From Candidatus Aenigmatarchaeota archaeon (GTDB lineage Archaea; EX4484-52): DNA of 64,000 nucleotides. Positions 1 through 64,000 of this stretch are shown piece by piece. The translations under genes and the position numbers were made by a program. The stretch is taken from NCBI GenBank assembly GCA_023137195.1, contig JAGLPV010000001.1, forward strand, positions 1 through 64,000. The letters are read 5' to 3'. Positions within the stretch are counted from its first letter, which is position 1; each line of letters starts with the position of its first letter. Under the pieces are notes generated by a model. The model did no database searches. It saw only the letters and a list, made by a program, of their open reading frames with translations, and was not told where the DNA came from.

Positions 1-437
1 TCACTAATTGCCTTTGTCTGTGATGCGGCATTTTCCCCCAGTTTACTCAATCCAGTCTGTAGCGTGTCAAAAACACCGTCAAATAATTTTTTGTGTGCAG
101 GGCTAATCAAACGATTAAAAGCAGACAATGCATCTCTGACATTAGACACATCAAAATCTTTACCCATTTTAATCCAAGTGGAAAATAAATCTTTATAAGC
201 TATAAAATAGCCAACATTACTTTTGATATGTTCCATCGTTTCAGTATCTTCTTCCGAAAGTGCTTTTATATCTTCATCAGAAAAATCTTCTTTTTTTGCA
301 AACTGTAATTCTTTATCAGATAGGTATTTATAAAAAATAAAGCCCAGAATATAATCCTTGTATTCATTCGCTTCAATTTTTGAACGCATTTGGTTAGCAG
401 ATTCCCATATTTTAGCTGCTAATTGTTGTTTATTCAT
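1..437 (-). CDS. hsdM: Type I restriction-modification methyltransferase subunit M, N-terminal part (runs off window)
   Basis: Not in ORF track. Read by hand from ATG at 437: MNKQQLAAKIWESANQMRSKIEANEYKDYILGFIFYKYLSDKE..., the typical HsdM N-terminal domain. Confidence 0.9.
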   Translation of the reverse strand, partial: MNKQQLAAKIWESANQMRSKIEANEYKDYILGFIFYKYLSDKELQFAKKEDFSDEDIKALSEEDTETMEHIKSNVGYFIAYKDLFSTWIKMGKDFDVSNVRDALSAFNRLISPAHKKLFDGVFDTLQTGLSKLGENAASQTKAIS

Positions 438-531
438 ATTATTCATTCCTTTATCTGCTTTTCATTTTGTTCATAAAATAGATAAGAATTACGTCTTTAT
501 ATATTTTCCCCAATAGCTATAGTTATATGTT

Positions 532-618
532 ACTTAACTTTGGCGTTAAGATAAGTTTTGTGAGAGTTAGGGTGAAGCAAACTGTAAGTTTACGTAACCG
601 TTAAATTTTTTGTTATAT
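532..618. other. Degenerate attC-like recombination site (site A)
   Basis: ACTTAAC (532-538) ... GTTATAT (612-618). Aligns with site B: gttaagataagtttt vs gataagagaagtttt, aaactGTAagttt vs aaacctGCAaggttt, and a shared ttgttata end. Long-range pairing is poor. Confidence 0.45.
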
Positions 619-667
619 TCCTCAGAGGGTTGATTTTTAGTGTAATGATGTTTGTCCTCTATCGTTT

Positions 668-832
668 TTTAGGAACTCCCTCTATAAATTAGAAAAATTT
701 GGGAGAGCGAAGCGAACCTCTTAACCTTTGTTAGACGAAATTTTAATTTCGTTGTGGTTTCCGTTGGTCGGTTAAGAGAAGTTTTTCTTTCGAGCGTAGC
801 GAGACTTTATGTCCGTAGGACGGGGGGCTTCC
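668..832. repeat. Structured ~160-bp module, copy 1 (direct repeat of 6321-6490)
   Basis: 668-726 vs 6321-6379 match at 56/59 nt. A second block, ccgttggtcggttaagagaagtttttct, is identical. Downstream GNA hairpins keep their pairing despite sequence changes. Confidence 0.9.
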
Positions 833-863
833 GTTTTTTATAAATTAGCGAGGGACAAATTGA

Positions 864-958
864 ATATAACATCAGGGATAAGAGAAGTTTTTGGCGTAGC
901 CAAAAATTTGGATGGAGAAACCTGCAAGGTTTCGGAATCTCTTATCCTCTTGTTATAC
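864..958. other. attC-like imperfect palindrome (site B)
   Basis: ATATAAC-atcagg-gataagaga ... tctcttatc-ctctt-GTTATAC. Terminal AAC/GTT boxes, inner paired boxes and two internal GNA-triloop hairpins; 95 bp. Confidence 0.65.
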
Positions 959-1228
959 GATTTTTCATAGAAAAACGAGCCAAAGTGCAACGGTTTTTGC
1001 GTAGCAAAAATTGGCGAAGAGTAAAATTTCCATTTCCTGATATATTCTGCGAAGCAGACAATATGTCCGTAGGACAGGGGGGAGTTCCGTTTGTTTTTGT
1101 TTCTGAAAAAGAAGATGGAGGGGGCTTTTATTTTGGTTCTTTTTCTAAAAGAACATTTATGATTGAGAAAATAAGTTATAGATACATTTATAAATATTTG
1201 AGTATATTTGTGGTTATGAGGGGTTAAT

Positions 1229-1375
1229 ATGGAATCAAAAAACATCACATTAAGAGTAAATTCTGAATTATATAATAAATATAGACAATTATGCAAGAAG
1301 AAGGGTTTATTAGTTTCACGACAAGTAGAGATAATGATGGAAGAACAATTAAAGAAAGAGGAAGATCAGGTTTAG
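1229..1375 (+). CDS. Small ribbon-helix-helix (CopG/Arc-like) DNA-binding protein, 48 aa
   Basis: Below ORF-track cutoff. MESKNITLRVNSELYNKYRQLCKKKGLLVSRQVEIMMEEQLKKEEDQV shows the RHH pattern (ITLRV strand, G-turn, SxxVE helix). Preceded by gagggg; stops 3 bp before the helicase ATG. Confidence 0.75.
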   Translation: MESKNITLRVNSELYNKYRQLCKKKGLLVSRQVEIMMEEQLKKEEDQV

Positions 1376-1378
1376 AAT

Positions 1379-4300
1379 ATGGATACTAAACAGACATTGA
1401 ATAAAAAAATAGAATATTGGAAGAAGAAATTAATAGATTTATCCAAAAGAAATAATCTTGTAAATTATCGTTTTACAAAGTCTAAATCCTTAAAAATTAT
1501 TTATCCTAATTTTAAGCAAATCATAGAAGATTTGAATAATGAAAACTCTATACTTTTTTTAAAAAATGAAAGCAAAGAAGCAAAAGAAAGATTATGGTTG
1601 TCTTCTGAAAAAGATTCTGAAGAGAAGAAGAAAGAAGTAGAAGAGGACAGGAAACTAACGACTCTTTATCGTAAAACAAATGAAAATTTTAAAGAATTAG
1701 GAATAAGTACTTGTTTTGTAAGTTTGGGAATCTTGAAATATAAGGAATCTCCCATTTCAGAAATTTATTCGCAAGCTCCTATCTTTCTCTATCCTGTAAC
1801 CTTGAACAGACTTTCCTCTACATCTAAAGATAAACATCGTTTTGAAATTGTTTCAGGTTCAGAAGATATTCAAGTTAATCCTGCATTGGTAGAAAAATTA
1901 TCTCATGATTTTGATATTCATTTACCCGACTTTGAAGAGCAACCGATTGAAGAATATTTAGATTCGATAAAAAAAATAATATCGGGAATGAAAGATTGGA
2001 AAGTTACAGAAGATATTTATATAGATATATTCTCATATCAAAAATATATTATGTTTAAGGATTTAAGTGAACATGATAAACTCTTACATGAAAGTGATTT
2101 AGTCAAAGCATTTATTGGTGATAAAAATGCACTACAAGATGAAATCTCTGAATCTCAAAGAGATGAGTTTGAAGAAGATGCTAATGATGTAGATGTTTTA
2201 CCTGCTGATTCAACTCAAAAAAAGGCGATAGAATTAGCAAAAGCAGGAGTTACCTTTGTTTTACAAGGTCCCCCTGGAACTGGGAAGAGCCAAACAATCT
2301 CAAATATAATTGCTACACTTTTGGAAAAGAAAAAGAAAGTTCTTTTCGTGAGTCAAAAGATGGCTGCTCTTAATGTTGTTCATAAAAGATTAGAAGAGGT
2401 TGGTTTGGGAAGATATTGTTTAAATTTACATAATTACAGAGGAAATAAAAAAGAAATTATTAGACAATTAAATACTGAATTAGAAACTTCTCCAAGAATA
2501 AAAGAAAGTGTTAAAAGATATTCTTTTGCTGACTATATTAATACTCAAAAAGACTTAAATCATTTTTATGACTTTCTATGTAAAAAACATAAGCCTAGAA
2601 CATTATCTATTTATGATATTAGGGGAGAATTAGCAAAACTTCATTCTATCGAAATTCTTGACAAAAATCTTAATGATTTAATTTCTTCTAATGAAGAAAA
2701 GTTTACAATATTATTATCAAAAATTCAAGATTTAGACTTCGTTATTGAAAAAATACCTAGACCAATGGAGAGTATTTATTTTAATTTTAAAACTTCAAAG
2801 AATACAATATTATCAAGAAATAAATTTAAGACATTGGTAGATAGTGCACATCAAATATCAAAAGAGATTTTGGAATTTATCAAAGAAATTAAAAATGAAG
2901 CAAATCTAAACATTCAAACATTAAAACAATTAGAACTATTTTGTGAATTTCATAAAACAGCCAATAAATTAAAAGAGATACCGGAATTTTTTATTTCTGA
3001 AAACTTTGAAGATTATAAAAAGATAATTTCAGATTTAAGTAAAAATATCTTAAAAATTAACGAACTTAAAGAATCTATTGAAGAAATTAAAAAAGGATTC
3101 CCTGAATTTTTCATGTCTGATGATTTCAATGATTATAAAAAAATAATTATCGATTTGAATAAAAATTTAGTGGAGATTAACAACGCTAAACTTAATCTTA
3201 CTCAAAAAGTAATAGAAATGTTTATTGATGAAAATACTGATAATTACGAAAAAACCTTTAAGGAAACTTCATTTTTATCGCGAGTTTTTAATAAAGAATA
3301 CAAAACCGCTAAAAAAGAATTAGAAAGGTTTTCTAAAGAAAAAATAAATCATAATGGTTGGATAAAATTATTTGAGTTAAAGAAGGATTATAAAAAATAC
3401 TTAGATAAGCATTTAAATATAGAAACTCAAAATAAAAACTGTATTAAAAATTTGGGAGATATTTATTCTGAGAATAATTTAAACAATCTCAATAAAAATG
3501 CAGAAGAATTTCAATTTGAAAAATGGTCTGAATTTAAAAAAGAGTTAGCTGAAAAATTAAAAATACACTCCGAGATAGAAACTCAAAATAAAAACGATAT
3601 TAAAAATTTGGGAGATATTTATTCTGAGAATAATTTAAACAATCTCAATAAAAAAGCAGAAGAATTTTCAGAGACATTTAAGAATTCTAAAAATTTATCT
3701 GAGAAATCAGTTAAACTAATTAATTTTTGGTTATCAGAAAAAGAGCGAGAAAATTCATTAAATGAATTAAAAGACAAGATTAAAAATATTGATGATTATT
3801 TATTTAAATCAATATTAAGTGATACTGAAAATCTAGCAGAGATAGAAGACAAAATCCATGAATTTATTGAAAATATAAAATGTTTGGATGATGTTTTAAT
3901 ATTCAAAGAACAATATTCTTCTCTAAACGAAGAGATAAAAGAATTTGTGAAAGAATATTTTAAGGAAAATATAATATCCAAATTAAGTTCTGTATTTTTA
4001 AAAGCATATTATTTGCAATTACTTGAAGAAATTTTAAAACAAAATAACCTGCCCTCCCCCAAAAATAAGGTGGAAATGTTTAGAGAAAAAGATTTTGAAG
4101 TTAGAGATATTAAACGATATAAAATTATGGATTCTATTGAACAAGGTCAGCCCTCTGTAAATTATCATAGTTATGGTGTGAATGATGTTTCTATTTTAAA
4201 AAGAGAAAATGAAAAGAAAAGAAGATTAAAACCAATAAGAGATTTACTTGAAGAGATTCCAGATTTAATATTTTCTTTAAAACCTTGTTTCATGATGAGT

Positions 4301-6187
4301 CCTCTTTCAGTTAGTCAATATATAAATCCCAATAAGATAAAGTTTGATGTAGTTATCTTTGATGAAGCATCACAAATTATGCCCGAAGATGCTGTTTCTT
4401 GTTTGATGAGGTCAAAACAAGCTATTGTTGTGGGAGATACACAACAATTACCACCAACTAACTTTTTTATGAGCCGTCAGGATGATGAAATTGTTGAAGA
4501 AGAAATTGAAGATTTAGAGAGTTTTCTAAGTGAATGTAGTACTAAATTTAGAAGTAAACCTCTTCTTTGGCATTATCGAAGCAAAAATGAACATTTAATT
4601 GCATTTTCAAATAGATTTTTTTATGAACATAGATTGATAACATTTCCTAATGCAAAAATAAAAGATGATTCCGGATTGGACTTTGTTCATGTGAAAACAG
4701 GAGTATATGACCGGGGTAAATCTAGGAAGAATAGAGTTGAAGCAAGAGAAACAGTAAAGAAATACAAAGAATTAAGGGAAAAATTCCCTAAAAAATCAAT
4801 AGGAATTATTGCATTTAGTATCGCACAAGAAAATGCAATTAGAGAAGAATTTAGAGTTGTAGGAATAAATATAGAAGAATCGTTAGATTCTTATCATGAA
4901 GCTTTATTTGTTAAAAATCTTGAAACCGTTCAGGGTGATGAGAGAGATATAATTTTAATAAGTATTGGTTATGGTAAAGATTCTTTTGGAAAATTAAGTT
5001 ATCATTTTGGACCTCTCAATAGAGAAGGGGGTTATAAGAGATTAAATGTTGCTATAACTAGATCAAGATTTAAAACAGTAGTAATATCTTCTATTTCTCC
5101 AGAAGAGTTAGATGAGGATAAAATAAATGTTGATGGAGTTCGTTATTTGAAATATTATCTTGATTATGCAAAAAACAAAGATTTTAATAAATTTTTACAG
5201 ACAACAGAAGGATTAGACTTTGATTCAAGTTTTGAAGAATCTGTTTATGAAGTATTAACAAATGAAGGATTTTCTGTTAGCACCCAAGTTGGCTGTTCGG
5301 GTTATAGAGTAGATTTAGCAATAAAACATCCTAAAAAACCAGGAGTCTATATCTTAGGGATTGAATGTGATGGGGCACAATATCACTCTTCAAGATTTGC
5401 AAGAGATAGAGATAAAATCAGGCAAGGAATTTTAGAAAGTCTTGGTTGGAATATTCATAGAATTTGGTCTGATGATTGGTTGAATAACCGAGAATATGAA
5501 ATAAAAAAGATAAAAGAAAAAGTTGATGCTTTATTAAGGTCAAAGAAAGAAAATTCACAAGATGAATTAAAATTTGAAAAAGTTGAGGATGTAGAAGATT
5601 TTAAAGAAGTTTCTTTAAAGGATAAATATGGTCAATATGAACTTGCTGAATTGCCAAAGTCCGGAACAAAAATAGAATTTGATGGTTATGGTGATATGGT
5701 TTGGGGTGGCAGCAAAGCAAAAGAATTAATGCTGTCTGTTCTGGAAATTGAATCGCCTATTGAAAAAGAATTATTGTATAAAAGAGTTCTTAGTTCATTT
5801 GGAATAAATAAACTCGGTGCGAGGCTAAGGAGAAATTTTGATGATTTGATTAATCAAATGAAAAGAGAATATCCTAATATTTATGTTTCAGGAGAAACGG
5901 TTTCTATAGACCAAATTGAAGGAATTTGTTCTATAAGAATTTCAAAAGAATTTCAAAGACCATTTATTTTAATTCCTAAAGAAGAAATTGGTGGAGCTAT
6001 TGCCGATATTTTAAAAAATACTTTTGGAGCAACAAAAGAAACATTAGTTGCAGATATTGCAAAAGGTATTTTCCATAACAATAGAACTGGTGGGAAAATT
6101 AAAGCGAAGATTGAAGAAGCAATAAAATATTTAGAAAAAGAAAAAATTGTCGATGTTAATGGTGGGAAAATATTTTTGATGAAATAG
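1379..6187 (+). CDS. DUF4011-SF1 (Upf1/DNA2-like) helicase-Vsr-like nuclease-DUF3320 protein; Hhe-like anti-phage defence
   Basis: N-term WKKKLIDLSKRNNL (DUF4011). Walker A QGPPGTGKSQT, DEASQ, GDTQQLPP, VQGDERD, RLNVAITRSR. C-term GIECDGAQYHS...RDRDKIRQGILESLGWNIHRIWS (Vsr/DUF559-like nuclease). Confidence 0.88.
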   Translation: MDTKQTLNKKIEYWKKKLIDLSKRNNLVNYRFTKSKSLKIIYPNFKQIIEDLNNENSILFLKNESKEAKERLWLSSEKDSEEKKKEVEEDRKLTTLYRKTNENFKELGISTCFVSLGILKYKESPISEIYSQAPIFLYPVTLNRLSSTSKDKHRFEIVSGSEDIQVNPALVEKLSHDFDIHLPDFEEQPIEEYLDSIKKIISGMKDWKVTEDIYIDIFSYQKYIMFKDLSEHDKLLHESDLVKAFIGDKNALQDEISESQRDEFEEDANDVDVLPADSTQKKAIELAKAGVTFVLQGPPGTGKSQTISNIIATLLEKKKKVLFVSQKMAALNVVHKRLEEVGLGRYCLNLHNYRGNKKEIIRQLNTELETSPRIKESVKRYSFADYINTQKDLNHFYDFLCKKHKPRTLSIYDIRGELAKLHSIEILDKNLNDLISSNEEKFTILLSKIQDLDFVIEKIPRPMESIYFNFKTSKNTILSRNKFKTLVDSAHQISKEILEFIKEIKNEANLNIQTLKQLELFCEFHKTANKLKEIPEFFISENFEDYKKIISDLSKNILKINELKESIEEIKKGFPEFFMSDDFNDYKKIIIDLNKNLVEINNAKLNLTQKVIEMFIDENTDNYEKTFKETSFLSRVFNKEYKTAKKELERFSKEKINHNGWIKLFELKKDYKKYLDKHLNIETQNKNCIKNLGDIYSENNLNNLNKNAEEFQFEKWSEFKKELAEKLKIHSEIETQNKNDIKNLGDIYSENNLNNLNKKAEEFSETFKNSKNLSEKSVKLINFWLSEKERENSLNELKDKIKNIDDYLFKSILSDTENLAEIEDKIHEFIENIKCLDDVLIFKEQYSSLNEEIKEFVKEYFKENIISKLSSVFLKAYYLQLLEEILKQNNLPSPKNKVEMFREKDFEVRDIKRYKIMDSIEQGQPSVNYHSYGVNDVSILKRENEKKRRLKPIRDLLEEIPDLIFSLKPCFMMSPLSVSQYINPNKIKFDVVIFDEASQIMPEDAVSCLMRSKQAIVVGDTQQLPPTNFFMSRQDDEIVEEEIEDLESFLSECSTKFRSKPLLWHYRSKNEHLIAFSNRFFYEHRLITFPNAKIKDDSGLDFVHVKTGVYDRGKSRKNRVEARETVKKYKELREKFPKKSIGIIAFSIAQENAIREEFRVVGINIEESLDSYHEALFVKNLETVQGDERDIILISIGYGKDSFGKLSYHFGPLNREGGYKRLNVAITRSRFKTVVISSISPEELDEDKINVDGVRYLKYYLDYAKNKDFNKFLQTTEGLDFDSSFEESVYEVLTNEGFSVSTQVGCSGYRVDLAIKHPKKPGVYILGIECDGAQYHSSRFARDRDKIRQGILESLGWNIHRIWSDDWLNNREYEIKKIKEKVDALLRSKKENSQDELKFEKVEDVEDFKEVSLKDKYGQYELAELPKSGTKIEFDGYGDMVWGGSKAKELMLSVLEIESPIEKELLYKRVLSSFGINKLGARLRRNFDDLINQMKREYPNIYVSGETVSIDQIEGICSIRISKEFQRPFILIPKEEIGGAIADILKNTFGATKETLVADIAKGIFHNNRTGGKIKAKIEEAIKYLEKEKIVDVNGGKIFLMK
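3419..3667 (+). repeat. Intragenic duplication: 93-bp copies at 3419-3511 and 3575-3667
   Basis: IETQNKNxIKNLGDIYSENNLNNLNKxAEEF occurs twice; 3 nt differences; period 156 bp. Confidence 0.9.
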
Positions 6188-6320
6188 AGACGCTTCAAAT
6201 AAATTTCTTTTTCGCAGAAAAAGACTATCTGTCCGAAGGACTAAAAGCCCCCTCTTAATAAATTTCGAGCAACGAAGTTGTGAGTCAATATGTGCGTGGC
6301 ACTGCATTATATTTTTTTCG

Positions 6321-6490
6321 TTTAGGAACTCCCCATATAAATTAGAAAAATTTGGGAGAGCGAAGCGAATCTCTTAACCATAGTTATAGAAAGTGCGAAG
6401 CATTTTCCTGTCGTCCCGTTGGTCGGTTAAGAGAAGTTTTTCTACGAGGCGAAGCCGAGACAATCTGTCCCGAAGGGACGAACTCCCCCC
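6321..6490. repeat. Structured ~160-bp module, copy 2
   Basis: Direct repeat of 668-832; lies between the helicase stop and the recombinase. Confidence 0.9.
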
Positions 6491-6521
6491 TTTTTTATTT
6501 AAGGAAATGGAAATTTTATTG

Positions 6522-6571
6522 CGTATAACAAGAGATTAAACGGAATAAATTACGTTTAATCTACCGATATA
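6522..6571. other. Recombinase-proximal candidate attachment site (attI-like)
   Basis: CGTATAAC-aag-agattaaacg...cgtttaatct. 6522-6534 is the exact reverse complement of 947-959, and 6524-6543 matches the reverse complement of 598-617 at 17/20. Confidence 0.5.
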
Positions 6572-6615
6572 GGATGTTATACTTACTTTTATATATTTAT
6601 TTGCAAATAAAAATA

Positions 6616-7434
6616 ATGGATTTGACTGAAAGTGAAATTTTTTTATTAAAATTAAGAAGAGAGATGGAAATAAGAAATTTTTCTTCAAAAACAGTCAAAA
6701 CATATCTTTATTTCGTGGAAAAGTTTCTCGAATATTTGGGGGATTCGGAACTTTGTGAAGAGACAGTTAAAAATTATATGCAAGAACAAATAATGAAAAA
6801 AGAGCCATCTACGGTTTCCTTAAATCTTAGTGCTATAAAATTCTTTTTTAATAAAGTGTTGTATAAAAATATAGACGTTCCTAATCCAAGGAAAAATAAG
6901 AAAATTCCTGAAGTTTTGACTGTTGGGGAAGTCGGAAGATTGATAGGCGCTATAGATAACATCAAGCACAGGTTGATGATAAAAATGCTTTATGGCTGTG
7001 GGTTAAGAGTGAGCGAACTTGTAAATCTGAAAAAATCGGATTTGAATTTTGAGGAAAATCTTATTCATATACGGCTTGCAAAAGGGAGAAAGGACAGGTT
7101 TGTCAAGATTCCTGAGTCCGTCAAAGAACAACTGGAAAGCTATTGTAAACTTGAGGAAAAGGACACATTATTTTTATCGCAAAGAGGAGGGAAATTATCA
7201 ACCGCAACAATACAAAAAATAATCAAAAATTTTTCAAAAAAGGCAGGAATAAAAAAGAATATTTCTCCTCACACATTAAGGCACAGCTTTGCTACACATC
7301 TGCTTGAAGCAGGAATAGATTTGAAGATTATACAAAAATTGCTTGGTCATTCAGACATCAAGACTACGCAGATATATCTGCATGTTTCCAATCAATTGAT
7401 AAGGAATGTGAAAAGTCCGCTTGATTATTTGTAA
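6616..7434 (+). CDS. Tyrosine recombinase, XerA/integron-integrase-like
   Basis: Catalytic R (GLRVSE), K (AKGRKDR), HxxR (HTLRH), LGH, Y (TTQIY). N-term RNFSSKTVKTY SAM-like domain and C-term VKSPLD resemble IntI, but there is no IntI-specific insertion before box II. Start moved to MDLTE, downstream of TATA-like ttttatata (6587-6595). Confidence 0.92.
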   Translation: MDLTESEIFLLKLRREMEIRNFSSKTVKTYLYFVEKFLEYLGDSELCEETVKNYMQEQIMKKEPSTVSLNLSAIKFFFNKVLYKNIDVPNPRKNKKIPEVLTVGEVGRLIGAIDNIKHRLMIKMLYGCGLRVSELVNLKKSDLNFEENLIHIRLAKGRKDRFVKIPESVKEQLESYCKLEEKDTLFLSQRGGKLSTATIQKIIKNFSKKAGIKKNISPHTLRHSFATHLLEAGIDLKIIQKLLGHSDIKTTQIYLHVSNQLIRNVKSPLDYL

Positions 7435-7504
7435 ACAATGTGCAGATAGTATAGAAAACTATTTTAAGATAAACATATATTATATCTAATATATAAAAAA
7501 GAAA

Positions 7505-9109
7505 ATGGTAATTTCAAAAGACATAATCAAACTCGTCAAAACATATAATAAAGCTAATCTCATAAACATATTGAACCATATACAGCAAAAAGAAGGTTTT
7601 TTATCTGAAAAGAATATTGAGTATATTTCCAAAGAACTATCCATGCCAATGGCTAGAATTTATGAAATGGCAAGTTTCTATTCTTTTTTCTCCTTTGAAA
7701 AAAAAGGAAAACATACAATCCGAATTTGCAACAGCCCTTCCTGCTACATGAACAATTCTGCCAATATATTAAAGGCAATAGAAAAGACAATAGGGCTAAA
7801 ATCAGGAGAGTATAATAACATATTTGATTTTGAAATTGCACAGTGCATTGGTTGCTGTGACGAATCACCCGCTATGCTTGTAGATGGTATCTCATACACA
7901 AAACTAACCAATGCAAAAGTCATAGAAATACTAAACAACATAAAATCAGGAAAAAAAACAAAGAGCATTAATTATACAGGAAAACCACCAGGAGAACACG
8001 CAATGAATATACTCCATAAAACAAACTTCATGTCATTGAAAAAAGCAAAATCAATGAGTCCTGAGAATATAATAAAAAAAGTAAAAAAGTCAGGGCTTAC
8101 AGGCAGGGGAGGGGCTGGTTTTTCTACTGGTCTGAAATGGGAATTTGTGAATAAGACAGGAAAAGAAGGCACATTAATATGCAATTTTGATGAAGGAGAA
8201 CCGGGAACATTCAAAGATAAATTTATTGTAATCAATAACACAGAAACATTAATAGAAGGAATTGCCATTGCTTCTTATGCATTGAAATGCAGGCATGCTT
8301 ATATTTATATGAGAGGAGAGTATGATTATCTCAAAGGCAAACTACAGGAGACAATAAACTCTTCAAAAAAAAATCTGGATGGTTTGGAGATAGAAATAAT
8401 CGAGGGAGCTGGTGCTTACATCTGCGGCGATGAGACAAGCATAATGAATTCTATTGAAGGCAAGGCAGGACACCCGAGACACAAGCCGCCATATCCTGCC
8501 CAGAGTGGATTATGGCAGACACCGACTGCAATAAACAATGTCGAAACACTAATCAACACAGCTCTTTTATTTTGTGAAGGATGGAACAATGATTCAAGAT
8601 TATTTTGCGTTTCAGGGGACGTTGAAGAGGGAGGAGTATTTGAAGAAAAGACAGGACTCTCATTTAAGGAACTTATTGGCAAGGCAAAGCCTAAGGAAAA
8701 AGTAAAAGCACTTTTCCTTGGGGCATCAGGTGGATGCATTCCATACGATGCAAATTCCTGTTTTGATTACGATAAAATAAAGCAAAAAGGAGCATCTCTT
8801 GGCTCGTGTACAATAATTGTTGTGGATAAGAATACAGGCATTGTAGAGTTATGCAAAAATATAACGGCTTTTTTTGTCCATGAAAGTTGTGGAAAATGTA
8901 CTCCATGTAGGGAAGGAAATTATCGGATACTGGAGTTGCTTGAAAAGATTACATCCGGCGAGGGAACAAAACAGGACTTGCTGTTGATTGAGGAATTGTG
9001 CGATTTTATTAAGACAACTTCTTTTTGTCCTTTGGGTCAGTCTTCATGTAATAACCTATCAGGGGCATTAAAATATTTTAGGAGAGAATTTGAGAGATTA
9101 TGCAAATAA
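7505..9109 (+). CDS. NuoE/HydC-NuoF/HydB fusion, diaphorase subunit of [FeFe]-hydrogenase
   Basis: N-term [2Fe-2S] CNSPSC...CIGCC. FMN/NADH motifs GLTGRGGAGF, CNFDEGEPGTFKD, GAGAYICGDET. [4Fe-4S] ESCGKCTPCREG...CPLG. Confidence 0.92.
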   Translation: MVISKDIIKLVKTYNKANLINILNHIQQKEGFLSEKNIEYISKELSMPMARIYEMASFYSFFSFEKKGKHTIRICNSPSCYMNNSANILKAIEKTIGLKSGEYNNIFDFEIAQCIGCCDESPAMLVDGISYTKLTNAKVIEILNNIKSGKKTKSINYTGKPPGEHAMNILHKTNFMSLKKAKSMSPENIIKKVKKSGLTGRGGAGFSTGLKWEFVNKTGKEGTLICNFDEGEPGTFKDKFIVINNTETLIEGIAIASYALKCRHAYIYMRGEYDYLKGKLQETINSSKKNLDGLEIEIIEGAGAYICGDETSIMNSIEGKAGHPRHKPPYPAQSGLWQTPTAINNVETLINTALLFCEGWNNDSRLFCVSGDVEEGGVFEEKTGLSFKELIGKAKPKEKVKALFLGASGGCIPYDANSCFDYDKIKQKGASLGSCTIIVVDKNTGIVELCKNITAFFVHESCGKCTPCREGNYRILELLEKITSGEGTKQDLLLIEELCDFIKTTSFCPLGQSSCNNLSGALKYFRREFERLCK

Positions 9110-10788
9110 TAATTGATGGAAGGGAACTTAGGGCAAAGTTGGGAGAGACTATATTGGAAGTAGCCTTAAAGAATGGAATCAATATCCCTCATCTTTGTTA
9201 TGATCCTGACCTGCCGCCGGAGGGAAATTGTAGGATGTGCATCTGTGAAGTTAATGGTAATGTAATGACGACATGCAATACTGTAGTTGAGAACAACATG
9301 ATTGTCGAGACAGAGACAAAGAGGATTAACGAATTAAGGAAAATAAATATCGAGCTTCTTTTGTCTAAGCACAAGGCAGAAGAATCTTCTCATCCCAATC
9401 AATTACTGGATTTGAAAAAAAAACACAGGATTGAAAACAATGGTCGGTTTGAAAAAAAACACAAAAACAAAAAAGATAAATCCTCTTATTCTATAGTTCG
9501 GGATGATTCCAAGTGTATATTATGTGGGAGATGCATAAATAAATGCAGTCAAACACAGGCAGTCAATGCAATTTGTTTTGTAGGTAGGGGAAAAGATATA
9601 AAAGTAGGTACAGCATTTGAACATGCTCTGTCCGAGACAGCATGTGTCGATTGTGGACAATGTGTAATGACTTGTCCTTCAGGAGCGCTCAGGGAAGTGG
9701 ACGATATCGCAGGGGTTAAAGAAGCAATTGACAACAAGTCAAAATACGTTGTTGTGCAAACTGCGCCAGCCATAAGGGTCTCTATTGGAGAGGAGTTTGG
9801 TCTGCCGGTAGGGACAATTGTTACAAAAAAACTGGTTTCTGCTTTGAGAAAGACAGGTTTTGACAAGGTTTTTGATACAGATTTTGGAGCGGATTTGACT
9901 ATTGTTGAAGAGGCATCTGAGTTTATTGCGAGGGCAACAAGTGGCGGCGTTCTGCCCATGTTTACATCCTGCTGTCCTGCATGGGTCAAATATGTAGAGC
10001 ATTTTTATCCGGAGTTTATACCTAATCTTTCCTCGTGCAAATCTCCTCACCAGATGGTTGGGGCCGTAACAAAAACATATTATGCAAAAAAGCTAAAATT
10101 AAACCCAAAAGATATTGTAGTAGTAAGCATTATGCCATGCACTGCAAAGAAATTTGAATGCAAAAGACCGGAGATGAAATCAGATGGCTTTGTAGATGTT
10201 GATTTTGTATTAACTACAAGAGAAGCTGCGCGATTCATAAAACAAGAAGGCGTTGATTTAATCGGGGCGAATGAGGAAGAATACGACAATCCTTTAGGGG
10301 AATCCACTGGTGCCGGTGTTATTTTTGGTGCGACAGGAGGAGTGATGGAGGCAGCATTGAGGACAGCTTATGAATACGTCACAGGAAAAGGAGTGACTGA
10401 TCTTGAATTCAACCAGATAAGAGGTTTGCCGGGCATTAAAGAAGGTAGCATTACAATGAAGGGTACTGAGTATAATTTTGCTGTGGTGCACGGTCTTGCA
10501 AATGCAAAAGTGTTGATGGAAGAGATAAAGGCAGGAAAAAGCAAATATCATTTTATTGAAGTTATGGCATGTCCGGGGGGGTGTATTGGTGGTGGTGGTC
10601 AGCCCATTCCGACAAACGATCAGATAAGGAAGAAAAGGATAGAAGCACTGTATCGTGAAGACAGGAACCTGCCATTTAGAAAGTCACATGAGAATCCATC
10701 AATAAAGAAATTGTATGATGAATTTTTGAAAAAACCATTGGGGAAAAAATCCCACCAGTTATTGCATACAAAATATACCAAAAGATAA
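9100..10788 (+). CDS. hydA: [FeFe]-hydrogenase catalytic subunit, group A
   Basis: H-cluster motifs L1 TSCCPAW, L2 MPCTAKKFE, L3 EVMACPGGCIGGGGQP. N-term [2Fe-2S] and 2x[4Fe-4S] (CILCGRC, CVDCGQC...CP). C-term small-subunit region SHENP...LLHT. Confidence 0.97.
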   Translation: MQIIIDGRELRAKLGETILEVALKNGINIPHLCYDPDLPPEGNCRMCICEVNGNVMTTCNTVVENNMIVETETKRINELRKINIELLLSKHKAEESSHPNQLLDLKKKHRIENNGRFEKKHKNKKDKSSYSIVRDDSKCILCGRCINKCSQTQAVNAICFVGRGKDIKVGTAFEHALSETACVDCGQCVMTCPSGALREVDDIAGVKEAIDNKSKYVVVQTAPAIRVSIGEEFGLPVGTIVTKKLVSALRKTGFDKVFDTDFGADLTIVEEASEFIARATSGGVLPMFTSCCPAWVKYVEHFYPEFIPNLSSCKSPHQMVGAVTKTYYAKKLKLNPKDIVVVSIMPCTAKKFECKRPEMKSDGFVDVDFVLTTREAARFIKQEGVDLIGANEEEYDNPLGESTGAGVIFGATGGVMEAALRTAYEYVTGKGVTDLEFNQIRGLPGIKEGSITMKGTEYNFAVVHGLANAKVLMEEIKAGKSKYHFIEVMACPGGCIGGGGQPIPTNDQIRKKRIEALYREDRNLPFRKSHENPSIKKLYDEFLKKPLGKKSHQLLHTKYTKR

Positions 10789-10791
10789 TTT

Positions 10792-12354
10792 TTACAATAG
10801 AGTAAAAAACAACAAGCAGAGCATCATAAAAATAACAGAAAATAAAAGCACTTCTCCAAACAAGCCGATTTTTATTGTATCTAATTTATCCGGAGCAAGC
10901 TCTTTGAGCAGTTTTGTAGCGGTTGTATGAGTTTTCCATGTAGAATATAGGATTGAGAGGGGAATTATATAGAGTGAGATAAAGAATAAGAATGCAATTG
11001 GATCATAAAATGGAGGAGCTCCTGCGCTTATTGTGAGAGAGAAAACAAAAAGCAAAAATGCCAACACTATGGCGCAAACAATGCAATTAGCAAAAAATAC
11101 ACTCTTGCTGAGTACTTTTATTTCTTTAGTGTCCTTATCATCTTTGCTGAATTTATTCAAAGCTACAAAATATCCTATTATGCTAAATACATTGAATAAT
11201 CCGGTTTTTAAGTATGTTTTCTTGTCTTTTTTAAATATAAGTGCAACCGCCAACGAGGAAATGCATGAAATCAGGAGGAATAGGATTATGCATGATAAAA
11301 AGAGGTGTTCATAGACAAAATTATAGCCTGTGATCGATAGGGGCGGAACTTTGCTTATGATTAAATCTTTCTGGAGGTATTTTGAAGGAGGATTCATTGT
11401 AATCAAAGTGTATTTTTCAAAAGAGGCACCTCTAAATAGATCATCTTCATCGCTTGTTATTGTTGGCTTTACTTTGCCGTCAACATAATAATTGACCTCT
11501 GTGTATTGCTTTATTTTTGAGTATATTTTTGGATTTACATATCCGTCAACATAAATTTTTGTCGGGATGCGGTGGCTTTCATAGACACTTGTCAGGACAA
11601 GAGGGTAGTAAAGAGCTTTGGAAGGGAAAGTAGTATATACTGCAGCAGAGCCGCTGAACTGCTTTTTGTCTGTAATTTCAGTTATTACGAAAGAAAAGTC
11701 GCCCCCTACATAGTAGTTTAGTATTTTTCTTGATGTGACAGGCATATCCAGTCCTTTTGAATCCAGAAAATTATAAAGAGAAGTGCCGTCTTCTGCGGTT
11801 ATCAACTGGCTTGTCAGCCCGTATTTTTCATGGGTTTCATGTATTGTGATTCCTTGTGGAGCATATCTTTCATTTGAAGAGCCCAGGCTATCCATCATAT
11901 GCGCTGATTTGACCATGCCTGTTGACATATATCCGCCTCCGGATAAAAAATAAAATGGAGCGGGCCATATCTGTGAATTGTAAAACCACCATCTCTTTTC
12001 TTTTAGATTATCCTTTGCCTTGTCAGATAGTTTTGTTCCTGTATTATATCTGTCTTTTAATTTTATCGACTCAATATGCCCGATTACAACATCTTCGGGC
12101 AGGGCAGGAACAGGCAAAATCCAGATAAGGTTTGTCAATTCTCCGATTTTTTCATCTGTTGCAACTCTTACAAGCAGGTTTTCATAATTATTTTCATGGG
12201 ATATAAATGCAAGTTGTTCTGTTTCTTTTGCAAGAGACGTGTATTGGGGCTGATGTGGTTGGTAATGCCACATCCCTCCGTCGCAAAAAACAACAGAGGA
12301 CAGCAGAGCTAAGAAAAATAAGAATATTATTGTAGTGTATGTTTTATTAAACAT
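10792..12354 (-). CDS. DUF2330-like exported/membrane protein
   Basis: Signal peptide from MFNKTY, EQLAFISHEN...WILPVPALP region and several C-terminal TM helices. Start moved from 12438 to avoid overlap. Confidence 0.55.
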   Translation of the reverse strand: MFNKTYTTIIFLFFLALLSSVVFCDGGMWHYQPHQPQYTSLAKETEQLAFISHENNYENLLVRVATDEKIGELTNLIWILPVPALPEDVVIGHIESIKLKDRYNTGTKLSDKAKDNLKEKRWWFYNSQIWPAPFYFLSGGGYMSTGMVKSAHMMDSLGSSNERYAPQGITIHETHEKYGLTSQLITAEDGTSLYNFLDSKGLDMPVTSRKILNYYVGGDFSFVITEITDKKQFSGSAAVYTTFPSKALYYPLVLTSVYESHRIPTKIYVDGYVNPKIYSKIKQYTEVNYYVDGKVKPTITSDEDDLFRGASFEKYTLITMNPPSKYLQKDLIISKVPPLSITGYNFVYEHLFLSCIILFLLISCISSLAVALIFKKDKKTYLKTGLFNVFSIIGYFVALNKFSKDDKDTKEIKVLSKSVFFANCIVCAIVLAFLLFVFSLTISAGAPPFYDPIAFLFFISLYIIPLSILYSTWKTHTTATKLLKELAPDKLDTIKIGLFGEVLLFSVIFMMLCLLFFTLL

Positions 12355-12403
12355 ATAATATAATAGAAAGAAAGAATTAAATACTTTGTGGAGTATTACG
12401 GAT

Positions 12404-12859
12404 ATGAGAGAGAATAGAAAAGGAGCGGTTGCCATCATAGAGCTTATGATAATATTTGCAATAGGTATCGTTTTATTGACTTCAATGACTTTTTCTTACA
12501 GGCAGATGTCAAACAACATCTGGGAAGATGCAAAGGACAGGCAATTTGAGGTAGTTGCAAATTATATAGATTCGTGTTTTTCTATCCTAACAGAACAGAA
12601 CAAGAATATGAATTATGCGCCGACTGTTCAAAAGATAGAACTTATGATGATTGATGTGCCGGAAACTTATTATTCTATTCGGGGAAGGGGAAACAACAAT
12701 GTTACTATAACAAACAAAGAAGGAGAGATAAAAATATTAGAATACCCTTCAAATAACAAGATAAGTGGTTTTGCGACCAGTCACAACAAGAATATAATAC
12801 TTACTGCATACACTAATGATACAAAATACAATATTGTTGAAATAAGAGGCAGGGACTAA
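12404..12859 (+). CDS. Archaeal type IV pilin-like protein (class III signal peptide)
   Basis: MRENRKGA|VAIIELMIIFAIGIVLL: basic leader, KGA cleavage motif, E+5 and a hydrophobic helix. Confidence 0.65.
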   Translation: MRENRKGAVAIIELMIIFAIGIVLLTSMTFSYRQMSNNIWEDAKDRQFEVVANYIDSCFSILTEQNKNMNYAPTVQKIELMMIDVPETYYSIRGRGNNNVTITNKEGEIKILEYPSNNKISGFATSHNKNIILTAYTNDTKYNIVEIRGRD

Positions 12860-14445
12860 TTTTTTTGTTTTTTTTCATTGAATATTTCTTTTGCAATTTT
12901 CATAGAGTCATTGAATTCAGAGGATATAATTTTGTGCTTTGCAAAAAGAGCCATGTCGATAGTTTCAAGGCATTTTTTCGTTTTTGTTTTGAGTTTTTTG
13001 TCTTTTATCGTTTTTAGTATATCTGTGGTTGTCATTTTTTTTAGTTCATCCAAACTGCCCGAATCTGTTTTGTGTTTAAACATAAGTTTTACTCCAAAAG
13101 AAAGTTCCTGGCATGCGCCTTTTTTCTTTTCTTCTTCAAATAGGGCCTGTGCATTAGCAAAATGTTTTTTGACATTTTTTTTCCAGTTGTATTTTATTTC
13201 TCCTCTTTTTCCCACAACAACAGGTATTGTTTTGTTCATTGTTTTTTTCCTGTAGTATAAATAAGATAAGGATGCAGCCAATAATAGTATTAATAACCAG
13301 AGTGTGTTTCGATTGCGTTTTTCTTCTATTTCTTCCTCTAAGTTTATGGAGGTGATATTTCCCTCTAAATCTGCATTTCCAATAATGCTTTTGGTCTGGT
13401 TCATTTGGTTGGTATAAGTGTAATTGAAATCCAGGTTTTTGCCGGCAAAGTCAGGAGAGAATTCTTTTTTTTGCATTTGGAAACCCTCTTTTTCCAGCTG
13501 GTTTTCCATGTTCCGGAATTTTTTGTTTTGCTCGATATTTTGCATTGCATTGTTCATTTCTTCTTTCCCGAATTTATTTGTCGAGACAGAGTTGTTTTTT
13601 ACATCACCATAAAGATGTTCGCTGTTGTTGTCTTTATCCTTGAATTCATAACTGAAATTGCCATTATTCTCGTCATTGGGCATAATATTTTCCTGTGTTT
13701 TTTCAAATCCTTTTTCCTTCATCTCTTCTGCCTGTTGTTTGAAGGAGTCGCTTTCTTCAATTTTTTTCTCTAATTCCTGTTTTTGTTTTTGGAGTTTTTC
13801 TGCCTGTTCCTGCATTTCTTTTTTCATTGAGTCGAGTGTCTGGGCGTTGTTTTGATTCATCTGGTTCATCTTCTCATTCTGCTTGTTTTTTTCTTCTTCG
13901 GTCTGCTGTTGGGGTTGTTGGTTCTGCTGGCTTTGTTGACTGGAGGATGAAGAGGAAAAAGAAGTGCTTTCTCTGGACGTTCCATTGCATTTATATATTT
14001 TTTTTAATTGATTTGGATTTCCTGCTACTTTTTCTCCATTGACGGAGAGTTCAACAATATTGGAGAAGACTTCATCTTCTTTTTTAGTTTCCGGGTTGGT
14101 GTAGGTTATTTTTGCTTTGTCAAGTTTATATTTTCCCGGTTCATAGAGGTCGAGGGGAGAATAGACGACATTTATCTTTGTTTTTTTCGGGATGGTGTAT
14201 TCTGCGCATTCGATGTGTATTCCATTGTCGGACAGGATGTTTTTGTCTTCCAGCTGGATTTTTACATCCTCATCAAATACATTGTCGATTTCTATAGTAA
14301 GATATATCTTTTGGTCTGTGCTGAATGTAGTCTGGTTTGTTTTTTTCTCAATGTTCATTTGCATGGCAAAGCAGGGCAGTGTGATGAATGAAGTGAAAAG
14401 ACAAAAGACAACAATAAACCAGCAAATGCGTGCGCTTTGTTTCAT
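12856..14445 (-). CDS. Hypothetical membrane-anchored surface protein (Ig-like N-domain, Q-rich linker, coiled coil, TM)
   Basis: 529-aa ORF with signal peptide, S/Q-rich linker and TM LWLLILLLAASLSYLYY. Confidence 0.7.
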   Translation of the reverse strand: MKQSARICWFIVVFCLFTSFITLPCFAMQMNIEKKTNQTTFSTDQKIYLTIEIDNVFDEDVKIQLEDKNILSDNGIHIECAEYTIPKKTKINVVYSPLDLYEPGKYKLDKAKITYTNPETKKEDEVFSNIVELSVNGEKVAGNPNQLKKIYKCNGTSRESTSFSSSSSSQQSQQNQQPQQQTEEEKNKQNEKMNQMNQNNAQTLDSMKKEMQEQAEKLQKQKQELEKKIEESDSFKQQAEEMKEKGFEKTQENIMPNDENNGNFSYEFKDKDNNSEHLYGDVKNNSVSTNKFGKEEMNNAMQNIEQNKKFRNMENQLEKEGFQMQKKEFSPDFAGKNLDFNYTYTNQMNQTKSIIGNADLEGNITSINLEEEIEEKRNRNTLWLLILLLAASLSYLYYRKKTMNKTIPVVVGKRGEIKYNWKKNVKKHFANAQALFEEEKKKGACQELSFGVKLMFKHKTDSGSLDELKKMTTTDILKTIKDKKLKTKTKKCLETIDMALFAKHKIISSEFNDSMKIAKEIFNEKKQKN

Positions 14446-14491
14446 AAAGAAAATAAGTAAAAAAGTTTAAATTTTAATCTTTTATTTCCTC

Positions 14492-15652
14492 TTATTTCAA
14501 AAAATCATTGATTTTTCCCAATGTTTTCTGGATTTGTCCTTTTGCATAAGGAGATTTGCTTTCACCTAAGGATTTTGATAGTTCTAAATCTTTTGTAATG
14601 CTCACAATCTTACTTTTTGATTCGTCGTTTAGTACACCCATTTCTTTTAATTCAGATACCCTGTTTATTAATTTTTTCATTGCATTGTTTAATTCTGTGG
14701 TTTGTATGTTATAAATTGTTTTTTTATTTTCTTGCGGTTCAATTTCTTCTTTTTGAGAATATTCCGGTTCGATGTTTTTTTCTTCGTCGAAATCTTCCGG
14801 TGCATCTTCAAACATATTTTTTGGTGGATTTTCGGCTGGTTCATAGGAGTTGGATTTATCCGGATATTCTTTTTCAGACGGAGGTTCTGGTTCAACAATG
14901 TCTTCTTTATCGAACTGTTCTTCCGGTACTATCTGGTTATTTTCTTCAATATCTTCGGCAGGTTCATATAAGTCTTCTTCTTTTTTGTCGGCGTTAATTT
15001 CTTCAGTCATGTCATCGTTGTATGGGGGGTTGGTTGGTTCTATATTTTCCTGTTCATCATCAATGTTTTCTGTGGGTTCTTTAGGTATTGTTTCCTCTTT
15101 GTCTTCAATAGGTTTCTTTCTTTCTGTTTCTTTTACAATATTATCAGAAAGACCAGAGACAGAGGGACTAAAATCGTCGTTGTTTAGGTTTTCTGCTTTA
15201 TTCAATAATGCATCAAGTTCTTTTGTTTCATGATGTTTGTTTGTTTTTTTATTTTTATACAAGAACAATCCTGCGGCACCACCAATAGTGGCGGTGACAA
15301 GAATAAGAACAACATAAAGTAGGAGGTTACTTTTTCCTTTTTCCTCATCATTGTCTTCTTCTGCATAGATATTATATGAATCAAGCAACACATTCTGTTG
15401 TATAGTCAATGGTTTTTTTTGTTCGGTGTGTTTTATTTGAGGCAATACATCATTTGGGCGGTCGGGATATTGCTGAACTTCCGTTCCAGTATTGTTTAGA
15501 TAGGATGGCGTTATTGTTGCAGGGCAATCGGTCGTTGATGCAAAAGAAAGCAAGCACAGGATAAATGTCATGGACAGGAACGCTGACAATAAAAATGCAT
15601 TTTTATGCACAGATATTGATTTCATTCTTCTTAAATATGTTTTTACATTCAT
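14492..15652 (-). CDS. Hypothetical membrane protein with acidic, Pro-rich low-complexity region
   Basis: 386-aa ORF with two hydrophobic segments and E/D/P-rich imperfect repeats (YEPAE, NIEP). Confidence 0.7.
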   Translation of the reverse strand: MNVKTYLRRMKSISVHKNAFLLSAFLSMTFILCLLSFASTTDCPATITPSYLNNTGTEVQQYPDRPNDVLPQIKHTEQKKPLTIQQNVLLDSYNIYAEEDNDEEKGKSNLLLYVVLILVTATIGGAAGLFLYKNKKTNKHHETKELDALLNKAENLNNDDFSPSVSGLSDNIVKETERKKPIEDKEETIPKEPTENIDDEQENIEPTNPPYNDDMTEEINADKKEEDLYEPAEDIEENNQIVPEEQFDKEDIVEPEPPSEKEYPDKSNSYEPAENPPKNMFEDAPEDFDEEKNIEPEYSQKEEIEPQENKKTIYNIQTTELNNAMKKLINRVSELKEMGVLNDESKSKIVSITKDLELSKSLGESKSPYAKGQIQKTLGKINDFLK

Positions 15653-15817
15653 AATACATTAAATTGTATTTGTTGTTGGTGTGCCGGGGAGGCAATCGCA
15701 TGGATTTTTATGAGATAGTAAGGATGTATATTTACTAACAGGATTTTTTATTATATATTATGTTTACTATTTAAAATCTTTTATAGTTTGGTAAATAATA
15801 CATATTCTCCTTAATTT

Positions 15818-16642
15818 TTATAATATTGGCGTAATCCATACTTCGATAAATCCAGATATGAATACGAGAAGAAGAGATGCGCAAAATAGCACAAAAGCGT
15901 CTTTCATTATGATTTTGTCATGTTTTCCTTTTATTATCCCGATGGACAATATTCCTCCTGCTATTCCTGCAACAAAATATGCCAATGCTTCAGGTACTCC
16001 GTGGAAACATATGGAGGTCAGTGCAAGAGTATGAGCCATTCCGGGGATTCCAAGGTGACCTATTTCGACAGCCATCTGGCTTACGAAGACGCCAATGACC
16101 GAGGCATTCCAGAATATTATGAAGAGTGCTCCTGACCCGAAAACAAAAGAGAAGATAAAGGCAATTGTCATGACCTTGAAATTGTTTTTTGTAATTAGAG
16201 TAAATGAATTGAATTGACCTGCTATGGCATTGCCCGTAGCTGATCCGGGACCATCTGATCGGATGAAGTCTATTGTTTCAATCTGGCGGGTAAACAGGAC
16301 AGATGTCTTGTCGGAGGGAAGCACACTATGCCAGAAAGAAACCGCCACAAGACAACCAAGGAATAGAAAAAAATATACTTTTATTACTCTTTCATTTCTT
16401 TTCATGAAACTCATATCAATATCCGGGTGTTTTTCGTCTTCTTCTTCGTCTTCTTTCAATTCATTATAGACCATCTGGGCTGAAGAAAGGGTAATCAAAA
16501 ACAAGAATATAACAGATGCGCTTTGAGGGAATATGAAATAAGCGACAAATAAAGAGACGCTCGAGAGAATAAGAGAATAGATGAAAACAAGAGTGGCTTT
16601 TTTTTCTGCGACCTTGTAATTAAGAATATTCTCGAATACCAT
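15818..16642 (-). CDS. SpoIIM/DUF95 family membrane protein
   Basis: Multi-TM with NNFKV...WNASVIG...HGVPE...GFIEVW motifs. Confidence 0.85.
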   Translation of the reverse strand: MVFENILNYKVAEKKATLVFIYSLILSSVSLFVAYFIFPQSASVIFLFLITLSSAQMVYNELKEDEEEDEKHPDIDMSFMKRNERVIKVYFFLFLGCLVAVSFWHSVLPSDKTSVLFTRQIETIDFIRSDGPGSATGNAIAGQFNSFTLITKNNFKVMTIAFIFSFVFGSGALFIIFWNASVIGVFVSQMAVEIGHLGIPGMAHTLALTSICFHGVPEALAYFVAGIAGGILSIGIIKGKHDKIIMKDAFVLFCASLLLVFISGFIEVWITPIL

Positions 16643-16706
16643 ATAATATTATGATAGATAACAGCTTAAATATTTATATGTTCTTAAATTTATTTAATTT
16701 ATTATT

Positions 16707-18611
16707 TTGATGGAGAACAGCTTTTTCCCTTTTGAAGAAATAAGGAAGGGGCAGGAAAAATTTATTTTTGCGGTTGAGGAGGCGATAAAGGACAATAATA
16801 ATATCCTTGTTCATGCGCCGACAGGAATCGGGAAGACGGCGGCGTCAATTGCTCCTGCTCTCGAATATGCTCTTAGAAACAAAAAGAAATTGTTTTTTTT
16901 GACTACAAGAAATACGCATCATAAGATTGCTTTGGACACATTGAAAAAAATCAGGAAGAAAAACAATCTCGACAAGCTTATTGTTGTTGATCTGGTCGGA
17001 AAGAAACACATGTGTAAGTTAGATTCTATTGCCTTGTTTGGCGGAGACTTTGGGACATACTGTACTTTGATGAAAAAGGCAGGTCGGTGCGGATTCTTCA
17101 AGAGGACATACACGCATTTTCATACATTGACTGAGGAGGCAGAGAGAATAAAAGGAAAAGTTTGCGGTAATATTTATTCTTCGGAAGAGGTAAAAGACCT
17201 GAGTGAGATGGTTTGTCCTTATGAAATACAGACAAATACAGCAAGGGGTGCGGATGTAATTATAGGGGATTATTTTCATTTATTTAACAAGAGAATATTT
17301 GATGCTGTATTTTCCAAGTCAGAGCTAGAGTTGAAGGATATTATTTTGATAGCAGATGAAGCGCATAATCTTGCTAACAGAGTAAAGTCCATATACTCGA
17401 CAACAGTTTCTGCGAAAAAGATAAAAAAAACAGCAGAGATATGCGCAAGCCTTAAAGACAATTACCTGGCAAATGCATTCAACCAGATGCATTCAATGAT
17501 TCTGCTTGAGACAGAGCGCATTGCAAGGCAAAGGCAAAAATCAGACGAGTTTCCGGTTGATATTGACTTTTTGCTTCAGATTATTGAAGATTGCATAGAT
17601 TGTCCTATTGAAGATTTCCTTGTTCTGGTTGAAAAACTCGGCGATGTGGAAGTCCAGGAGGATGAGAATTCCCAGTATCTGTTTAATTTTGCGGAAAACA
17701 TCAGGAAGTGGCAAATCAGAGCAGAGGGGTTTTTGCATTACTGTGTTTTGGAAAGAGGCGGTGGCGGGCAGTTTAATGCAAAATGCAAAAAAGAATGCCT
17801 TGACCCGGGGATTTTGACGCGCGATATTTTTTCAAGACTTCACAGCTCGGTCCTGATGTCTGCGACACTGGCACCATTTGATATGCAGATTTCAATTCTT
17901 GGCTTGGACCGGCAAAAGACAGCATGTCTTGAATTGCCGTCTCCTTTCCCTAAAGAGAACAGGAAAATAATAATTGCAGATAAGGTAAGTTCAAAGTATG
18001 ACAAGAGAAGTGCTGATATGTATAGATCAACAGCAGAGTATATTTTGGGTGCGGTAAAAGCGACGAACGGGAATATTGCTGTATTTTTCCCCAGCTATGA
18101 ATTCATGAGTAATGTGCTGTTTTATGTTGAGGAAGATGGTTTTTGCCTGCTTGTTGAGCAGAGGAATATGACAAAAAAGCAAAAGGAAAATCTGTACAAC
18201 CAGTTTAAAAAATGCAGTTACATCCCTCCTTTTGGCTTGCTTGCAGGAGTCATTGGGGCAAGTTTCAGTGAAGGAGTGGATTTTCCGGGAAAAATCGTCA
18301 AGACTGTGTGCATTGTAGGTATACCGTTTGAAAGAACAAATATAAACACTACTGCGACAATTGATTATTATGATAAGAGATTCAGTAAAGGATGGGATTT
18401 TGGCTATATTTATCCTGCAATAAACAAGACAATCCAGGCGGCGGGCAGATGTATAAGGAGTGAAAAGGATATCGGCGCTATTATATTGCTTGATGAGCGT
18501 TATTTGATGAGCAAGTACAGAAATCTTCTTCCGTCGCAATGGAGCGATGCAGTAACCGTATCTTCAAGAAAAGAGATGGAAAAGGAATTGGATGGTTTTT
18601 TTGATAAATAA
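16707..18611 (+). CDS. xpd: XPD/Rad3-like Fe-S DNA helicase
   Basis: Q motif RKGQ, APTGIGKT, Fe-S cysteines (GKKHMC...C...C...CPY), DEAHNL, SATL, EGVDF, QAAGRCIR. Confidence 0.9.
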   Translation: MMENSFFPFEEIRKGQEKFIFAVEEAIKDNNNILVHAPTGIGKTAASIAPALEYALRNKKKLFFLTTRNTHHKIALDTLKKIRKKNNLDKLIVVDLVGKKHMCKLDSIALFGGDFGTYCTLMKKAGRCGFFKRTYTHFHTLTEEAERIKGKVCGNIYSSEEVKDLSEMVCPYEIQTNTARGADVIIGDYFHLFNKRIFDAVFSKSELELKDIILIADEAHNLANRVKSIYSTTVSAKKIKKTAEICASLKDNYLANAFNQMHSMILLETERIARQRQKSDEFPVDIDFLLQIIEDCIDCPIEDFLVLVEKLGDVEVQEDENSQYLFNFAENIRKWQIRAEGFLHYCVLERGGGGQFNAKCKKECLDPGILTRDIFSRLHSSVLMSATLAPFDMQISILGLDRQKTACLELPSPFPKENRKIIIADKVSSKYDKRSADMYRSTAEYILGAVKATNGNIAVFFPSYEFMSNVLFYVEEDGFCLLVEQRNMTKKQKENLYNQFKKCSYIPPFGLLAGVIGASFSEGVDFPGKIVKTVCIVGIPFERTNINTTATIDYYDKRFSKGWDFGYIYPAINKTIQAAGRCIRSEKDIGAIILLDERYLMSKYRNLLPSQWSDAVTVSSRKEMEKELDGFFDK

Positions 18612-18710
18612 CTCTCCTCGAATTTTAAGTACAGGAGTAAATAATATCACCCACACAAATTATTGACATAAATACAAAGATTTAAATCAGTAATATTTCA
18701 AAAACAAAAT

Positions 18711-19121
18711 ATGTCATTCATAATAGAATCAAAATATATAGATGCCCCATTCAAGGTTTCAACCTGCATAATAGTAGTTTATATAATATTAAAAATCCCA
18801 ATGAGATTTTTCAAAAATAATCTTACCTACGAAAATCAATATATTTTCCAAATAGCCTTCACACTTATTTTTTTAGTCAGTATAATCATTACAGGCTATC
18901 TCCACATGCAATCAATAAAAAAAGCATTAAGCAAGAAACAAAGACAACATATAGGCATCTATGTATCAATCTATACTCTGCTTATGGGAGCAGTAGTGGT
19001 AATCGCCTCACGAGGACATATAATAATATTAGACGTCCTTATAACAGCTGTTATCAATTTCTTTGTAGTTTATTTCCTGATAAATATCGGATGTAAACTA
19101 GGAACAAAAAAAGATAAATAA
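18711..19121 (+). CDS. Hypothetical 4-TM membrane protein
   Basis: 136-aa ORF with hydrophobic helices filling the intergenic gap. Confidence 0.6.
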   Translation: MSFIIESKYIDAPFKVSTCIIVVYIILKIPMRFFKNNLTYENQYIFQIAFTLIFLVSIIITGYLHMQSIKKALSKKQRQHIGIYVSIYTLLMGAVVVIASRGHIIILDVLITAVINFFVVYFLINIGCKLGTKKDK

Positions 19122-19208
19122 ATTGTTCTTATATTGCCAGCACCCACGCACAGAGTATTATGGTGCAGGATGAAACAGATATAATTTCATCTGTTCTTGC
19201 TATTACTA

Positions 19209-19775
19209 TCAGTATATCCAAAGCAAAGCAGGATATTTTGGGATTATCATTTTAACAAGAACAGTTCCAGATAGGTTTAGACCATCAGGACAGCCGGTGA
19301 AATTAAGTATTTTTTCTTCTTTTGTCCCGGGTTCCATTACAAATTTTGGCGTTTTTATAGATATATATTCGCTTATGTTTCCACTTGTTGTCATTATGAC
19401 CTTTACAGGGACATTCTGGTCGTTTGAAAAGTCAAGTTTTTTTCTTACCGGGGTTCTTACATTTACAATCCCAAAATTTAGTTTTTCTATTCCTGTGTCT
19501 ATTCCCAGGGAGATATTTCCGTCTCGTGGAACTGTTTGCACCATCATGGGGATGTTAGATACGTAAATATCTGCATATTTTTTTTCAAAATAATCTTCCT
19601 GCGTCGTATTTTTATTTTCAAAAGTTAATTTGACATTTGCATCGTTTTTTACAACAAAAATGGCGGCGATTGTTATTAATGCTAATAACAGGAAAGCAAC
19701 AAGAATCTTTTTTTGGCTCATAAACATGTATATTAAAAGAAATATTATAACTTTATTCTTATTTTTCTTCAACAA
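19209..19775 (-). CDS. Hypothetical exported protein (true start probably a downstream Met)
   Basis: N-terminal TM and beta-rich domain (LNFGIV); follows the subtilase on the same strand. Confidence 0.6.
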   Translation of the reverse strand: MLKKNKNKVIIFLLIYMFMSQKKILVAFLLLALITIAAIFVVKNDANVKLTFENKNTTQEDYFEKKYADIYVSNIPMMVQTVPRDGNISLGIDTGIEKLNFGIVNVRTPVRKKLDFSNDQNVPVKVIMTTSGNISEYISIKTPKFVMEPGTKEEKILNFTGCPDGLNLSGTVLVKMIIPKYPALLWIY

Positions 19776-22700
19776 TGTCGTGATGTTCTCTCAAATGTTT
19801 TTTGTGCAGTTGATTCCATTCGGTAGAGTCTTTATGGTTCTCTTCATTTTCTTCCCGCAGGTTTAGTTCTCCGGGTTTATTTAATTCATGCATGATTCTT
19901 TTGTTGGTTGATGCAGACAAGTTCGAGGAGGTGTCGTCCAGTACCGAATCTAGTTTTTCAAAGAAAGATTTATTTTCGTCCTCTTTTTTTACTTCTTCTT
20001 TCTCATTTTCTTTTCCATTTAAGATGAAATAAAATCCTCCTGCAGATAAAATAAGTACGACAAAAAGAATTGGTATTAAGAATAGCAGGAAGTTTTTTTG
20101 GTCTTTTTCTTCATCAATATCTCCCGGGAATATTTCATCCTCGTCTGTAGTTTCTTCTTCTTTTTTGTCTGCATTATCTACAACAGGAGACACATCGGTT
20201 GTTTTTACTTCTTCTTCGGGCTTTTCATCTTCTTCGGGGACAACAACCGTTGATTTGTCTTCTTCAACAATTGCAAAATAACTGAATCGTGTTATTTTCG
20301 CATGAAAGATGTAGTAAGAGCCTTCTGTATCTATTTTATAGGGTACTACTTTCATCCAGTAAGGATTCATATAATGCAGGAGATATATTTTGGTCTTGTC
20401 AGGAATCTCGGATTTTGCCAGTTTGATTTCTAATGTGATGTTGTTTATATCTGTGTTTTCAAAGTTGGTTTTGTCTATTTCCACATAGCTTTTCACTTTG
20501 TATTTTTTATTTATGGCAGAAGTGTTTGTAGGATTTTTTATGGTTTTTACAGTTATTTTTACATTGCTCTTTGCGTTTTTCAGGTAAAAAGTAATTTTCC
20601 GGATTGGGATTTTTGTGCTCGAGACAGAAAATACATTTTGTTTGTTGACTTCTATTTTATCCCAAAAGTGTGTTACACCGGCTAAGTCATTTGTTGCATT
20701 TACTGATGAGGGTGTTATTGGTGTAGTGTCTCCTGTATCATCATCGTCACCACCTGAACTGGCGGCATTTGTTGTTATGAAGCTGTCGATGTCATAGGCA
20801 ATGTTGTTGTTGATGTCAATGCAAGAAAGGTTGTAGTCGTATTCTAAAGAAGAAGAGAGTCCTCCGACTTCAAATGTCTGGGTTTTTGAGAACAATGCAG
20901 CGGAATAGATATTGTTGTTTAGTCTTAGGGTGCAGTTTACTTTTTCATTGGCAGTTATATCCAAATCAACGCCTGTTGTGGATGGGGTTGCGCCCACAGC
21001 CAAAATAGGGATTATTGTGTCGTTTATTGTAAAATTTTTGTGAGTGTTGTTTGAATTGCCAAGCGTATCATAGCATGTTGCATTTAGGGTGTAATTTCCA
21101 TTGGAAAAATTTTCGTATTTTTTGTTTAGTAGTGTGTATGCGTAATTGTCTGTTGTTGAAAAATCCGTTAGCATTAATGTGTCTGTCTGTTCTGTAGTGC
21201 CATTATTTGTTATATTGATTGTGCAGAAAGTGGCATTCGCCCATGTTTCATTTACGTAATAATTGAAATAGATGAAACTGTTGTTTGGGTTATTATAGGA
21301 GAGTGCTATTTTTGGGATTGAATTCAGTGTTAGATAGACTATTGTGTTTTGTGTTAGACTTGTCTGTCTTGTAATATTTTTGGCGTTTGATTTTGTTGCG
21401 TTAAGTACGTATGGCGTAGAGTAAGTTGTGCTGTCTTTTGTCTGGATGTATTCTAATAAAGTGTGTTGTGGGATAGTCCCGTTTGAGTTGGTGAGATTGC
21501 TGAACATAAAATTATTGTTCTTGTCATAGCAGCTTACATTAGAATGGTTTGCCGGCGTTCCGTTCGGGTAATTTACGAAAACATCCAAGTACCATTTAAC
21601 ATTAATCTGGCAAATGTCACCGCCATCATCACAGTTTTGGAAAGTTACATTATCCTTTCTAAATGTTGTGTTAATGAAAGTGTTGTTTATCGTACGATTT
21701 GAACCGCTGTATGCATTAATAAGAATATCTGCTATAGTGGATTGATTTAGTATTGAGTCAATAAACATGTTGTTGTATGAATCATAACTTAGAAGAACAG
21801 AACAATTGTTGGCAATACTTTTTGCATTTTGTATTGTATTATTGCTTGATAATAATAGGAAACCACACGAATTGTTATTTGAGGTAATGTTAGAAATATT
21901 GTTGGCAGAACCTAATTCAATGAAGATTCCACGATTATTATTGTAATTTGCTGTTATTCCCTCTAAAATATTGTTTGAACTTGAACCAAGATAAATTCCA
22001 TCCTGACAATTATAATTTGCTGTTATGTTGTGAAGACTATTATTATCTCCAGAGGTTATAGAAATTCCATAATAATTGTAGCTTGAATTTACCCATGAAA
22101 GATTTGCGTTTCCTGTTTTTTGGATTAGTATCCCGTTATTTTTCTTTGTTCTGGAGCCGATTATTGTTATGTTTGTGATATTGGAATTGTTTGCATTACA
22201 TAAGATGAGTTCAGAGAGAATTTTATTCTGGACGTTTGCTGAGTAATTGTAATATTCTATTGGTCTCCCGCCAGATCCTGTTATATTTTCAAGGATGTTG
22301 TTACAGTGGGTTTCTTGAGTAGTAGATATGTAGAAATCATAATAGTTGTTTTCGTATAGTGTTGCATTCTGAAAACTATTATAATAAGATTGATAGAGAT
22401 ATATTCCATAACTGTTGTTATTGGCGGTTGTATTTTCAAATGTGTTATGAGAACCCGAGTACATGCGTATTCCATAAGTGTTGTTGTTCGCTGTTATATT
22501 TCCAATATTGTTGTGAGAACTAGAATGGATATATATTCCATACTCGTTGTTATTGGAGGTTGTATTCCCAAGAGTTGTTTGATTACTGCCTGAATAAATA
22601 TGGATTCCGTAATCATTATCGTTCGTTGTTATTCTGTTTAATGTATTGTTCAAAGAGAACCCAAAATCCATTCCACAATCGTCGTTATAATTTGCTGTTA

Positions 22701-25700
22701 TATTTTCAAAATTAGTATTGTTGCTTAATACTATCAAGAATCCATCATAATGATTATAATTTGCTGTTATGTTCTGGAGAGAATTATAAGAAGAATTATA
22801 AGAATATATTCCATAGTAATTATAATTAACCAGCATATTTTGGAAAGTATTATTTCTACTACCCATACCAAAAGATATTCCATCATCACCATTTCTGTTT
22901 GCTGTTATATTTTGAATTGTATTGTAAGAACTCATCTGGAGAAGAATACCATCCCACCAATAATTGTCATTTACAGTAGTGTTGGAGATAGTATTGTTAT
23001 TGCCATATGATAGGAATAGTCCATATTCTTTGTTATAAGAAGAATTTACATGAATTATAGAAGAATTTTCTGTTTTGTTCACAGAAGAACCGTAAAAGTA
23101 AATTCCATACCCAAATTCCTTAATATGGCAGTGTTGGATGGTTATGTTTGTTATAGTTCCATAATTTGCGGAATTTACATATATTCCATATCCATAGTAA
23201 TCATTATCTCCATCTATAAAGTGGTTCTGGCAGTCAAATGTTATGGAACTTTTATTTATTAAGATACAGTTTTCATCCTGGTTTGAGATAGATTCATTGA
23301 GGAATATTGTTGTTCCTGTTTGAGCAGACTGTATTTTCGAGTTGCAGTCCGAGCAATTAATACAGTATAATGTTTTGCATTTATCGGATAAAGGCAGATA
23401 ATCAATATTGCTTGTGTTCAAAGAATAAGTTGAGTCGCAGAACCCGTCCTCGTCTGCATCTGTACAGGTATCTGAATAACCATTGGAAGTTGAATTTGTA
23501 TAATAGTTTCCTCCGATATTGTTTCCGGTGCTGTAAATTCTGTTTCCGGAAGCACTTGTTGTATTCCAGTTGTTTGAATAAGAACTTCCTCCAAAGCCTG
23601 TGTTGTTGGTATTGTTGAATAAATTATTGTAAATGTCATTTGCGCCGTTGATTCCTCCATTCGATAAGTAAATACCATAAGAAGAAGAATTCTTTATTTC
23701 ATTGTAAACTAGTCTGTTGCCGGAAGAAGAAGTAAGATAAATACCATAATTGTTGGAGTCTGCGAGGGAAGTTTGTATAGTGGAATTATTAGAATTATCT
23801 GAGTAAATGCCATAGTTCCAGTTGGTTGTATGACAATTGGCAAGGGATGTATTGAACTGGTCTGTATAAATTCCAGAACTGCCGGCAGTGTTGATTCCGT
23901 TAATTAAATGATTCTGGCAGTTTAGAGTAATATTTTGTGCAGTAATGTTGATACAGGTGTTATCGGAAGAGTTTGTTATGTCTGATACAAGATAATATGT
24001 TGAATTAGGTGTATTCAACACAGAACAGTTTGAAACAGTTTTTGCAGATACACTAAACCACCGGGCTGAAGTTGAATTCATATTGCCGTAACTGTCGTTG
24101 CAGTGAAACGTAACATTGTGCTGACCATTGCTTATGTCGGTATTTGAATGACTCCAGTATGATGAAGAGTAGGTCATGCTTGTGTTGGGTTCTCCGTCAA
24201 CAGAATATCCGCACCACGAACCGGTAACATCCAGACTAACTTTGAATAGTACTGTTGGCGTAGGATATGTTTGATTTAGAGGAGAAGATATGGTAATCTG
24301 GGGAGGAATATTGTCAAGAGAGACAATCGCATAATCAATGAATGTGGCATCGTGAATATCATTTACTTCTAATATTATCGTGTAAATGCCGTTAGACAAG
24401 CCATTCGTATTCCATATAGTTAAATTTGAGTTAGATACTGCTGTTGCATAAGTTGAAATTATGGTCCAGTTTTCCGGGTAAATTCCAGAGCCATAAAGAA
24501 TAGTATAATTTGCAAAAGATGTCCCGTTTGCGGTTCCGTTTATTGTTATATCTCCTCCGAAAGTCTGACCTTTGAGAGAATCATTTAGTTTTGCAATGGT
24601 TGTGCTGTCTGCTTTTAACAAGGCATTGTATGCGTTGATTCTTCCAATGCCAATATAGTTGCCGGAACTGACATTGTCTGATGTTGATTTTATTATTGTC
24701 TCAAGCATATCCGGGTTCAGTGAATTGTTCTTTGATAAAAGCAGTCCTGCAAGTCCTGCAACAAAGGGGGTTGCCATTGAAGTTCCATCCCATGATGCGT
24801 ACTGGTTGTTTGGCAAAGTGCTGTATATGTCTGAGCCCGGGGCGGCGATGTCTGTCCAATATCCGTAGGTCGAAAAAGAAGATTTTGAATCGCTGGTTGT
24901 TGTTGCAGTAACTGCAATTGCGTTATCATAGGCAGCAGGATAATGTAGAGTATCGTCATAATTATTTCCTGCTGCTGCAATAACAACAATACCTTGGCTG
25001 TAAGCATAGTTTACCGCATCTTTTACCAGATTTGAATCAGATGAGCTTCCCAAACTCATACTAATAATATGAGCGCTGTTGTTTGCTGCGTATTCTATTG
25101 CAAGAGCAACATCACTGTAACTTCCGCCCCCACCTGCATCTAAACATTTGACAGGCATAATTGTGCAGTTCCAGCATACTCCTGAGATACCCACCGAATT
25201 ATTTGTATCTGCTGCAGCAATGCCACTACAGTGCGTTCCATGACCATGATCATCTGTTGGATTGTTGTCATTGTTGACGTAATCCCATCCACGCATGTCA
25301 TCAATATATCCGTTTCCGTCTGTATCGTTCCCGTCTTCTGTCTCGTCGCCATTGTCCCATATTCTTGAAGACAATTCTGTGTGGTTCCAGTCAACACCGG
25401 TGTCGAGAATTGCAATAATTATGTTGGAATCGCCTTTTTCTATATCGTAAGCTTCACTGATATTTATTTTCTCTAGACCCCACTGGGCAGTATAGTTTGG
25501 ATCATTTGGCGTTTCAAGGGCATAAACCAGATAATTTGGCTCTGCGTATTCTACCAAGGGATTTTCACCATATTGTTTTGCAAGTTCGTATATATCTGCA
25601 TTTTGGTCTGTTTGAAGGATATGGATATTTGATAGTGGATTGTTTTGTTCTTCTTTTTGTTTTTTAAATAATATTTTCATTGATTTTACGTTCTTATTGA

Positions 25701-26037
25701 CCGTATTTAAGGAATTAAGATTGTTTTGTGTAGATATTGAAAGAGAAGAAAAAGAGAGGGATGAAATATGCGCTGTTTTCGTAAGAGGGTTTATTTCAAC
25801 TTCTTTTTTGAATTTTACAATCAATTCGCCTTTTTTATATTTTTGTTCTTTTGGTGTAGAGAGTAAAAAGAGATTGTCCTTTAAGTTTGTTAAGTTGTTG
25901 TTTGTTGTATGATCATGCGATTTTAACTGATTAAAATAGAACTTTTCCGAGGTTATGTGGCTTTCAGCAGTGTTTGCAAATAAGAAGGAAAATATCACTA
26001 TGGGCAGTAAAAACAGCAGCAATTTATTAAAAGTCAT
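19759..26037 (-). CDS. Large cell-surface S8 subtilase with NosD/CASH beta-helix repeats, PGF-pre-PGF-like domain and C-terminal TM anchor
   Basis: Catalytic triad AILDTG, HGHGTHCSG, GTSMATP. Many N-rich 'NITANYN..GI' repeats. TRFSYFAI motif; TM near C-terminus. Confidence 0.9.
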   Translation of the reverse strand: MTFNKLLLFLLPIVIFSFLFANTAESHITSEKFYFNQLKSHDHTTNNNLTNLKDNLFLLSTPKEQKYKKGELIVKFKKEVEINPLTKTAHISSLSFSSLSISTQNNLNSLNTVNKNVKSMKILFKKQKEEQNNPLSNIHILQTDQNADIYELAKQYGENPLVEYAEPNYLVYALETPNDPNYTAQWGLEKINISEAYDIEKGDSNIIIAILDTGVDWNHTELSSRIWDNGDETEDGNDTDGNGYIDDMRGWDYVNNDNNPTDDHGHGTHCSGIAAADTNNSVGISGVCWNCTIMPVKCLDAGGGGSYSDVALAIEYAANNSAHIISMSLGSSSDSNLVKDAVNYAYSQGIVVIAAAGNNYDDTLHYPAAYDNAIAVTATTTSDSKSSFSTYGYWTDIAAPGSDIYSTLPNNQYASWDGTSMATPFVAGLAGLLLSKNNSLNPDMLETIIKSTSDNVSSGNYIGIGRINAYNALLKADSTTIAKLNDSLKGQTFGGDITINGTANGTSFANYTILYGSGIYPENWTIISTYATAVSNSNLTIWNTNGLSNGIYTIILEVNDIHDATFIDYAIVSLDNIPPQITISSPLNQTYPTPTVLFKVSLDVTGSWCGYSVDGEPNTSMTYSSSYWSHSNTDISNGQHNVTFHCNDSYGNMNSTSARWFSVSAKTVSNCSVLNTPNSTYYLVSDITNSSDNTCINITAQNITLNCQNHLINGINTAGSSGIYTDQFNTSLANCHTTNWNYGIYSDNSNNSTIQTSLADSNNYGIYLTSSSGNRLVYNEIKNSSSYGIYLSNGGINGANDIYNNLFNNTNNTGFGGSSYSNNWNTTSASGNRIYSTGNNIGGNYYTNSTSNGYSDTCTDADEDGFCDSTYSLNTSNIDYLPLSDKCKTLYCINCSDCNSKIQSAQTGTTIFLNESISNQDENCILINKSSITFDCQNHFIDGDNDYYGYGIYVNSANYGTITNITIQHCHIKEFGYGIYFYGSSVNKTENSSIIHVNSSYNKEYGLFLSYGNNNTISNTTVNDNYWWDGILLQMSSYNTIQNITANRNGDDGISFGMGSRNNTFQNMLVNYNYYGIYSYNSSYNSLQNITANYNHYDGFLIVLSNNTNFENITANYNDDCGMDFGFSLNNTLNRITTNDNDYGIHIYSGSNQTTLGNTTSNNNEYGIYIHSSSHNNIGNITANNNTYGIRMYSGSHNTFENTTANNNSYGIYLYQSYYNSFQNATLYENNYYDFYISTTQETHCNNILENITGSGGRPIEYYNYSANVQNKILSELILCNANNSNITNITIIGSRTKKNNGILIQKTGNANLSWVNSSYNYYGISITSGDNNSLHNITANYNCQDGIYLGSSSNNILEGITANYNNNRGIFIELGSANNISNITSNNNSCGFLLLSSNNTIQNAKSIANNCSVLLSYDSYNNMFIDSILNQSTIADILINAYSGSNRTINNTFINTTFRKDNVTFQNCDDGGDICQINVKWYLDVFVNYPNGTPANHSNVSCYDKNNNFMFSNLTNSNGTIPQHTLLEYIQTKDSTTYSTPYVLNATKSNAKNITRQTSLTQNTIVYLTLNSIPKIALSYNNPNNSFIYFNYYVNETWANATFCTINITNNGTTEQTDTLMLTDFSTTDNYAYTLLNKKYENFSNGNYTLNATCYDTLGNSNNTHKNFTINDTIIPILAVGATPSTTGVDLDITANEKVNCTLRLNNNIYSAALFSKTQTFEVGGLSSSLEYDYNLSCIDINNNIAYDIDSFITTNAASSGGDDDDTGDTTPITPSSVNATNDLAGVTHFWDKIEVNKQNVFSVSSTKIPIRKITFYLKNAKSNVKITVKTIKNPTNTSAINKKYKVKSYVEIDKTNFENTDINNITLEIKLAKSEIPDKTKIYLLHYMNPYWMKVVPYKIDTEGSYYIFHAKITRFSYFAIVEEDKSTVVVPEEDEKPEEEVKTTDVSPVVDNADKKEEETTDEDEIFPGDIDEEKDQKNFLLFLIPILFVVLILSAGGFYFILNGKENEKEEVKKEDENKSFFEKLDSVLDDTSSNLSASTNKRIMHELNKPGELNLREENEENHKDSTEWNQLHKKHLREHHDIVEEK

Positions 26038-26154
26038 ATATATTATAGGATATAATATTTAAAAAATTAATGCAATATTCGCTTTTATGGGTGTTTTTGC
26101 CAATAAGGAATAATAACCTTGATTTTTTGCATAATAGATATATGAAATTAGATA

Positions 26155-26227
26155 CGAGACTGAGGGGATTTGAACCCCCGACCCCCAGGTTAGAAGCCTG
26201 GTGCTCTATCCACTGAGCTACAGACCC
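26155..26227 (-). tRNA. tRNA-Arg(TCT), intronless, CCA not encoded
   Basis: GGGTCTGTAGCTCAGTGGATAGAGCA-CCAGG-CTTCTAA-CCTGG-GGGTC-GGGGGTTCAAATCCCCT-CAGTCTCG folds as a cloverleaf. Confidence 0.93.
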
Positions 26228-26357
26228 ATTGTAATATATAATGATTCTACTGTGTGTTAAACCAGCGATTCATCGTGTGTATTAAACAGTAAAATACAAA
26301 AAGGTTTAAATAATATTGTTTGTAATAGTATTATACGATTTAATTGGTGAAATGAAT

Positions 26358-26684
26358 ATGGCTGACGAAGAAAATCAAGCAGAGAACCCTCCAGGACAGG
26401 GAGATGTTGAAATAACGACGGTTTTTTCTAATTTAGATAAAGAAATAAAGGCGCTCGGGGAAAGGAAGAAAGAGACTGAAGATAAAATACAGGGAGTGAA
26501 GGATCATTTAAATGATATCCGGAACAAGGAAATTGAATTAAGAGACAAGATTAGTGCGCTTGCAAAACAAGAACCCAAGATAAATACAGAAAGAATAGAG
26601 TTAGAAAAAAAATTGAATCTGGTTACAGAAAAACTGGAAAAGACAAAAAAAATATTCGGCGATTTATCTTCTGTGTGGAAATAA
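26358..26684 (+). CDS. Hypothetical coiled-coil protein
   Basis: GGTGA RBS before MADEENQ; heptad-rich K/E sequence. Confidence 0.7.
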   Translation: MADEENQAENPPGQGDVEITTVFSNLDKEIKALGERKKETEDKIQGVKDHLNDIRNKEIELRDKISALAKQEPKINTERIELEKKLNLVTEKLEKTKKIFGDLSSVWK

Positions 26685-26745
26685 ACTTTTTTTGAGTTTC
26701 GCACAGTACTTCTTTCTTTTTTAAATATTGGTTTATAATTTTTAT

Positions 26746-27855
26746 ATGGATGACAAAGAACTGGTTGAGAAAAAGCAAAAACAGCTTAAGAAATTGCTGA
26801 GAGAATTATCCGGGAAGAGAGGCAGGCATACAGAACTGGTGAGTCTTTATGTTCCGGCAGGATATAATTTAAATGAAGCCAAAAACCAGATATCCCAGGA
26901 AGCAGGAACTGCGGTAAATATCAAATCAAAGGCAACAAGAAAAAATGTGATGGATGCGCTTGAAAAGGTCAACCAGAGATTGAAATTATACAACCATACC
27001 CCCGAGAAGGGACTGATTATTTTATGCGGAAACACATCCGAGCGCGAAGGTATGCAGAAAGTAGAGTTATGGGATATTGATTTGATAAGTCCTATCAAGA
27101 CAAGAATTTATCGCTGCGACCAGAGGTTTGTTCTGGAGCCACTTCAGGATCAGATCAAGGAGAGAGAAGTTTATGGTCTTGTTTCAATAGATACAAGTGA
27201 GGCGGCAATTGGATTTTTGAGGGGGAAGACAACAGAAGTTGTTTTGAAACTTAAGTCTTTTGTCCCGGGAAAGGAAATAAAAGGGGGTCAATCAGCCCAG
27301 AGATTTAGTAGGGTGAGGGATGGTCTTATTTTAAACTTCAAGAAAGAGATAGGCGAACACATAGCCAATCTTTTTGGTCCTGAAGAAAAAAATTTAAACG
27401 GGATTTTGATTGGAGGTCCGGGGGGGATTAAGGATGACCTTGCAGCAGGACCATACATCCCACAGCATTTGAAAAAGTTGATTATTTCTATAAAAGATAC
27501 AGGGTATGCCGGACCGGAAGGATTAAAAGAATTGATTGAACGCTCTGAACAGGAACTACAGGATACTGCTGTTGTGAAGGAGAAGGCAATAATAAATAGG
27601 TTTATGGTGTTGTTGAAAAAGAATCCTTCTCTTTGTTCTTATGGGAAAGGCGCAGTTAATAACTCTCTGGCTATAGGAGCAGTTGAGGCATTGATAATAT
27701 CTGATAGTTTTAGTGACGATGAGCAGGATGAGTATGAGAAAAAAGCAGAGGATATAAGCGCGGAATTTTATGTTGTTTCGACCCAGACACAGGAAGGGAT
27801 ACAGTTTTACAATCTCGGGGGAGTTGGGGCGATTTTGAGGTATGAGATTTATTAG
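26746..27855 (+). CDS. prf1: Peptide chain release factor aRF1
   Basis: TELVSLYVP, NIKS, YRCD, GGQSAQRF and GGVGAILRY motifs. Confidence 0.96.
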   Translation: MDDKELVEKKQKQLKKLLRELSGKRGRHTELVSLYVPAGYNLNEAKNQISQEAGTAVNIKSKATRKNVMDALEKVNQRLKLYNHTPEKGLIILCGNTSEREGMQKVELWDIDLISPIKTRIYRCDQRFVLEPLQDQIKEREVYGLVSIDTSEAAIGFLRGKTTEVVLKLKSFVPGKEIKGGQSAQRFSRVRDGLILNFKKEIGEHIANLFGPEEKNLNGILIGGPGGIKDDLAAGPYIPQHLKKLIISIKDTGYAGPEGLKELIERSEQELQDTAVVKEKAIINRFMVLLKKNPSLCSYGKGAVNNSLAIGAVEALIISDSFSDDEQDEYEKKAEDISAEFYVVSTQTQEGIQFYNLGGVGAILRYEIY

Positions 27856-28331
27856 GCGTATGTTTTGATTTGTTGTATATCCTAGCTTTAGACAAATTCA
27901 TTCTGTAATGAATTGCAAAATACAGAATATTTATACTTTGACAATTAATTTCAAAAATCATCAAGGGATGGTCTTAAGAGTGTATAAGTTGTGTAATTTG
28001 TAGATGTGTGTGCAGATGTAGAAGAACCAAGTTTATTTTTAAAAATAGACATTTAAAGTACAAAAGAGTTGCAAATACCCAAAAAGATAATTCCGGAAGT
28101 GTTGAACAGGAGTAATCTTGAGATAACAGAGGGGATAAATAAGTATAGTTACAATCAAATAGACATGAATTAAACAATTAAATAAAGAATAAAGTTCAAA
28201 TTAAGCTTGTTTTAAAATGAGCGTTGAATTGTCAACCAAAACCTTTATATAATAGTTCAGGGAATAGAATATAAGACATAACGAAACAAATAAATGGTTA
28301 TGTTTAGAAAAAAAATAAAAAGTGATAAAAT

Positions 28332-31079
28332 ATGCAAGAAAAATTTAAGAAAGCAGCAGCCGGAGCAGTAGGATTACTGACCGCAGGAGCAACTTTAGCA
28401 GCAGGATTTGCTGGAGTAGCTTTTGGGACAGACTTATCTGACTTCGCAGCAGGAAATGTCTTCACTACAGAAAATACAATAGTAGTAGTAGGACCAAACG
28501 CAGCAATGGCCGATAATGTAGGGGCTATAAATATAGGAGCAAAACTAGCACAAGCTGGAGCAACATACACAGGAACAAGTGCAGTAACAACTGCAGCGGG
28601 AGTAGTATCATTGAATACAGCTAACACAAAAATATATGCTGGAGATGCATTGAACAAGGCAAAATCATTTATCTCTAAAGCAGAATTGCCAGTATTACTT
28701 GCAGATGGCACAGTAGATGTAGACGGATCTGATAAAAAAATAACAAACCAGAGAATAACTCTTACAGCAAATGCAAAAGTAATATTGGGAAAAGATGATG
28801 ATAGTGTAGATCCGGATTTATACGTTACAGGAACCACAGCTTCATCTGGTTTTGGAACAAGTGCATCTTCACCATTATATAATATATCTGCTTCATTTGA
28901 AACAGCAAACCTTACAAACGCAATAGGGAAAAAAATGACATTGTTCGGCAAAGAATTTACAATTGCTCCAACAACCACGACAACAAGTTTAGTATTGTAC
29001 AGTAGTGCAACAGAAGTTTCTTTGAATAGAGGAGAAACAGTAACTGTAACTATTGGAGGAACAGAACACACAATAAAACTTGTTGCAGTAAATACTAATG
29101 GAGATAAAGCAACAGTAGAAGTTGATGGGAAAACAGATGATGTAGATGAAGGCGCAAGCAAAAAGGTAAATAGCGTGAATATATATATTGACAGGGCAAG
29201 CGCATACCAGGAAGTGGTAGATGGTGTAGCTCTTAATTCAGGAAGTGCAACTTTGCTTGTTGGTTCAGAAAAAGTAACAATCCCATCCTCGGGAACAATT
29301 ACAACAGGAGATGATGCAGACGACATATCTGGAACACGTGCTACGGCAACAGGAGGTTATGGAGCATTGACTTCATTAACAATAAGTGTTGCAGGAGAGA
29401 GCAGCAGCACGGATTACATCAAAAACGGAGGCAGTTTGACAGACAGAGTATTTGGAACATTCAAAATAAATTTTGAGGGAACAACTCCGGCATCTGATGA
29501 TACAAATACAGACAGCATCTTAATTGCTTCTTCAGGAAATAAAGCAATGCAGGTAACTTTAATAGATTTGAGTGGAACATCAGCAAGCGTGCCATTTGCA
29601 TACAGTGCAACTCCGGAAACCGCAGGAACAGCAACTCTAAACTATGATTCTAATAGTGCTATAGCTACTGCAGAAGGACAAATATTGCGTGCAGCTAACG
29701 GAGGAGACTACTTTGTGGCTTATGGAGATGATGTCGGAAAATTATTGCATGTTGATAAAGTAGATACAGACGGAAGTTCAAATGACAAAGTAATAATAAA
29801 AGATGTGTTTAGCGGTGAAACAGTTTATGAGAACAATCCAAACACAGCTTCTGCAGATACATTTATTGTAGGGAACAGAGTATATACTATTGCAAACACA
29901 ACAGCAACAGATGAAGGCAATATAACCGTAACAGCTTCTGGAACAACGGGAGGTGCTACAATAACAGGTTCAAATGTTGGTGTATTTAATCCAATAACTG
30001 GTAAAAACGGAGAATATGTATATATGTATTACCCAATAACAAGTGGATTAAATGCGACAAGTATAGTACTTCCTGACGGAACAAAAAGCAGAACTACACT
30101 TCTTGCATCAAGCGTAACCGGATCACCAGCAAATGTTACAGTAGGTCCTTTAGCTTATACAATTGGAGGAGTAAACTCTACTGGTGGTACTGTAGGGGCA
30201 CTAAGTCACATACAATCAGTTCAACTAAGACCAACAGGAACAGCAGTTTTATCAAAAGCAGCTGTAGTTGTACTTGAAAACAACAACGATGTTGACTCAA
30301 CAAGCACTCTTTCAGCACATGTTATTTCAGTAGACGGAGCAATAGACACAAACAAGATGGGAATAAGTACACAATACTCCTCAGCAGCGGGCGTTTCATC
30401 TTCATACAGCACACAGGCTTATGAATCTGACTCAGATGTATCAGTTGCAGGAACTGTATACGGAACAATGGTAGTATATGACTCTTCGAGTCAGGGAAAA
30501 GTAACATTAACATACCCGGACACACAAACATACGCAAATCTATACTTGTCAGAAGTAGCTGTAGAAACACCATCGGCTTCAAGTACTGATGCTATTGCAC
30601 ACCTTTCATTAACAGCAGATGGTGTTGCAAGATTAGCAAGTGATGCAAGCGTTGCAGCAGACAAACTTGAAAAGAATGTAGTTCTTGTAGGCGGACCGGC
30701 AATTAACTCTCTTGTGGAAGAACTTGCAACAGCAGAAAAAACACCTGATGTAACATACTACAGAGATGAAACAAAAGAAGGTTCCCTGAAAGGAAAAGCA
30801 TTAATTCAGGTAATAGACAATGCATTTGCAGATGGAATGGCAGCAATTGTTGTATCCGGATACGAAGCAGACCAGACAAGAGCAGCATCCCTAAAACTTG
30901 CAACTGAAGAGATGAGTGGAACAGCAGTTGAACTTGAAGGAAGTGAAGTAGTGGCATACGACTTTGAAGCATACAAATTAGCAAACGCAGCAGCAGCTGA
31001 AGCAGTAGACGACACAACAGAAGAAGATGCAACTGGTGACGAAACTACTGGAGACGAAGGAAACCAAACACAAGAATAA
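28332..31079 (+). CDS. S-layer protein
   Basis: N-term IVVVGPNAAMADNVGAINIGAKL and C-term NVVLVGGPAINSLV...IVVSGYEADQTRAA are typical archaeal S-layer N/C domains. T/S/A-rich with biased codon use. Confidence 0.88.
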   Translation: MQEKFKKAAAGAVGLLTAGATLAAGFAGVAFGTDLSDFAAGNVFTTENTIVVVGPNAAMADNVGAINIGAKLAQAGATYTGTSAVTTAAGVVSLNTANTKIYAGDALNKAKSFISKAELPVLLADGTVDVDGSDKKITNQRITLTANAKVILGKDDDSVDPDLYVTGTTASSGFGTSASSPLYNISASFETANLTNAIGKKMTLFGKEFTIAPTTTTTSLVLYSSATEVSLNRGETVTVTIGGTEHTIKLVAVNTNGDKATVEVDGKTDDVDEGASKKVNSVNIYIDRASAYQEVVDGVALNSGSATLLVGSEKVTIPSSGTITTGDDADDISGTRATATGGYGALTSLTISVAGESSSTDYIKNGGSLTDRVFGTFKINFEGTTPASDDTNTDSILIASSGNKAMQVTLIDLSGTSASVPFAYSATPETAGTATLNYDSNSAIATAEGQILRAANGGDYFVAYGDDVGKLLHVDKVDTDGSSNDKVIIKDVFSGETVYENNPNTASADTFIVGNRVYTIANTTATDEGNITVTASGTTGGATITGSNVGVFNPITGKNGEYVYMYYPITSGLNATSIVLPDGTKSRTTLLASSVTGSPANVTVGPLAYTIGGVNSTGGTVGALSHIQSVQLRPTGTAVLSKAAVVVLENNNDVDSTSTLSAHVISVDGAIDTNKMGISTQYSSAAGVSSSYSTQAYESDSDVSVAGTVYGTMVVYDSSSQGKVTLTYPDTQTYANLYLSEVAVETPSASSTDAIAHLSLTADGVARLASDASVAADKLEKNVVLVGGPAINSLVEELATAEKTPDVTYYRDETKEGSLKGKALIQVIDNAFADGMAAIVVSGYEADQTRAASLKLATEEMSGTAVELEGSEVVAYDFEAYKLANAAAAEAVDDTTEEDATGDETTGDEGNQTQE

Positions 31080-31087
31080 TCCAATAC

Positions 31088-31123
31088 GCCCTAATATAGA
31101 GGGCATCTTTTTTTCTTTTTTTT
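31088..31123 (+). terminator. Hairpin + poly-T terminator after S-layer gene
   Basis: gccct-aatatag-agggc followed by a long T tract, between convergent genes. Confidence 0.65.
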
Positions 31124-31134
31124 ATTACTTTGTT

Positions 31135-33618
31135 TTAAACAACAAAAGACCGATTGTCTGTTTTTTTTAGGTAAATGATATTGTCTGCAAAACCCCTCAT
31201 TTTTTGCTCGTGAGATACTATAATTATCTGCGATAATTTCAGATTGCCTATAACAACACCTAATTGTTCGAGTTGTTCTTCTGAAAAGCCGTCTGTCGGC
31301 TCGTCGAGAATAAGGAGATCCCTTGTCTTTATATCTCCGGTCAGGTTGTTGATTACCTGATTCAGCGCAAGACGATAGCATAATGCGACAGCGGTCTGTT
31401 CTCCGCCAGAGAGGTTGTCAAAATCTATGTCAAATCCGCTTTGCTCTATTACCGGGGTGAACTCCTCGTCGATATATGTACTGAAAAAATCACTGTTGAT
31501 AAGCAGAGAAAACCATTTGGAAAACCGTTCTTCAAATTCAGAATGTATTCTTGCAAGTACGTTTGTTTCTATGTTTTTTATTAGAGGAATAAACAGGTTG
31601 TCTGTCCAGTTGACAATCTGGTTTATTTTTCCATGTTTTTTTTTGGTTTCATTCATTTTTGTTATGGCTTCCGAAAGTTCTTTTTCCTGTTCCTGTAGAG
31701 TATTCATGCGTGTCGTGTCCCGGGCAAATTCAATTTTTTGATTTTCCAACAGCACATTGATTTCATCTTTGTTTTGTTTTGTTTTTTTTATTTTCACTTC
31801 AAGGTCGGCGTATTCGTAGATTTGCTTTTTCTCCAGTTCAATGGATTTTGTCAATTCAGTTATTGATTTTGCTGTTCTTATTTTCAATTCCTTTAAGTTA
31901 TCTATTGTTTGTTTTTTTTCTTTCTCGTATTGGAGAAGATCATTGCGTCTTTGGAAGTCTTTTTTGTATTTTTCAAGTTCAATGGTTTTTTGGTCAATAT
32001 CTTTTATTTGATTTTTTGTCTGCTGCTCATCAAATTTGTTTATTTTCTCCAGTTCAAGAATTATTTTTTGTTCTTCAAGTCTTAAAAGGGCAAGTTGTTT
32101 TTGTTCTTCGGTTATCTGTTCTTCCTGGATTTTTAATTCAACAAATGATTTTTCCAGGTATTTCAATTCTTCTTTTTTGTTTGTCATTTCATTCAGTTTG
32201 TTTTTTAAAAAAACAATTTTTTCTTCAATGCTTTTTATGCTTGTGTTTATGTCATTTAATTCATTTGAGAGTTTGTCTATCTCTTTTTGATTTTTGTCTA
32301 ATATACTTGATTTATGGGTGTGGCTGACATTTTGTTTGCATAAAGGGCACATAGAAAGAGAGGTTATTTCGTTGATTTCTTTTTCCATTATGCTGATTCT
32401 GGTGTTTTTGGAGGAAGACAAAGCCCTGTCTTTTTGCAGGTTGGTTTCCATTTCAGTCATTTGTTTTTGAAAGGAAGATTCTTCTTTCGGGCATTGTTTT
32501 AATTCTTCAATTTTTTTTTGAATATGATTTTCTCTCTCATTTATTTCATTTTTTTTTGTAATGATTTTTTCCTTGTTTTGTGCGTTTTGCTGGATTTGGG
32601 CTAGTTTAATCTGTAATTTTTTTTTTATTTCATAATGCTCTTCTATTTTGTTTTGCAGGTTTTCTTTTCTTATTTTTAATTCATCAATTTCTTTTTTGTC
32701 AAATTCTTTATTAAAGAGGGCGTTGAATGATTTCAGTTGAATCTGTATTTTTTCAATAGATAATTTTTCATCTTCTTCTCTTTTTTTTAATTCAGTTAGA
32801 TAGTTTGTTTTTTCGTTATGCAGGCTGGTCTGGATTTCGAATTTTTTTTTAATTTTCTCAAGTTTTTCTTCTTCCTTGTTCAGGTGTTCGTAATTTTTGT
32901 TTATCTCATTTGCTTCTTTTGTCAATTCGTTCATCTTTTTTTCAGTTGCGTTTTTTTTGTTTTTTAGTTCAGAGAGTTCATGCTTTTGTTTTTCGTGATG
33001 TTTTTGATTATCTTCCAGGTTGTTAAAAATCCCTCTTAGGTATTCTCCTTCTTCGCGCATGTTTTTTTTGAATACAGATGCGTTTTCCCGGATTTGTTTG
33101 TATTGCTCTGTTGAAAATATTTTGCCGAAAAGTTCGCTCCTGTCTTCTTTTTTCATTCTTAAAATCTGTTTTGTTTCTTCCTGTGGATTATAGACTGTGT
33201 ATCGAAAGAGTAAAGACGGGTTTTTTGTGACCATGTCGGAAGGGTAATTTAGTAGGTTTATTATTTTAGAGCGGATTTCTTTTGGGCTGCAGAGGTAAGA
33301 GAGGTCGTCTATGATAAGTTCGCTTTTTGTCTGCGTGATTTCGCCAGTGTTGGTTTTTTTTAGACCTCTTTTTATTGAGATATTTTTCCCTTCAATTTCG
33401 AGTTTAAGGTTGACGCATGCGCTTGTTTTTCCTTTTCTTAAGAGAGAGCCGGCGCGTATGTGAGAGCCCGCCCCGAAAAGAGCAAATTCAATGGATTTTA
33501 GTATTGTTGTTTTCCCGCTTCCAATATCTCCTTCAAGTAGGACAACGCCTTTTGGGAAGAGAATTGTTTCTTCTTCGAAAGTCCTTATGTTTTTTAGGAA
33601 CAATTTCTTTAGGAGCAT
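31135..33618 (-). CDS. rad50: Rad50/SbcC SMC-family ATPase
   Basis: Walker A GDIGSGKT, zinc hook CPLC, signature LSGGE, Walker B LLILDEPT, long coiled coils. Confidence 0.9.
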   Translation of the reverse strand: MLLKKLFLKNIRTFEEETILFPKGVVLLEGDIGSGKTTILKSIEFALFGAGSHIRAGSLLRKGKTSACVNLKLEIEGKNISIKRGLKKTNTGEITQTKSELIIDDLSYLCSPKEIRSKIINLLNYPSDMVTKNPSLLFRYTVYNPQEETKQILRMKKEDRSELFGKIFSTEQYKQIRENASVFKKNMREEGEYLRGIFNNLEDNQKHHEKQKHELSELKNKKNATEKKMNELTKEANEINKNYEHLNKEEEKLEKIKKKFEIQTSLHNEKTNYLTELKKREEDEKLSIEKIQIQLKSFNALFNKEFDKKEIDELKIRKENLQNKIEEHYEIKKKLQIKLAQIQQNAQNKEKIITKKNEINERENHIQKKIEELKQCPKEESSFQKQMTEMETNLQKDRALSSSKNTRISIMEKEINEITSLSMCPLCKQNVSHTHKSSILDKNQKEIDKLSNELNDINTSIKSIEEKIVFLKNKLNEMTNKKEELKYLEKSFVELKIQEEQITEEQKQLALLRLEEQKIILELEKINKFDEQQTKNQIKDIDQKTIELEKYKKDFQRRNDLLQYEKEKKQTIDNLKELKIRTAKSITELTKSIELEKKQIYEYADLEVKIKKTKQNKDEINVLLENQKIEFARDTTRMNTLQEQEKELSEAITKMNETKKKHGKINQIVNWTDNLFIPLIKNIETNVLARIHSEFEERFSKWFSLLINSDFFSTYIDEEFTPVIEQSGFDIDFDNLSGGEQTAVALCYRLALNQVINNLTGDIKTRDLLILDEPTDGFSEEQLEQLGVVIGNLKLSQIIIVSHEQKMRGFADNIIYLKKTDNRSFVV

Positions 33619-33809
33619 AAAGAACAAGTAAAAAAGAATATTTTAAGTTTATATCTGTGATTTTTAGGATTATTATGTTTGATATCCTGTGGCTTGCGGC
33701 GTAATGAGAGTTTTTGTTTGAATAGATACTACGAAGTTCTGCTCTGGCGGGAGGTTCGTTTATCTTTAAAAAAAGTAAAATTTATATAGCTGGTTTTCTT
33801 TAGAATTGT

Positions 33810-34448
33810 ATGAAAAAGACAACAGCAGAACTGACAGAAGAGTATATTGGAAAACATCCATATATTAAAAACTGCCTTAAGAAAGGTTTGATTAATTATT
33901 CTTCTTTAGCGCGGCTTATTGCTAAAGAATTAAATATAGAGAAGAAGACATCAAAAGAGGCGATTCTTGTGGCGGCAAGAAGGATGCAGAAAAAACTTTG
34001 CGAGAAAGTAGTTTATGAAAAGAAAATCATTGATTTGCTGGCAAAGTCAGAGATGGATATAAAAAACAAGATTAATGTATTTATTCTTTCAAAAGACATA
34101 AATCTGGATTATGTGGATGAAATTCAAAAAGATATCCGGAACTCTGTCGGGACATTCTACTGTCTAGAGGGGTCTGATAATTATACCATTATAACCCAGG
34201 AGAAACATTCCTGTTTGATAAAAGACAAGTTTGAATCAAATATAATTGTGCATAATAAAGACATGGTGCTGATTAATATAAAATCTCCAAAAGAGATTGA
34301 AGAAACAACCGGTGTTGTTTCGTACCTGACTAATTTGTTTGCGGAAAATGGGGTCAATATTGTGGAATTTTTTTCATGCTGGACAGATACATTGTTTGTA
34401 ATATCATCTCGTGATTTAGGCAGGACTATTGATTTTTTAAAAGTCTGA
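33810..34448 (+). CDS. ACT-domain protein with N-terminal HTH-like region
   Basis: GLINYSSLAR N-term; C-term ACT GVVSYLTNLFAENGVNIVEFFSCWTDT. Confidence 0.8.
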   Translation: MKKTTAELTEEYIGKHPYIKNCLKKGLINYSSLARLIAKELNIEKKTSKEAILVAARRMQKKLCEKVVYEKKIIDLLAKSEMDIKNKINVFILSKDINLDYVDEIQKDIRNSVGTFYCLEGSDNYTIITQEKHSCLIKDKFESNIIVHNKDMVLINIKSPKEIEETTGVVSYLTNLFAENGVNIVEFFSCWTDTLFVISSRDLGRTIDFLKV

Positions 34449-34548
34449 TATTTTTGTTGTAGATTAAGAGATGAAAAGAAAATAATAATTTAATTACTGT
34501 GATGATAAAAAAACGGGTTTTTGTTCGTATTGTGCAAGAGGATGCCGT

Positions 34549-34692
34549 TTATTTTGTTTCCTTGAAAACGACTCTTTGGCTGAATTCTTCCTGTTTTCCA
34601 AGGTTCCAGTTTTGTACAGGGCGATAATACCCGACAATACGACTGTATACTTCGCAAGGCATTCCGCAAACATTTTCTTTATTTTGATCCAT
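34549..34692 (-). CDS. Stand-alone NrdD C-terminal glycyl-radical peptide (47 aa)
   Basis: Below ORF-track cutoff. MDQNKENVCGMPCEVYSRIVGYYRPVQNWNLGKQEEFSQRVVFKETK carries the class III RNR motif SRxxGY...WNxGKxxE. Confidence 0.85.
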   Translation of the reverse strand: MDQNKENVCGMPCEVYSRIVGYYRPVQNWNLGKQEEFSQRVVFKETK

Positions 34693-34740
34693 GAATATAT
34701 GAGTAAGTTAAGAATATATATGTTTCGGTTTCATTAGATA

Positions 34741-35793
34741 ATGTCATTTGTGATTGAAAAAAGATTAGGAAAAATAAAGCAAGTTTTGTCAAAGAAAAAG
34801 ATAGATGCACTACTTTTTTATTATGATGGAGAGAGCAGGAATATAACACAGGCAAACCTGTTCTATTTTACAGGCATTTGGTTTTTAGAACCGGCGATAT
34901 TGATTATTTCAGGAAATAATTCTGAAAAAAATATAGATGATGTTTTATATACTTCGTATCCAATTGAGTCAGAAGTTCCATACAATGTAAAGAGAATAAC
35001 AAAGGCAGAAAAACTCTTTGCTAAAGACAAAGAGATACTGCTTGGGATAGACCAGGGATTTGGTTATTCATCTTATAAAAAATTAACAAAAAAATACAAA
35101 TTGTCCGGGTTTGTTGATATAACAAAAGACATTCTCAAGATGAGGAGTATAAAATCAAAAGAGGAGATAGCCAATATTAAGACTGCATGTAAACTCCAGA
35201 GGGAAATTTTAAGCGATATTGAAAACAAAAATCTGTTCGGCAGAAGCGAGAAACAATTGCAAAGCAAAATCGATATTGCAATACTGGAGCAGGGATGCAC
35301 AAATGCGTTTGAGACTTTAGCAGCAGTAGATAAGAATACGAGCTATATTCATCATCTTCCGACAAACAGTATTGCGAAAAAAAGTATTCTGCTTGATTTT
35401 GGCTTAAATTACAATCATTACAATTCAGATATGACGAGGATGTTTTTTAGTTCTGGTGTGGACGGGGTTGCAAAAGAAGCATATTCTGCTTTAGAGGAAT
35501 TGCAAAGCCAGATGGATGATTTCATAAAGCCGGGAATTTCTTTTGGGAAGATAACAGATTTTGCAAAATCCTTTTTGGAAGAGGACTACAAGGATTCCAA
35601 TTTCTCTAATTTTCATTTGCTTGGGCATGGAATCGGACTACATGTGCATGAAGCACCAGGATATAAAAAAGAGGAAAGAGTAGAAGAGAACATGGTTTTC
35701 ACAATAGAGCCGGGAATTTATGTGGAAGGTAAATATGGCGTAAGGTTGGAAGATACGGTTGTGATGAGAAAAAACAGGATTGAGCGATTGTAA
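34741..35793 (+). CDS. pepQ: Xaa-Pro aminopeptidase/prolidase (M24)
   Basis: LLDFG...SDMTR, HLLGHGIGLHVHE, TIEPGIY, GVRLEDT. Confidence 0.9.
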   Translation: MSFVIEKRLGKIKQVLSKKKIDALLFYYDGESRNITQANLFYFTGIWFLEPAILIISGNNSEKNIDDVLYTSYPIESEVPYNVKRITKAEKLFAKDKEILLGIDQGFGYSSYKKLTKKYKLSGFVDITKDILKMRSIKSKEEIANIKTACKLQREILSDIENKNLFGRSEKQLQSKIDIAILEQGCTNAFETLAAVDKNTSYIHHLPTNSIAKKSILLDFGLNYNHYNSDMTRMFFSSGVDGVAKEAYSALEELQSQMDDFIKPGISFGKITDFAKSFLEEDYKDSNFSNFHLLGHGIGLHVHEAPGYKKEERVEENMVFTIEPGIYVEGKYGVRLEDTVVMRKNRIERL

Positions 35794-35795
35794 AG

Positions 35796-36296
35796 TCAGA
35801 TAATATTTTTGATAATATCTTCTCCGTCAATATCCTCTAGATATTTAGAAACGGTGTTTGGGACAAGATTTTTCCATTCTTTTTCATCTAATATTTTCTC
35901 TCTTATTTTTGTTGAGTTAATATTTTGAAATAGTTCTATATCTACAACTTTGTATTTTTTTAGAAGAAAAAGTTTTTTTACAAGGGCGTTTCCTGTGTAG
36001 ATTACATCAAATTTCGGGCATAAGGACTCTACGTGCCTCACCCATAAGTCATTGTTATTTATGTCCGGGATGGCGATGATTTCATACTTGTTTTTTTCTA
36101 TATGTTCATCTCCAAGAGTGAGTTGAATCATCTTTTTTCTTTGCTTGTATGAGAAAGGGTTGTTTATTGTTCCCTGCTCCTGGCTGCTGCCGATTGCAAT
36201 AATGACTTTTTCACATTCATCCAATGCTCTTTGGATATCTTTTAAATGCCCCTTGTGAAATGGCTGGAACCTTCCGATAAAAAATGCAACAGCCAT
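35796..36296 (-). CDS. nadM: Nicotinamide-nucleotide adenylyltransferase (archaeal NMNAT)
   Basis: FIGRFQPFHKGH, IGSSQ, NPFS, INSTKIR. Confidence 0.92.
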   Translation of the reverse strand: MAVAFFIGRFQPFHKGHLKDIQRALDECEKVIIAIGSSQEQGTINNPFSYKQRKKMIQLTLGDEHIEKNKYEIIAIPDINNNDLWVRHVESLCPKFDVIYTGNALVKKLFLLKKYKVVDIELFQNINSTKIREKILDEKEWKNLVPNTVSKYLEDIDGEDIIKNII

Positions 36297-36297
36297 A

Positions 36298-37092
36298 TTA
36301 TATTTTTAAAACAGGAATTGGATTGATTTTATGGGCGTTTTTCTTCATTTTATCTTCTATATTTTCAATTGTTTTTTGCTCGATGCATAAATTTTCAGAT
36401 ATTTCTTTTTTGCTCATTTTATTTTCCATGCAATAAAGGATTTTGTCCAGTAGCTCGTAAGTGATTCCCATCTCCTCCTCGTCGGTTTGTTTTTCCCATA
36501 AATTTGCGCTTGGCGGCTTTTCAATTATCCTGTCGATTACGCCGAGGTGCTTTGCCAATGTCCGAACCTGTGTTTTGTAAAGGTCTCCTATGGGGAGGAT
36601 GTCGACGCCGCCATCCCCGTTTTTTGTAAAATAACCTATGTCGAGTTCAGATTTGTTTCCTGTCCCGCAGACGATTAGATTGTTTTTGTGCGCAAAATCG
36701 CGTAGCAATATCATTCTTATTCTGGCGGAAATATTTCCCATGCCGACTTTATCGTCTGAAAAACCTTTTTTCTTTATTTCTCTGGAAATGTCGTCGATTT
36801 CAACAATAGAATATTTGATGTCCAGAGCATCTGCGGTTTTAATAGCATCATCAATGTCTTCTGCTTGGGTTGTAGCAGAGGGTAAGATTAATCCAAATGT
36901 TTTTTTGTTTCCTAATGCTTTTGTGCAAAGGTGAGCGCATACAGCGGAGTCAATACCTCCTGAGAGTCCGACAACAGCACCAGAAACATTTTTGGTCTGT
37001 TCCTGTATAAATTTGATTATCTTTTTTTCAATCAAGTCTGGTTGTATTTCAAGATTTAGATTAATATTTTTGTCTGCCATAGAAAATATCAT
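36298..37092 (-). CDS. nadE: NH3-dependent NAD+ synthetase
   Basis: GLSGGIDSA, GNISARIRM, GTGNKSE, GYFTKNGDG, PPSANLW. Confidence 0.96.
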   Translation of the reverse strand: MIFSMADKNINLNLEIQPDLIEKKIIKFIQEQTKNVSGAVVGLSGGIDSAVCAHLCTKALGNKKTFGLILPSATTQAEDIDDAIKTADALDIKYSIVEIDDISREIKKKGFSDDKVGMGNISARIRMILLRDFAHKNNLIVCGTGNKSELDIGYFTKNGDGGVDILPIGDLYKTQVRTLAKHLGVIDRIIEKPPSANLWEKQTDEEEMGITYELLDKILYCMENKMSKKEISENLCIEQKTIENIEDKMKKNAHKINPIPVLKI

Positions 37093-37892
37093 GTCCCTAT
37101 TTTTATATTTTTAATTATTTCTTTTATTTTTGCTATTCCTGATAGCGCCGCAAGATAGCTTGTTTTTGGATTGTCAGGGCAGGGGATGTTCTTTGTAATT
37201 GTTGTAATCTCCCCGAAATCGCCGGTTATTTTTAGTTCGTGGCAATTGACTTTTGAGTTTGGGTCTGCTATGATTTTTACTTTTGTTTTGGAAGGACCGA
37301 TTCCTGCCAGGCAAATGGTTGCAGATACATTTATGTTCTTTGGAAAAGCAGAGACGGCATCAAATACATTGCCCTCGAAAACCACGGTCTTTTCGCTGAT
37401 TTTATTCAAGTCAATGTTATTTTCGACAATGTATGGTGCGTCTTTAAGACCGCCGACAGGTTTTGTTGTTGTAAGGGTAACTGAGTCAATGTTGCAATTA
37501 TTTGCGGCTTTTAGCGCGTCAATTCCTGCAACAGCGCCGGATGGAATGTGGACGTTTACTTTTTCTTTTTTTGCTAATTCCAGCAAGTCCATGTTGTCTA
37601 TGAGTCCACCGACACTCATTATGAGAATGTCTGTGTGTTTTTTTATGCATGAATCCAGTATTTGCCGGACTGCATTTTTAGAGGATGTCTCAATTACGAG
37701 GTCTGAGGAGGTTATTAATTCTTCTAAGGGTGTGATTTTAGGGGTGTGCGTTAGTGAAGAGCATAATTCCTGTGCTTTTTGTTCTTCGACGTCATTTAGA
37801 GCAATTACGTTTATGTCTTCGTCTTTGTCAAAGGAGTTTGCAAGAATCGTGCCGATTGCACCGCATCCGATGATGCCTATTTTTAATTGCAT
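37089..37892 (-). CDS. nadX: L-aspartate dehydrogenase
   Basis: GCGAIG Rossmann motif, MSVGGL, PSGAVAGID, FPKNINV, NPKTSYLAALS. Confidence 0.93.
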   Translation of the reverse strand: MQLKIGIIGCGAIGTILANSFDKDEDINVIALNDVEEQKAQELCSSLTHTPKITPLEELITSSDLVIETSSKNAVRQILDSCIKKHTDILIMSVGGLIDNMDLLELAKKEKVNVHIPSGAVAGIDALKAANNCNIDSVTLTTTKPVGGLKDAPYIVENNIDLNKISEKTVVFEGNVFDAVSAFPKNINVSATICLAGIGPSKTKVKIIADPNSKVNCHELKITGDFGEITTITKNIPCPDNPKTSYLAALSGIAKIKEIIKNIKIGT

Positions 37893-38095
37893 GTTATTTT
37901 GCAGTTCTAAAGCTTAAAAATATGTTGCATTTTGTGGAGTTGTGTAAAAACGTATATGTTTGTATAATGTAAAAATGTTGGCGTTCTATCCTATAAGCGA
38001 AGCAACAAAGAACTACCTGGGTTTCTCCCAATTGAAGAGAGACTAACATAAGGGCATTTTTGTTTTTGAACTTTTTCTTCTTATTTTAAAATTAA

Positions 38096-38578
38096 TTATA
38101 ATTTTTCTTCAAACAATTCTAATAATAAATCATAAATGGATTTAAAATCTTTAAACTGATTTGGTTTTTTTAAATGTTTAACATAATCATAATCAAGGTT
38201 TCTTAGCTCCTCAACCAAATATCTACTTAACTTTGGTTTCTTGTCACGATAAGAAGGATTTGTTTTATGACATCTTAAAAAATCTTCAAAATCTTCTTCA
38301 CTAAAATATATTTGTTCTTTATACTTTTCTATTTTTTCAGTTATCTTTTTTTGACCTAGTTCAAAAGTATCGGAATCGTAAACATATATGGTCATAGAAT
38401 CAATTCCTAATCTTTCAAATTTTGTAATTGCATTGTTTAAATCATTCTCATTAGAATTAGGTTTTAATACATAATTTTCAGATATATGTTTGTTACCTTT
38501 TAATGCTTCAAAATAATTTTTTTCAGAATCTCCCTCACAATATATGAAGATTGCCTTTTTAATCTTCTTTGTATACAC
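38096..38578 (-). CDS. RloB-like (TOPRIM) protein
   Basis: IYCEGDSEKNYF and VYDSD motifs; coupled to the upstream AAA ATPase. Confidence 0.75.
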   Translation of the reverse strand: MYTKKIKKAIFIYCEGDSEKNYFEALKGNKHISENYVLKPNSNENDLNNAITKFERLGIDSMTIYVYDSDTFELGQKKITEKIEKYKEQIYFSEEDFEDFLRCHKTNPSYRDKKPKLSRYLVEELRNLDYDYVKHLKKPNQFKDFKSIYDLLLELFEEKL

Positions 38579-39752
38579 TTGGAACTCCTCCTAAAACGCC
38601 TTCTTTATAATAATCGCCATAATTTTTATTGATTTTTGTATTATCTCTGACAATACTATGAAGAATTACAATTTCACTTGTTGAATCTTTTTTATCAATA
38701 ATATTTATCTGGTCACTTCTTAAATAATTTAAAATCTCAGGTTGATGAGTTGTAAATATTAATTGTGAGTTAGTTTTATTATTTGCAAAGTAATTTATGA
38801 TAAATTCTACGATTTCAATATTGAATGAATTTTCAATTTCATCATACAATATTATTGAATCTTTTGATAGCTTTAGTAAATTATAAAAGATTAAAATGAA
38901 TTTTTGAGTTCCACTTGACTCTGCAATGAAATTTATTTTCAAATCTTTATTCTTATGTTTATGTATTAATAATAAATTCATAACATCTTCTTCTTCAATA
39001 TTTTCTCTTGTAATTGAATCCTCTTTTATAGTGATTGAAGTAATATTCTTCATTTTTCCTTTTACTAATTCTAAATCATGTATTGAAAAATCTGCAAAAG
39101 ATAATTTATCTAATAAATTTTCTTTTAATTTATTATCATTTAATAGAGAAAAGTCAATCGGATTTCTAAATAAATTATTGATAGTAAATATTTTAGTAAA
39201 AAAATCAAATACTGGTTTTAATGCCTTTGAATTCATTTGAACTGCTCTTGATAACATTAAAGTTTGAGGAATTACACTTGTTGATATTAATTTTAATTCT
39301 TTTTCATACTTTTCATTAAATTTAAATTCTTGTTTTTCCCTTGCAAATACTTCTGTTGGTTTTTGTGTATCGTATGCCTTAAGATATTCCTTAATTATTT
39401 TTTCATTAGTGTATGAAAAACCATAAATATATTTTTTATTCTCTGATATGAAAGTTATCTCAAATTCAGTAGGTTTACCAATTTCAGTTAAAAAAGGATT
39501 ATGTCTAATAGTAGTATTCACATTATGATTTTGAGAATTTAAAACCATCTTTTTCATAAAATCTAAACTCTCAATTAATGAAGTTTTACCAGAACCATTT
39601 ACTCCAACTAATCCTGTTACATTTAAAATATCAAGATTATTGATCGTGTTAATGAACTTATTTCCACTTTTTTCTTTTGATTTTTTAGTGAAATCAAGAG
39701 TTTGCTCATTTTTATATGAATTATAGTTTTTTAGTTTGAAATTAATTATCAT
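38559..39752 (-). CDS. RloA/AbiLi-like AAA (AAA_21) ATPase
   Basis: FKLKNYNSYK, GVNGSGKT, ESSGTQK, YDEIENSF, QLIFTTHQ, YKEGVLGGVP. Confidence 0.85.
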   Translation of the reverse strand: MIINFKLKNYNSYKNEQTLDFTKKSKEKSGNKFINTINNLDILNVTGLVGVNGSGKTSLIESLDFMKKMVLNSQNHNVNTTIRHNPFLTEIGKPTEFEITFISENKKYIYGFSYTNEKIIKEYLKAYDTQKPTEVFAREKQEFKFNEKYEKELKLISTSVIPQTLMLSRAVQMNSKALKPVFDFFTKIFTINNLFRNPIDFSLLNDNKLKENLLDKLSFADFSIHDLELVKGKMKNITSITIKEDSITRENIEEEDVMNLLLIHKHKNKDLKINFIAESSGTQKFILIFYNLLKLSKDSIILYDEIENSFNIEIVEFIINYFANNKTNSQLIFTTHQPEILNYLRSDQINIIDKKDSTSEIVILHSIVRDNTKINKNYGDYYKEGVLGGVPSVYKED

Positions 39753-39970
39753 AAGCCCATAAAGAATTAAATACTTATAAATCTATCGTCTATTTCTACA
39801 TTTTCTATTAATTTTTTAAAGAAAACAAGAAATTAACCTTTCTTAAATAAAGATTTATTTAAACCTTTTCATTAAAAATCGAAAAAATTTGATTTGGCGT
39901 AAGTTTAGGAACCCATATAATATCAACACAAATGTAATTAGTAATACTTTCTATAAAAACATCAACCCTG

Positions 39971-40160
39971 TGTTATCCCGATTTAATTTCCCCCCTCAAA
40001 TCGAATACATGTGGAAATTAAATCAAAAGAAAATCAAGTGGATAATAAGACCAAAAATAAACGGCATGAAAAACGTAAATATAGCACAAAGCCAAAATAT
40101 CAGCACCGGAAGAGTAAAACAATTATACTTAGAATACAAAAAAAACAGGCATCATACTAG
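39971..40160 (+). mobile_element. Remnant of an IS481-like element (left end + N-terminal HTH of transposase)
   Basis: Starts TGT. From 40009, KLNQKKIKWIIR...IAQSQNISTGRVKQLYLEYK resembles archaeal IS481-type transposase N-termini; no DDE core follows. Confidence 0.45.
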
Positions 40161-40208
40161 TATTAAATGGGCGAATGTCTGTAGTCCAAAACACATTATT
40201 TATGCGTG

Positions 40209-41336
40209 TTATTTTATAATTTTTCCTGCTTTTTTTATTATATCTTTATAAATCGAAAACTCATCAGAAAATTGCTCAGATGCTTCGTAATTACTAAATT
40301 GATATTCTTCATTTACACCAGTACTTGTACTTATAGTTATTGTTCCATATCTCACAATTGGAATTTCATGGTTACCTTTAAACCTTTTGTCAGGAGTTCC
40401 ATTTTTATTAACTTTTAACCATGTTTTATCTATGATTTTGGTATCATCAGGTACTTTATCTTGTTCCACAAAGTTTGTTTCGCTGAAATTAAATTCCAAT
40501 TCATTTAAACCGATAACACCAAAATCATTCTTGCCTTGCATAACTATAAAATTGGGATAAAAATATAGATCAGCACCATTTGCATTTTTTAAATACAAAG
40601 CTTTATTTTGATACTTAATATCATCTAAATCTTTAAAATCAAATTGTATCTCTGTTCTTAGAATGGCAGTCGAAGCAGCTGAGCGGGTAGCTATTCTGTC
40701 TTGCTCTTCTGCTCTCGTAATATCCCAAATTTTTTGAGAAGTTGTTAGTTTTTTAAAAGCTTCATATGCCGCTTCATATTTAGTCCTAAATTCCTTGTCA
40801 AATTCAACATCAAGTTTTACATAAGAATTATTTTTTTGTTCTTCCAACTCAATTATTGCATTCTTTTGTTTTTGTATGTTGCTCTTAAATTCATTTGTTA
40901 AATTTTTAGCTATAAAACCAAATATTAAGCCATAAATTACGAATAATTTAATTTTAGAAAAAAATAAATTTTTTTTAATTTTCTTAATATCTTTTTCAAG
41001 TTGTTTCCTTTGGTTATGAGCTTCAATTATAGATTTCTTGATGCCTTCCATGTCTTGGCTGGTAATTTTTTCAGGCTCAACACTAAAAATATTATCCTGT
41101 TTTTTAGGTATACTTTTTATTAGTGGCACTTCATTATATTGTTTTGTATCGGATGATATTTTTTGCCTTTTATGAATACCCGTCCCCAAAATCCTCGTAT
41201 TTAAGTAAGTGCCTTTTTTACCAAATGTTAAATTTACGCCTCTAATTCCTATCGAAGTGCTAATACCACTTTTACTTAAATTTAAACGTACGCCAGGAAT
41301 AATTTTAATTCTTCTTCTAAAGCTCCATAAAGACAT
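40209..41336 (-). CDS. DUF4236-domain protein
   Basis: N-term FRRRIKIIPGVRLNLSKSGISTSIG (DUF4236); C-term W..VNKNGTPDKRFKGN. Confidence 0.85.
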   Translation of the reverse strand: MSLWSFRRRIKIIPGVRLNLSKSGISTSIGIRGVNLTFGKKGTYLNTRILGTGIHKRQKISSDTKQYNEVPLIKSIPKKQDNIFSVEPEKITSQDMEGIKKSIIEAHNQRKQLEKDIKKIKKNLFFSKIKLFVIYGLIFGFIAKNLTNEFKSNIQKQKNAIIELEEQKNNSYVKLDVEFDKEFRTKYEAAYEAFKKLTTSQKIWDITRAEEQDRIATRSAASTAILRTEIQFDFKDLDDIKYQNKALYLKNANGADLYFYPNFIVMQGKNDFGVIGLNELEFNFSETNFVEQDKVPDDTKIIDKTWLKVNKNGTPDKRFKGNHEIPIVRYGTITISTSTGVNEEYQFSNYEASEQFSDEFSIYKDIIKKAGKIIK

Positions 41337-41469
41337 ATTAGTGTTTTTAAGTGTTTAAAAGTTTAATAAGTATGCTTAATTTACTACATTCTTACTGTTT
41401 TTAAAATCGTTTTCGGATTCGTCAGTTGGTGGAAGAGAAAACACATTATTTTCACCTCCAATCACTTGC

Positions 41470-42288
41470 TTACCTAAATTCCAACGAAAAATCAAACGCC
41501 TTTGCAGAATGAGTAATCGCCCCCACGGAAATAAAATCCACACCAGTCTCAGCCAGTTTACTAATATTTTCCAGCGTAACCCCCCCCGACACCTCAGTTT
41601 TTATTTTCCTATCAATCAACTTCACTGCCTTTTTTATTTTATCCAAACTCATGTTATCAAGCATAATAATATCGCACCCAACTTCAAGCACTTCTTTTAC
41701 CTCTTCAAGAGTTTCCACTTCAATCTCTATTTTCTTCTTACCTTCATGTTTTTTAGCAAGCATCAACGCATTTGTCACACTCCCTGCAATATTGATGTGA
41801 TTATCCTTTATCAAAATCATATCATAAAGCCCCATCCTATGGTTCTGCCCGCCGCCGCATTTGACCGCATATTTGTCTAGCTCTCTCATACAGGGAAGCG
41901 TCTTTCTCGTATCGAGGAGTATGGCTTTATCACCACATTTTTTTACAAATTCAGCAGTATATGTAGCAACACCGCTTGTTCTTTGCAGAAAATTCAATGC
42001 AACCCTCTCTGCCGCCAGTATCGCTTTTGCGCTCCCGTGGATTTTTGCTATTTTTTGGTCTTTCACTACTACATCGCCTTCTTTAACTAATTCTTTAAAA
42101 TCAATATTTGAATCAAGTTTGTGGAATGTTTTTTTTGCAATGTCCAGACCACAGACAACCCCTTTTTGGCGGGAAACAATGACAGCTTCGGTAATCTCAT
42201 CATTCTTGTTTAATATTGCCTCTGTGGTAATGTCACCACTCCTGATATCCTCTTCAAGTGCGTATTCAATTAATTGATCTACATCCAT
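41470..42288 (-). CDS. nadC: Quinolinate phosphoribosyltransferase
   Basis: EDIRSGDITT, ERVALNFLQ, DTRKT, HRMGLYD, IKDNH, MLDNM, SGGVT. Confidence 0.97.
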   Translation of the reverse strand: MDVDQLIEYALEEDIRSGDITTEAILNKNDEITEAVIVSRQKGVVCGLDIAKKTFHKLDSNIDFKELVKEGDVVVKDQKIAKIHGSAKAILAAERVALNFLQRTSGVATYTAEFVKKCGDKAILLDTRKTLPCMRELDKYAVKCGGGQNHRMGLYDMILIKDNHINIAGSVTNALMLAKKHEGKKKIEIEVETLEEVKEVLEVGCDIIMLDNMSLDKIKKAVKLIDRKIKTEVSGGVTLENISKLAETGVDFISVGAITHSAKAFDFSLEFR

Positions 42289-42289
42289 A

Positions 42290-43213
42290 TTATTTGCTGA
42301 TTTCAAGCATTTTGTCCAGTGCTTTTTTTGCATTTTTCATTATTGTCTCATCAATAGAAATACTGTATTTTTCATTTTCCAGCGCGTCAAGGACTTTGGC
42401 AAGAGTAATTTTTTGCATGCCTTCGCAGACTCCGCCTGCATTGATATAAGTGTTGCCCGGGCATTCTAAAATCAGTCGATTCAGCATGTTTTGTTCTGTT
42501 GCGATTATGAATTCCTGGTCTTGGAATGTTTTGCAATAGTCCAGCATGCCTTTTGTGCTTGCAACTTCGTCGCATATGTCCAGTACATCCGGGGTGCATT
42601 CCGGGTGAGCGACAACCTTTGCGTTAGGGTGCTGTTTTTTTAAGTCATCAATACTTTTTTTAGAAATATGAGTATGGACTGAACAGAAATTATCCGCCAG
42701 TATGATTTTTTTGTCGGAATGTTTTTGCACGTATTTGCCGAGATTCTGGTCCGGCGCAAATATTATTTTTTCACATTCAATGGAATTTACGATGCCGATT
42801 GCATTTGCTGAGGTACAGCAGGCAGCCGAGATTGCTTTTAGTTCTGCGCTTGAATTGACATAAGTTACCAATGCTGCATCAGGATGCTTTTCTTTTAATT
42901 TACGAACCTCGTCAACATCTCCATTTTTAACAAGGGTGCATCCTGCACTAATATCCGGCAGAAGAACAGTCTTTTGCGGGCTGAGTATTTTGGCGGTTTC
43001 TGCCATGAACTTTACCCCGCAAAAAACAATCAGGTTTTTATCTGTTTTGGATGCAATTTTACTTAACTCGAAAGAATCTCCGATAGAATCAGCGATGCGG
43101 TAAATACCGTATTCTTGGTAATTGTGCGCCAGGATCAGGGCATCTTTTTCTTTCTTTAGGCGCAGTATTTTGGCAATTATTTTCTCGTCTTCCTTTGATA
43201 TTTTTGGCAACAT
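42290..43213 (-). CDS. nadA: Quinolinate synthase
   Basis: ILAHNYQ, FCGVKFMAE, AGC, YVNSSA, C.VH, AHPEC, C.GMQKITL. Confidence 0.96.
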   Translation of the reverse strand: MLPKISKEDEKIIAKILRLKKEKDALILAHNYQEYGIYRIADSIGDSFELSKIASKTDKNLIVFCGVKFMAETAKILSPQKTVLLPDISAGCTLVKNGDVDEVRKLKEKHPDAALVTYVNSSAELKAISAACCTSANAIGIVNSIECEKIIFAPDQNLGKYVQKHSDKKIILADNFCSVHTHISKKSIDDLKKQHPNAKVVAHPECTPDVLDICDEVASTKGMLDYCKTFQDQEFIIATEQNMLNRLILECPGNTYINAGGVCEGMQKITLAKVLDALENEKYSISIDETIMKNAKKALDKMLEISK

Positions 43214-43226
43214 ACTAAATCGGGGT

Positions 43227-44171
43227 TTAAAAGTTAATAAATCTAACTATATATTCCCTGAAAAGGAGGAAAAATAGTATTGTAAAAAAGAATACCGGGG
43301 CATATCTCACCCCGTCTTTGACATAGACATATTTTTGCTTTTTTTGTATTTTCTTGATATCTTCGTTTGTTATGCCTTCATAGCGCGTCCCTTCAATATT
43401 TAGGATTTTTTTAATAAATTCAATAATTTTTTGAAACAATGATTTGGGTTTGCCTGTTTCTTCTTTTGGTTTTGTTTCTTTAATGACCTCTGCAATCACA
43501 TCTCCTTCAAGCAGGTCAGATGTTTTTATCTTTTTTTTATAGACTGATGAATCCGCGAATTTTGCGAATTTCAAAAGAACATAAAACATAGGTATGAGAA
43601 CCATAAATTCAAGAATCGCGTTTTTTAGCAAATACAATTTTATGTAATTAGTATAGCAGCACAGGATAACTCCTATAATAAGAACATAGCTTATTACACG
43701 AACCTGTGATTTTTCCTTTAGGAGATATTTACCAAATGCTTTTGTTTTTTTATTCTTCACCATGATGATTATGCTGAATGCGATGGAATATACGCCGCCT
43801 ATCGCAAATGAAGCAATAAGAAATATGCCTGCAAAAAGAAGAGCCTCGTTAAATGTGTTTGGAACAGAGAACAGATAAGGCAGTAAAACTCCAAGGGATG
43901 CAAGGATAAGTACATCTGCTTCTCCCCATTGGGAAAGCCAAAATAGGAGATAACCGATTACTAGAAAAAGACCACATGTTGTAAGAATCGACACAAATGG
44001 AAACGCATTTTTATTGAATAAAAAGTCAAAGGCATACAAAATAATGCCTGCAATAGAAATCAGGATAGGAACTTCATCAGGGATTTCACTTGTTTTCAAG
44101 TCGAAGTATCCTCCTGCCGCGCTCCCAATTAATGCAACAGTGGCAAAAAGGAATAATAGGGAAAAAGACAT
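43227..44171 (-). CDS. Prepilin/preflagellin peptidase (A24)
   Basis: FDLKTSEIPD and WGEAD aspartate motifs; multi-TM; C-term L.EGD...GIT...VRYAPVF. Confidence 0.85.
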   Translation of the reverse strand: MSFSLLFLFATVALIGSAAGGYFDLKTSEIPDEVPILISIAGIILYAFDFLFNKNAFPFVSILTTCGLFLVIGYLLFWLSQWGEADVLILASLGVLLPYLFSVPNTFNEALLFAGIFLIASFAIGGVYSIAFSIIIMVKNKKTKAFGKYLLKEKSQVRVISYVLIIGVILCCYTNYIKLYLLKNAILEFMVLIPMFYVLLKFAKFADSSVYKKKIKTSDLLEGDVIAEVIKETKPKEETGKPKSLFQKIIEFIKKILNIEGTRYEGITNEDIKKIQKKQKYVYVKDGVRYAPVFFFTILFFLLFREYIVRFINF

Positions 44172-44196
44172 ATTTTATCAACAAAGCAAAAATATG

Positions 44197-45267
44197 TTAT
44201 TCCTCGCTATTTTCGTCTGCGTACACATTTTCCTTTGGTTCTTCCTCTACAGACATATTTTGATTTAGCTGACTTGATTTGAATTTTGAAATTATTTTCT
44301 TTCTTCTTCTCTTTTTTGGAAAGCCGGGGATTTCTTCTTCATTTGCATCTTCTTCAGTTGATATTTTTTCTATCTGGTCCTCGATTCCAAGGGATTTTAT
44401 GAGGTCTTTATACCTGTTTCTTATTGTGACTTCTGTGACTCCTACAATATCGGCGATATCTCTTTGAGTTTGTTTCCTGCCTTCCAGAACTGCTGCAATA
44501 TATATTGCTGCTGCGGCAACGCCAGTTGGACCTTTTCCTGAAATTATTTTTGAATCTTTTGTTTTTTCAACAATGTCCTTTGCTCTTGCTTCTACTTTCC
44601 CGTCAAGACCCAATAGTGATACAAACCTGGGGATGTATTGTTTTGATGTAGCAGGAAGAATTTTCAGGCTAAGTTGTCTTGAAATATACCTATATGCCCT
44701 TCCGATCTCTCTTTTTTCAATACCGGATGCTGCCGAGAGTTCTGAAATTGTTCTTGGAACACCGTAGCTTCTTGCGACGGCATATATTAAAGCAGTAATT
44801 ATGGATTCTATTGATCTTCCTCTTACAACGCCTTTTTTTACTGCTTTTTCATATAGACGTGCAACTTCTTCATGTATTGCCTTTGGGAGCATTAGGTAAG
44901 AGACCTGTCTTTCCAGTTCAGCGAGAGAATAGTTAAGGTTTCTTTCCTTTGAATTCATTATTCTCTTGTTCCATTTTCTTAACCTGTAGTACTGGTTTCT
45001 TTTTTTGGATGTTAATTTATACATCTCTGCATTTCCTTTACCGATTTCAGTTGAGATTCCCTTGTTGTGCTTTGTAAATGTTATTGGAGCCCCAGTTCTT
45101 GTTCTGGAGGTTTGTTGTTCAGAACTGAAAGAGCGCCATTCTGCCTGGGTGTCAATTTCATTTTCTTCTATTATAGCACCGCATTTGGTGCAATATATTA
45201 TTCCGCGTGAGCCGTCTGTCTTTAATTCATCATTTCCGCAATATTTGCATTTTTTTTTCTCAATCAT
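44197..45267 (-). CDS. tfb: Transcription initiation factor IIB
   Basis: Zn ribbon CKYC...CTKCG, EWRSF, RGRSIE, GKGPTGVAAA, VTEVTIRNRYK. Confidence 0.97.
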   Translation of the reverse strand: MIEKKKCKYCGNDELKTDGSRGIIYCTKCGAIIEENEIDTQAEWRSFSSEQQTSRTRTGAPITFTKHNKGISTEIGKGNAEMYKLTSKKRNQYYRLRKWNKRIMNSKERNLNYSLAELERQVSYLMLPKAIHEEVARLYEKAVKKGVVRGRSIESIITALIYAVARSYGVPRTISELSAASGIEKREIGRAYRYISRQLSLKILPATSKQYIPRFVSLLGLDGKVEARAKDIVEKTKDSKIISGKGPTGVAAAAIYIAAVLEGRKQTQRDIADIVGVTEVTIRNRYKDLIKSLGIEDQIEKISTEEDANEEEIPGFPKKRRRKKIISKFKSSQLNQNMSVEEEPKENVYADENSEE

Positions 45268-45377
45268 AATTTTACCTGCTAAAAACCATAGTTTTTTAAA
45301 TATTTACTAATAATGATGGTAAAGCTTATAAAGATTTTGTTTTTTCGAACTCCTTTTATTAAATGAGTTAGGTAGCA

Positions 45378-47537
45378 TTATGTGGTTGAAAGACCGCCAA
45401 CAATACCTTCTATCAATGGATTAAACATGGCACCCAGTATGATGTAGACCAATACATACATTCCTAATCCTATAAGCAAAAAATGCCAGCATAATACATT
45501 TTCTTTTATCTCATCTTCGCCGGTATCTATTCTTACAGTAAATTTTGCCATTAAAATCAATGTTTCAATAATATAGATGCCGACAATCAATTGCAGGAGT
45601 TCCGGGGGCACTGCATTTGGTGAGATGATGTTCATCATTCCAAAATTTCCACCGACTCCCATTTCAGAAACAGCTGTTGCTTCTCCTATTTTTTCAAGTT
45701 GTTTTGTCAGGATAAATACAATTGTCATCATCAGTTTTGAGACAGCGACAACTACTCCAGAGATTAAGGGAATAAGGATGTAGCTTTGGAATTTTAGGGA
45801 AGATATTGTCGGTGCCATTAATTCATCAATTGTTGATTGCGTATTTTTTAGGGAGTGCAAATAGCTGGCTATAGTAAGGGTCGTAAGAGAGGCGGATTTT
45901 GTTCCTTTTTTTATTGCAGAAGAGATTGCCTGCATAATGGTTTTTATCAATTTTGATGGATAATACCGCAATGCGCCTCTTTCCTTGTCAAAAAGAGCTT
46001 TGCTAAATGGCATAGACATTTGATTTATATTCTGCAGTATTTTTAAGAAAAGGCTCGTTATGCTTAATTGCTGTGTGTCTCTTTGGGCTTCGGCAATTGC
46101 TGATTCGATAGGCGTTCCGCCACTCATCCGGTTTCCAAGAGCAAAAAGGGCATCTTCAAATTCATTTTCAATGAAATCTATTTCTTCGGTTAAATGGATT
46201 TTCTGGAAACTTGACAGATAAAAGTACAGTATTGTTGAAAAACCCACAGCAATGATTATTGAAAGGGACATTATTGTTGAAAAAAAATTAGTTTCCAGTT
46301 GTTCACCAGTTATAGGATTAGTATAGAAAAAATTACTTTGCAGCATAAATAAAACGCCTGGAAGTGCTAATACAACCAAGACAAAAAGTGCAATGGGTAA
46401 TACGGGAAGTTCCATTTTTTTATTTCCCAAACCAACAACAATGTTTTTTTCAGAGGTGTAATCAGGGTGTTCTGTTATGTCTACTTTTGAATGAGTGACG
46501 GGTCTTCCTTCCATGATATTTTTCATAAAAATAAAGACAAAGAAGGGGAGAATTATATCATAACCTATGAACATATAAAAAACCAGATTACCGATAGCAT
46601 CTCCCATAAAAATAGCCATGAGTGGAAACATTAGCATTGCAAGAACGGGGAGTAAAATACCCAGCCCGTGCAGAACTGCGATAGGCATGCTTAGGTTTCT
46701 TACATATTTTTTCATTTTTTCCTGCGACCCTTCAAGTATGATAGATACGGATTTATCCAGTAGTGTTTCTCTCCTGTATGGATTAGACTCCAGCATAGAT
46801 TCACGGATAAGATGTATTGATTCAATGAAATCCCTGTTGTAGTTGTGCCATTGATTGAGATAATCATCCAGTGCATCATACATGTTGCTGAATTTTCCGA
46901 TTTCAACTTTCCACATCAATAATTTAAAATCTTTTGATATTTTTCCGCTCATGTTCTTGGCAGTGAACCGGATGGCACCTTCAAGATTAGGCGTTGTTTT
47001 CATATAGATTATCAGGTATAGTATTGCCATTACGAGGTCTCCTCCAACCTTCATACGCAGCATGTTTGCTTTTTTTTGTATGTATGTAGAAAAAGAATAG
47101 TATATGACAAGGGGCAGAAAAATAAATGCAATCATAAGGATTTTTGGTATTGGCAATCCTGCTGTGGCAAGAGAGAAAGGGAGTATTGCAAGAGGCAGTG
47201 AAAGAAGAGCCGCAAGATAGGTCATACTAAATGTTTCTTCTATTGTCACTTTATAGTCCAGAAAATTTATTGCCTGTCTTAGGTCATTGTATTCGTCTTC
47301 TTTTGGAGGTGCTATATTAAATACTTTTTGCGCGAATTTTGCTCCCTGTTCATACCAATTTAATTTTTTTTGCGCTTCATCTTCACTACGGTATTGTTCA
47401 AATTCTTTTGAAACACCTATTTCTTCATCATATTTAGTATCTGGTGTTTCGTCAGCATAACCGTATTTTTTGAGTATCTTATTCAATGCCTTTTTATCTA
47501 TTTTTCCCTTTTTCCCTTTTTCGTTTGTTTGGCTCAT
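45378..47537 (-). CDS. Type IV pilus/T2SS membrane platform protein (TadC/FlaJ-like, two GspF-like repeats)
   Basis: Multi-TM with PNLEGAIRF and EFEDALFALGNRMSGGTPIE. Start moved to MSQTNEK to avoid overlap with the divergent gene. Confidence 0.75.
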   Translation of the reverse strand: MSQTNEKGKKGKIDKKALNKILKKYGYADETPDTKYDEEIGVSKEFEQYRSEDEAQKKLNWYEQGAKFAQKVFNIAPPKEDEYNDLRQAINFLDYKVTIEETFSMTYLAALLSLPLAILPFSLATAGLPIPKILMIAFIFLPLVIYYSFSTYIQKKANMLRMKVGGDLVMAILYLIIYMKTTPNLEGAIRFTAKNMSGKISKDFKLLMWKVEIGKFSNMYDALDDYLNQWHNYNRDFIESIHLIRESMLESNPYRRETLLDKSVSIILEGSQEKMKKYVRNLSMPIAVLHGLGILLPVLAMLMFPLMAIFMGDAIGNLVFYMFIGYDIILPFFVFIFMKNIMEGRPVTHSKVDITEHPDYTSEKNIVVGLGNKKMELPVLPIALFVLVVLALPGVLFMLQSNFFYTNPITGEQLETNFFSTIMSLSIIIAVGFSTILYFYLSSFQKIHLTEEIDFIENEFEDALFALGNRMSGGTPIESAIAEAQRDTQQLSITSLFLKILQNINQMSMPFSKALFDKERGALRYYPSKLIKTIMQAISSAIKKGTKSASLTTLTIASYLHSLKNTQSTIDELMAPTISSLKFQSYILIPLISGVVVAVSKLMMTIVFILTKQLEKIGEATAVSEMGVGGNFGMMNIISPNAVPPELLQLIVGIYIIETLILMAKFTVRIDTGEDEIKENVLCWHFLLIGLGMYVLVYIILGAMFNPLIEGIVGGLSTT

Positions 47538-47588
47538 TAATACTATTTTATTGACAAAATATATAAAGAATACTGTGTTTATCATTAA

Positions 47589-48860
47589 ATGAAATATTTT
47601 TGTGACCTCCATATACATTCGAGATATTCGCGCGGTACAAGCAAAAACATTACGATTGAAAACCTTGCTAAATATGCCAAAATAAAGGGATTGAATATTA
47701 TTGGGACTGGTGATTTTACGCATCATGAGTGGTTTGCTGAATTGAAAGAGAAACTTCAGGAAAAGAACAATAAGGGAATATATTATTTTAAGAAAGATAC
47801 ATCCCAGAGTAGTCTTCTTCAATATTCTGATTTGTCGGGTGGGCAGGAAGAGGAGAAGGAAGTTGGGTTTGTTTTCCAGACAGAGATTTCTTTAATGTAT
47901 TCTGATGAGGAAAAATCGAGAAAAGTTCACATAGTATTGTTGTCGCCGAATATTGAAGTGACAGAGCAGATAAACAAATACCTTGCATCAAAGGGAAGGA
48001 TGGATTATGATGGCAGACCGATATTCGGGCATCTTCCATGCCATCAGCTGACTGCTGATTTAAAAAAAATATCCGATGATATCGAGATTATTCCTGCGCA
48101 TGTGTGGACCCCGTGGTTTGGCTTGTTTGGTTCCAAGTCTGGTTTTGACAGGATAGAGGATGCTTTTTTGGATCAGACAAAACATATTTACGGGCTTGAG
48201 ACAGGACTTTCAAGCGACCCAAAAATGAATTACCATCTGAGTTGTCTTGATAGGTTTGTTATGATAAGCAGCAGTGATGCGCATTCTTATTATCCGTGGC
48301 GATTGGGCAGGGAGGCGACGATATTTGATTTTGAGAAAGAAATATCTTATGATGATTTGATTGGTGCAATAAGGCAAAAAAATAAAGGGTATTCTGGTAC
48401 CATTGAAGTTGATCCGCGTTATGGAAAATATTACTTTGACGGGCACAGGGACTGTAACATTAGTATATCTCCTACAGAGGCAATAGAAAAGTATCACAAC
48501 ATCTGTCCTGTCTGTAAAAAGCCGTTGACAATAGGTGTTTTTCATCGTGTAATGGAACTTGCAGACAGGAAGGAAGAATATGTCGCCGCGGACAAGCCAT
48601 CTTATTATACTTTGCTTCCTCTTTTTGAAATAATTTCTGCTGTGAAGAATATCTCGACACTACAGTCTAAGACGATATGGGGTATTTATAACAGGATGAT
48701 AAAACAGTTCGGGAATGAATATAATATTTTGATTAATGTTCCGGAAGAGGAGTTGTCTAAGATTGTGGATGAAAAAATAGCAAAAGAGATAGTAAATATA
48801 AGAAATAAGCAATACCTCATTGAAGAAGGAAGCGATGGGGTTTACGGTAAATTAAAATAG
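47589..48860 (+). CDS. Endonuclease Q family (PHP domain + Zn finger)
   Basis: DLHIHSRYS, GTGDFTH, PAHVWTPW, ETGLSSD, SDAHS, GKYYFDGHRDC, CPVC, GVYGK. Confidence 0.9.
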   Translation: MKYFCDLHIHSRYSRGTSKNITIENLAKYAKIKGLNIIGTGDFTHHEWFAELKEKLQEKNNKGIYYFKKDTSQSSLLQYSDLSGGQEEEKEVGFVFQTEISLMYSDEEKSRKVHIVLLSPNIEVTEQINKYLASKGRMDYDGRPIFGHLPCHQLTADLKKISDDIEIIPAHVWTPWFGLFGSKSGFDRIEDAFLDQTKHIYGLETGLSSDPKMNYHLSCLDRFVMISSSDAHSYYPWRLGREATIFDFEKEISYDDLIGAIRQKNKGYSGTIEVDPRYGKYYFDGHRDCNISISPTEAIEKYHNICPVCKKPLTIGVFHRVMELADRKEEYVAADKPSYYTLLPLFEIISAVKNISTLQSKTIWGIYNRMIKQFGNEYNILINVPEEELSKIVDEKIAKEIVNIRNKQYLIEEGSDGVYGKLK

Positions 48861-48867
48861 GTTTAAG

Positions 48868-48941
48868 GGCGAGAGCCGGGACTCGAACCCGGGACAGAGG
48901 AGCCACAATCCTCTAGGCTAACCAACTACCCTACTCCCGTC
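48868..48941 (-). tRNA. tRNA-His(GTG) with encoded G-1
   Basis: G-ACGGGAG-TAGGGTAGTTGGTTAGCCTA-GAGGA-TTGTGGC-TCCTC-TGTC-CCGGGTTCGAGTCCCGG-CTCTCGC-C; G-1 pairs with C73. Confidence 0.92.
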
Positions 48942-48990
48942 ATTTTTTGGATTAAAGATATATATTTAAATATTAAAATTTAAAAAGGGT

Positions 48991-50121
48991 ATGGACTTGT
49001 TGAACATATTGCTGCATTTTAACCGGGAGACTATTCTTGAATGGTTGCCCGCGGTGATTTGGACACTATCAACAATAATAATATACAAGATATATTCTTT
49101 CTACGGCAAAGAGATTAGGGACCATATAATAAAATTCGCAGTCTACAAGTTGAAGATAAAGCGCGCAAAAAAGACCATATGCGAATTGCACAGGTATACT
49201 GCTATCCTAGTATTGCTTCTGGGAGGGTTGTATGTTATTGATATAGCTCCATTTACTGTTGAAAAGGCAACAGCGTTATCTAATGTATTCAAGACCCTTC
49301 TTATACTTGTCCTGGCAAACCACACAATAATTCTTCTAAAGCAATTTTTGACCCCACTGTTATTGAATCTAGAACAGGACAGGGAAATAGAAGAGATGTC
49401 CAAGGATTATGCAGAAATTATAAAAAAAACAATATTTGTTTTTGTTTTTTTCTCTGCTCTTCTTGCAATAATGCAGTTGTGGAGTATTGATATAACCTGG
49501 CTTGTTACCTCTACCGCAGTCATAGGTCTTGTCCTGGGTCTTGCTGCGCAGAGTACCCTGTCTAATTTAATCGGGGGGTTTGCGATATGCGCGGATAAGG
49601 CATACCAGGAAGGGGATTTATTGAAATTGGAAGACAATACAATAGCGACAGTAAAAAAAATAGGAATAAAATCAACATGGCTTGAGACATATTCTGCTTC
49701 AACCATTATCATCCCTAATTCAGTGATGTCCAATACAAGAATTGAAAATTTAAGTCTTCCATACAACAAAAATCTTGCAAGGATAAAAGTGAATGTATCT
49801 TATGACAGTGATGTAGCACAGGTAAAGCGCGTTTTAATAGATATTGCAAAGAATACAAAAAAAGTGCTGAAACATCCAAGACCATTTGTTTACCTGCTTG
49901 AACTTGGAGATTATGCTCTTAATTTTATATTGGTTTGTCCTATACCAAATATGAAACACAGGCTGGAAATAATTGAAAAGATACATTGCACCATAATAAA
50001 AAGGTTCCGCGAGGAGAATATAAAAATTCCATTCCCTACTCAAATCAGCCATGTTGAGTTTACACAGGGCAAGTACAGTGAATTGAAAGAGGAAGTGTGC
50101 AGAAATGAGATAAAAAGATAA
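48991..50121 (+). CDS. mscS: Small-conductance mechanosensitive channel
   Basis: LGLAAQSTLSNLIGG, GD..., IIIPNS, IKIPFP. Confidence 0.92.
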   Translation: MDLLNILLHFNRETILEWLPAVIWTLSTIIIYKIYSFYGKEIRDHIIKFAVYKLKIKRAKKTICELHRYTAILVLLLGGLYVIDIAPFTVEKATALSNVFKTLLILVLANHTIILLKQFLTPLLLNLEQDREIEEMSKDYAEIIKKTIFVFVFFSALLAIMQLWSIDITWLVTSTAVIGLVLGLAAQSTLSNLIGGFAICADKAYQEGDLLKLEDNTIATVKKIGIKSTWLETYSASTIIIPNSVMSNTRIENLSLPYNKNLARIKVNVSYDSDVAQVKRVLIDIAKNTKKVLKHPRPFVYLLELGDYALNFILVCPIPNMKHRLEIIEKIHCTIIKRFREENIKIPFPTQISHVEFTQGKYSELKEEVCRNEIKR

Positions 50122-50158
50122 GAAATATAGTTTTTAAGCTTTTGTTGAGTTTAGGATT

Positions 50159-51520
50159 ATGTACATTAATAACATAAAAAAGACAGGAAAAATGAGAGTT
50201 CCTGCTGTTGCTTATGCTTCAGATAAGCTATTTTCTTTAATGGAGCAGGATAAAACACTCGAACAGCTCAAAAATATAGCCACCATGCCCGGAATAGTGA
50301 AGCATGCTCTTGCAATGCCTGATGCTCATCAAGGATATGGTTTTCCTATTGGTGGTGTTGCGGCATTTGATTTGGAGGAAGGGGTTGTAAGTCCCGGCGG
50401 TGTTGGATTCGATATTAGTTGCGGTGTGGAATACATAAAGACAGATATTCCAATAAATGAGTTGGAAAAAAACAGGCAGCAGTTGTTGGATTCTCTTGCG
50501 AAGCATGTTCCTGCTGGTTTGGGCAGTTCGTGCGATGTTTTGGAAAAAGATGCGTTGGAAGAAGTATTGTTCCAAGGCGCAAAATACAGCGTTAGACAGG
50601 GTTTTTTGAAGAAGAAGGAATTAAAATATTTTGATGATGATGGATGTATTGATATAGATGAAGACCATGTAAGCGACAGGGCAAAAAAGAGAGGTAAGAA
50701 CCAGCTTGGTTCTCTGGGTTCGGGAAATCATTTTTGTGAGGTGCAGTATGTTGATAAGATATTCGACCAAAAGACTGCTGATTTGTCCGGGTTGTCTGAA
50801 GGGAAGGTTGGTATAATGATTCATTGCGGATCCCGTGGTCTTGGTCACCAAGTTGCAACAGATTATATCAAAAAAATGGAAAATGAGATAAAATACGATG
50901 ATTTGGTTGATAGGGAATTGGTCTGGGCGCCACTAGAAAGCCAGACAGGACAGGAATATTTATGCGCGATGCACCAGGCAGTCAATTATGCTTATGCAAA
51001 CCGGAGTTTTATGTATCATCATATTAAAGAAGCATTTGAAGAGGTTTTTGATAATTCTGCAGATGCTCTTGGAATAGGGCTTGTAAGGGATATATCTCAT
51101 AATATTGCAAGAATTGAAAAGCACAAGATAGATGACAGAGTAGAAAAAGTATGTGTTCACAGGAAAGGGGCTACTTTTTTAAGGGATACTCTTCCTGCCA
51201 TAATTCCGGGGTCCATGGGGACGGCAAGTTACCTGCTTTCAAAAGGAAAAAACGCGGAAGAACTGTCTTTTTCTTCTACCGCCCATGGAGCAGGAAGGGT
51301 TATGAGCAGGACAAAGGCAAAGAAAACATTAAACCAGGAGAAAATAACAGAGGAATTGAACAAAAAAAACATTTCTGTGCATTGTGAGTCGAGATTTGGG
51401 TTTGTCGAGGAAGCCCCGGAGGTTTACAAGGATATTGAAGAGGTAATTAAAGTGTCATGCGGGCTTGGGCTTACAGGGAAAGTTGCAAGACTAAAGCCTG
51501 TTTTGTGTTTGAAAGGGTAA
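50159..51520 (+). CDS. rtcB: RNA-splicing ligase RtcB
   Basis: MPDAHQGYGFPIGG, GFDISCG, GNHF, HCGSRG, HRKGAT, PGSMG, HGAGR, EEAP..YK. Confidence 0.96.
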   Translation: MYINNIKKTGKMRVPAVAYASDKLFSLMEQDKTLEQLKNIATMPGIVKHALAMPDAHQGYGFPIGGVAAFDLEEGVVSPGGVGFDISCGVEYIKTDIPINELEKNRQQLLDSLAKHVPAGLGSSCDVLEKDALEEVLFQGAKYSVRQGFLKKKELKYFDDDGCIDIDEDHVSDRAKKRGKNQLGSLGSGNHFCEVQYVDKIFDQKTADLSGLSEGKVGIMIHCGSRGLGHQVATDYIKKMENEIKYDDLVDRELVWAPLESQTGQEYLCAMHQAVNYAYANRSFMYHHIKEAFEEVFDNSADALGIGLVRDISHNIARIEKHKIDDRVEKVCVHRKGATFLRDTLPAIIPGSMGTASYLLSKGKNAEELSFSSTAHGAGRVMSRTKAKKTLNQEKITEELNKKNISVHCESRFGFVEEAPEVYKDIEEVIKVSCGLGLTGKVARLKPVLCLKG

Positions 51521-51521
51521 A

Positions 51522-52160
51522 TTAATTTTTTTCCAGTACAGAATAAAATTCATCCCAGTCCAGAACAGTGTTTACGCATCCGTCTTTTAGTAAGAGAACT
51601 CCGTATGTAGGGATGTTGTGTTTTGCGCACAATTCAAGTCCTTCTTTTATTTCATATATGCACCCTACTCCAATTATTGCCTTTGGCTTGTACTTTTTGA
51701 TAAGGCGTTTTATGACCGATCCACCAGTCGCTATAAAAAAATTACATCCTGCTTTTTCTGATTTTTTCTTTGCTTCGCCCACAGGACATTGACCACAGTT
51801 GATACAGGATACAAGCCCACCAAATGATTTTGCAGGGCATTTTTCTGAACGCAGGCACTGGGGCATAAATATGCATATGTCCTTGTACGGAGTTTTCTTT
51901 ACTTTCTCTTTGTTCATTTCGTTTTGGACATGGATGTATGTCTGGTCGACAATTTTATCATCAATCCTGAAAAAACGAAATACTGCTTTTAACATGCCGT
52001 AAAACAATACTATGAGCGAAGAAAACAACCTAGGAAACAATATTTTTTTTGTTGCGATGTTGAATGCTATGATTGAAGATAAGAATGCAATAATAATAAT
52101 CGTAAGAAAGAAGACCAACACAGATAGCTTTCCCAGTATTAAAAAAATAGTTTCATACAT
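51522..52160 (-). CDS. DUF116-domain protein
   Basis: PQCLR..CPA...C..CG.C, GGS, IIGVGC..E, LLKDGCVNT. Confidence 0.85.
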   Translation of the reverse strand: MYETIFLILGKLSVLVFFLTIIIIAFLSSIIAFNIATKKILFPRLFSSLIVLFYGMLKAVFRFFRIDDKIVDQTYIHVQNEMNKEKVKKTPYKDICIFMPQCLRSEKCPAKSFGGLVSCINCGQCPVGEAKKKSEKAGCNFFIATGGSVIKRLIKKYKPKAIIGVGCIYEIKEGLELCAKHNIPTYGVLLLKDGCVNTVLDWDEFYSVLEKN

Positions 52161-52162
52161 AT

Positions 52163-53362
52163 TTATTTATGTAAATTAATACTGATGGCTCCTATTTTAT
52201 ATGCCCCGCTGGTTTCAATAGAGATTTGATTCATTCCCATCACAAATGCAGAAACATTCAGGGGGATAGAATAAGTGTCCGGGTTTGGGTTGTTCAATTG
52301 TGTTTTAAATTTATTTAAGATTAATTTAACGGGACGCTTCATTGTTGTTTCATCTATTGTAACATTCATTTCCACTTTGTTTTTTCTCATTAATTTTATG
52401 TCGCTTTCATGCAGGTAAAAAGAATATTTCTTGTTTGAAACAGTGTCTGTATCATAGTATTTTACTGATAGATGGACATTATTTAGAATATAGCCGGAAT
52501 CTTTGTTGGTGGAAAAAATAACAATATTTTCTTTCGGCATCATCTGCGCTTCCAGGTTGGAGAAGGTTTCTTCATATTTTTCCAGGGGGAGCGGCTTTTG
52601 GCTATATATTATGTTGTTGTTGATTATTACCTGCAGAGGGCTGTTTCTCACTGCATCTTCAACAACAAAATCAAGTACACCTACATTCCAACCGTCTATT
52701 TCATAATTTTCCAAAGGGATAGGGAATGTTTTTTCTATGGTGTCTTTTTGGGCAGATATCCTGAAATTCTCAATAACATACTCTGTTTTGCCTATGATAT
52801 TTTCTGATTTACCGGCACTTATTTCTATTTCATGCGTATTTGTTAAATTCATGTATTCTATTGGTATTGAAAAACTGACCGGTCCGCCTTTTTTGGAGGA
52901 ATATGCTGTATTGTTGTTGACACTAATTGTTAAGTCACCCATAGAATGATATTTTGCATTTAAATCAAATTCAATGAAAATATCCTTGTATTTGGCGGGC
53001 GTTACGAAAGATATCTTTCTTGTTTGTTCTGAAAGTAAGTTGTTTTTGATTGTAATTTCTTCTTTTATCTCTTTTATTGTTTTTCTTTCCTGGATGTCTT
53101 CTGAAGTAAGTTTTATTCCTTCTTCGCCGCCGAGGTTAAATATCCTTCTTGCCGGCTTTACAGAGCCCAGAGTACCTACATCCCTGGAGAAAAAGACGGT
53201 TTTTTTTGATCCGAATAAGAAACTAAAAAATCCGCCATTGCTACTACTATAAGAAGCAGAAGTATCTGATGAAATTCCGCCCCCTCCATTGGACGAGGCT
53301 ATGAGTACAAAGGCACAATAAGCCAATACCATGCCCATTATTGCTTTTGAAAACAAATCCAT
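52163..53362 (-). CDS. Hypothetical exported beta-rich protein
   Basis: 399-aa ORF with N-terminal hydrophobic segment. Confidence 0.7.
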   Translation of the reverse strand: MDLFSKAIMGMVLAYCAFVLIASSNGGGGISSDTSASYSSSNGGFFSFLFGSKKTVFFSRDVGTLGSVKPARRIFNLGGEEGIKLTSEDIQERKTIKEIKEEITIKNNLLSEQTRKISFVTPAKYKDIFIEFDLNAKYHSMGDLTISVNNNTAYSSKKGGPVSFSIPIEYMNLTNTHEIEISAGKSENIIGKTEYVIENFRISAQKDTIEKTFPIPLENYEIDGWNVGVLDFVVEDAVRNSPLQVIINNNIIYSQKPLPLEKYEETFSNLEAQMMPKENIVIFSTNKDSGYILNNVHLSVKYYDTDTVSNKKYSFYLHESDIKLMRKNKVEMNVTIDETTMKRPVKLILNKFKTQLNNPNPDTYSIPLNVSAFVMGMNQISIETSGAYKIGAISINLHK

Positions 53363-53464
53363 ATTTAAGAATAGAGCGTTTAATTATTTAAATGTTGTTT
53401 AATTTTCTTCTAATTTCTTTTTATTTTAGAATTTCAGGAGGATAATTATCCGAGTTTGCAGTTT

Positions 53465-54046
53465 TTAGGATTTCTTTTCTTCTGGTTGCTCTTCTTTTTT
53501 GGTTTCTTTTGGCTTTTCTTCCTTCTTGGTTTCCGGTGTTTTTTTTGCTTTAGAATTTTTTGTTTTTTCAACAGGAGTAGTTGTTTCTTTTATCTCTTCT
53601 TTTTTGCCGGTTTTTTCATCTTTTGGTTCTGCTGCCGGTGCTTCTTTGGTTTCCTCTTTTTTCTGTTCTTCTTCCTGTTTTTGGGCTTCTTTTTTCTGTT
53701 CTTCCTTCTTTAATTTTGTTTTATCTTCCCTTTGTTTTACCTGCCCTTCAATATCTATGTTTGTGAGATTTGCAATTACAACTTTTTCTTTTTTATACAT
53801 CTGAATTTTAATGGTTCTTGGTGGGTTTTTTATCCCGTGTTTCCATATAAATTCATTTAGTTCTACGCCGATTTTTATGTTCTTTACATCTGCTTTTGCA
53901 TGTCTTGAGGCGTATTTTCTTATAAGTGCGATGCTTTTTTTTGCCCTTATTGTGTATTTTCCTTTGTTGTAGGCATCTTTGAGTGGAACGATTGCTGTTT
54001 TAATCTGCTGTTTGCTTGTTGCTTTTTCCTGTTTCATGTTAATCAT
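53465..54046 (-). CDS. rpl31e: 50S ribosomal protein L31e with long K/E-rich C-terminal tail
   Basis: VPLKDAY...RAKKSIALIR...LNEFIWKHGIKNPP. Confidence 0.9.
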   Translation of the reverse strand: MINMKQEKATSKQQIKTAIVPLKDAYNKGKYTIRAKKSIALIRKYASRHAKADVKNIKIGVELNEFIWKHGIKNPPRTIKIQMYKKEKVVIANLTNIDIEGQVKQREDKTKLKKEEQKKEAQKQEEEQKKEETKEAPAAEPKDEKTGKKEEIKETTTPVEKTKNSKAKKTPETKKEEKPKETKKEEQPEEKKS

Positions 54047-54216
54047 ATTTTTAATTTAGAACTACGTCTCCAGTGTCTGCTCCTGAATCGTTTAAGACTT
54101 CTGAACCTTGCTTTTTGCAGACCATAAACTTTTATGTCAATCCATCGTGGTGACGGATCTGCTTTTCTGTGAGCCACTGCCAATTTTATTTTCCTTCCAA
54201 GTGTTTTTTTACCCAT
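54043..54216 (-). CDS. rpl39e: 50S ribosomal protein L39e (57 aa)
   Basis: Below ORF-track cutoff. MGKKTLGRKIKLAVAHRKADPSPRWIDIK...RHWRRSSKLKI; stop overlaps the L31e ATG (conserved gene order). Confidence 0.9.
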   Translation of the reverse strand: MGKKTLGRKIKLAVAHRKADPSPRWIDIKVYGLQKARFRSLKRFRSRHWRRSSKLKI

Positions 54217-54293
54217 ATTGCGTTAAGTTTACTGTTTTCTTTACTTTATATACAATAGAATAAAATAAAAGCTTTAAATAGTTAAAACAAGTT

Positions 54294-56642
54294 TTATCCA
54301 TAATTTGTTAAATTTTCTGCCTGTAGGTTTTTTGTTTTGTTCACTGTTTTTTCAAATGATTTTATCTCTTCAGGACTGATTGAAGGCTTGAATGTTTCCA
54401 GGGTTTTCAAGAAATCATCGTGAGTGACTATTTTTGCCTTCTCATCCTTTCTCAATACACCAAGGGACGTTTCCCTGCATAAGTTTTCAATATCTGCTCC
54501 GACAAAGTTTTTTGTTTTTTCAACTAACTCGTCAAGATTTACGTTATTGTCCAATGGCATTTTTTTGGTGTTTAGTTCAAATATTTTTTTTCTTGATTTA
54601 TCGTCAGGTAGAGGGACATAGATGTGCCTGTCGAATCTCCCGTTTCTTATGAATGCAGTATCTACTAAGTCAGGACGGTTTGTTGCTGCAATCAATACAA
54701 CTCCTTTCAGACCTTCAATACCATCTATTTCTGTCAAAAATTGTGTTATTATGCTTTCTGTTGGTTCAGAGCCCATTCCTCTTTTCTTGAAGATGGCGTC
54801 AATTTCATCTATAAATATTATGCATGGAGATACCTGTCTTGCTTTCTTGAATATGTCCTTTATGTATTTTTCGCTCTCTCCCAGCCATTTGCTCAATATA
54901 TCGCTTGCTTTGATTGAGATAAAATTGCTTTGGGCCTCGTGCGCAATTGCCTTTACAAGAAGCGTTTTTCCAACTCCCGGAACGCCATACAACAATATGC
55001 CCTGTGGTGGACGGATGCCCATTTTCTTAAACAGGTGAGGGCGTTTAATCGGCCATTCAATAACTTCCTTTAATTTTTGTTTTATGTCATCGAGTCCGCC
55101 AATGTCGTCCCAAGTAGTTTTCGGTATGTCAATCATGACTTCTCTCATAGCAGATGGTTCAATGACATGTATTGCTTTCTTAAAATCTGATTTAGAAATA
55201 GACATTTTTTCCAGTTCGTCTTTAGTCAATTCATCTTCCTTTAAATCAAGTTCAGGAAGTGTTCTTTTAAGACATACCAGGGCCGCTTCTTTACATAATC
55301 CTTCTAAATCAGCGCCGGAATATCCGCATGTTTCATTTGCTATTATTTTCGGGTCAACATCCTTTTCAATAGGCATGAACCTTGTGTGTATCTGGAGTAT
55401 TTCTTCTCTTGCTTTTGTGTTAGGCGGGCTTATTTCTATTTCCCTGTCAAACCTTCCCGGGCGCCTTAAAGCATTGTCTATTGCATTAGGACGGTTTGTG
55501 GCTGCAAGTACTATTACCTGTTTCCTGGCAGTAAGTCCATCCATGCATGCTAAAATCTGTGCAACTACCTTTCTGTCAACCACCTCGGAATAAATGTCAT
55601 CTCTTTTTGGAGCAATGGCATCAATCTCATCTATAAATATAATACAAGGCGCATTATCCTGGGCTTCTTTAAATAGTTGTCTTATCTTTTTTTCACTGTC
55701 TCCCACCCATTTGCTCATTATTTCAGAGCCATTAACTGCTTTAAAACTCGCCCTGCTCTCATTTGCGATAGCTTTTGCAATCAAGGTCTTTCCACAGCCG
55801 GGAGGACCATAGAGTAGAATTCCTTTTGGGGGAGAGATTCCCAGTTTGGAAAAGATTTCCGGGTGGTTCAAAGGGATATCTATGATTTCCCTTATTTTTT
55901 TTAATTCTTCTTTCAGACCACCTACATCCTCGTAACTGTAAACTTCCAGTCCATATTTTTTTAGTCCCTTGTTGCTTATCTCAACAATCGTGTTTTTTGT
56001 AATCTTTAAAAATTCTGATTCCGGTTTTGTTTCTGTTACTTGGAAAACCATATTCTGAAAACTTACGGACAATGCTTCGGCAACATCGAGCCCGGCAGTT
56101 TCTTCTACAGCATCAACTAATTCCTGTTGTTTTGGGCTTATTGGAGAAATCAAATCTTTCTTTGTGACTATCCTTCCGAAAAAAAGAGAATATGCATCTT
56201 TTTTTGAAACATCCAAAACTACACTTTTATTGAGTGGCTTTAATTTAATAACTTTTGCTTCAGGAACTTCTTTAAGCGGTTTTAAAACCACTTTATCTCC
56301 CACAGTAATTCCCAGGTTTTTCCTGGTAATCCCGTCAATCCGGATAATATCTAAGTTCAGATCAGAAGGATATGCCCTTACAGCAAGAACTGCACTTTTT
56401 TTTCGTCCATTTAGTTCTATTGCGTCTCCTTCACGTATACCTAAGGTAGACATATATTTATAATCAATTCTTCCGATGCCGATACCAATCTCGCTTTGTG
56501 CAAAAGAAGGAATCTCACCAACGGTGAGTACGCATTCACTCAATCTTTTTGCGACTTTTTTTTCTGTATCTGTAGAATGATTAGCAGTAGTGGGCGTGAT
56601 AGCATTATTTTGACCAGATGTATTTTCGACAGGATTGTCCAT
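54294..56642 (-). CDS. cdc48: CDC48/VCP-family AAA+ ATPase
   Basis: N-domain IRIDG..RKN; two AAA modules ([24 protein letters not shown]) with RPGRFDR and GRFDR. Confidence 0.95.
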
Positions 56643-56691
56643 ATTATAAGAATATACAGCAGAGATTTTATAAATTTTTAGGAAATCTGGT

Positions 56692-58005
56692 TTATTTAAT
56701 CTCAATCATCCCGCCATTTGCCATTATATGAAACGTTTTGCCCAAAACATAGCCTTCTTCGCTTGCAAGGGAGGCAAAACTTGCCAGTTTCTCCATGTTG
56801 CCGTGACTAGGTATTATGTTTTTTGGTTTAAGCAGTCTTATCATATCTCTATGGTCTTCTCTTTTTGCATGTCCTGAAACATGGACATTGTTTATTACAC
56901 GGGCTCCTTTTTTCCTGAGCAATATTTCCATATTATGCTTGTTTGCCTTATTTATCGGGCTGGGAATAGTGAAAGAAGAAAAGATTACTTCATCTTCTTT
57001 TTGGAATTTGTAGTCCAAATCATCTTTTGCCATGGAAGCCAGCACAGAGTTTGGTTCTCCCTGGTTTCCTGTAACAACCATAAGATATTTTTCCGGGTTC
57101 TGCGCAACTTTTTGCAGGACAGATCCGCTTTGATTTTTACTGGAACAAATTATAACTTCGCTCAAATCAATTAAATTCAACTTTGCCGCGGCTTTCATGT
57201 AAGTGGACATAGATCTTCCTATGCATATTATCTTTCGCCTGCCTTCATTTGCTTTAATGATGTTTCTCATCCGGGCAATGTGCGATGCGAATGTTGTTAT
57301 TACAACAGCTTTTCCAGACTGGTATGCGCGGTTTAGGGCATCATGCACCATAATCTGTGCGATGTATTCTGATGCTGTTCTTTCAGACTCTTCAATTCTT
57401 ACACTTTCTTCGATATGCACTTTTATGCCCATCTTGGCAAGCTGTTCCATCCTTGCGTAGTCTGGTTTCTTGCCCATTGTCGGGGTGTTGTCGAGTTTAT
57501 AATCATTCAGGTAAGTTACGATTCCCTCTTTTGTGTGGATAGCAATAAGTGTTGCCTGTGGGATACTGTGGGTTATGTGCACAAGTTCGATTTTTATATC
57601 CTGTGTTGCCTTAAGAATAGACCCGGTATTTAGGGGCATCAAATTGCCGAGCAATGATCTTTTTTTCTTGTCCTTTACTATGTGCTTGATTATTTCGATA
57701 GTGTAGGGAGTCCCTATTATAGGACACTTGTATCTTTCTGCCAATACGGGGATTGCTCCTATGTGGTCCAGATGTGCGTGAGATGCTACTATGGCCACAA
57801 CTTTTTTGTTGTGGAGAATAGAATCATCCGGGACTGCGCCTTCCTTGATTAAAACATCATCGGGCACGTCATTCGTCTCTTCCTGTAGAGGAATTATTTT
57901 TTCCATGAAAAAGCCCATATCGCATATTACGACTTCTCCATTCACTTCAATAGCGGTCATGTTTTTGCCTACTTCATTATATCCGCCTATAGAATAAATT
58001 TTCAT
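56692..58005 (-). CDS. rnj: Ribonuclease J (beta-CASP)
   Basis: GGYNEVGKNMT, SHAHLDHIG, HSIP, FASHIAR, TGNQGEP, HVSGHA. Confidence 0.94.
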   Translation of the reverse strand: MKIYSIGGYNEVGKNMTAIEVNGEVVICDMGFFMEKIIPLQEETNDVPDDVLIKEGAVPDDSILHNKKVVAIVASHAHLDHIGAIPVLAERYKCPIIGTPYTIEIIKHIVKDKKKRSLLGNLMPLNTGSILKATQDIKIELVHITHSIPQATLIAIHTKEGIVTYLNDYKLDNTPTMGKKPDYARMEQLAKMGIKVHIEESVRIEESERTASEYIAQIMVHDALNRAYQSGKAVVITTFASHIARMRNIIKANEGRRKIICIGRSMSTYMKAAAKLNLIDLSEVIICSSKNQSGSVLQKVAQNPEKYLMVVTGNQGEPNSVLASMAKDDLDYKFQKEDEVIFSSFTIPSPINKANKHNMEILLRKKGARVINNVHVSGHAKREDHRDMIRLLKPKNIIPSHGNMEKLASFASLASEEGYVLGKTFHIMANGGMIEIK

Positions 58006-58165
58006 ATTATCACAATTATATTATTTTATATTATTTAAAAGAATATTAGAAAAATTAATTATTAAACTAATATTTTTTTTCTTTATTTCGTCTATTTTCA
58101 TTTTATATTAAAAAAACAATATTTATTGCGCATCTATTAAAAATAAAATACGCAATAAAAAAGAT

Positions 58166-58480
58166 TTATCCAAACAATGCTCCCAGTCCTGCAGCTGCTT
58201 CTTCCTCTTTCTTTGCTTCTTCTGCTGCAGATGGTTTTTCTTCCTTTTTTTCTGATCCTGCCTTTTCTGCCGGTGCTGCCGCTGCTACGGGTGCCGCTGC
58301 TACTGCAACGCTTTTGTTCATTGCTTCTTCTATATCAACATCTTTTAATGCTGCTGTAAGTGCTTTTATTCGTGCTTCATCTGGTTTTACACCAACACTT
58401 GTCAATATCTTTTTTATATTTTCTTCATTTATATCTTTTCCTACTTTGTGCAAAATCATTGCGCTGTAAATATATTCCAT
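58166..58480 (-). CDS. rpl12: 50S ribosomal stalk protein P1/L12
   Basis: [11 protein letters not shown]..., Ala-rich hinge, [13 protein letters not shown]. Confidence 0.96.
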
Positions 58481-58497
58481 TTTTTTCACCTATTTAT

Positions 58498-59043
58498 TTA
58501 TAGTTTATTATCCTTTATTTTTTTTGCTAGATTCTCTGTTGCTCTTTCTATTTCACTTTCGCTTCTGGCGCCTGTACATACGATTCTGCCTGAATTGAAG
58601 AGAAGAAAGACCACGTGAGGATCATTTAATCTTAATATTAGCCCTGGGAATGATTCCGGTTCGTATTCGCATCCGTCTAATGCAAATGCGATTTTGTCCA
58701 GTACTAATGTCCGGTTTAATGTGCCTGATGCAACCATGTTTACGATTTCTTCGTCCGGTTCCTGATCAATTGTTATACCTTGATTTCTTAATATGTCCAT
58801 CAGGAATCTTGTCGCTTCCTGCGCTAGTTTAAATGATTTTGTTCCTGAGCATATTATCTTTCCTGTTGAAAAGATTAGATAATTTGCTTTTGGGTCCTTT
58901 GTCCTGTAAACAAGTCCGGGAAATACTTCCGGCTCATATTCTGCATCGTCCAGATTGTTTGCGAGTTTCTCTAAAGGAACTTCGCAGTGCAAATCTGTCG
59001 ACACGACAACATTATGTACTTTTAAATCATATTCTCCTGCCAT
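58498..59043 (-). CDS. tbp: TATA-box binding protein
   Basis: Two repeats NVVVS...EYEPEVFPGLVYR and NMVAS...EYEPESFPGLILR. Confidence 0.97.
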   Translation of the reverse strand: MAGEYDLKVHNVVVSTDLHCEVPLEKLANNLDDAEYEPEVFPGLVYRTKDPKANYLIFSTGKIICSGTKSFKLAQEATRFLMDILRNQGITIDQEPDEEIVNMVASGTLNRTLVLDKIAFALDGCEYEPESFPGLILRLNDPHVVFLLFNSGRIVCTGARSESEIERATENLAKKIKDNKL

Positions 59044-59140
59044 AATATTAGTTAGTTTAAAAGGAAGGTTTAAAAAGGTTTAGTCATTTTTCTCCGTTTT
59101 AGGGTTACGTAGCTCTAAACGGCATTTTATTTTCTATAGA

Positions 59141-59836
59141 TTATTTGCTAAGATAATGTTTTCGTTTCGTTTCGTCGAATTTTTCTATTGAATACCTTAG
59201 CATTGTCCTCGGCATTGTTTTGTGATGTTTTTCAAGGAAGTTCTCTTCTTCGTTTTGGTTTCTTTTGCCGATTTCCCTGAGCATCCAGCCGACTGCTTTG
59301 TGTATTAGGTCGTGGTCGTCATTTAGAAGTAGTTTGGATATTTTTAACGCATCATTGAATTTGTTGTTTTTTATGAAATGAAATGTCGACATTATTGATA
59401 TTCTTCTTTCCCACAGGTTTTCTGATTTTGCCATTTGGTATAAAATAGACTTGTCTTTTTCGAGCAGATAAGTTCCCAAAATATGCTCTGCAGATGAGTC
59501 GACCAGATCCCAGTTGTTTATGTTTTTTGTATTGGTTAAGTAAAAATCAAATATTTCTTTTTTTTCCTGTTCATCTGCTTTTCTGTATTTTAGGATCAGT
59601 ATGAATAAGGCGGTTAATCTCTCTTCATGTATCTTGCTCCAAAGTAGTTTTTGTATGTTTTCTATTGATAAATTAGGATATTTTTTTGCTATTTTTCTCT
59701 GGTCCGGGACTGAGACGCCCAAAAATATATCGCCCTCTCCATATTGTCCTTTTCCTGTCTTAAAAAAACCCCGCATGATTTCTGCTTTTTGCGGGTTTTT
59801 TAGGTTTAGTAGATTCTTTTTTAGTTGGGTTAGCAT
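59141..59836 (-). CDS. DNA alkylation repair protein (AlkD-like)
   Basis: FFKTGKGQYGEGD.FLG, INNWDLVD, LWERR, HKAVGWMLRE, MPRTMLRY. Confidence 0.9.
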   Translation of the reverse strand: MLTQLKKNLLNLKNPQKAEIMRGFFKTGKGQYGEGDIFLGVSVPDQRKIAKKYPNLSIENIQKLLWSKIHEERLTALFILILKYRKADEQEKKEIFDFYLTNTKNINNWDLVDSSAEHILGTYLLEKDKSILYQMAKSENLWERRISIMSTFHFIKNNKFNDALKISKLLLNDDHDLIHKAVGWMLREIGKRNQNEEENFLEKHHKTMPRTMLRYSIEKFDETKRKHYLSK

Positions 59837-59880
59837 GAAGGTATATGAGTTTTAGAAAATATAAGTGTGATGTTTTTACT

Positions 59881-60927
59881 TTAATAGCCTTCTTTGAACT
59901 CTACGTCAAATTCTTCTAAAATGATTCCGTTTTCATTGACTGCTTCTCCTATAATAGAAGCTTTGATTCCCTGTTTTTTTAGCACATCAATAATTTTATC
60001 GGCTTCTTTTGCGATAATCACGAAGCCAACGCCCATGTTGAAAGTTCTGAACATTTCTTTGTTGTCGACATTGCCTTTTTCCTGCATTGTTTTAAATATG
60101 GGTGGTATCTCTACCCACTTGTCTATTTTGTATCCGATTTTGTCATTTAACCGGGCAATGTTTAATATTCCGCCGCCTGTGATGTTTGCCAGCCCGGTAA
60201 TGTCATTAAAGCATTTGTCCAACACATCCAGGACGGGCTTTACATATATTGTTGTGGGGGTTAATATTTGCGGGGCGTATTTTTCAATATCTTCTTTGTT
60301 GCCGAGCAATACTTTTCTTGCCAGGGTTATGCCGTTTGTGTGGATGCCTGAACTTGCCAGTCCGATTATTTTATCTCCTGCCTTTATTTTATCTCCAAGA
60401 ACGACTTTGTCTTTATCTACAGTTCCCAGGACTGCACCGGCTAAATCAAAACCTTTGTCGTCAATCCCGTTTATCACTTCTTTTAATGTTGCGGTCTCCC
60501 CGCCGACAATTGCAATTTCTGCCTGCCTTGCTCCTTCGCATAATCCTTTGCCGAGTTCTAATGCCTGTTTTTGTGAATTTTTCCCGTCTGTTTTTGTCAT
60601 TGCGAGGTAATCTACTAAGCTTATGGGTTCTGCGCCGAGGCATATTACGTCATTTACGCACATTGCAATCATGTCTATGCCGACTGTGTCGTATTTGTCA
60701 ATGAGTTGTGCTACAAGCACTTTTGAGCCCACTCCGTCTGTTGAAAGGACGAGGTACTTGTCGCCGAATTCTATTAAATTTGCAAAGTGTCCTATTTTTG
60801 ACTTTACTGCTCCTACTTTGTTGTTTCGGAATTCCAGGGTTTTGCTGACTGCTGATACAAGGGATTTAATTGTGTCGGCTTCTTCATTAAAATTGACTCC
60901 TGCTTTTGCGTATGTCATTTGTTCCAT
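59881..60927 (-). CDS. purM: Phosphoribosylformylglycinamidine cyclo-ligase (AIR synthetase)
   Basis: TYAKAGVN, STDGVGSK, AMCVND, GGETA, SSGIHTNG, ITGGG, TFNMGVG. Confidence 0.96.
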   Translation of the reverse strand: MEQMTYAKAGVNFNEEADTIKSLVSAVSKTLEFRNNKVGAVKSKIGHFANLIEFGDKYLVLSTDGVGSKVLVAQLIDKYDTVGIDMIAMCVNDVICLGAEPISLVDYLAMTKTDGKNSQKQALELGKGLCEGARQAEIAIVGGETATLKEVINGIDDKGFDLAGAVLGTVDKDKVVLGDKIKAGDKIIGLASSGIHTNGITLARKVLLGNKEDIEKYAPQILTPTTIYVKPVLDVLDKCFNDITGLANITGGGILNIARLNDKIGYKIDKWVEIPPIFKTMQEKGNVDNKEMFRTFNMGVGFVIIAKEADKIIDVLKKQGIKASIIGEAVNENGIILEEFDVEFKEGY

Positions 60928-61040
60928 AACATTAATCTATTTAGATGGTTTTTTATTTTTATCTAATAATTGATTATAATTCAATTAGTCCGACAGTATC
61001 TCACTAATTGGTTTTTTTGTCCTTCAAATCCTTCGGGAAT

Positions 61041-61098
61041 TTCAACTAAAAAGGAGGGTGGCATTTTGCCCCCATCCTTCTGCAAAGCTCTTATCTCT
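61041..61098 (-). repeat. Diverged copy of an internal BRO-N gene segment (other copies at 62154-62200 and in the gene at ~63509-63566)
   Basis: ttcaactaaaaaggagggtggcattttgcccccatccttctgcaaa vs gene ttcaactgaaagggggg tggcaatttgcccccatccttctgcaaa. Confidence 0.85.
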
Positions 61099-61540
61099 TT
61101 ACCGGTGGTTTTTTAAATATCTTTCGGCTACCAACGCCTCGGAAAATTTGCCGCTGGCAACTGCTTTGATGAAATTAAGCTCCATGTTAACAAAATCCAT
61201 CTCTGTCTTGTCTTCGGCTTCTACATGCTTTCTTAATTCTTCCTTGCTGGATGTCCCCTCATCTGCAGATAATTTGAAATATTCCGGCACGCTGGTCTCC
61301 AGACGCCACAATACTATCTTTTTGATTTCCTCGTCAAGTTTTTTATCATTTGTCATATTATCCCCGTTCTCCAGCATTTTTATGATTTTTTCGCCAAGTT
61401 CAGAATTGTTTTTTACTTCAATCATTGCCGCATTCCATGCGTATGGTTCATCATCAATCACCACAATCACATCCTCTTTGCGGATTTTTTCAAGAAGGTT
61501 AGCATATATTCTCATGAACTTTGCTTTTTTTGTCTTCCAT
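61099..61540 (-). CDS. Hypothetical protein, possibly frameshifted or decayed
   Basis: 138-aa ORF 61099-61515. The upstream ATG at 61540 (MEDKK) joins it only if the A7 run loses one base. Confidence 0.5.
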
Positions 61541-61916
61541 GTATGATTTATACGTGCAGAATATTTAACTGTTTAACGCGCGCGCTATTTGAAAAATCAT
61601 TTATTTTCTTTCTCTAATTTTTTTCGTATTTTCCTTTAAATCCAGATAATTATCCGGTGAAACTATATTTTTCCTATTTTGTGTCTTCAGTTTCAACCGT
61701 CGACAAATTGTCGATAACTCAATTTCGCTTGGTTCTGATTCTCTTTTTTCACAATATGCCAACGATTTTAGTTGTACGATTTTATCGTACGGTTCAAATC
61801 CTTCTTCTTTGAGTTTTATTTATTGTGGGGTTTAATGCCCTGTTGCTTGTGGTGGAATGTTATATTTTGTCTGAATTGATACTCTGAAGCTCTGTTTAGG
61901 GTTATTTATTGAGAAT

Positions 61917-62111
61917 TTATGAACTTTTAGATGCATTTTGTAAATTATTCAAATCAACATATTCAGATTCTGGAGTTTGTCTTGTTTCTTTTAATTCTTT
62001 TTTGGCATGGTCGCTTAATTCGTAATCCTCTTTAAGCGTGTTTTTGATAAATTCTATATCTATCTTCATTTCAAGCAGTTCCTGATGGAGTGTTTCAATT
62101 GAGATTGCCAT
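61917..62111 (-). CDS. Small acidic antitoxin-like protein
   Basis: MAISIETLHQELLEMKIDIEFIKNTLKEDYELSD...; size and composition like archaeal TA antitoxins; no intact toxin downstream. Confidence 0.5.
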   Translation of the reverse strand: MAISIETLHQELLEMKIDIEFIKNTLKEDYELSDHAKKELKETRQTPESEYVDLNNLQNASKSS

Positions 62112-62233
62112 ATGGAGTATAATGGACGATAAAATTATATGGTTATGTTGCAGTTCAACTAAAAAGGAGGGCGGCAATTTGCCTCCACCCTTCGCTAAAA
62201 TTATTGTAGATTTTCATGACATAAAAATAGAAA

Positions 62234-62440
62234 CTAAACGCTTAAAACCTCGATAGGGGTGCTTTTGTTTGCGTGTTTTAAAACATTGAGTTTTTCAAAT
62301 CCAATTATGTTATTATTTTTGTCTTTTTTTAGTATTACTTCCTCTCCTGTTTCTTCGCAAATAAACTCTTTTTTTGCGTCATCAAACCATACATCTAAAG
62401 TATTTGTTTGGGTGTTTAATATGACTTTTATTTTTTCCAT
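62234..62440 (-). CDS. DUF2283-like small protein (putative antitoxin)
   Basis: NTLDVWF...VILKKDKNNNIIGFEKLN. Confidence 0.7.
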   Translation of the reverse strand: MEKIKVILNTQTNTLDVWFDDAKKEFICEETGEEVILKKDKNNNIIGFEKLNVLKHANKSTPIEVLSV

Positions 62441-62763
62441 ATTTCTTCTCCTTCTTTTATTTTGTCTGTAATATATGTGGTTATGAGTATTTTTTTGATT
62501 TTATTTACAACCACGCATATATAACGCGGCTTATTATTATAAACTATTCTCCTGTAAATTAAATATACATTCTCGTCTGTTTTGCTTTGCCTTATTATTT
62601 CAGGGTCTTCTAATGTTTTTATGATGTCTTTTTCTTTGTTTTTCATCATAGGGTGTTTAATTGTGATAATATAATCCCAATAGCTTTCTGAAAGAGAGAT
62701 GCTGGTATTCAAACGAGTCATTATCTCAAATTTTATTGTTTTTTTAACTGGCTTATTTTCCAT
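62428..62763 (-). CDS. Putative toxin partner of DUF2283 (RelE/DUF4258-like fold)
   Basis: W.YIITIKHP...TLEDPEIIRQSK.D..VYL.YR...ICVVV...ITTY; overlaps the DUF2283 gene. Confidence 0.6.
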   Translation of the reverse strand: MENKPVKKTIKFEIMTRLNTSISLSESYWDYIITIKHPMMKNKEKDIIKTLEDPEIIRQSKTDENVYLIYRRIVYNNKPRYICVVVNKIKKILITTYITDKIKEGEEIWKK

Positions 62764-62814
62764 ATTATGATTTTATTGTTTTCTTTTTACTGATTATTAT
62801 AAATCCAATATTTT

Positions 62815-63715
62815 TCAACTTTTTTCCTCTAATTTCTTCCTATTTTCCTTTAAATCCAGATAATTATCCTGGGAGACTATTTTTATTCCAAAACTCTTTT
62901 CTGCATCAATTCTTGCCCTTCCTGCGACTTTTCCGCCTTCTATTGCTGTATCTTTGTTTTGGATAAAGCCCTGCGCATCTTTCTTTCGTGTTGCTTCTGT
63001 TGTTAATTTCTCGCCCAGCATTGAAAAGATAAGCTCTAAATCAGCCATCCTAAAAAACCCGAAGGGGTTTTTGGGACACCAAAAATCTATGATTTTTGCG
63101 TGTGTGATCCCTTAAATTCTGGTTTTTGAATTTTGGGTCGAGTCCTTTAATTTGTTTGTGCGCTTTAATAGGGACTCCGAAAGTGGCTTTGGAGATTTCA
63201 TTTGTCAGGATTGCGTAATCTCTTTTTTCTTCTATTCCTCTGTTTTTCCACTCTTCTGTTAATTCCTGTCTTATGGCGATTCCTCTTAAGCGTTTGTCAA
63301 TCCAGTCTTTTGGGTATCCTTTTAATTCGTAGTATTCTTTTGCCCTGTCCTGTGCGAGTTCAGGGTTTTGAATTTCCTGTATTCTTTCGTATCCGACTTT
63401 TGCGAGCCATTGCTTGAATGGTTCTGCTTTGAGGGAAGGGATTGATTGGATAAGACGAAAAGCTCCTTTCGTGGAGACGCAATTGAGCTTCTGAAGACCT
63501 CCGGCAGTTTCAACTGAAAGGGGGGTGGCAATTTGCCCCCATCCTTCTGCAAAACTTTCGTCTCTTCGTCTCATGTCCTTTAAATATCCTTTTGGGTCTT
63601 TGCTGTCAGTGAGGATGGCAATGATGTCTGCGGCAACAAACCACCATTCGTCATTAAACCATGTTCTTCTGATTTTTTGTCCCTCGAATATTGCAAGTGA
63701 GTTGGTTTGGTTCAT
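62815..63715 (-). pseudogene. BRO-N domain protein split by a 55-bp insertion
   Basis: ORF 63050-63715 (FEGQKIRRTW...RLIQSIPSLKAEPFKQWLA...NLRDH) and ORF 62815-63048 (MADLELIFSMLGE) join in frame as NLRDH-MADLELIF when 63049-63103 is removed. Confidence 0.85.
63049..63103. mobile_element. 55-bp double-hairpin (REP/MITE-like) insertion
   Basis: cctaaaaaaccc-GAA-ggggtttttggg and caaaaatc-tat-gatttttg, inserted between the His and Met codons. Confidence 0.7.
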
Positions 63716-63718
63716 ATT

Positions 63719-64000
63719 TTACCTAAATTTAGTCCAATTAAAGCCTTTATCATGGCTTTTTTCAAGATATATTCCTTTATATCCGAGTATTTCTAACATA
63801 AATCTTTCAAAAATATTTAATGCTAAATAATATGCTTTTGTAGTTTTTTTAAAAGTTATTTTTTTAATTGGATTTTTTGATTTTCCTTCATGAATAACTA
63901 AATTTCTAATATCTATTAGAAGTTTCAAATTTTTTTCAGAGTATCTAAATTTTTCTAGATTAAAAATTTCTTCTAAAATTTCTTTAAAACTTTTTTTAAT
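63719..64000 (-). CDS. C-terminus of a HEPN-domain (ApeA-like) protein, 5' part outside window
   Basis: Frame is open to the window edge; RNLVIH = Rx4H HEPN motif followed by ERFMLEILGYKG. Confidence 0.6.
   Translation of the reverse strand: MKKSFKEILEEIFNLEKFRYSEKNLKLLIDIRNLVIHEGKSKNPIKKITFKKTTKAYYLALNIFERFMLEILGYKGIYLEKSHDKGFNWTKFR

Follow-up and report, generated by a model that had tools for sequence, protein, structure and literature searches.

A probable integron-like gene-cassette array with a Xer-type recombinase and folded, dif-related sites in a DPANN archaeon

The first 7 kb of the archaeal DNA studied here (64,000 nucleotides, C1:1-64000, referred to as the window) probably belong to an integron-like array of gene cassettes in a DPANN archaeon and form the end nearest to its recombinase; such an array would be built on a Xer-type recombinase and folded sites that derive from dif. 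Between positions 527 and 6583, directly 5' of the recombinase gene, three related sites (A and B, which are of a type that we call X, and a terminal site) bound two units, one of them gene-less and the other carrying a ProA/Hhe-like candidate defence gene (Table 1). An earlier note on this DNA had quoted four repeats at the ends of these units, and all were placed correctly: TGTTATATTC at 611-620, GAATATAACA at 862-871, CTCTTGTTATACG at 947-959 and CGTATAACAAGAG at 6522-6534. A lone 13-nt inverted repeat is not significant by itself, since by our estimate about 0.4-2 are expected by chance in 7 kb of AT-rich DNA. The same note had pointed to a unit without genes and to an extra structured module, and both were recovered: the unit contains a single copy of a module (Z), and a second copy lies next to the terminal site. 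The window starts where the contig starts, inside hsdM, so the array may extend past this point, and the hsdM fragment is presumably cargo of its next unit.

Table 1 Features of the recombinase-proximal part of the window
Feature	Position	Strand	Basis
HsdM N-terminal part, type I R-M methylase	3..446	-	Pfam HsdM_N 3.4e-17; cut by contig start
Site A, degenerate X-type; right arm GTTA-TATT 612-619	527..618	+	R1 42.9 bits, E 2.2e-8; nhmmer E 1.9e-8
Z module copy 1; whole content of gene-less unit 611-871	664..842	+	81% identity to copy 2 over 152 nt
Site B, canonical X site	859..958	+	R1 114.2 bits; ssDNA fold -21.5 kcal/mol, z -6.8; covariation
Y module, three GNA-triloop hairpins, terminal T-run, directly 3' of site B	962..1110	+	Similarity to C45 copy
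48-aa ORF 5' of helicase gene, tentatively RelB/DinJ- or ribbon-helix-helix-like	1229..1375	+	NCBIfam E 0.003-0.008, below cut-offs
1602-aa DUF4011 / SF1 helicase / MTES_1575 nuclease protein; cargo of unit 953-6529	1379..6187	+	Pfam, NCBIfam, PADLOC
Y-like run of GNA-triloop hairpins 3' of cargo gene	6188..6312	+	Direct repeats D4/D6; triloops at 6214, 6235, 6274
Z module copy 2, immediately 5' of terminal site	6317..6498	+	Repeat comparison with copy 1
Terminal (attI-like) site	6518..6583	+	ssDNA fold -12.8 kcal/mol, z -5.9; layout recurs at homologues
TATA-like box, ~20 nt 5' of recombinase start codon	6588..6598	+	Read from sequence; inferred promoter
XerA-family tyrosine recombinase 'class 1', 272 aa, catalytic motifs present	6616..7434	+	NCBIfam, PDB, tree

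In the fold of the X sites, which are about 95 nt long, two short outer arms (R''/R') are followed by an unpaired spacer of 3-5 nt and an inner helix (L''/L'), which leads into a three-way junction that bears two GNA-triloop hairpins. In site B the order is ATTG-AATA-TAAC, a 4-nt spacer, the L'' strand, hairpin 1 (GTA loop), the conserved junction, hairpin 2 (GCA loop), the L' strand and GTTA-TACG. A covariance model (R1), made from a hand-written structure on nine well-aligned X sites, confirmed the view that site B is a genuine structured element and site A a degenerate relative of it. The covariance model that the earlier note had called for was thereby obtained from X, with 42 full-length sites from the window and 30 loci. 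Pairing is found in 92.2% of the paired cells of these sites, against 70.5% in shuffles (none of 500 as high) and 32-46% in slid controls, and 24 of 28 pairs have changes on both sides; the sites are homologous, so that counts across them are not independent, and the pair counts come from an alignment fitted to the model. RNAalifold detected no structure in a plain MAFFT alignment of 24 X sites, because hairpins of variable length were misaligned in it. Folded as single-stranded DNA, X sites give z-scores of -4.7 to -7.8. The TAAC/GTTA pairs are retained in 37-40 of the 42 aligned sites, the inner helix covaries, and unpaired bases of the junction are conserved. As had been noticed for site B, the inner helix has no conserved bulge among the 42 aligned sites; the only asymmetry of such a kind in the folded sites is the spacer, a loop of 4-5 x 2-3 nt. 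Wobble pairs do not choose the strand in X, since G.T/T.G and A.C/C.A cells are nearly equal in number (31 and 27).

The enzyme had been described as an IntI-like recombinase lacking the IntI insertion. The absence of the insertion stands: in the alignment with IntI4 (2a3v), which falls into two stretches, residues 182-241 of IntI4 have no counterpart where the query has residues 178-193, and class 1 proteins measure 266-287 aa, shorter than the 12 sequences of the IntI-like clade, which come from Vibrionaceae, Shewanella and others, span 318-370 aa and mostly have 318-327 aa. By score, however, the protein belongs to the XerA family and is not IntI-like. It reaches 257.9 bits with NCBIfam XerA_Arch (NF040815, cut-off 220) and matches XerA 4a8e in the PDB at 2.9e-50, and the integron integrase model TIGR02249 gives 216.2 bits, below its cut-off of 265 and in two stretches. 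Its start, formerly placed at 6574, is most likely the ATG at 6616, given the length of the homologues (266-272 aa) and the fact that they align from that codon; an A/T box similar to the one in Table 1 is found at the matching position in homologous loci. In the tree, class 1 stands apart from putative housekeeping XerA, and also from IntI, in a clade of its own (support 82/75, present in 84% of bootstrap trees). The second XerA paralogue, class 2, is encoded on contig C45 of the source genome, scores 224.5 bits with NF040815 and forms a clade (support 99/96) that follows family taxonomy; it carries a conserved dif-like palindrome and is, as judged from this phylogeny, vertically inherited. 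Class 1 is by the same standard not vertically inherited, its topology cutting across families and phyla, with f4 nested among f6 and g1 genes beside those of other phyla. A placement of class 1 as sister of IntI, hinted at by FastTree (support 85), was not reproduced by IQ-TREE, which left class 1, class 2, IntI and a Bacteroidota group unresolved relative to each other.

The site that adjoins the recombinase gene does belong with sites A and B, as had been proposed. It shares the left arm ATTG-CGTA-TAAC (6518-6529), followed by 5 nt, a 12-6-12 palindrome (6533-6562) and GTTATAC (6576-6582). A palindrome scan of 37 loci from other DPANN lineages revealed AAC, 5 nt and a 10-6-10 palindrome at 52-110 nt 5' of the gene in 19 of them, and the same arrangement is present in G003. 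These terminal palindromes have an arm-6-arm layout, often ATAA-N6-TTAT, and the arms themselves vary, with 16 distinct arms among 20 class 1 sites compared and complementarity kept. They differ within the genus (G000, G001 and G003), and a single conserved 11-6-11 dif was not found for class 1 in these genomes and 19 other loci. An nhmmer model of the window's terminal site gave no match in the other DPANN loci, since the arms are not conserved. The 12-6-12 palindrome was also considered as the crossover site, i.e. as a true dif, and rejected, since the TAAC core and the homology between cassettes both stop 5 nt away from it. The class 2 palindrome (C45:31060) is conserved between G000 and G002. 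All X and terminal sites contain an R'' arm, 6 nt and an L'' arm, the 6-nt spacers varying from site to site. The commonest outer arm of X, ATTG-CGTA-TAA, is identical to an arm of the class 2 palindrome, and X sites thus look dif-derived.

X is present in 32 of the 42 genomes of the phylum. At all 12 multi-site loci the sites, 35 in total, lie on one strand per locus at a spacing of 0.4-5 kb, and further arrays occur in G041, G031, G027 and G010. The expectation that such sites adjoin recombinase homologues in other DPANN was borne out in the 37 loci mentioned above, which were picked through the protein and encode close relatives of the recombinase. Of the 36 X matches there, 34 are located 5' of the gene, 33 of these on the gene strand; the 119 kb of upstream sequence contain 34 matches and the 231 kb of downstream sequence 2. 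Where the upstream flank exceeds 1.2 kb, 14 of 17 loci have at least one match, and none was found in 43 other loci, of which 42 are bacterial. Both X and class 1 were searched for in 41 genomes: 11 of the 31 genomes that have X also have class 1, and none of the 10 that lack X does. The 5' polarity has an exception in a sub-clade of families f4, f6 and f8 of the same order, where the array is at the 3' end of the gene, and the C45 array of the source genome has no adjoining class 1 gene. Orthologues were also expected to differ in upstream content, and the genus members with the recombinase (G000, G001 and G003) indeed each have another cassette in first position; downstream of the recombinase lie ordinary housekeeping genes. 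Thus none of the observations named beforehand as contrary to the proposal (grouping with housekeeping XerA, invariant flanks, absence of the sites next to homologues) was made. Many recombinase genes are within 1 kb of a contig end, and the arrays appear to break metagenome assemblies.

The cassettes have border cores of the form GTTA-N4 ... N4'-TAAC. In 12 of 23 neighbour pairs, the N4 after GTTA of one site (n-1) is the exact reverse complement of the four bases before TAAC of the next site (n), whereas perfect complementarity within one site occurs in 2 of 42 and among all non-self pairs in 8.4%. Unlike a lone inverted repeat, this rule is significant; at least eight different N4 pairs obey it, and it is broken in the other 11 neighbour pairs. 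Judged from the bases at these borders, complementarity between neighbours is an integron cassette signature. The same cassette with a 142-aa ORF is present in G000:C56 and G001:C66 (88.5% over 520 nt) between different neighbours. One boundary of the homology coincides with TAAC, and the other lies a few tens of nt inside GTTA-TGTG; this shared cassette does not follow the N4 rule. A two-gene cassette is common to two families at 89.4% identity over 1303 nt, and a cassette of an ORF plus Z is common to 'Parvarchaeum' and 'Pacearchaeota' records.

Regarding the cargo, the 1602-aa protein gives 1122.8 bits with NCBIfam ProA (below the cut-off of 1500), 1161.9 bits with PADLOC PDC-S37 and 523 bits with Hhe, which makes it a candidate ProA/PDC-S37/Hhe-like anti-phage protein. 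Earlier suggestions of type I R-M cargo and of loading with defence genes hold in part: HsdM is present, but as an N-terminal fragment only, and defence genes do occur, but within mixed cargo. Cassettes comprise one to several genes with ORFs on both strands, and multi-gene ones include R-M operons; the mostly promoterless, single-ORF cassettes of integrons, which share one orientation and are read from Pc, were not found to be the rule. Many of the cassette ORFs match no family.

The Y and Z modules are, to judge from their conservation and predicted folds, conserved structured companions of X. Y (962-1110) is 79.6% identical to C45 40421-40521 over 103 nt, and 20 nhmmer matches were obtained for it. 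Z is conserved in other DPANN loci, where the order Z, then recombinase recurs in L067, L091 and L094; 13 of its 33 predicted pairs have compensatory changes, and its fold is a circular permutation of the three-way junction of X. An origin of Z by decay of an X site was considered and dropped, since Z is up to 92% identical between families, occurs in other phyla and shows covariation of its own. Triloops reading GNA number 42 on the X strand against 2 on the other strand, with a genome background of 7.6% versus 6.6%, and Z contains an invariant T.G pair as well as a G.T pair in 8 of 13 copies. This strand bias and the G.T pairs of Z would lend indirect support to folding of a single strand.

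A mechanism can be envisaged in which one strand of X would fold as single-stranded DNA into a dif-like duplex with R arm, bubble and L arm, after which the recombinase would exchange one strand between TAA and C, and between G and TTA, at the borders. Replication would finish the exchange, as in attC x attI recombination of integrons and in the integration of CTX phage at dif, with the outcome that cassettes are excised as circles and reinserted at the terminal site. For CTX-type integration, a folded single-stranded attP recombined by XerCD is described (PMC5357621).

The same loci can be explained by exploitation of an ordinary xerA/dif module, similar to that by IMEX or pdif modules, in which mobile cassettes would integrate as duplex DNA at dif-like arms via host XerA, possibly class 2, and would pile up beside the site like CTX, TLC and RS1 at Vibrio dif, the folding of X being incidental. 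That both paralogues score above the XerA_Arch equivalog cut-off, that the terminal palindromes have the arm-6-arm layout and that the commonest X arm equals that of the class 2 palindrome, itself conserved in G002, all fit such a scheme, as do the xerA/dif modules reported for some archaea (PMC5357621); the R'' arm, 6 nt and L'' arm of every X and terminal site could serve as a duplex core. We nevertheless consider it rather unlikely. Class 1 arms vary within a genus, unlike a conserved dif, the enzyme is not inherited vertically, the TAAC border is outside the palindrome and not in its spacer, and differing 6-nt spacers hinder full duplex exchange. Furthermore, a duplex mechanism leaves the L''/L' covariation, the N4/N4' complementarity and the GNA strand bias unexplained.

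Less probable still is that X, Y and Z function as structured RNAs flanking accessory genes, be it as small RNA genes, processing sites, ribozyme-like elements, terminators or insulators, with the recombinase merely associated with the islands. Circular permutation of junctions, as between X and Z, occurs in some ribozyme classes, and this explanation would also accommodate the strong covariation, the conserved unpaired junction bases, the T-runs that end Y and Z, the TATA-like box about 20-25 nt 5' of the conserved core of Z and the location of all modules on one strand. However, Rfam 15 gave no match at E <= 1 in positions 1-8000 and only two tRNAs in the whole window, genes occur on both strands relative to X, and stable hairpins with C-GNA-G triloops are characteristic of DNA rather than of RNA. 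The N4 complementarity, the position 5' of one recombinase clade and the ending of cassette homology at the cores are not accounted for either. It is very improbable that the modules are miniature repeats of the MITE or REP type, moved by another enzyme or serving as homology for gene exchange between Y/Z/X flanks, even though they occur at 5-9 times flanking depth in the source metagenomes, where unitigs branch, and flanks 82-95% conserved surround unrelated cargo in G000 and G001. In four metagenome runs of one study, one deletion-like joint (682 to 6336, depth 2.85, one run) was found between the two Z copies, which is what homologous recombination or an assembly path would give. No product of cassette recombination was seen, and this counts against the array reading: the circular 952/6529 joint was absent from the unitigs of these runs, whose uncovered parts are not evidence. 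Against such repeats, the loci read have no transposase beside the modules, co-orientation and polarity toward a tyrosine recombinase are strict, and the borders are not at arbitrary points of homology but at 4-nt cores, beside variable bases that are complementary.

The proposed cassette array resembles integrons in the following respects: a tyrosine recombinase ends a polar array, located 5' of the gene in the main clade; the sites are co-oriented imperfect palindromes of the R''-L''...L'-R' type with AAC/GTT cores and an unpaired central spacer; the first bases of a cassette complement the outer arm of its own site; cargo is variable and accessory; and sites are more similar within a genome. 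The frequency is different: a survey of 6718 archaeal genomes reported integrons in 75 of them (Ghaly et al. 2022, PMC9668308), against X in 32 of the 42 genomes of this phylum. No prior description of the platform was found in the literature searched; some arrays may be counted as attC clusters in the survey just cited. Further differences from integrons are that the enzyme lacks the IntI domain, scores below the integron-integrase cut-off and has its own clade, that X has a three-way junction which is conserved together with its GNA triloops and junction bases, and lacks a conserved extrahelical base, and that cassettes are often multi-gene, on either strand and with their own promoters, accompanied by Y and Z. 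The pdif modules of Acinetobacter resemble the cassettes described here in being separate gene units that have Xer-type sites at their ends and occur in various contexts, but pdif sites are 28-bp duplexes in alternating orientation on plasmids, whereas X sites are about 95 nt long, folded, co-oriented and chromosomal. With the CTX-phage IMEX at dif, as described in PMC5357621, the array has in common a Xer-family enzyme, inverted halves that fold into a dif-like duplex with a mismatched centre, outer arms that copy a host dif arm, and tandem build-up on one side of a functional site; it differs in having gene cassettes instead of phages, a dedicated second recombinase paralogue and a terminal palindrome that is not conserved as a chromosomal dif. 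Single-recombinase Xer modules (XerS/difSL, xerA/dif; PMC5357621 and PMC2958812) likewise link a recombinase gene to an arm-6-arm palindrome, and class 2 with C45:31060 looks like one, while class 1 has freely varying arms, a horizontally distributed enzyme and a cassette array that abuts the site.

A bolder reading, to which we would give a little less than an even chance, is that a second type of integron exists in DPANN archaea, which either has nothing to do with the bacterial one or is its ancestor. In it, a recombinase of the Xer clade that lacks the IntI domain would recombine dif-derived single-stranded three-way-junction sites and build chromosomal arrays that are a main route of exchange of defence and accessory genes between archaeal families and phyla, and the permuted junction of X and Z would be a new class of structured nucleic-acid signal that is read independently of connectivity. 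The X model offers a direct way to map arrays in metagenomes, and since so many cassette ORFs lack a family match, the arrays offer many unknown accessory genes whose limits are simple to recognize. The prevailing view is that integrons have a single origin, in a Xer-like recombinase that acquired a domain for reading folded attC sites. A widespread archaeal platform with cassette logic and folded, dif-derived sites but without this domain would show that structure-specific cassette capture can be built in another way, and it would provide a living model of a step between Xer/dif, or IMEX, and integrons. Cassettes that are about 89% identical in nucleotides are common to different families, and the platform would explain the exchange of defence systems among genome-reduced DPANN archaea.

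The window covers the first 64 kb of contig C1. The genome that contains it amounts to 1.42 Mb with 35% G+C in 57 contigs, and is archaeal, as it carries an archaeal-type Pus10 and the nearest homologues of its recombinase are labelled as DPANN lineages. Reading of the sequence placed the repeats that the earlier note had described as self-complementary ends of two cassette-like units exactly where it had located them, and the layout around them includes a folded site (site B, the type referred to as X), two kinds of structured companion modules (Y and Z) and an attI-like terminal site beside the recombinase gene. The ProA/Hhe-like gene has in-frame tandem duplications at 2971–3190 and 3364–3667, with units of 120 nt (71% identity) and 156 nt (81% identity). 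A 23-nt inverted repeat (1022–1044 and 6496–6518, 91% complementary) prolongs the terminal repeats of the ProA unit past their 13-nt cores, two Y hairpins intervening between core and repeat at the left end. For a small genome of DPANN type, the NuoF-like and [FeFe]-hydrogenase genes are metabolically noteworthy.

Features of the window around the recombinase gene, from left to right
Feature	Position	Remarks
HsdM fragment		leftmost, truncated by contig end
Site A	527–618	
Z, copy 1	664–842	180-nt module
Site B (X)	859–958	
Y	962–1110	hairpin-rich module
48-aa ORF		between Y and helicase/nuclease gene
DUF4011/helicase/nuclease gene, Hhe-like		1602 aa; PADLOC PDC-S37, 1161.9 bits; NCBIfam ProA, 1122.8 bits, under its cut-off
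Further Y-like hairpins		between 1602-aa gene and second Z
Z, copy 2	6317–6498	
Terminal site	6518–6583	
Tyrosine recombinase gene	start most likely 6616	after terminal site; most likely 272 aa
NuoF-like flavoprotein and [FeFe]-hydrogenase large-subunit genes	7505–10788	downstream of recombinase

The modules are repeated elsewhere in the same genome, where they flank a DpnII-type restriction-modification (R-M) operon and a 1199-aa protein without family match on contig C45, and a Schlafen/AlbA-domain gene with small ORFs on contig C56. A DNA search gave module matches in 25 of 41 related genomes, across families and at 74–91% identity. With a covariance model of X, constructed from nine well-aligned sites and a hand-written structure, 42 full-length sites were detected in the window and 30 loci. 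Paired cells make up 92.2% of the 42-site alignment and 70.5% in shuffles (slid controls 32–46%), none of 500 shuffles reached the observed pairing values, and both-sided changes occur at 24 of 28 pairs, figures that overstate independence because the sites share ancestry and their alignment was fitted to the model; compensatory changes are evident from the raw alignment rows. The consensus starts with ATTG-N4-TAAC, N4 being four variable bases, followed by 4–5 unpaired bases, an inner helix of 9–10 bp and a conserved unpaired AAGT. Then come hairpin 1, the conserved junction ATTTGG..GGA, hairpin 2 and CGGAA, after which the second strand of the inner helix leads via 2–3 unpaired bases to GTTA-N4'. 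The predicted single-stranded DNA fold of X is precisely this three-way junction (−21.5 kcal/mol, z −6.8). In line with the earlier note, which saw no clear extrahelical base in the inner box of site B, the inner helix of the aligned sites shows no conserved bulged base.

Several properties argue for folding of one strand. The 42 X sites contain 61 triloop hairpins, with GNA loops in 42 cases on the X strand and in 2 on the other (genome background 7.6% vs 6.6%); Z has an invariant T·G pair as well as a G·T pair in 8 of 13 copies; and the X strand folds 1–3 kcal/mol better than its complement. X, Y and Z may alternatively serve as RNA. C-GNA-G triloops are characteristic of DNA hairpins with exceptional stability, which speaks for DNA. 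Both Z copies of the window are a circular permutation of the three-way junction of X (alignment A4), in which the helix of hairpin 1 is open-ended and a GTTA core with a small hairpin closes the inner helix. A TATA-like box stands ahead of the Z core and a T-run behind it, and judged from its sequence Z could alternatively be a small RNA gene.

Two or more X sites occur at 12 loci (35 sites). All sites of a locus lie on one strand, at a spacing of 0.4–5 kb, and the intervals contain one to several ORFs in either orientation; more arrays, of 3–6 sites each, occur in other genomes. The four bases that follow GTTA in one site (N4') are the exact reverse complement of those preceding TAAC in the next site in 12 of 23 neighbour pairs, with a mean match of 3.0 out of 4, compared with perfect matches in 2 of 42 cases (mean 1.9) for the two arms of a single site and in 8.4% of random pairs. 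At least eight different N4 pairs keep to this, including those of both window units (TATT/AATA and TACG/CGTA). Such complementarity between neighbouring sites is the rule that defines integron cassettes. The rule is broken in 11 of 23 pairs, where sites may be undetected or decayed, or where real exceptions may exist.

Defence genes are frequent in the cassettes. Those in the window are the ProA/PDC-S37-like gene and HsdM, and elsewhere DpnII, CfrBI and type I/IIG R-M sets, two GmrSD genes and the Schlafen/AlbA gene were found. Other cargo comprises genes for a nitroreductase, DsbA-like, GNAT, choloylglycine-hydrolase-like and MarR-like proteins and an MscS fragment, and many cassette products are without family match. 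The 1199-aa protein adjoining the DpnII-type operon (L001:6024–9623) has no match in Pfam, NCBIfam or PADLOC and is a candidate for an unknown defence gene. Downstream of the recombinases, housekeeping genes are found (topoisomerase IA, SRP54 with an intein, P-type ATPase, eRF1-like, ECF transporter parts, hydrogenase). The SRP54 gene with the intein (L090:8769–11873) directly follows a recombinase of the same clade as that of the window (class 1), and the intein has a LAGLIDADG domain.

The recombinase of the window belongs to a clade of XerA-family enzymes (class 1). Within the phylum, 11 genomes have this class, each of them with X, and it was found in none of 10 genomes without X, a co-occurrence that is only a consistency check since the genomes are incomplete and related. 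In a protein-based test, 80 loci were fetched via the recombinase, with one genome per species: 37 DPANN loci (recombinase identity 47–70%), and 43 others, of which 42 are bacterial and include true integron integrases. All 36 X matches fall in the DPANN loci, with none in the other 43. Of these matches, 34 lie upstream of the recombinase gene, 33 of them on the gene strand, within 119 kb of upstream sequence, compared with 2 in 231 kb downstream. The expectation that the sites accompany homologous recombinases was borne out where the upstream flank exceeds 1.2 kb: of these 17 loci, 14 have at least one X. Most remaining DPANN loci stop within 1 kb of the 5' end of the gene, as if assembly breaks there. 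The class 1 gene is less than 1 kb from a contig end on its 5' side in many DPANN assemblies (L066–L087), and metagenome assemblies thus seem to break systematically at the arrays. Y and Z also occur in distant DPANN loci, always on the same strand, and Z often immediately precedes the recombinase gene, like in the window.

Indirect evidence for movement comes from comparison of arrays. A cassette with a 142-aa ORF is common to contig C56 of the window's genome (G000) and contig C66 of a congeneric genome (G001), with 88.5% identity over 520 nt and different neighbours in each array; at one border the homology stops at TAAC, and at the other it stops inside GTTA-TGTG by a few tens of bases. 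Genomes of two families share a two-gene cassette (89.4% identity over 1303 nt), and a DsbA-like ORF with Z is common to records labelled Parvarchaeum and Pacearchaeota. In the three genomes of the genus that have a class 1 gene, the first cassettes differ, as anticipated for variable arrays upstream of orthologous recombinases. The circular 952/6529 junction proposed earlier was not found in unitigs of four metagenome runs from one study. In these unitigs, module depth is 5–9 times that of the flanks, many alternative continuations begin at X borders, and the sole deletion-like joint falls between the two Z repeats.

The window recombinase scores above the archaeal XerA equivalog cut-off and below the integron-integrase cut-off, and its closest solved structures are XerA proteins. 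Absence of the IntI insertion was confirmed: the alignment with IntI4 falls into two pieces and leaves about 60 IntI4 residues unmatched. Contig C45 encodes a second XerA paralogue (class 2), 37% identical to the window enzyme, and two strong paralogues also occur in 4 of 5 other DPANN genomes examined. In a tree of the copies of the order, class 1 branching cuts across families and class 2 follows them. When IntI, Bacteroidota and bacterial Xer sequences were added (IQ-TREE), class 1 formed its own clade (82/75; in 84% of bootstrap trees), with class 2 (99/96) and IntI (100/100) as separate clades, and the tree did not resolve how the three are related to each other. A FastTree hint that class 1 stands beside IntI was dropped for that reason.

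The terminal site consists of AAC plus five bases and a palindrome (10–12 bp/6 nt/10–12 bp), a layout found in 19 of 37 DPANN loci, the window and a further genome of the genus (G003). The palindrome lies 52–110 nt before the gene, and after it comes an A/T box, apparently the promoter of the recombinase gene. The palindrome arms vary between genomes, even in one genus, but remain complementary. At the centre, 8 of 19 loci have the six bases GTTTAT and others a near-complement of them, and several loci have a third, direct copy of an arm. Cassette homology between the window and G001 extends through ...ATTGCGTATAACA and ends there, so that the cassette border is the TAAC core and not the palindrome centre. 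In a sub-clade of families f4, f6 and f8, the same junction of Z and terminal site adjoins the 3' end of the gene. A lone copy of the window palindrome (perfect 12-6-12) occurs in opposite orientation on contig C20 of the window's genome (2363–2417; L003), where it follows an unannotated gene at a large distance from any recombinase, and may be a secondary attachment site or remnant.

The class 2 gene is immediately preceded by a perfect 11-6-11 palindrome with arms ATTGCGTATAA (C45:31060–31087; L001 about 3061–3088). This palindrome is kept in the congeneric genome G002 with the spacer inverted, and in family f4, similar palindromes of the form ATAA|N6|TTAT stand upstream of class 2 genes. 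Because of these conserved adjacent palindromes, class 2 with its palindrome is probably a chromosomal xerA/dif module, of a kind mentioned in a Xer review (PMC5357621) and by Cortez et al. (PMC2958812). The commonest outer arm of X, ATTG-CGTA-TAA, is the same as the class 2 palindrome arm, and X thus looks like a dif site with its centre expanded into a folding insert. When folded, X would have a duplex of the outer arms and another of the inner arms, with a mismatched spacer of 6 nt in between, a geometry for which integron attC and the CTX-phage attachment site are both known.

No earlier description was found in the literature searched, and partial overlap with published attC clusters is possible. 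The archaeal integrons of Ghaly et al. (PMC9668308) have an IntI with the additional domain and were found in 75 of 6718 genomes; for X, the count within a single phylum is 32 of 42 genomes. With IMEX/dif systems the present one has a Xer-family enzyme and dif-like arms in common, but it differs by a dedicated, horizontally distributed paralogue and by terminal palindromes that are not conserved. It is without the defining integrase domain, the extrahelical bases and the cassette style of integrons, but it seems to work like one, and we regard an integron-like system in these archaea as moderately probable.

Follow-up and report, generated by a model that had tools for sequence, protein, structure and literature searches.

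The window analysed here, a stretch of 64,000 nucleotides from a Candidatus Aenigmatarchaeota archaeon, carries an array of attC-like sites and repeated modules next to the gene of an Xer-type tyrosine recombinase (Table 1). A cassette spanning 862-6522 bears an anti-phage helicase, and a short non-coding cassette (530-861) lies to its left. The 1602-aa cargo protein has anti-phage relatives in ProA, Hhe and PDC-S37, scoring 1122.8 bits against the NCBIfam ProA model (below its cut-off of 1500), 746.5 bits against Hhe and 1161.9 bits against PADLOC PDC-S37. The small ORF (48 aa) that heads the cassette looks, by eye only, like a ribbon-helix-helix protein. The best-conserved site is composed of a 5' box (ATATAACA), a spacer, an inner stem (GGATAAGAG/CTCTTATCC), two hairpins and a 3' box (TGTTATAC), and the module B tail behind it has a G-run and a T-run at its end. 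Module A copy 1 opens with an invariant block (…GGGAGAGCGAAGCGAAC CTCTTAACC), followed by a variable hairpin and by CCGTTGGTC GGTTAAGAG AAGTTTTTC; next are two more hairpins (GCGTAGC and GTCC-GTA-GGAC) and, behind them, a G-run, a T-run and TAAATTAG. In loci L023, L022, L026 and L162, too, module A separates the xer gene from the last site. The post-cargo module matches L120 with 92% identity over 104 nt, and in other genomes homologous pieces stand just 5' of B-core sites. The proximal site has a 5' box (GTATAACA, 6523-6530), a palindrome at 6533-6562 (AGATTAAACGGA-ATAAAT-TACGTTTAATCT, 12-6-12 with one mismatch) and the same 3' box as the best-conserved site (6575-6582).

Table 1. Features of the array and its recombinase gene. 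Hairpins are those listed by the earlier note; R1 is a covariance model of the site, and the wide loci are defined in the text.
Feature	Position	Strand	GNA hairpins contained	Evidence
Degenerate attC-like site, B-core type	530-619	+	579-591 (second hairpin of the site; loop T-GTA-A)	R1 37.8 bits, E 5.6e-8
Module A, copy 1	668-848	+	707-713, 794-800, 811-821	Three-copy alignment, 78% mean identity; blastn matches
attC-like site (B-core), best conserved	862-959	+	888-906 (loop C-GTA-G), 917-933 (loop T-GCA-A)	R1 113.1 bits; covariation
Module B tail	960-1100	+	994-1010, 1046-1058, 1064-1076	77% identity to contig C45 copy; partial copies in other MAGs
48-aa ORF, cassette head	1229-1375	+		ORF list; 0 family matches
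Cassette cargo, 1602-aa DUF4011 / SF1 helicase / MTES_1575 nuclease / DUF3320 protein	1379-6187	+		Pfam
Post-cargo module	6188-6320	+	6206-6224, 6231-6241, 6270-6280	blastn matches in 12 of 80 wide loci
Module A, copy 2, recombinase-proximal	6321-6500	+	6360-6366, 6394-6402, 6448-6456, 6467-6479	blastn; three-copy alignment
Recombinase-proximal site	6523-6582	+		Sequence; not an R1 match
Xer-type tyrosine recombinase, array-linked clade	6616-7434	+		Pfam Phage_integrase and SAM_4; tree; conserved catalytic residues

The earlier note had listed 16 hairpins with GNA triloops in the non-coding flanks. All 16 are present on the + strand with perfect stems and G-N-A loops; three have stems of only 2 bp (707-713, 794-800 and 6360-6366), and two are closed by a T-A instead of a C-G pair (579-591 and 917-933). 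Scanning both flanks (447-1228 and 6188-6573, 1168 nt in total) for triloops with stems of at least 2 bp gave 21 GNA against 3 TNC, 14 of the GNA loops being C-G closed. Over the whole window the two types are balanced, with 343 GNA and 305 TNC at the same stem length, 91 and 95 at stems of at least 3 bp, and 29 and 28 among C-closed loops; 14 of these 29 C-closed GNA loops are packed into 1.8% of the window. The genome-wide count is also even (558 GNA, 545 TNC). In ordinary intergenic DNA such hairpins are much sparser. In intergenic-like DNA of the same genome, with the four array flanks excluded, C-closed GNA or TNC hairpins (stem of at least 3 bp) occur at 0.22 per kb per strand, which predicts 0.26 on the + strand of the 1168 nt, where 11 were observed (Poisson P ~8e-15). 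The strand bias is shared by relatives: among 270 perfect triloop hairpins (stem of at least 4 bp) in 198 distinct sites, 186 are GNA and 3 are TNC. The GNA loops are closed by T-A in 117 cases and by C-G in 66, and GNRA-type tetraloops are rare (GAAG 4, GCAA 3, GAGA 3). The stability of d(GNA) loops depends on the closing pair (PMC3201870).

Two inverted boxes (…TAAC / GTTA…) frame the core site of about 95 nt, which also has an unpaired spacer, an inner stem with covariation and two GNA-triloop hairpins. It has the architecture of attC sites (boxes, spacer, inner stem and variable terminal structure; ~57-141 nt); sites of the order set measure 74-137 nt and those of the wide set up to 186 nt, and the first hairpin is of variable length. 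Anchoring 160 sites on AAC and GTT gave the consensus boxes 5' ATAT-AAC-A and 3' T-GTT-ATAT, which fit the RYYY and RRRY letters of RYYYAAC/GTTRRRY only partially. In an unbiased MAFFT alignment of 15 sites, pairing holds in 91.8% of cells, sliding the partners leaves 52.5% at most, and compensatory change is seen in 13 pairs against at most 7. Larger alignments of 67 and 137 distinct sites, both fitted to the covariance model, have 91.7% and 92.0% of cells paired against at most 52.4%, with compensatory change in 33 of 33 and 30 of 33 pairs. In the 67-site alignment this includes all nine pairs of the inner stem, and the AAC/GTT pairs are retained in 61-64 sites. The inner stem has one optional bulge column on its 3' side in the model alignment and, by eye, a 3-nt bulge in the C45 copy; no conserved extrahelical or bulged base was noticed. 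The earlier proposal that selection acts on the fold of one strand is borne out by this pairing together with the 186 to 3 loop count.

Covariation supports a fold and not its chemistry, and the sites could also be genes for, or parts of, a structured RNA made from the GNA strand, for instance a small regulatory or recombinase-associated RNA under selection at the RNA level. Consistent with this, the model-fitted alignment has 97 G.T (G.U) pairs against 33 A.C pairs, and at one position G.T is nearly invariant (63 of 66). The GNA strand folds more stably than its complement in 172 of the 198 sites with DNA parameters and in 190, a larger asymmetry, with RNA parameters. The unpaired junction sequences TTTGGATGGAG and CGGAAT are strongly conserved across lineages, which is compatible with RNA too, and TATA-like motifs were noticed by eye within modules A and B. 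Against an RNA, the terminal loops are nearly always d(GNA)-type triloops closed by C-G or T-A, G.T and A.C pairs are equal (11 each) in the 15-site alignment that was not fitted to the model, and ORFs lie mainly on the other strand. Runs of T5-T6, which are archaeal termination signals, stand within the first hairpin of most sites, and transcription from a promoter at the 5' box would begin inside the inner stem, leaving box and stem unpaired. Rfam has no matching family: at the gathering threshold it found two tRNAs only in the 64 kb, and relaxing the limit to E 10 added for the flanks just three microRNA/lncRNA matches of chance level. The chemistry of the loops speaks for DNA as the folded molecule, but the G.T pairs and RNA folding favour the same strand; we consider a structured RNA unlikely.

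Covariance searches found such sites in 31 of 42 related genomes of the phylum (R1 matches) and in 80 loci of other DPANN-labelled MAGs (the wide set). All sites of a contig share one orientation in 20 of 21 multi-hit contigs (manual tally), and sites are likewise co-oriented in 9 of 9 loci and in all 35 multi-hit loci of other lineages. Over 50 intervals in 18 loci, one of which ends at the hand-placed proximal site of the window, the median spacing is ~950 nt, with 40 below 1.6 kb and 46 below 4 kb, as in integrons, whose co-oriented sites cluster less than 4 kb apart. Between the sites there are mostly single ORFs, 46 of them opposite to the GNA strand and 21 on the same strand. In the 16 wide loci that hold an xer gene, it is always at the 3' end of the GNA strand, and the same is true of eight further cases (the window, L023, L022, L026, L058, L041, G029:C16 and G041:C78). 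The analogy with the integron 'bottom' strand, drawn in the earlier note, is upheld both by this 5'->3' direction towards the recombinase and by the location of the ORFs. Two observations speak against an integron-like system: L041 has one weak site (27.5 bits) beyond its xer gene, and 64 of the 80 wide loci have no xer in the retrieved stretch. The recombinase gene itself may face either way.

The recombinase of the window belongs to the Xer family (257.9 bits against NF040815 XerA, cut-off 220), and its catalytic R-K-H-R-H-Y residues (R131, K156, H219, R222, H245 and Y254) are among the invariant columns. The longest ORF runs from 6574, and the ATG at 6616 is preferred by alignments. Its score against the IntI model TIGR02249 is 216.2 bits, below the cut-off of 265, and the match is split in two stretches, the first covering model positions 1-180 and the second, in relatives, starting at 237. 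The recombinase has no insertion relative to the housekeeping XerA and lacks the IntI-specific domain around patch III, which in IntI reads extrahelical bases; none of the 42 genomes has an IntI above the TIGR02249 cut-off. A canonical integron is not supported. In the tree the array-linked xers form one clade, multi-copy and not following taxonomy, apart from the one-per-genome housekeeping clade, and within the search made every family with this clade has the modules as well. Xer/dif resolution or IMEX via a single housekeeping Xer does not fit the membership of the window xer in this multi-copy clade; the C45 xer is a housekeeping one. A box-plus-palindrome layout, a putative primary site, adjoins array-linked xer genes in the window and many other loci, and the motif AAATTGAA-nnTAAC stands 5' of both ordinary sites and the xer-proximal palindrome. 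At the junction, homology stops right after …AAC-A.

Such a recombinase, ordinary by sequence, might act on duplex DNA. The sites would then be recombination or insertion sites (dif-like, IMEX-like or cruciforms) used without a single-stranded intermediate, with a real link to the recombinase and with GNA loops that merely ease cruciform extrusion or are a by-product. The classical 12-6-12 palindrome of the proximal site and the C45 array, 1.6 kb from the housekeeping xerA, agree with such a mechanism. However, it leaves unexplained why the base pairs of three stems covary while their sequence is free and why the loops differ so strongly between strands (186 to 3), and the array-linked xers separate from the housekeeping clade; we judge it improbable. 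Selfish or structural repeats unrelated to the recombinase (REP/MITE-like elements moved by a single-strand transposase, or terminator/insulator modules in variable islands) are very doubtful, since high copy number in the community, shuffled, mosaic sub-modules, the many sites without a recombinase in the stretch seen and terminator-like hairpin and T-run ends have to be set against strict co-orientation inside arrays, constant polarity towards xer genes (16/16), a 5' box motif common to ordinary and xer-proximal sites, and no match to the Y1 HUH (IS200/IS605 or RAYT) transposase PF01797 in the source genome G000 (84.8% complete; control matches in 6 of 14 genomes).

The explanation we prefer, with roughly an even chance of being right, is that the hairpins belong, as structural elements, to a cassette system that resembles an integron but does without IntI, runs on a Xer-type recombinase and uses its sites in the form of folded single-stranded DNA. 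The data establish the fold, its strand bias, the arrays, the polarity and the link to a distinct Xer clade; recombination of the sites, single-stranded DNA as substrate and the position of the crossover are inferred. The GNA strand would fold when single-stranded during replication, repair or DNA uptake, and its two boxed stems would then imitate both arms of a duplex Xer core site. Single-strand exchange by the recombinase would take place at the 5' box (…AA|C), in the manner of IntI on attC bottom strands and of XerCD on the folded attP of the CTX phage. Triloops of d(GNA) type, closed by C-G or T-A, would nucleate and stabilise the fold of the GNA strand only, and in this way set the polarity. 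Arrays are ordered as co-oriented sites between short cassettes, followed by the proximal site and recombinase gene at the 3' end. Counting against an integron-like system, at least 9 of the 16 hairpins fall outside the modelled site (in module A, the tail and the 6188-6320 module), the window cassette is atypical in its length of 5.6 kb and in having its genes on the GNA strand, and one shared gene stands in opposite orientation to its neighbouring site in L025 and L147.

Among the closest known systems are integrons, such as the archaeal integrons and CALINs described by Ghaly et al. 2022 (PMC9668308). Both systems have imperfect inverted repeats with outer boxes near RYYYAAC…GTTRRRY, spacer, inner stem and a terminal hairpin that varies, arrays in which co-oriented short cassettes carry mostly one ORF each, defence-type cargo, ORFs opposite to the folding strand, and a tyrosine recombinase with a special site where the folding ('bottom') strand points. 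Integrons differ in that here a Xer-type recombinase lacking the IntI-specific domain is present, its gene may face either way, the sites have two terminal hairpins, conserved junctions and GNA triloops with no conserved extrahelical bases seen, and extra conserved modules (A and the tail) lie between sites. The proposed use of a folded single strand by an unmodified Xer-type recombinase resembles CTX/IMEX. In CTX phage integration XerCD acts at dif on single-stranded DNA, a hairpin of which mimics the duplex core site, and exchange of one strand gives polarity. CTX, however, uses the host housekeeping XerCD and chromosomal dif and concerns phage genomes, whereas here there are a separate multi-copy Xer clade, its own proximal site and long chromosomal arrays. 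The pdif modules of Acinetobacter plasmids, XerS/difSL and XerH/difH are duplex sites without covarying hairpins or strand-specific loops; they share gene modules bounded by Xer-type sites and a recombinase gene adjoining a palindromic 11-6-11-like site, while pdif sites alternate in orientation and the present ones are co-oriented. REP/BIME with RAYT and IS200/IS605 ends are likewise intergenic hairpins read on one DNA strand in high copy number; in the present case, the source genome gave no match to a Y1 transposase, and the ~95-nt sites have two boxes and form arrays oriented towards a tyrosine recombinase.

Integrons provide the standard example of recombination that uses folded single-stranded DNA, and the question of their descent from Xer-like recombinases is open. 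It is possible, though we hold it only tentatively, that Xer-driven, integron-like cassette capture at GNA-stabilised folded single-stranded sites is widespread in DPANN-type archaea (perhaps also in some CPR bacteria), either as a surviving relative of an Xer-based integron ancestor or as an independent invention, and that integron surveys overlooked it because it has no IntI. Archaeal cassette systems may be undercounted wherever a survey depends on IntI and on the attC model built for bacteria. If true, Xer-linked attC-like arrays would be a natural experiment on the minimum needed for single-strand site recognition, would show the movement of defence genes among ultra-small archaea and would supply compact, polar recombination sites.

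Community data also speak for the cassette system. Module depth is 5-25 times that of the cassette, and community contigs join module copies across it (682->6336 and 1079->6322); the first joint lies inside a 34-nt repeat, so that either homologous recombination or an artefact of assembly could account for it. Products of recombination with a precise junction were not seen, and a search of viral contigs with a 30-nt pattern found no sites. The sister array on C45 carries a type II R-M system, and this cargo and the anti-phage helicase are of the kind typical of integron cassettes. The helicase cassette also occurs, with 82% identity, behind a different site variant in another MAG.

The genome, a 1.42 Mb assembly of 57 contigs with a G+C content of 35% and 84.8% completeness, is archaeal, because its TBP matches lie above cut-off. 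An earlier note had claimed 16 G-N-A (GNA) triloop hairpins, all on the + strand, in the non-coding flanks. All 16 are present with perfect stems, three of them being 2-bp mini-hairpins and two being closed by T-A. Counted over the whole window with stems of at least 2 bp, GNA triloops (343) and the TNC triloops of the complement (305) show no strand bias, and the C-closed triloops number 29 and 28, respectively. The two flanks (447-1228 and 6188-6573), which make up 1.8% of the window, hold 14 of its 29 C-closed GNA hairpins, with 21 GNA against 3 TNC triloops; the strand bias in the window is local, confined to these two non-coding flanks. Intergenic-like DNA of the same genome carries 0.22 C-closed GNA/TNC hairpins (stem of at least 3 bp) per kb per strand, from which 0.26 would be expected on the + strand of the 1168 nt of flanks, where 11 were observed. 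The note had named two patterns as evidence against its claim, hairpins no less frequent in ordinary intergenic DNA and hairpins equally frequent on the two strands; neither was found, and for this reason the hairpin observation stands.

The most conserved piece of the window, 862-959, has a four-helix fold supported by 15 copies from 11 genomes aligned with MAFFT. In the outer stem the 5' box ATATAACA pairs with the 3' box TGTTATA; a short unpaired spacer comes next, and the inner stem (GGATAAGAG/CTCTTATCC in the window) encloses two hairpins, those at 888-906 and 917-933. In this alignment 91.8% of the cells are paired and 13 pairs show compensatory change, against at most 52.5% and at most 7, respectively, when the partners are slid. 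R1, a covariance model of this attC-like core site, identified 68 sites in the order's loci and 138 in those of other lineages, with pairing of 91.7% and 92.0% and compensatory change in 33/33 and 30/33 pairs, values that come from alignments fitted to the model and are therefore biased towards it. Within the window R1 finds only 862-959 (113.1 bits) and a degenerate site at 530-619 (37.8 bits), both inside the region of the finding; hairpin 579-591 belongs to the degenerate site, as the second of its hairpins. A dif-like duplex site of 11-6-11 layout at 529-556 (TGTTACTTAAC-TTTGGC-GTTAAGATAAG) was rejected, R1 assigning it to the 5' part of the degenerate site. A further rejected candidate was 665-1100 as a single 420-nt structured molecule closed by GGAACTCCC/GGGGGAGTTCC; its folding z-scores are similar (-4.1 to -6.0) for both strands and both parameter sets, and relatives keep its sub-modules separately. 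In 54 sites whose second hairpin is of the AAATC/GATTT variant, a stretch spanning its 3' arm and the conserved CGGAAT junction could instead fold as AGATT-TCGG-AATCT, a hairpin of 4-5 bp with a TCGG loop.

GNA is a sequence rule for unusually stable DNA triloops, and T-GNA-A loops carry a stability bonus too. A set of 198 distinct sites contains 270 perfect triloop hairpins (stem of at least 4 bp), including 186 GNA and 3 TNC; the GNA triloops are closed by T-A in 117 cases and by C-G in 66, and GNRA-like tetraloops are rare. In PMC3201870 the stability of GNA triloops in DNA is described as dependent on the closing pair. DNA parameters favour folding of the GNA strand over that of its complement in 172 of the 198 sites. 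The near-exclusive use of triloops, the internal T5-T6 runs of most sites, the lack of any Rfam match at E values as high as 10 and the position of most ORFs on the complementary strand weigh against a structured RNA from the GNA strand. In favour of an RNA, the fold asymmetry is greater under RNA parameters (GNA strand better in 190/198 sites) and the unpaired junction sequences are strongly conserved. The excess of G.T over A.C pairs, which would also suit an RNA, is 97 to 33 in the model-fitted alignment but 11 to 11 in the unfitted one.

Regarding their distribution, R1 sites occur in 31 of the phylum's 42 genomes, a set that is the same here at the level of order and class, and in none of the five genomes of family f2. 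Sites that share a contig point the same way in 20 of the 21 contigs with at least two listed hits (manual tally), the exception having hits 14 kb apart, and likewise in 9/9 further loci and in 35/35 multi-hit loci of other lineages. The median spacing in 18 loci is ~950 nt, and 40 of the 50 intervals, one of which relies on the window's hand-placed proximal site beside the recombinase gene (xer), are below 1.6 kb. Between sites, 46 ORFs of at least 60 aa lie opposite the GNA strand and 21 on it, and two intervals have no such ORF. Integron cassette arrays have this same anatomy. The window's own cassette is at the large end, with 5.6 kb and genes on the GNA strand. All-against-all megablast of the loci revealed cassettes shared between L025 and L031, L025 and L147, and L131 and the window, one of them in inverted orientation, and no shared cassette with both boundaries at a box. 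Another MAG has the helicase cassette too (82% nucleotide identity), but there it follows a different variant of the site.

A 30-nt degenerate pattern of the site core matched 106 stretches in a collection of species-representative genomes and none in viral contigs. The MAGs bearing it are labelled Woesearchaeota, Pacearchaeota, Nanoarchaeota, Aenigmatarchaeota, Micrarchaeota, Altiarchaeota and others, with a few bacterial labels (CPR and other). An identical 3096-nt contig is present in two MAGs (L117 and L180) under one bacterial and one archaeal label, so the taxon labels of some site-bearing records are unreliable, and the occurrence of sites in bacteria is tentative.

The recombinase gene of the window encodes a Xer-type protein, matching NF040815 (archaeal XerA) with 257.9 bits (cut-off 220). 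With the integron integrase (IntI) model TIGR02249 it stays below cut-off (216.2 bits; cut-off 265), the match falling into two stretches and leaving out the IntI-specific part, and no IntI match above cut-off was found in the 42 genomes. The catalytic residues are conserved, and the array-linked recombinase carries no insertion when compared with housekeeping XerA. In a tree built from 35 Xer proteins of the order, two groups separate. The first has one member per genome, follows the families, includes the gene of contig C45 and is the housekeeping clade. The second is multi-copy, does not follow taxonomy and contains the window gene and the array neighbours in L023, L022, L026, L058 and L051; in one search, which covered several incomplete genomes, it was found only in the module-bearing families f1, f4, f6 and f8, and not in f2, f3 and f7. 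The array-clade proteins of L041 (G001:C82) and L042 (G027:C156), from different families, are nearly identical (branch lengths 0.05 and 0.15), which suggests recent transfer between families.

Among 80 wide loci, all 16 that hold xer have it at the 3' end of the GNA strand, as do the window, L023, L022, L026, L058, L041, G029:C16 and G041:C78, with the gene itself oriented either way; L041 has one additional weak site beyond xer. The layout between the last site and xer is conserved, consisting of AAATTGAA-nnTAAC-A and then a palindrome of ~11-6-11. The first motif is common to this proximal layout and the 5' side of ordinary sites, and homology between the two stops directly past …AAC-A, where an integron-like bottom-strand crossover would probably fall.

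Features of the window at and around the helicase cassette
Feature	Position	Strand	Remarks
Start of hsdM (type I methylase)	3-446	minus	left of the region
Module A, ~175 nt	668-848; 6321-6500		three copies, one on contig C45; 78% mean identity
Module B, ~240 nt	860-1100		also on contig C45; 77% identity
48-aa ORF			between the flanks; no family match
1602-aa DUF4011 / helicase / MTES_1575 nuclease protein			between the flanks; relative of anti-phage ProA, Hhe and PDC-S37
Proximal layout, GTATAACA	6523-6530
Proximal palindrome, AGATTAAACGGA-ATAAAT-TACGTTTAATCT	6533-6562
Proximal layout, TGTTATAC	6575-6582
Tyrosine recombinase gene	6616-7434		right of the second flank; hydrogenase genes follow

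Overall, the evidence shows a conserved one-strand fold, DNA-type loops, integron-like arrays, a fixed polarity to a distinct Xer clade and a shared proximal box. We give about an even chance to an IntI-independent, integron-like system with putative action on folded single-stranded DNA. A structured RNA is improbable, and recombination of the sites as duplexes or cruciforms slightly more so; the proximal palindrome speaks for the latter and the strand asymmetry of the loops against it. Repeats unrelated to the recombinase, against which the fixed polarity to xer speaks, are the least probable reading. Archaeal integrons, with IntI genes and attCs, are known from 75 of 6718 genomes searched with standard tools (PMC9668308). 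There is no mention of Xer-linked arrays or of GNA loops in the text of that paper, among whose CALINs some of the present sites may already be counted. No account of attC-like arrays linked to Xer, or of sites with GNA loops, in DPANN emerged from our literature search.

The non-coding modules A and B again flank a defence cassette on contig C45, composed of a pair of methylases, a type II restriction enzyme and a protein of 1199 aa that belongs to no known family. This second array (L001, G000:C45:30000-44000) has its modules and type II R-M cassette at 1161-1967 and 3600-10700, and its end is 1.6 kb away from the xerA of the housekeeping clade; a 458-aa ORF occupies the gap. By blastn, 24 of 41 related genomes contain pieces of the modules, in many cases with several on a single contig, and module A tends to sit between the last site and xer (window, L023, L022, L026 and L162). 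Contigs from four metagenome DNA runs, all of one study, cover the modules at 5-25 times the depth of the cassette and link module copies across it. Loose contig ends at 944, 976 and 1022 in these runs were rejected as crossover points, being module sequence variants.

The helicase gene has two in-frame internal tandem duplications, at 2971-3190 (length 100 nt, spacing 120, identity 71%) and 3364-3667 (length 148 nt, spacing 156, identity 81%), and some metagenome contigs have joints in the duplicated part. Strain variants of the hsdM start (1-470) in two metagenome runs have 13-14 differences per 470 nt and continue into unrelated sequence beyond 470, so the island right of hsdM differs between close strains. 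A recurring end-piece, read by eye at 808-848, 1062-1100, 6229-6262 and 6465-6500, consists of a GTCC-GNA-GGAC hairpin, a G or C run and a T-run, often followed by the TATA-like TAAATTAG; it terminates modules A and B, is also present after the cargo gene and may be a terminator/promoter unit. Finally, some xer genes at array ends (G029:C16:6992-7750, L160 466-1253 and L116 3734-4529) are broken by a single in-frame TGA or by changes of frame; arrays may outlive their recombinase.

Follow-up and report, generated by a model that had tools for sequence, protein, structure and literature searches.

Our data suggest that a 5.6-kb unit near the start of the window, by which we mean the whole 64,000-nt stretch of a Candidatus Aenigmatarchaeota contig analysed here, is probably one cassette of an integron-like array with which a DPANN archaeon captures genes, and that its two ends can pair to rebuild one large folded recombination site. 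An initial annotation had described the unit as a recombination substrate assembled from distant cassette ends. This is still the best reading, with a pairing that is selected, but the unit is no separate kind of element and its border sites are local. Unless stated otherwise, all features lie on the plus strand.

The ends of the unit carry inverted repeats at 947-959/6522-6534 (13 bp), 1022-1038/6502-6518 (17 bp), 1076-1087/6480-6491 (12 bp) and 1118-1130/6242-6254 (13 bp), from outermost to innermost, and a small unit at 611-871 carries two more at 611-620/862-871 (10 bp) and 651-657/853-859 (7 bp). A direct check of the sequence confirmed that all six pairs are exact reverse complements in strictly nested order, and the small unit follows the same paired-end logic as the large one, as had been proposed. 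A repeat search that tolerates mismatches extends the 17-bp repeat to 1022-1044/6496-6518 (23 nt, 91%) and the outermost one to 942-959/6522-6539 (18 nt, 89%). Exact matches of at least 10 nt between 940-1228 and 6188-6540 form a nested chain of 55 nt, while none of 300 dinucleotide shuffles gave a chain above 22 nt (mean 1.8 nt; longest single match 12 nt; any match of at least 10 nt in 51 of 300). Folded with DNA parameters, 940-1135 joined to 6200-6540 gives -94.7 kcal/mol compared with -54.1 +/- 5.2 for 100 shuffles (z = -7.9); all four helices are present in the minimum-energy structure, and the local hairpins described between them exist. Shuffles of the repeat chain and of the folds thus ruled out a chance origin of the nested repeats. 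The motifs GTTATAC and GTATAAC, said to be brought together by the fold, are complementary, with their positions corrected to 952-958 and 6523-6529, respectively.

At each border of the unit we found a hairpin site of about 100 nt, here called S, which is built from an r box with TAAC at its end, a spacer left unpaired, an L stem of 10 bp, two GNA-loop hairpins and an R box starting with GTTA. The attC-type architecture, with an inverse core ending in AAC, a core starting with GTT, a second stem and an unpaired spacer, is present, and the statement that there is no classical local attC had to be given up. The best copy, S1 (856-962), scores 120 bits with the S covariance model, termed R1 (E = 7e-26), and contains box r1 at 863-870 (AATATAAC), L'' at 875-885, a hairpin with a GTA loop at 888-906, the conserved AAATTTGG, a hairpin with a GCA loop at 917-933, L' at 938-947 and box R1 at 952-958 (GTTATAC). 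S0 (524-622) is a weaker copy (46.9 bits, E = 7e-8), the r box of which ends at C538 and the R box of which is GTTATAT at 612-618. The third, S-min (6518-6598), is a degenerate site and a candidate attI-like one, with a weak match to the model (21.9 bits, E = 0.09); it consists of r2 at 6521-6529 (GCGTATAAC), a dyad at 6533-6542/6553-6562 and R2 at 6576-6582 (GTTATAC). The outermost inverted repeat turned out to be a TAAC/GTTA box pair, in which the R box belongs to S1 and the r box to the site that follows.

Since the S loci were picked by their likeness to the window and come from related genomes, counts made on them are not independent. TAAC and GTTA are invariant in all 27 aligned sites, 86% of the alignment cells are paired over these sites compared with 34-46% when slid, and 20 of 27 pairs have changed on both sides. 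In the L stem this holds for eight of ten pairs, and the spacer between the boxes leaves 3-6 nt unpaired. S was found in 26 of the 42 genomes of the order by DNA search and in 32 of the 42, covering 10 of 13 genera, with the covariance model, and its arrays have up to seven sites on one contig. A looser pattern scan of genome contigs listed 80 loci, 28 of which matched the S model; the pattern was too loose, and the other 52 are probably due to chance.

The array is bordered by the 5' part of a gene for the HsdM N-terminal domain of a type I restriction-modification methylase (3-446, minus strand; PF12161, 63.8 bits), which is truncated by the contig start and lies outside the array. Cassette 1 (538-869), without an ORF of at least 60 aa, consists of the S0 core, R0, a short left arm, a clamp at 650-657/853-860, module A1 (668-840) and r1 up to TAA. 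Its R0 extension pairs with r1 at five of six variable positions, R1 only at two of six. Cassette 2 is the unit itself, which had been drawn as 947-6534 and is better drawn as approximately 870-6528, comprising the S1 core, R1, left arm, cargo, right arm and r2 up to TAA. A boundary at TAA|C is suggested by the flank with which each site core travels. A crossover at G|TTA of the R box (window plus strand; joint z = -9.3) was dropped, since each site core goes along with the DNA that follows R, which places the crossover at TAA|C of r; few pairs stand behind this choice of side, 7 sharing the upstream flank and 39 the downstream flank.

The left arm of cassette 2 begins with module B1 (959-1019), containing a hairpin at 961-975, the motif AGTGCAAC at 984-991 and a second hairpin at 994-1010 (GTA loop) within a stem GCCAA/TTGGC. 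This module shares 90-94% identity with cassettes of two other genomes, G021 and G004, and further cassettes have the same layout built from different stems. It is followed by the left half of clamp y (1020-1038, AGT plus 16 nt), GNA-triloop hairpins at 1046-1058 (GAA loop) and 1064-1076 (GTA loop), the G-rich left half of clamp x (1076-1088) and the left half of clamp z (1118-1130). The cargo comprises a 48-aa ORF (1229-1375), which is ribbon-helix-helix-like by eye only and gave no match in Pfam, NCBIfam or PADLOC, and a gene for a 1602-aa protein (1379-6187), assigned by Pfam as DUF4011, SF1 helicase and MTES_1575 nuclease. The protein resembles the anti-phage proteins ProA and Hhe, with NCBIfam scores below the cutoffs for both (1122.8 bits, cutoff 1500, and 746.5 bits, cutoff 2000); in PADLOC it scores 1161.9 bits with PDC-S37 and 523.3 bits with Hhe. 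The right arm starts with GNA-triloop hairpins at 6206-6224 (GCA loop) and 6231-6241 (GAA loop), followed by the right half of clamp z (6242-6254). Next comes module A2, the second copy of module A (6321-6479; 82.6% identity to 668-805), which has terminal hairpins at 6446-6459 and 6467-6479 and looks like a circularly permuted, S-like element. The C-rich right half of clamp x (6480-6491) and the right half of clamp y (6502-6520), ending in the ATT of a conserved ATTG directly before the r box, complete the arm. An alternative partner of the left half of clamp x is found at 6325-6334, giving an extra complementary pair of 10 nt (1079-1088/6325-6334) that is not nested with the other four.

The three inner repeats are clamp helices, y with 19 positions, x with 12-13 bp and z with 13 bp, which connect the first approximately 180 nt of cassette 2 to its last approximately 290 nt. 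The boxes follow a cassette rule, by which the two ends of a cassette match one another. Of the six variable positions behind GTTA, a mean of 4.85 can pair with the r box of the following site, compared with 3.15 for the r box of their own site and 3.38 for random sites. The next site fits better than the own site in 23 cassettes, worse in two and equally well in two, counted over the 27 with canonical boxes among 33 consecutive site pairs and leaving out cassette 2 of the window. Clamp y scores at least 8 in 22 of 33 cassettes and was not found at this score in the remaining 11. Its anchoring is constant (AGT at the left, ATT at the right), and in 20 of the 22 its right half sits 9 nt before the C of TAAC, while the clamp sequences are unrelated from cassette to cassette. 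A score of at least 12 was reached by 19 of 33 own arm pairs compared with 20 of 1056 mismatched ones. Among named DPANN records of other lineages, 7 of 12 cassettes score at least 11, compared with 1 of 132 mismatched pairs.

The initial annotation had asked for a check of homologous cassettes with different cargo for compensatory changes; the pairing is kept in such cassettes, and these changes were found. Clamp y, which in the window has 18 Watson-Crick pairs and one invariant G.T, reads ...CCATTTCCT/AGGAAATGG... there and ...CCGTTTCT/AGAAACGG... in locus L108, and clamp x exists in three complementary versions (window, G004 and a further genome, G031). Clamp z is present in the cassettes of G004 and G031 and is missing from both arms in G021. 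In a 6.8-kb unit on contig C45 of the same genome as the window the arms are mismatched; its right arm bears the x' type of another clamp family, and this unit therefore looks composite.

Pairing in the clamps and loops is biased towards one strand. GNA-triloop hairpins number 125 on the S strand and 7 on the opposite strand, and the clamp pairs comprise 319 Watson-Crick, 27 G.T, no A.C and 3 other pairs, which points to selection on one strand; the folding strand was assigned from these two sets of counts. Within S itself no strand bias was seen (75 G.T compared with 74 A.C), so the bias is confined to clamps and loops. It is compatible with a folded single-stranded DNA, and C-GNA-G triloops are described as far more stable in DNA than in RNA, with a melting temperature of 76.5 C for d(GCGAAGC) compared with 39 C for r(GCGAAAGC) (PMC13037366). 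When the ends of cassette 2 are joined as in a circle (6200-6528 + 870-1135), the calculated fold has -110.5 kcal/mol compared with -61.8 +/- 4.8 for shuffled sequences (z = -10.0), and every helix forms, S1 occupying the tip. For the small cassette 1, the fold of the circle does not exceed that of shuffles in stability (z = -1.2).

A gene for an Xer-type tyrosine recombinase of 272 aa (6616-7434), which had been overlooked before, begins 33 nt after R2, the last box, and thus directly adjoins the cassette array. A recombinase gene follows directly after the last site in four arrays, and the arrangement seen in the window recurs in G021:C50, G021:C82 and G004:C78; a minimal dyad site like S-min adjoins the recombinase gene in G010, G024, G014 and G025 as well. 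There are 11 recombinase genes that have S or S-min no more than 1.5 kb away, and all of them group in one clade of 14 rows (support 81/88). This cassette-associated clade, to which the gene of the window belongs, does not track the genome families, while the other 22 rows do. A second, vertically inherited copy in the genome (C45:31160) is among these 22, and the copy beside the array is not a single vertical housekeeping XerA. The protein of the window scores above the cutoff for NF040815 XerA_Arch (257.9 bits, cutoff 220) and aligns end to end with XerA of P. abyssi (174 bits). Its match to the integron integrase model TIGR02249 is below the cutoff (216.2 bits, cutoff 265) and falls into two stretches. 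In the alignment with IntI4 (2a3v), residues 9-177 match 5-181 and residues 194-270 match 242-318, skipping about 44 residues; the enzyme has 16 residues where IntI4 has 60 and thus is without the IntI-specific insertion in the catalytic domain. A survey of tyrosine recombinases describes this insertion as essential for integron function (PMC8138268), and that it is missing counts against an integron-like reading of the array.

Homologous arms surround an Hhe-like helicase in the window, IetA and IetS in G004, a CfrBI restriction-modification system in G031 and a GNAT together with unknown genes in G021. In the congeneric locus G021:C50 the two arms are retained at 89-91% identity, and so is the recombinase gene, but the cargo is wholly different. 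Homology to it stops at 1087 and restarts at 6323, a swap inside conserved arms that is not explained by whole-cassette exchange at TAAC. At the right border, homology to the congeneric locus ends at 6530, within two bases of the r2 TAAC, and breakpoints of exchange coincide with TAAC/GTTA boxes or are no more than two bases away from them. In Logan contigs from four DNA runs of one cold-seep study, compared over 400-7600, community contigs part from the window at 1022, two bases into clamp y. Contigs that link 870/952 with 6528/6576, which either a deletion or a circle would produce, were not seen, a result that is neutral either way. The joints that were seen (1079 to 6322; 682 to 6336) fall within repeated modules, where they are indistinguishable from other copies. 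Several copies of the modules exist in the genome, and in the community contigs their depth is 6-12 times the local one.

Taken as a cassette, the unit may work as follows. In an excised circle, the paired ends would become contiguous halves around one S site with the clamps side by side, which makes the unit a cassette of the integron type whose site is split and unusually long. Single-stranded, these halves would fold in the cell into a branched hairpin of about 600 nt, in which the recombinase encoded at 6616-7434 presumably cuts at S to recombine the cassettes of the array. Integration at TAA|C would divide the folded structure in two, so that 5.6 kb come to lie between its halves. Cargo orientation is mixed, with 37 of 50 ORFs antisense to the folding strand, which would correspond to the 'bottom strand' of integrons. 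The clamps would likely provide a longer and more stable folded site and, within the array, may keep the two flanking sites together, so that exactly one cassette is excised. More tentatively, with rather less confidence than we place in the cassette itself, we propose a DPANN analogue of integrons. In this proposal a plain Xer-type recombinase would act not on a short terminal hairpin but on a branched single-stranded site of several hundred nucleotides that is cut by integration, and each cassette therefore would carry base-pairing clamps as an intramolecular guide for precise excision at any cassette size. The GNA mini-hairpins, which are very stable, would hold the strand in its fold and may also serve as primers for the second strand of an excised single-stranded circle.

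Some of these observations could also be explained otherwise. It seems unlikely to us that the complementary ends are a historical footprint without present function in arms that are merely inherited. Such ends may arise when cargo is inserted in the loop of a palindromic 'empty cassette' like 611-871, or by fold-back copying, and it would agree with this that the same arms enclose other cargo in G021, G004 and G031, each time in the loop of nested helices, that an ORF-less unit of the same logic adjoins cassette 2 and that module A resembles a rearranged site. However, the pairing survives two-sided changes in clamps y and x, the excess of G.T over A.C mismatches points to selection on one strand, and more than half of the cassettes have a high clamp score although their clamp sequences are unrelated. 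A still smaller chance is given to a structure acting in RNA, either as a panhandle of 5' and 3' transcript ends or with S and the arms as structured non-coding RNAs serving processing, stability or circularisation. In S-strand RNA the wobbles would become G.U pairs, the unpaired motifs ATTG, AAATTTGG and AGTGCAAYG are conserved, and T-runs follow several hairpins. Yet the folding strand is antisense to most cargo ORFs, whose orientation is mixed, and the invariant G.T would be a C.A mismatch in a sense mRNA. The triloops favour DNA, as mentioned above, and breakpoints so close to TAAC/GTTA are a DNA-level pattern. In Rfam 15, no family matched 400-6700 with an E value of up to 1, and the only matches in the window at gathering score were two tRNAs.

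A non-autonomous transposon is the least probable explanation and, in our opinion, can hardly be correct; the 261-bp unit would be a MITE-like element and the 5.6-kb unit its cargo version, with long degenerate terminal inverted repeats and a transposase elsewhere. Both units have inverted ends, the small one is MITE-sized, and the modules are multi-copy. On the other hand, the inner repeats are specific to each cassette, whereas transposon ends are common to all copies; the end of the unit matches its own start instead of a family consensus, and the ends always lie inside a conserved S site, in arrays. There is no target-site duplication (941-946 differs from 6535-6540) and no transposase within or beside the unit. 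The initial annotation had likewise rejected a continuous transposon TIR, and the variation of clamps between cassettes, the differing flanks and the lack of a transposase domain in the unit agree with it.

Integrons have been described in archaea (Ghaly et al. 2022, PMC9668308), and sedentary chromosomal integrons store defence systems (bioRxiv 10.1101/2024.07.02.601686). The array shares with integrons a tyrosine recombinase at its side and folded border sites in which the cores are AAC/GTT, a spacer is unpaired and a second stem covaries. The start of each cassette is complementary to its own inverse core, a footprint of the circle. Most genes have one orientation with the site at the 3' end, the strand predicted to fold is the bottom one, and the cargo consists of defence genes and ORFans. 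Unlike in integrons, the recombinase is XerA-like and without the IntI insertion, the site branches three ways and has conserved GNA-loop hairpins as well as a structured left arm, and complementarity runs past 6 nt from the core as one to three clamps, which here reach up to 180 and 290 nt into the cassette. No comparable extension is known for attC, and the integron literature examined contains none.

Archaeal XerA/dif has been assigned to chromosome-dimer resolution (PMC8371274; structures 4a8e and 5hxy). By its model score and its end-to-end alignment, the recombinase resembles XerA; it differs in belonging to a separate clade off the genome phylogeny, beside cassette arrays and in a genome with a second, vertical copy. 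Its presumed sites are many folded hairpins and not one double-stranded dif of 11-6-11. The phage CTX-phi is integrated by XerCD, a Xer-type enzyme without the IntI domain, for which a single-stranded attP is the folded site. We likewise propose a Xer-type enzyme whose site arises when one strand of the DNA folds; CTX-phi, however, is one phage genome with one site, while here an array of cassettes has private clamps. In pdif modules, 28-bp double-stranded XerC/XerD sites in inverted order serve as flanks. Those of Acinetobacter plasmids are discrete gene modules thought to move by Xer recombination (bioRxiv 10.1101/2024.04.09.588662). The cassettes are discrete gene modules as well, but with hairpin sites of about 100 nt as borders and with ends that pair over a long distance. 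REP/BIME sequences, palindromic intergenic repeats and MITEs are likewise multi-copy, modular, hairpin-rich non-coding DNA. Different from these, S has a fixed order and strand, a covarying architecture, arrays that bound genes and cassette-specific complementary ends.

A literature search, with paper supplements such as the site lists of Ghaly et al. lying outside it, found no Xer-type cassette system and no end clamps in archaea, and no prior description was found of a mobile unit whose two ends base-pair over a cargo of 5.6 kb. If our reading is true, recombination of folded DNA would be older or more general than integrons, gene capture would be possible with a plain Xer-type enzyme, and integrase-less attC-like clusters in archaea would be accounted for. 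The clamp helices offer a handle on how cassette ends are matched. Moreover, S sites flag swappable defence islands in genomes that are hard to annotate; the cargo among the arrays includes the Hhe-like helicase, Iet, GmrSD and restriction-modification systems.

The initial annotation had described four nested inverted repeats between the two ends of the 5.6-kb helicase-bearing unit (cassette 2) and two further pairs in the small unit before it (cassette 1), and had read them as a recombination substrate assembled from distant cassette ends. We found that all six pairs (947-959/6522-6534, 1022-1038/6502-6518, 1076-1087/6480-6491 and 1118-1130/6242-6254; 611-620/862-871 and 651-657/853-859) are exact reverse complements in strictly nested order, and a repeat search showed that two of them can be extended with mismatches. 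The longest nested chain of exact matches of at least 10 nt between 940-1228 and 6188-6540 covers 55 nt, while 300 dinucleotide shuffles gave a mean of 1.8 and a maximum of 22. Folding 940-1135 joined to 6200-6540 with DNA parameters yielded -94.7 kcal/mol, as compared with -54.1 +/- 5.2 for 100 shuffles (z = -7.9), and the minimum-energy structure includes all four helices. A further complementary pair joins 1079-1088 with 6325-6334. The proposed reading is largely right; the element is, however, a variant of the integron kind, with which the array shares its overall layout.

The contig begins with a fragment of a type I methylase gene on the minus strand (3-446). A 48-aa ORF without family match (1229-1375) is followed by the gene for a 1602-aa DUF4011/SF1-helicase/nuclease protein (1379-6187), which resembles the anti-phage proteins Hhe and ProA with scores under the NCBIfam cutoffs and matches PADLOC PDC-S37 with 1161.9 bits, and by the gene for a 272-aa tyrosine recombinase (6616-7434). 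The non-coding flanks are modular, repeated and rich in short hairpins with C-GNA-G loops, all on the same strand. They contain a direct repeat (668-805 versus 6321-6461, 82.6% identity), within which 668-733 matches 6321-6386 at 92% and 761-788 is identical to 6416-6443, and elsewhere in this genome (1.42 Mb in 57 contigs) the same modules border other genes, on C45 and on C56. The sequencing runs containing the DNA of the window are labelled "cold seep metagenome". The helicase gene also carries two internal tandem duplications, at 2971-3190 (120-nt units, 71% identity) and 3364-3667 (156-nt units, 81%), both in the lysine- and asparagine-rich middle between the helicase motifs.

Using a DNA search, the stretch 856-962 was found again in 26 of the 42 genomes of the order, and 27 copies of this folded site, S, were aligned with MAFFT to one plan. 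It consists of ATTG, an r box with an invariant TAAC end, a short unpaired spacer, the 10-bp L stem, AAGTT, a hairpin, AAATTTGG, a second hairpin whose loop is usually CTGCAAG, the second half of the L stem, a second spacer and an R box with an invariant GTTA start. The structure, drawn from the window copy that is itself one of the 27 aligned sequences, leaves 86% of the alignment cells paired versus 34-46% when the partners are slid; 20 of the 27 pairs changed on both sides, and the observed covariation score lies above every shuffle. A covariance model built from this alignment detected 61 sites at E <=0.01 in 30 sources (251,907 bases), as many as 7 of them arrayed on one contig, and placed S sites in 32 of the 42 genomes and in 10 of the 13 genera. 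In the window it recovers S0 (524-622, 46.9 bits) and S1 (856-962, 120 bits), and S-min (6515-6598) as a marginal match (21.9 bits, E = 0.09). When named genome records were scanned with a loose motif, 80 loci were listed, of which 28 have model-confirmed sites under titles such as Woese-, Pace-, Nano-, Aenigmat- and Iainarchaeota and similar labels; the other 52, without a model match, are probably chance matches.

Some of these 28 confirmed loci lie on contigs with non-DPANN titles, namely a 2550-bp contig titled Candidatus Peregrinibacteria, a bacterial candidate phylum (L104), and five loci titled uncultured Methanosarcinales archaeon (L106, L110, L133, L158 and L163). These could be mis-binned episymbiont DNA or reflect real spread.

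The pairing between cassette ends follows a rule. In 27 of 33 consecutive S-site pairs the GTTA and TAAC boxes are canonical; cassette 2 of the window is among the six left out. Within this set, pairing between the six variable positions that follow GTTA and the r box of the subsequent site averages 4.85 of 6, as compared with 3.15 for the r box of the same site and 3.38 for random sites; 23 cases favour the subsequent site, 2 disfavour it and 2 are ties. Integron cassettes carry the same footprint, since their two ends were formerly adjacent in a circle. The outermost helix of the 5.6-kb unit and the pair 611-620/862-871 of the small unit are thus explained by cassette ends that were once neighbours.

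All cassettes were screened for a helix with a right half ending 9-14 nt ahead of the C in TAAC. Such a clamp, y, of 11-21 positions was present in 22 of the 33 cassettes (score >=8); the other 11 have no clamp. Its left half always starts with AGT, 40-76 nt past GTTA, and its right half always ends with ATT within the conserved ATTG, so that y contains an invariant G.T pair. Otherwise, y is unrelated in sequence between cassettes. A score of at least 12 was reached by 19 of the 33 own pairs but by only 20 of 1056 mismatched left and right halves, and at least some of these 20 share one clamp (the window with L027 and L016; L035 with L002). In named DPANN records of other lineages, 7 of 12 cassettes scored at least 11 versus 1 of 132 mismatched pairs. 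Many cassettes have x, a second and G-rich helix, after y, and some of the large cassettes also have a third helix, z; in the window, y pairs 1020-1038 with 6502-6520, x pairs 1076-1088 with 6480-6491 and z pairs 1118-1130 with 6242-6254. Inner helices are a general feature of these cassettes. Between R and y, the left arm carries a stem that varies between cassettes yet remains complementary, the motif AGTGCAAYG and a GNA-loop hairpin. The 11 cassettes without a clamp do not fit this pattern, nor does the C45 unit of the genome that contains the window, whose arms are of two different types.

Compensatory changes in homologous cassettes with different cargo, which the initial annotation had suggested looking for, were indeed found: the helices are kept through changes on both sides. 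Within homologous arms we found the helicase (window), a GNAT gene with unknown genes (G021), IetA and IetS (G004) and a CfrBI-type restriction-modification pair (G031), while other arrays carry GmrSD, type I-like and DpnII restriction-modification genes; a Pfam scan of seven small cassettes gave no family match in five. Clamp y has the sequence TAAAATTTCCATTTCCT in the window, while G004 has AATTTTCACTT and G031 has TTAAATTTTCAC; in all three the opposite end carries the exact complement, and L108 has a close relative of the window y with an A-T to G-C double change. For x, the corresponding pairs are AGGGGGGAGTTC/GAACTCCCCCCT, GAGGGAGAGTC/GACTCTCTCTC and GAGGGGGAGTCC/GGACTCCCTCTC, the latter two with one G.T pair each.

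The congeneric locus on contig C50 of G021 is syntenic with the window (site, arms, cargo, arms, site, recombinase). The arms of the window (858-1087 and 6323-6530) are 89-91% identical to those of L027 (661-891 and 4968-5172), where the cargo is unrelated, and the congeneric downstream recombinase gene shows 83% identity over 537 nt. At the G021 locus, homology stops at 1087 and restarts at 6323, which are the edges of the complementary pair 1079-1088/6325-6334; in G004 it continues to 1152 and restarts at 6236, around z. Cargo seems to have been swapped inside conserved arms by a route other than whole-cassette recombination at TAAC.

The clamps show a strand bias. They comprise 319 Watson-Crick, 27 G.T, no A.C and 3 other pairs, and the G.T pairs would become A.C mismatches if read on the opposite strand. 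Moreover, GNA-triloop hairpins around 62 sites number 125 on the S strand versus 7 on the other; inside S no strand bias was found (75 G.T versus 74 A.C). According to a mini-hairpin review (PMC13037366), d(GCGAAGC) melts at 76.5 C, r(GCGAAAGC) at 39 C and a variant with a pyrimidine loop at 33 C, and another paper terms d(GNA) loops very stable (PMC3201870). Since GNA mini-hairpins are more stable as DNA, single-stranded DNA is favoured over RNA as the folding molecule. Of 50 cargo ORFs, 37 run antisense to the S strand; hence, in the usual gene orientation, the S strand corresponds to the bottom strand, with the site 3' to the gene, an arrangement shared with integrons. The helicase cassette of the window has the minority orientation.

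In 7 site pairs with common DNA before r (>=80% identity) the cores are unlike (43-66% versus a background median of 63%), whereas in 39 pairs with common DNA after R they are often alike (66-93% where the flank is at least 90% identical). The core thus moves with the DNA after R, which in this small sample places the crossover at TAA|C on this strand; in gene orientation this is G|TTA, the canonical integron position. Cassette 2 would accordingly span 870-6528 and cassette 1 538-869, and S-min, which remains with the recombinase gene, is a candidate attI-like site. The predicted circle joint of cassette 2 (6200-6528 plus 870-1135) folds at -110.5 kcal/mol versus -61.8 +/- 4.8 for shuffles (z = -10.0) into one branched hairpin, in which z, x, y, the R/r boxes and the L stem follow serially with the two S1 hairpins at the tip; the same fold of the small cassette 1 gave z = -1.2. 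No excision product was seen in the assembled contigs of four runs from one study, and that recombination actually takes place is an inference.

The recombinase is of the Xer type. It exceeds the cutoff of NCBIfam XerA_Arch (257.9 bits, cutoff 220) and stays under that of the integron-integrase model (216.2 bits, cutoff 265). Pyrococcus abyssi XerA (4a8e) aligns with it from end to end (174 bits), while Vibrio IntI4 (2a3v) aligns in two blocks, the recombinase having 16 residues where IntI4 has 60; a tyrosine-recombinase survey (PMC8138268) regards this IntI insertion as indispensable to integrons, a point against the integron reading. The genome encodes a second copy at C45:31160, 37% identical. 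A tree was built from 36 copies of the order; it places every one of the 11 recombinases with S or S-min within 1.5 kb in one clade of 14 rows (support 81/88), which mixes genome families and whose three unlabelled rows lie on short contigs; the remaining 22 rows group by family, as expected of housekeeping XerA. The gene directly follows the last site in four arrays (window, G021:C50, G021:C82 and G004:C78), and a minimal S-min-like dyad site adjoins its 3' end in G010, G024, G014 and G025. The housekeeping-type XerA gene (C45:31160-31963; L001 1161-1964) has another S site (L001 3681-3779) only some 1.7 kb away, with one ORF between them, and this site adjoins a 6.8-kb unit with a DpnII-type restriction-modification set.

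Archaeal integrons with IntI proteins carrying the additional domain were described by Ghaly et al. 2022 (PMC9668308); most of their cases are attC clusters without integrase, and Aenigmatarchaeota are named among the attC-bearing phyla. Their site lists may already include S sites under the name attC. In the literature searched, we found no description of a Xer-type recombinase clade as partner of such arrays, nor of clamp helices extending the folded site far into both cassette ends.

A repeat of about 170 nt, module A, resembles a circularly permuted S site. It reads AAATTTGGGAGA, a hairpin, an L'-type half-stem and a GTTATAG or GTTAGAC box, followed by a short variable hairpin, an L''-type half-stem with AAGTTTTT and two GNA hairpins. 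Copies are found in the window (668-840 and 6321-6497), on C45 (L001 3788-3950), at the end of contig C56 (L002 9680-9750) and in L026 (3894-4067 and 7741-7894), L032 (2502-2678) and L027 (4968-5142). The small palindrome TTCTTTTTCTAAAAGAA and its variants recur between the clamps and the first cargo gene of several large cassettes (window 1131-1158; L002 7390-7460; L031 around 5850, minus strand) and may be an operator or promoter element. Finally, the summed depth of community contigs over the modules (882-1122 and 6184-6424) is about 6-12 times that of the cargo, for example about 180 and 86 versus about 15 in run X1, so the modules are far commoner in the community than the window locus alone.
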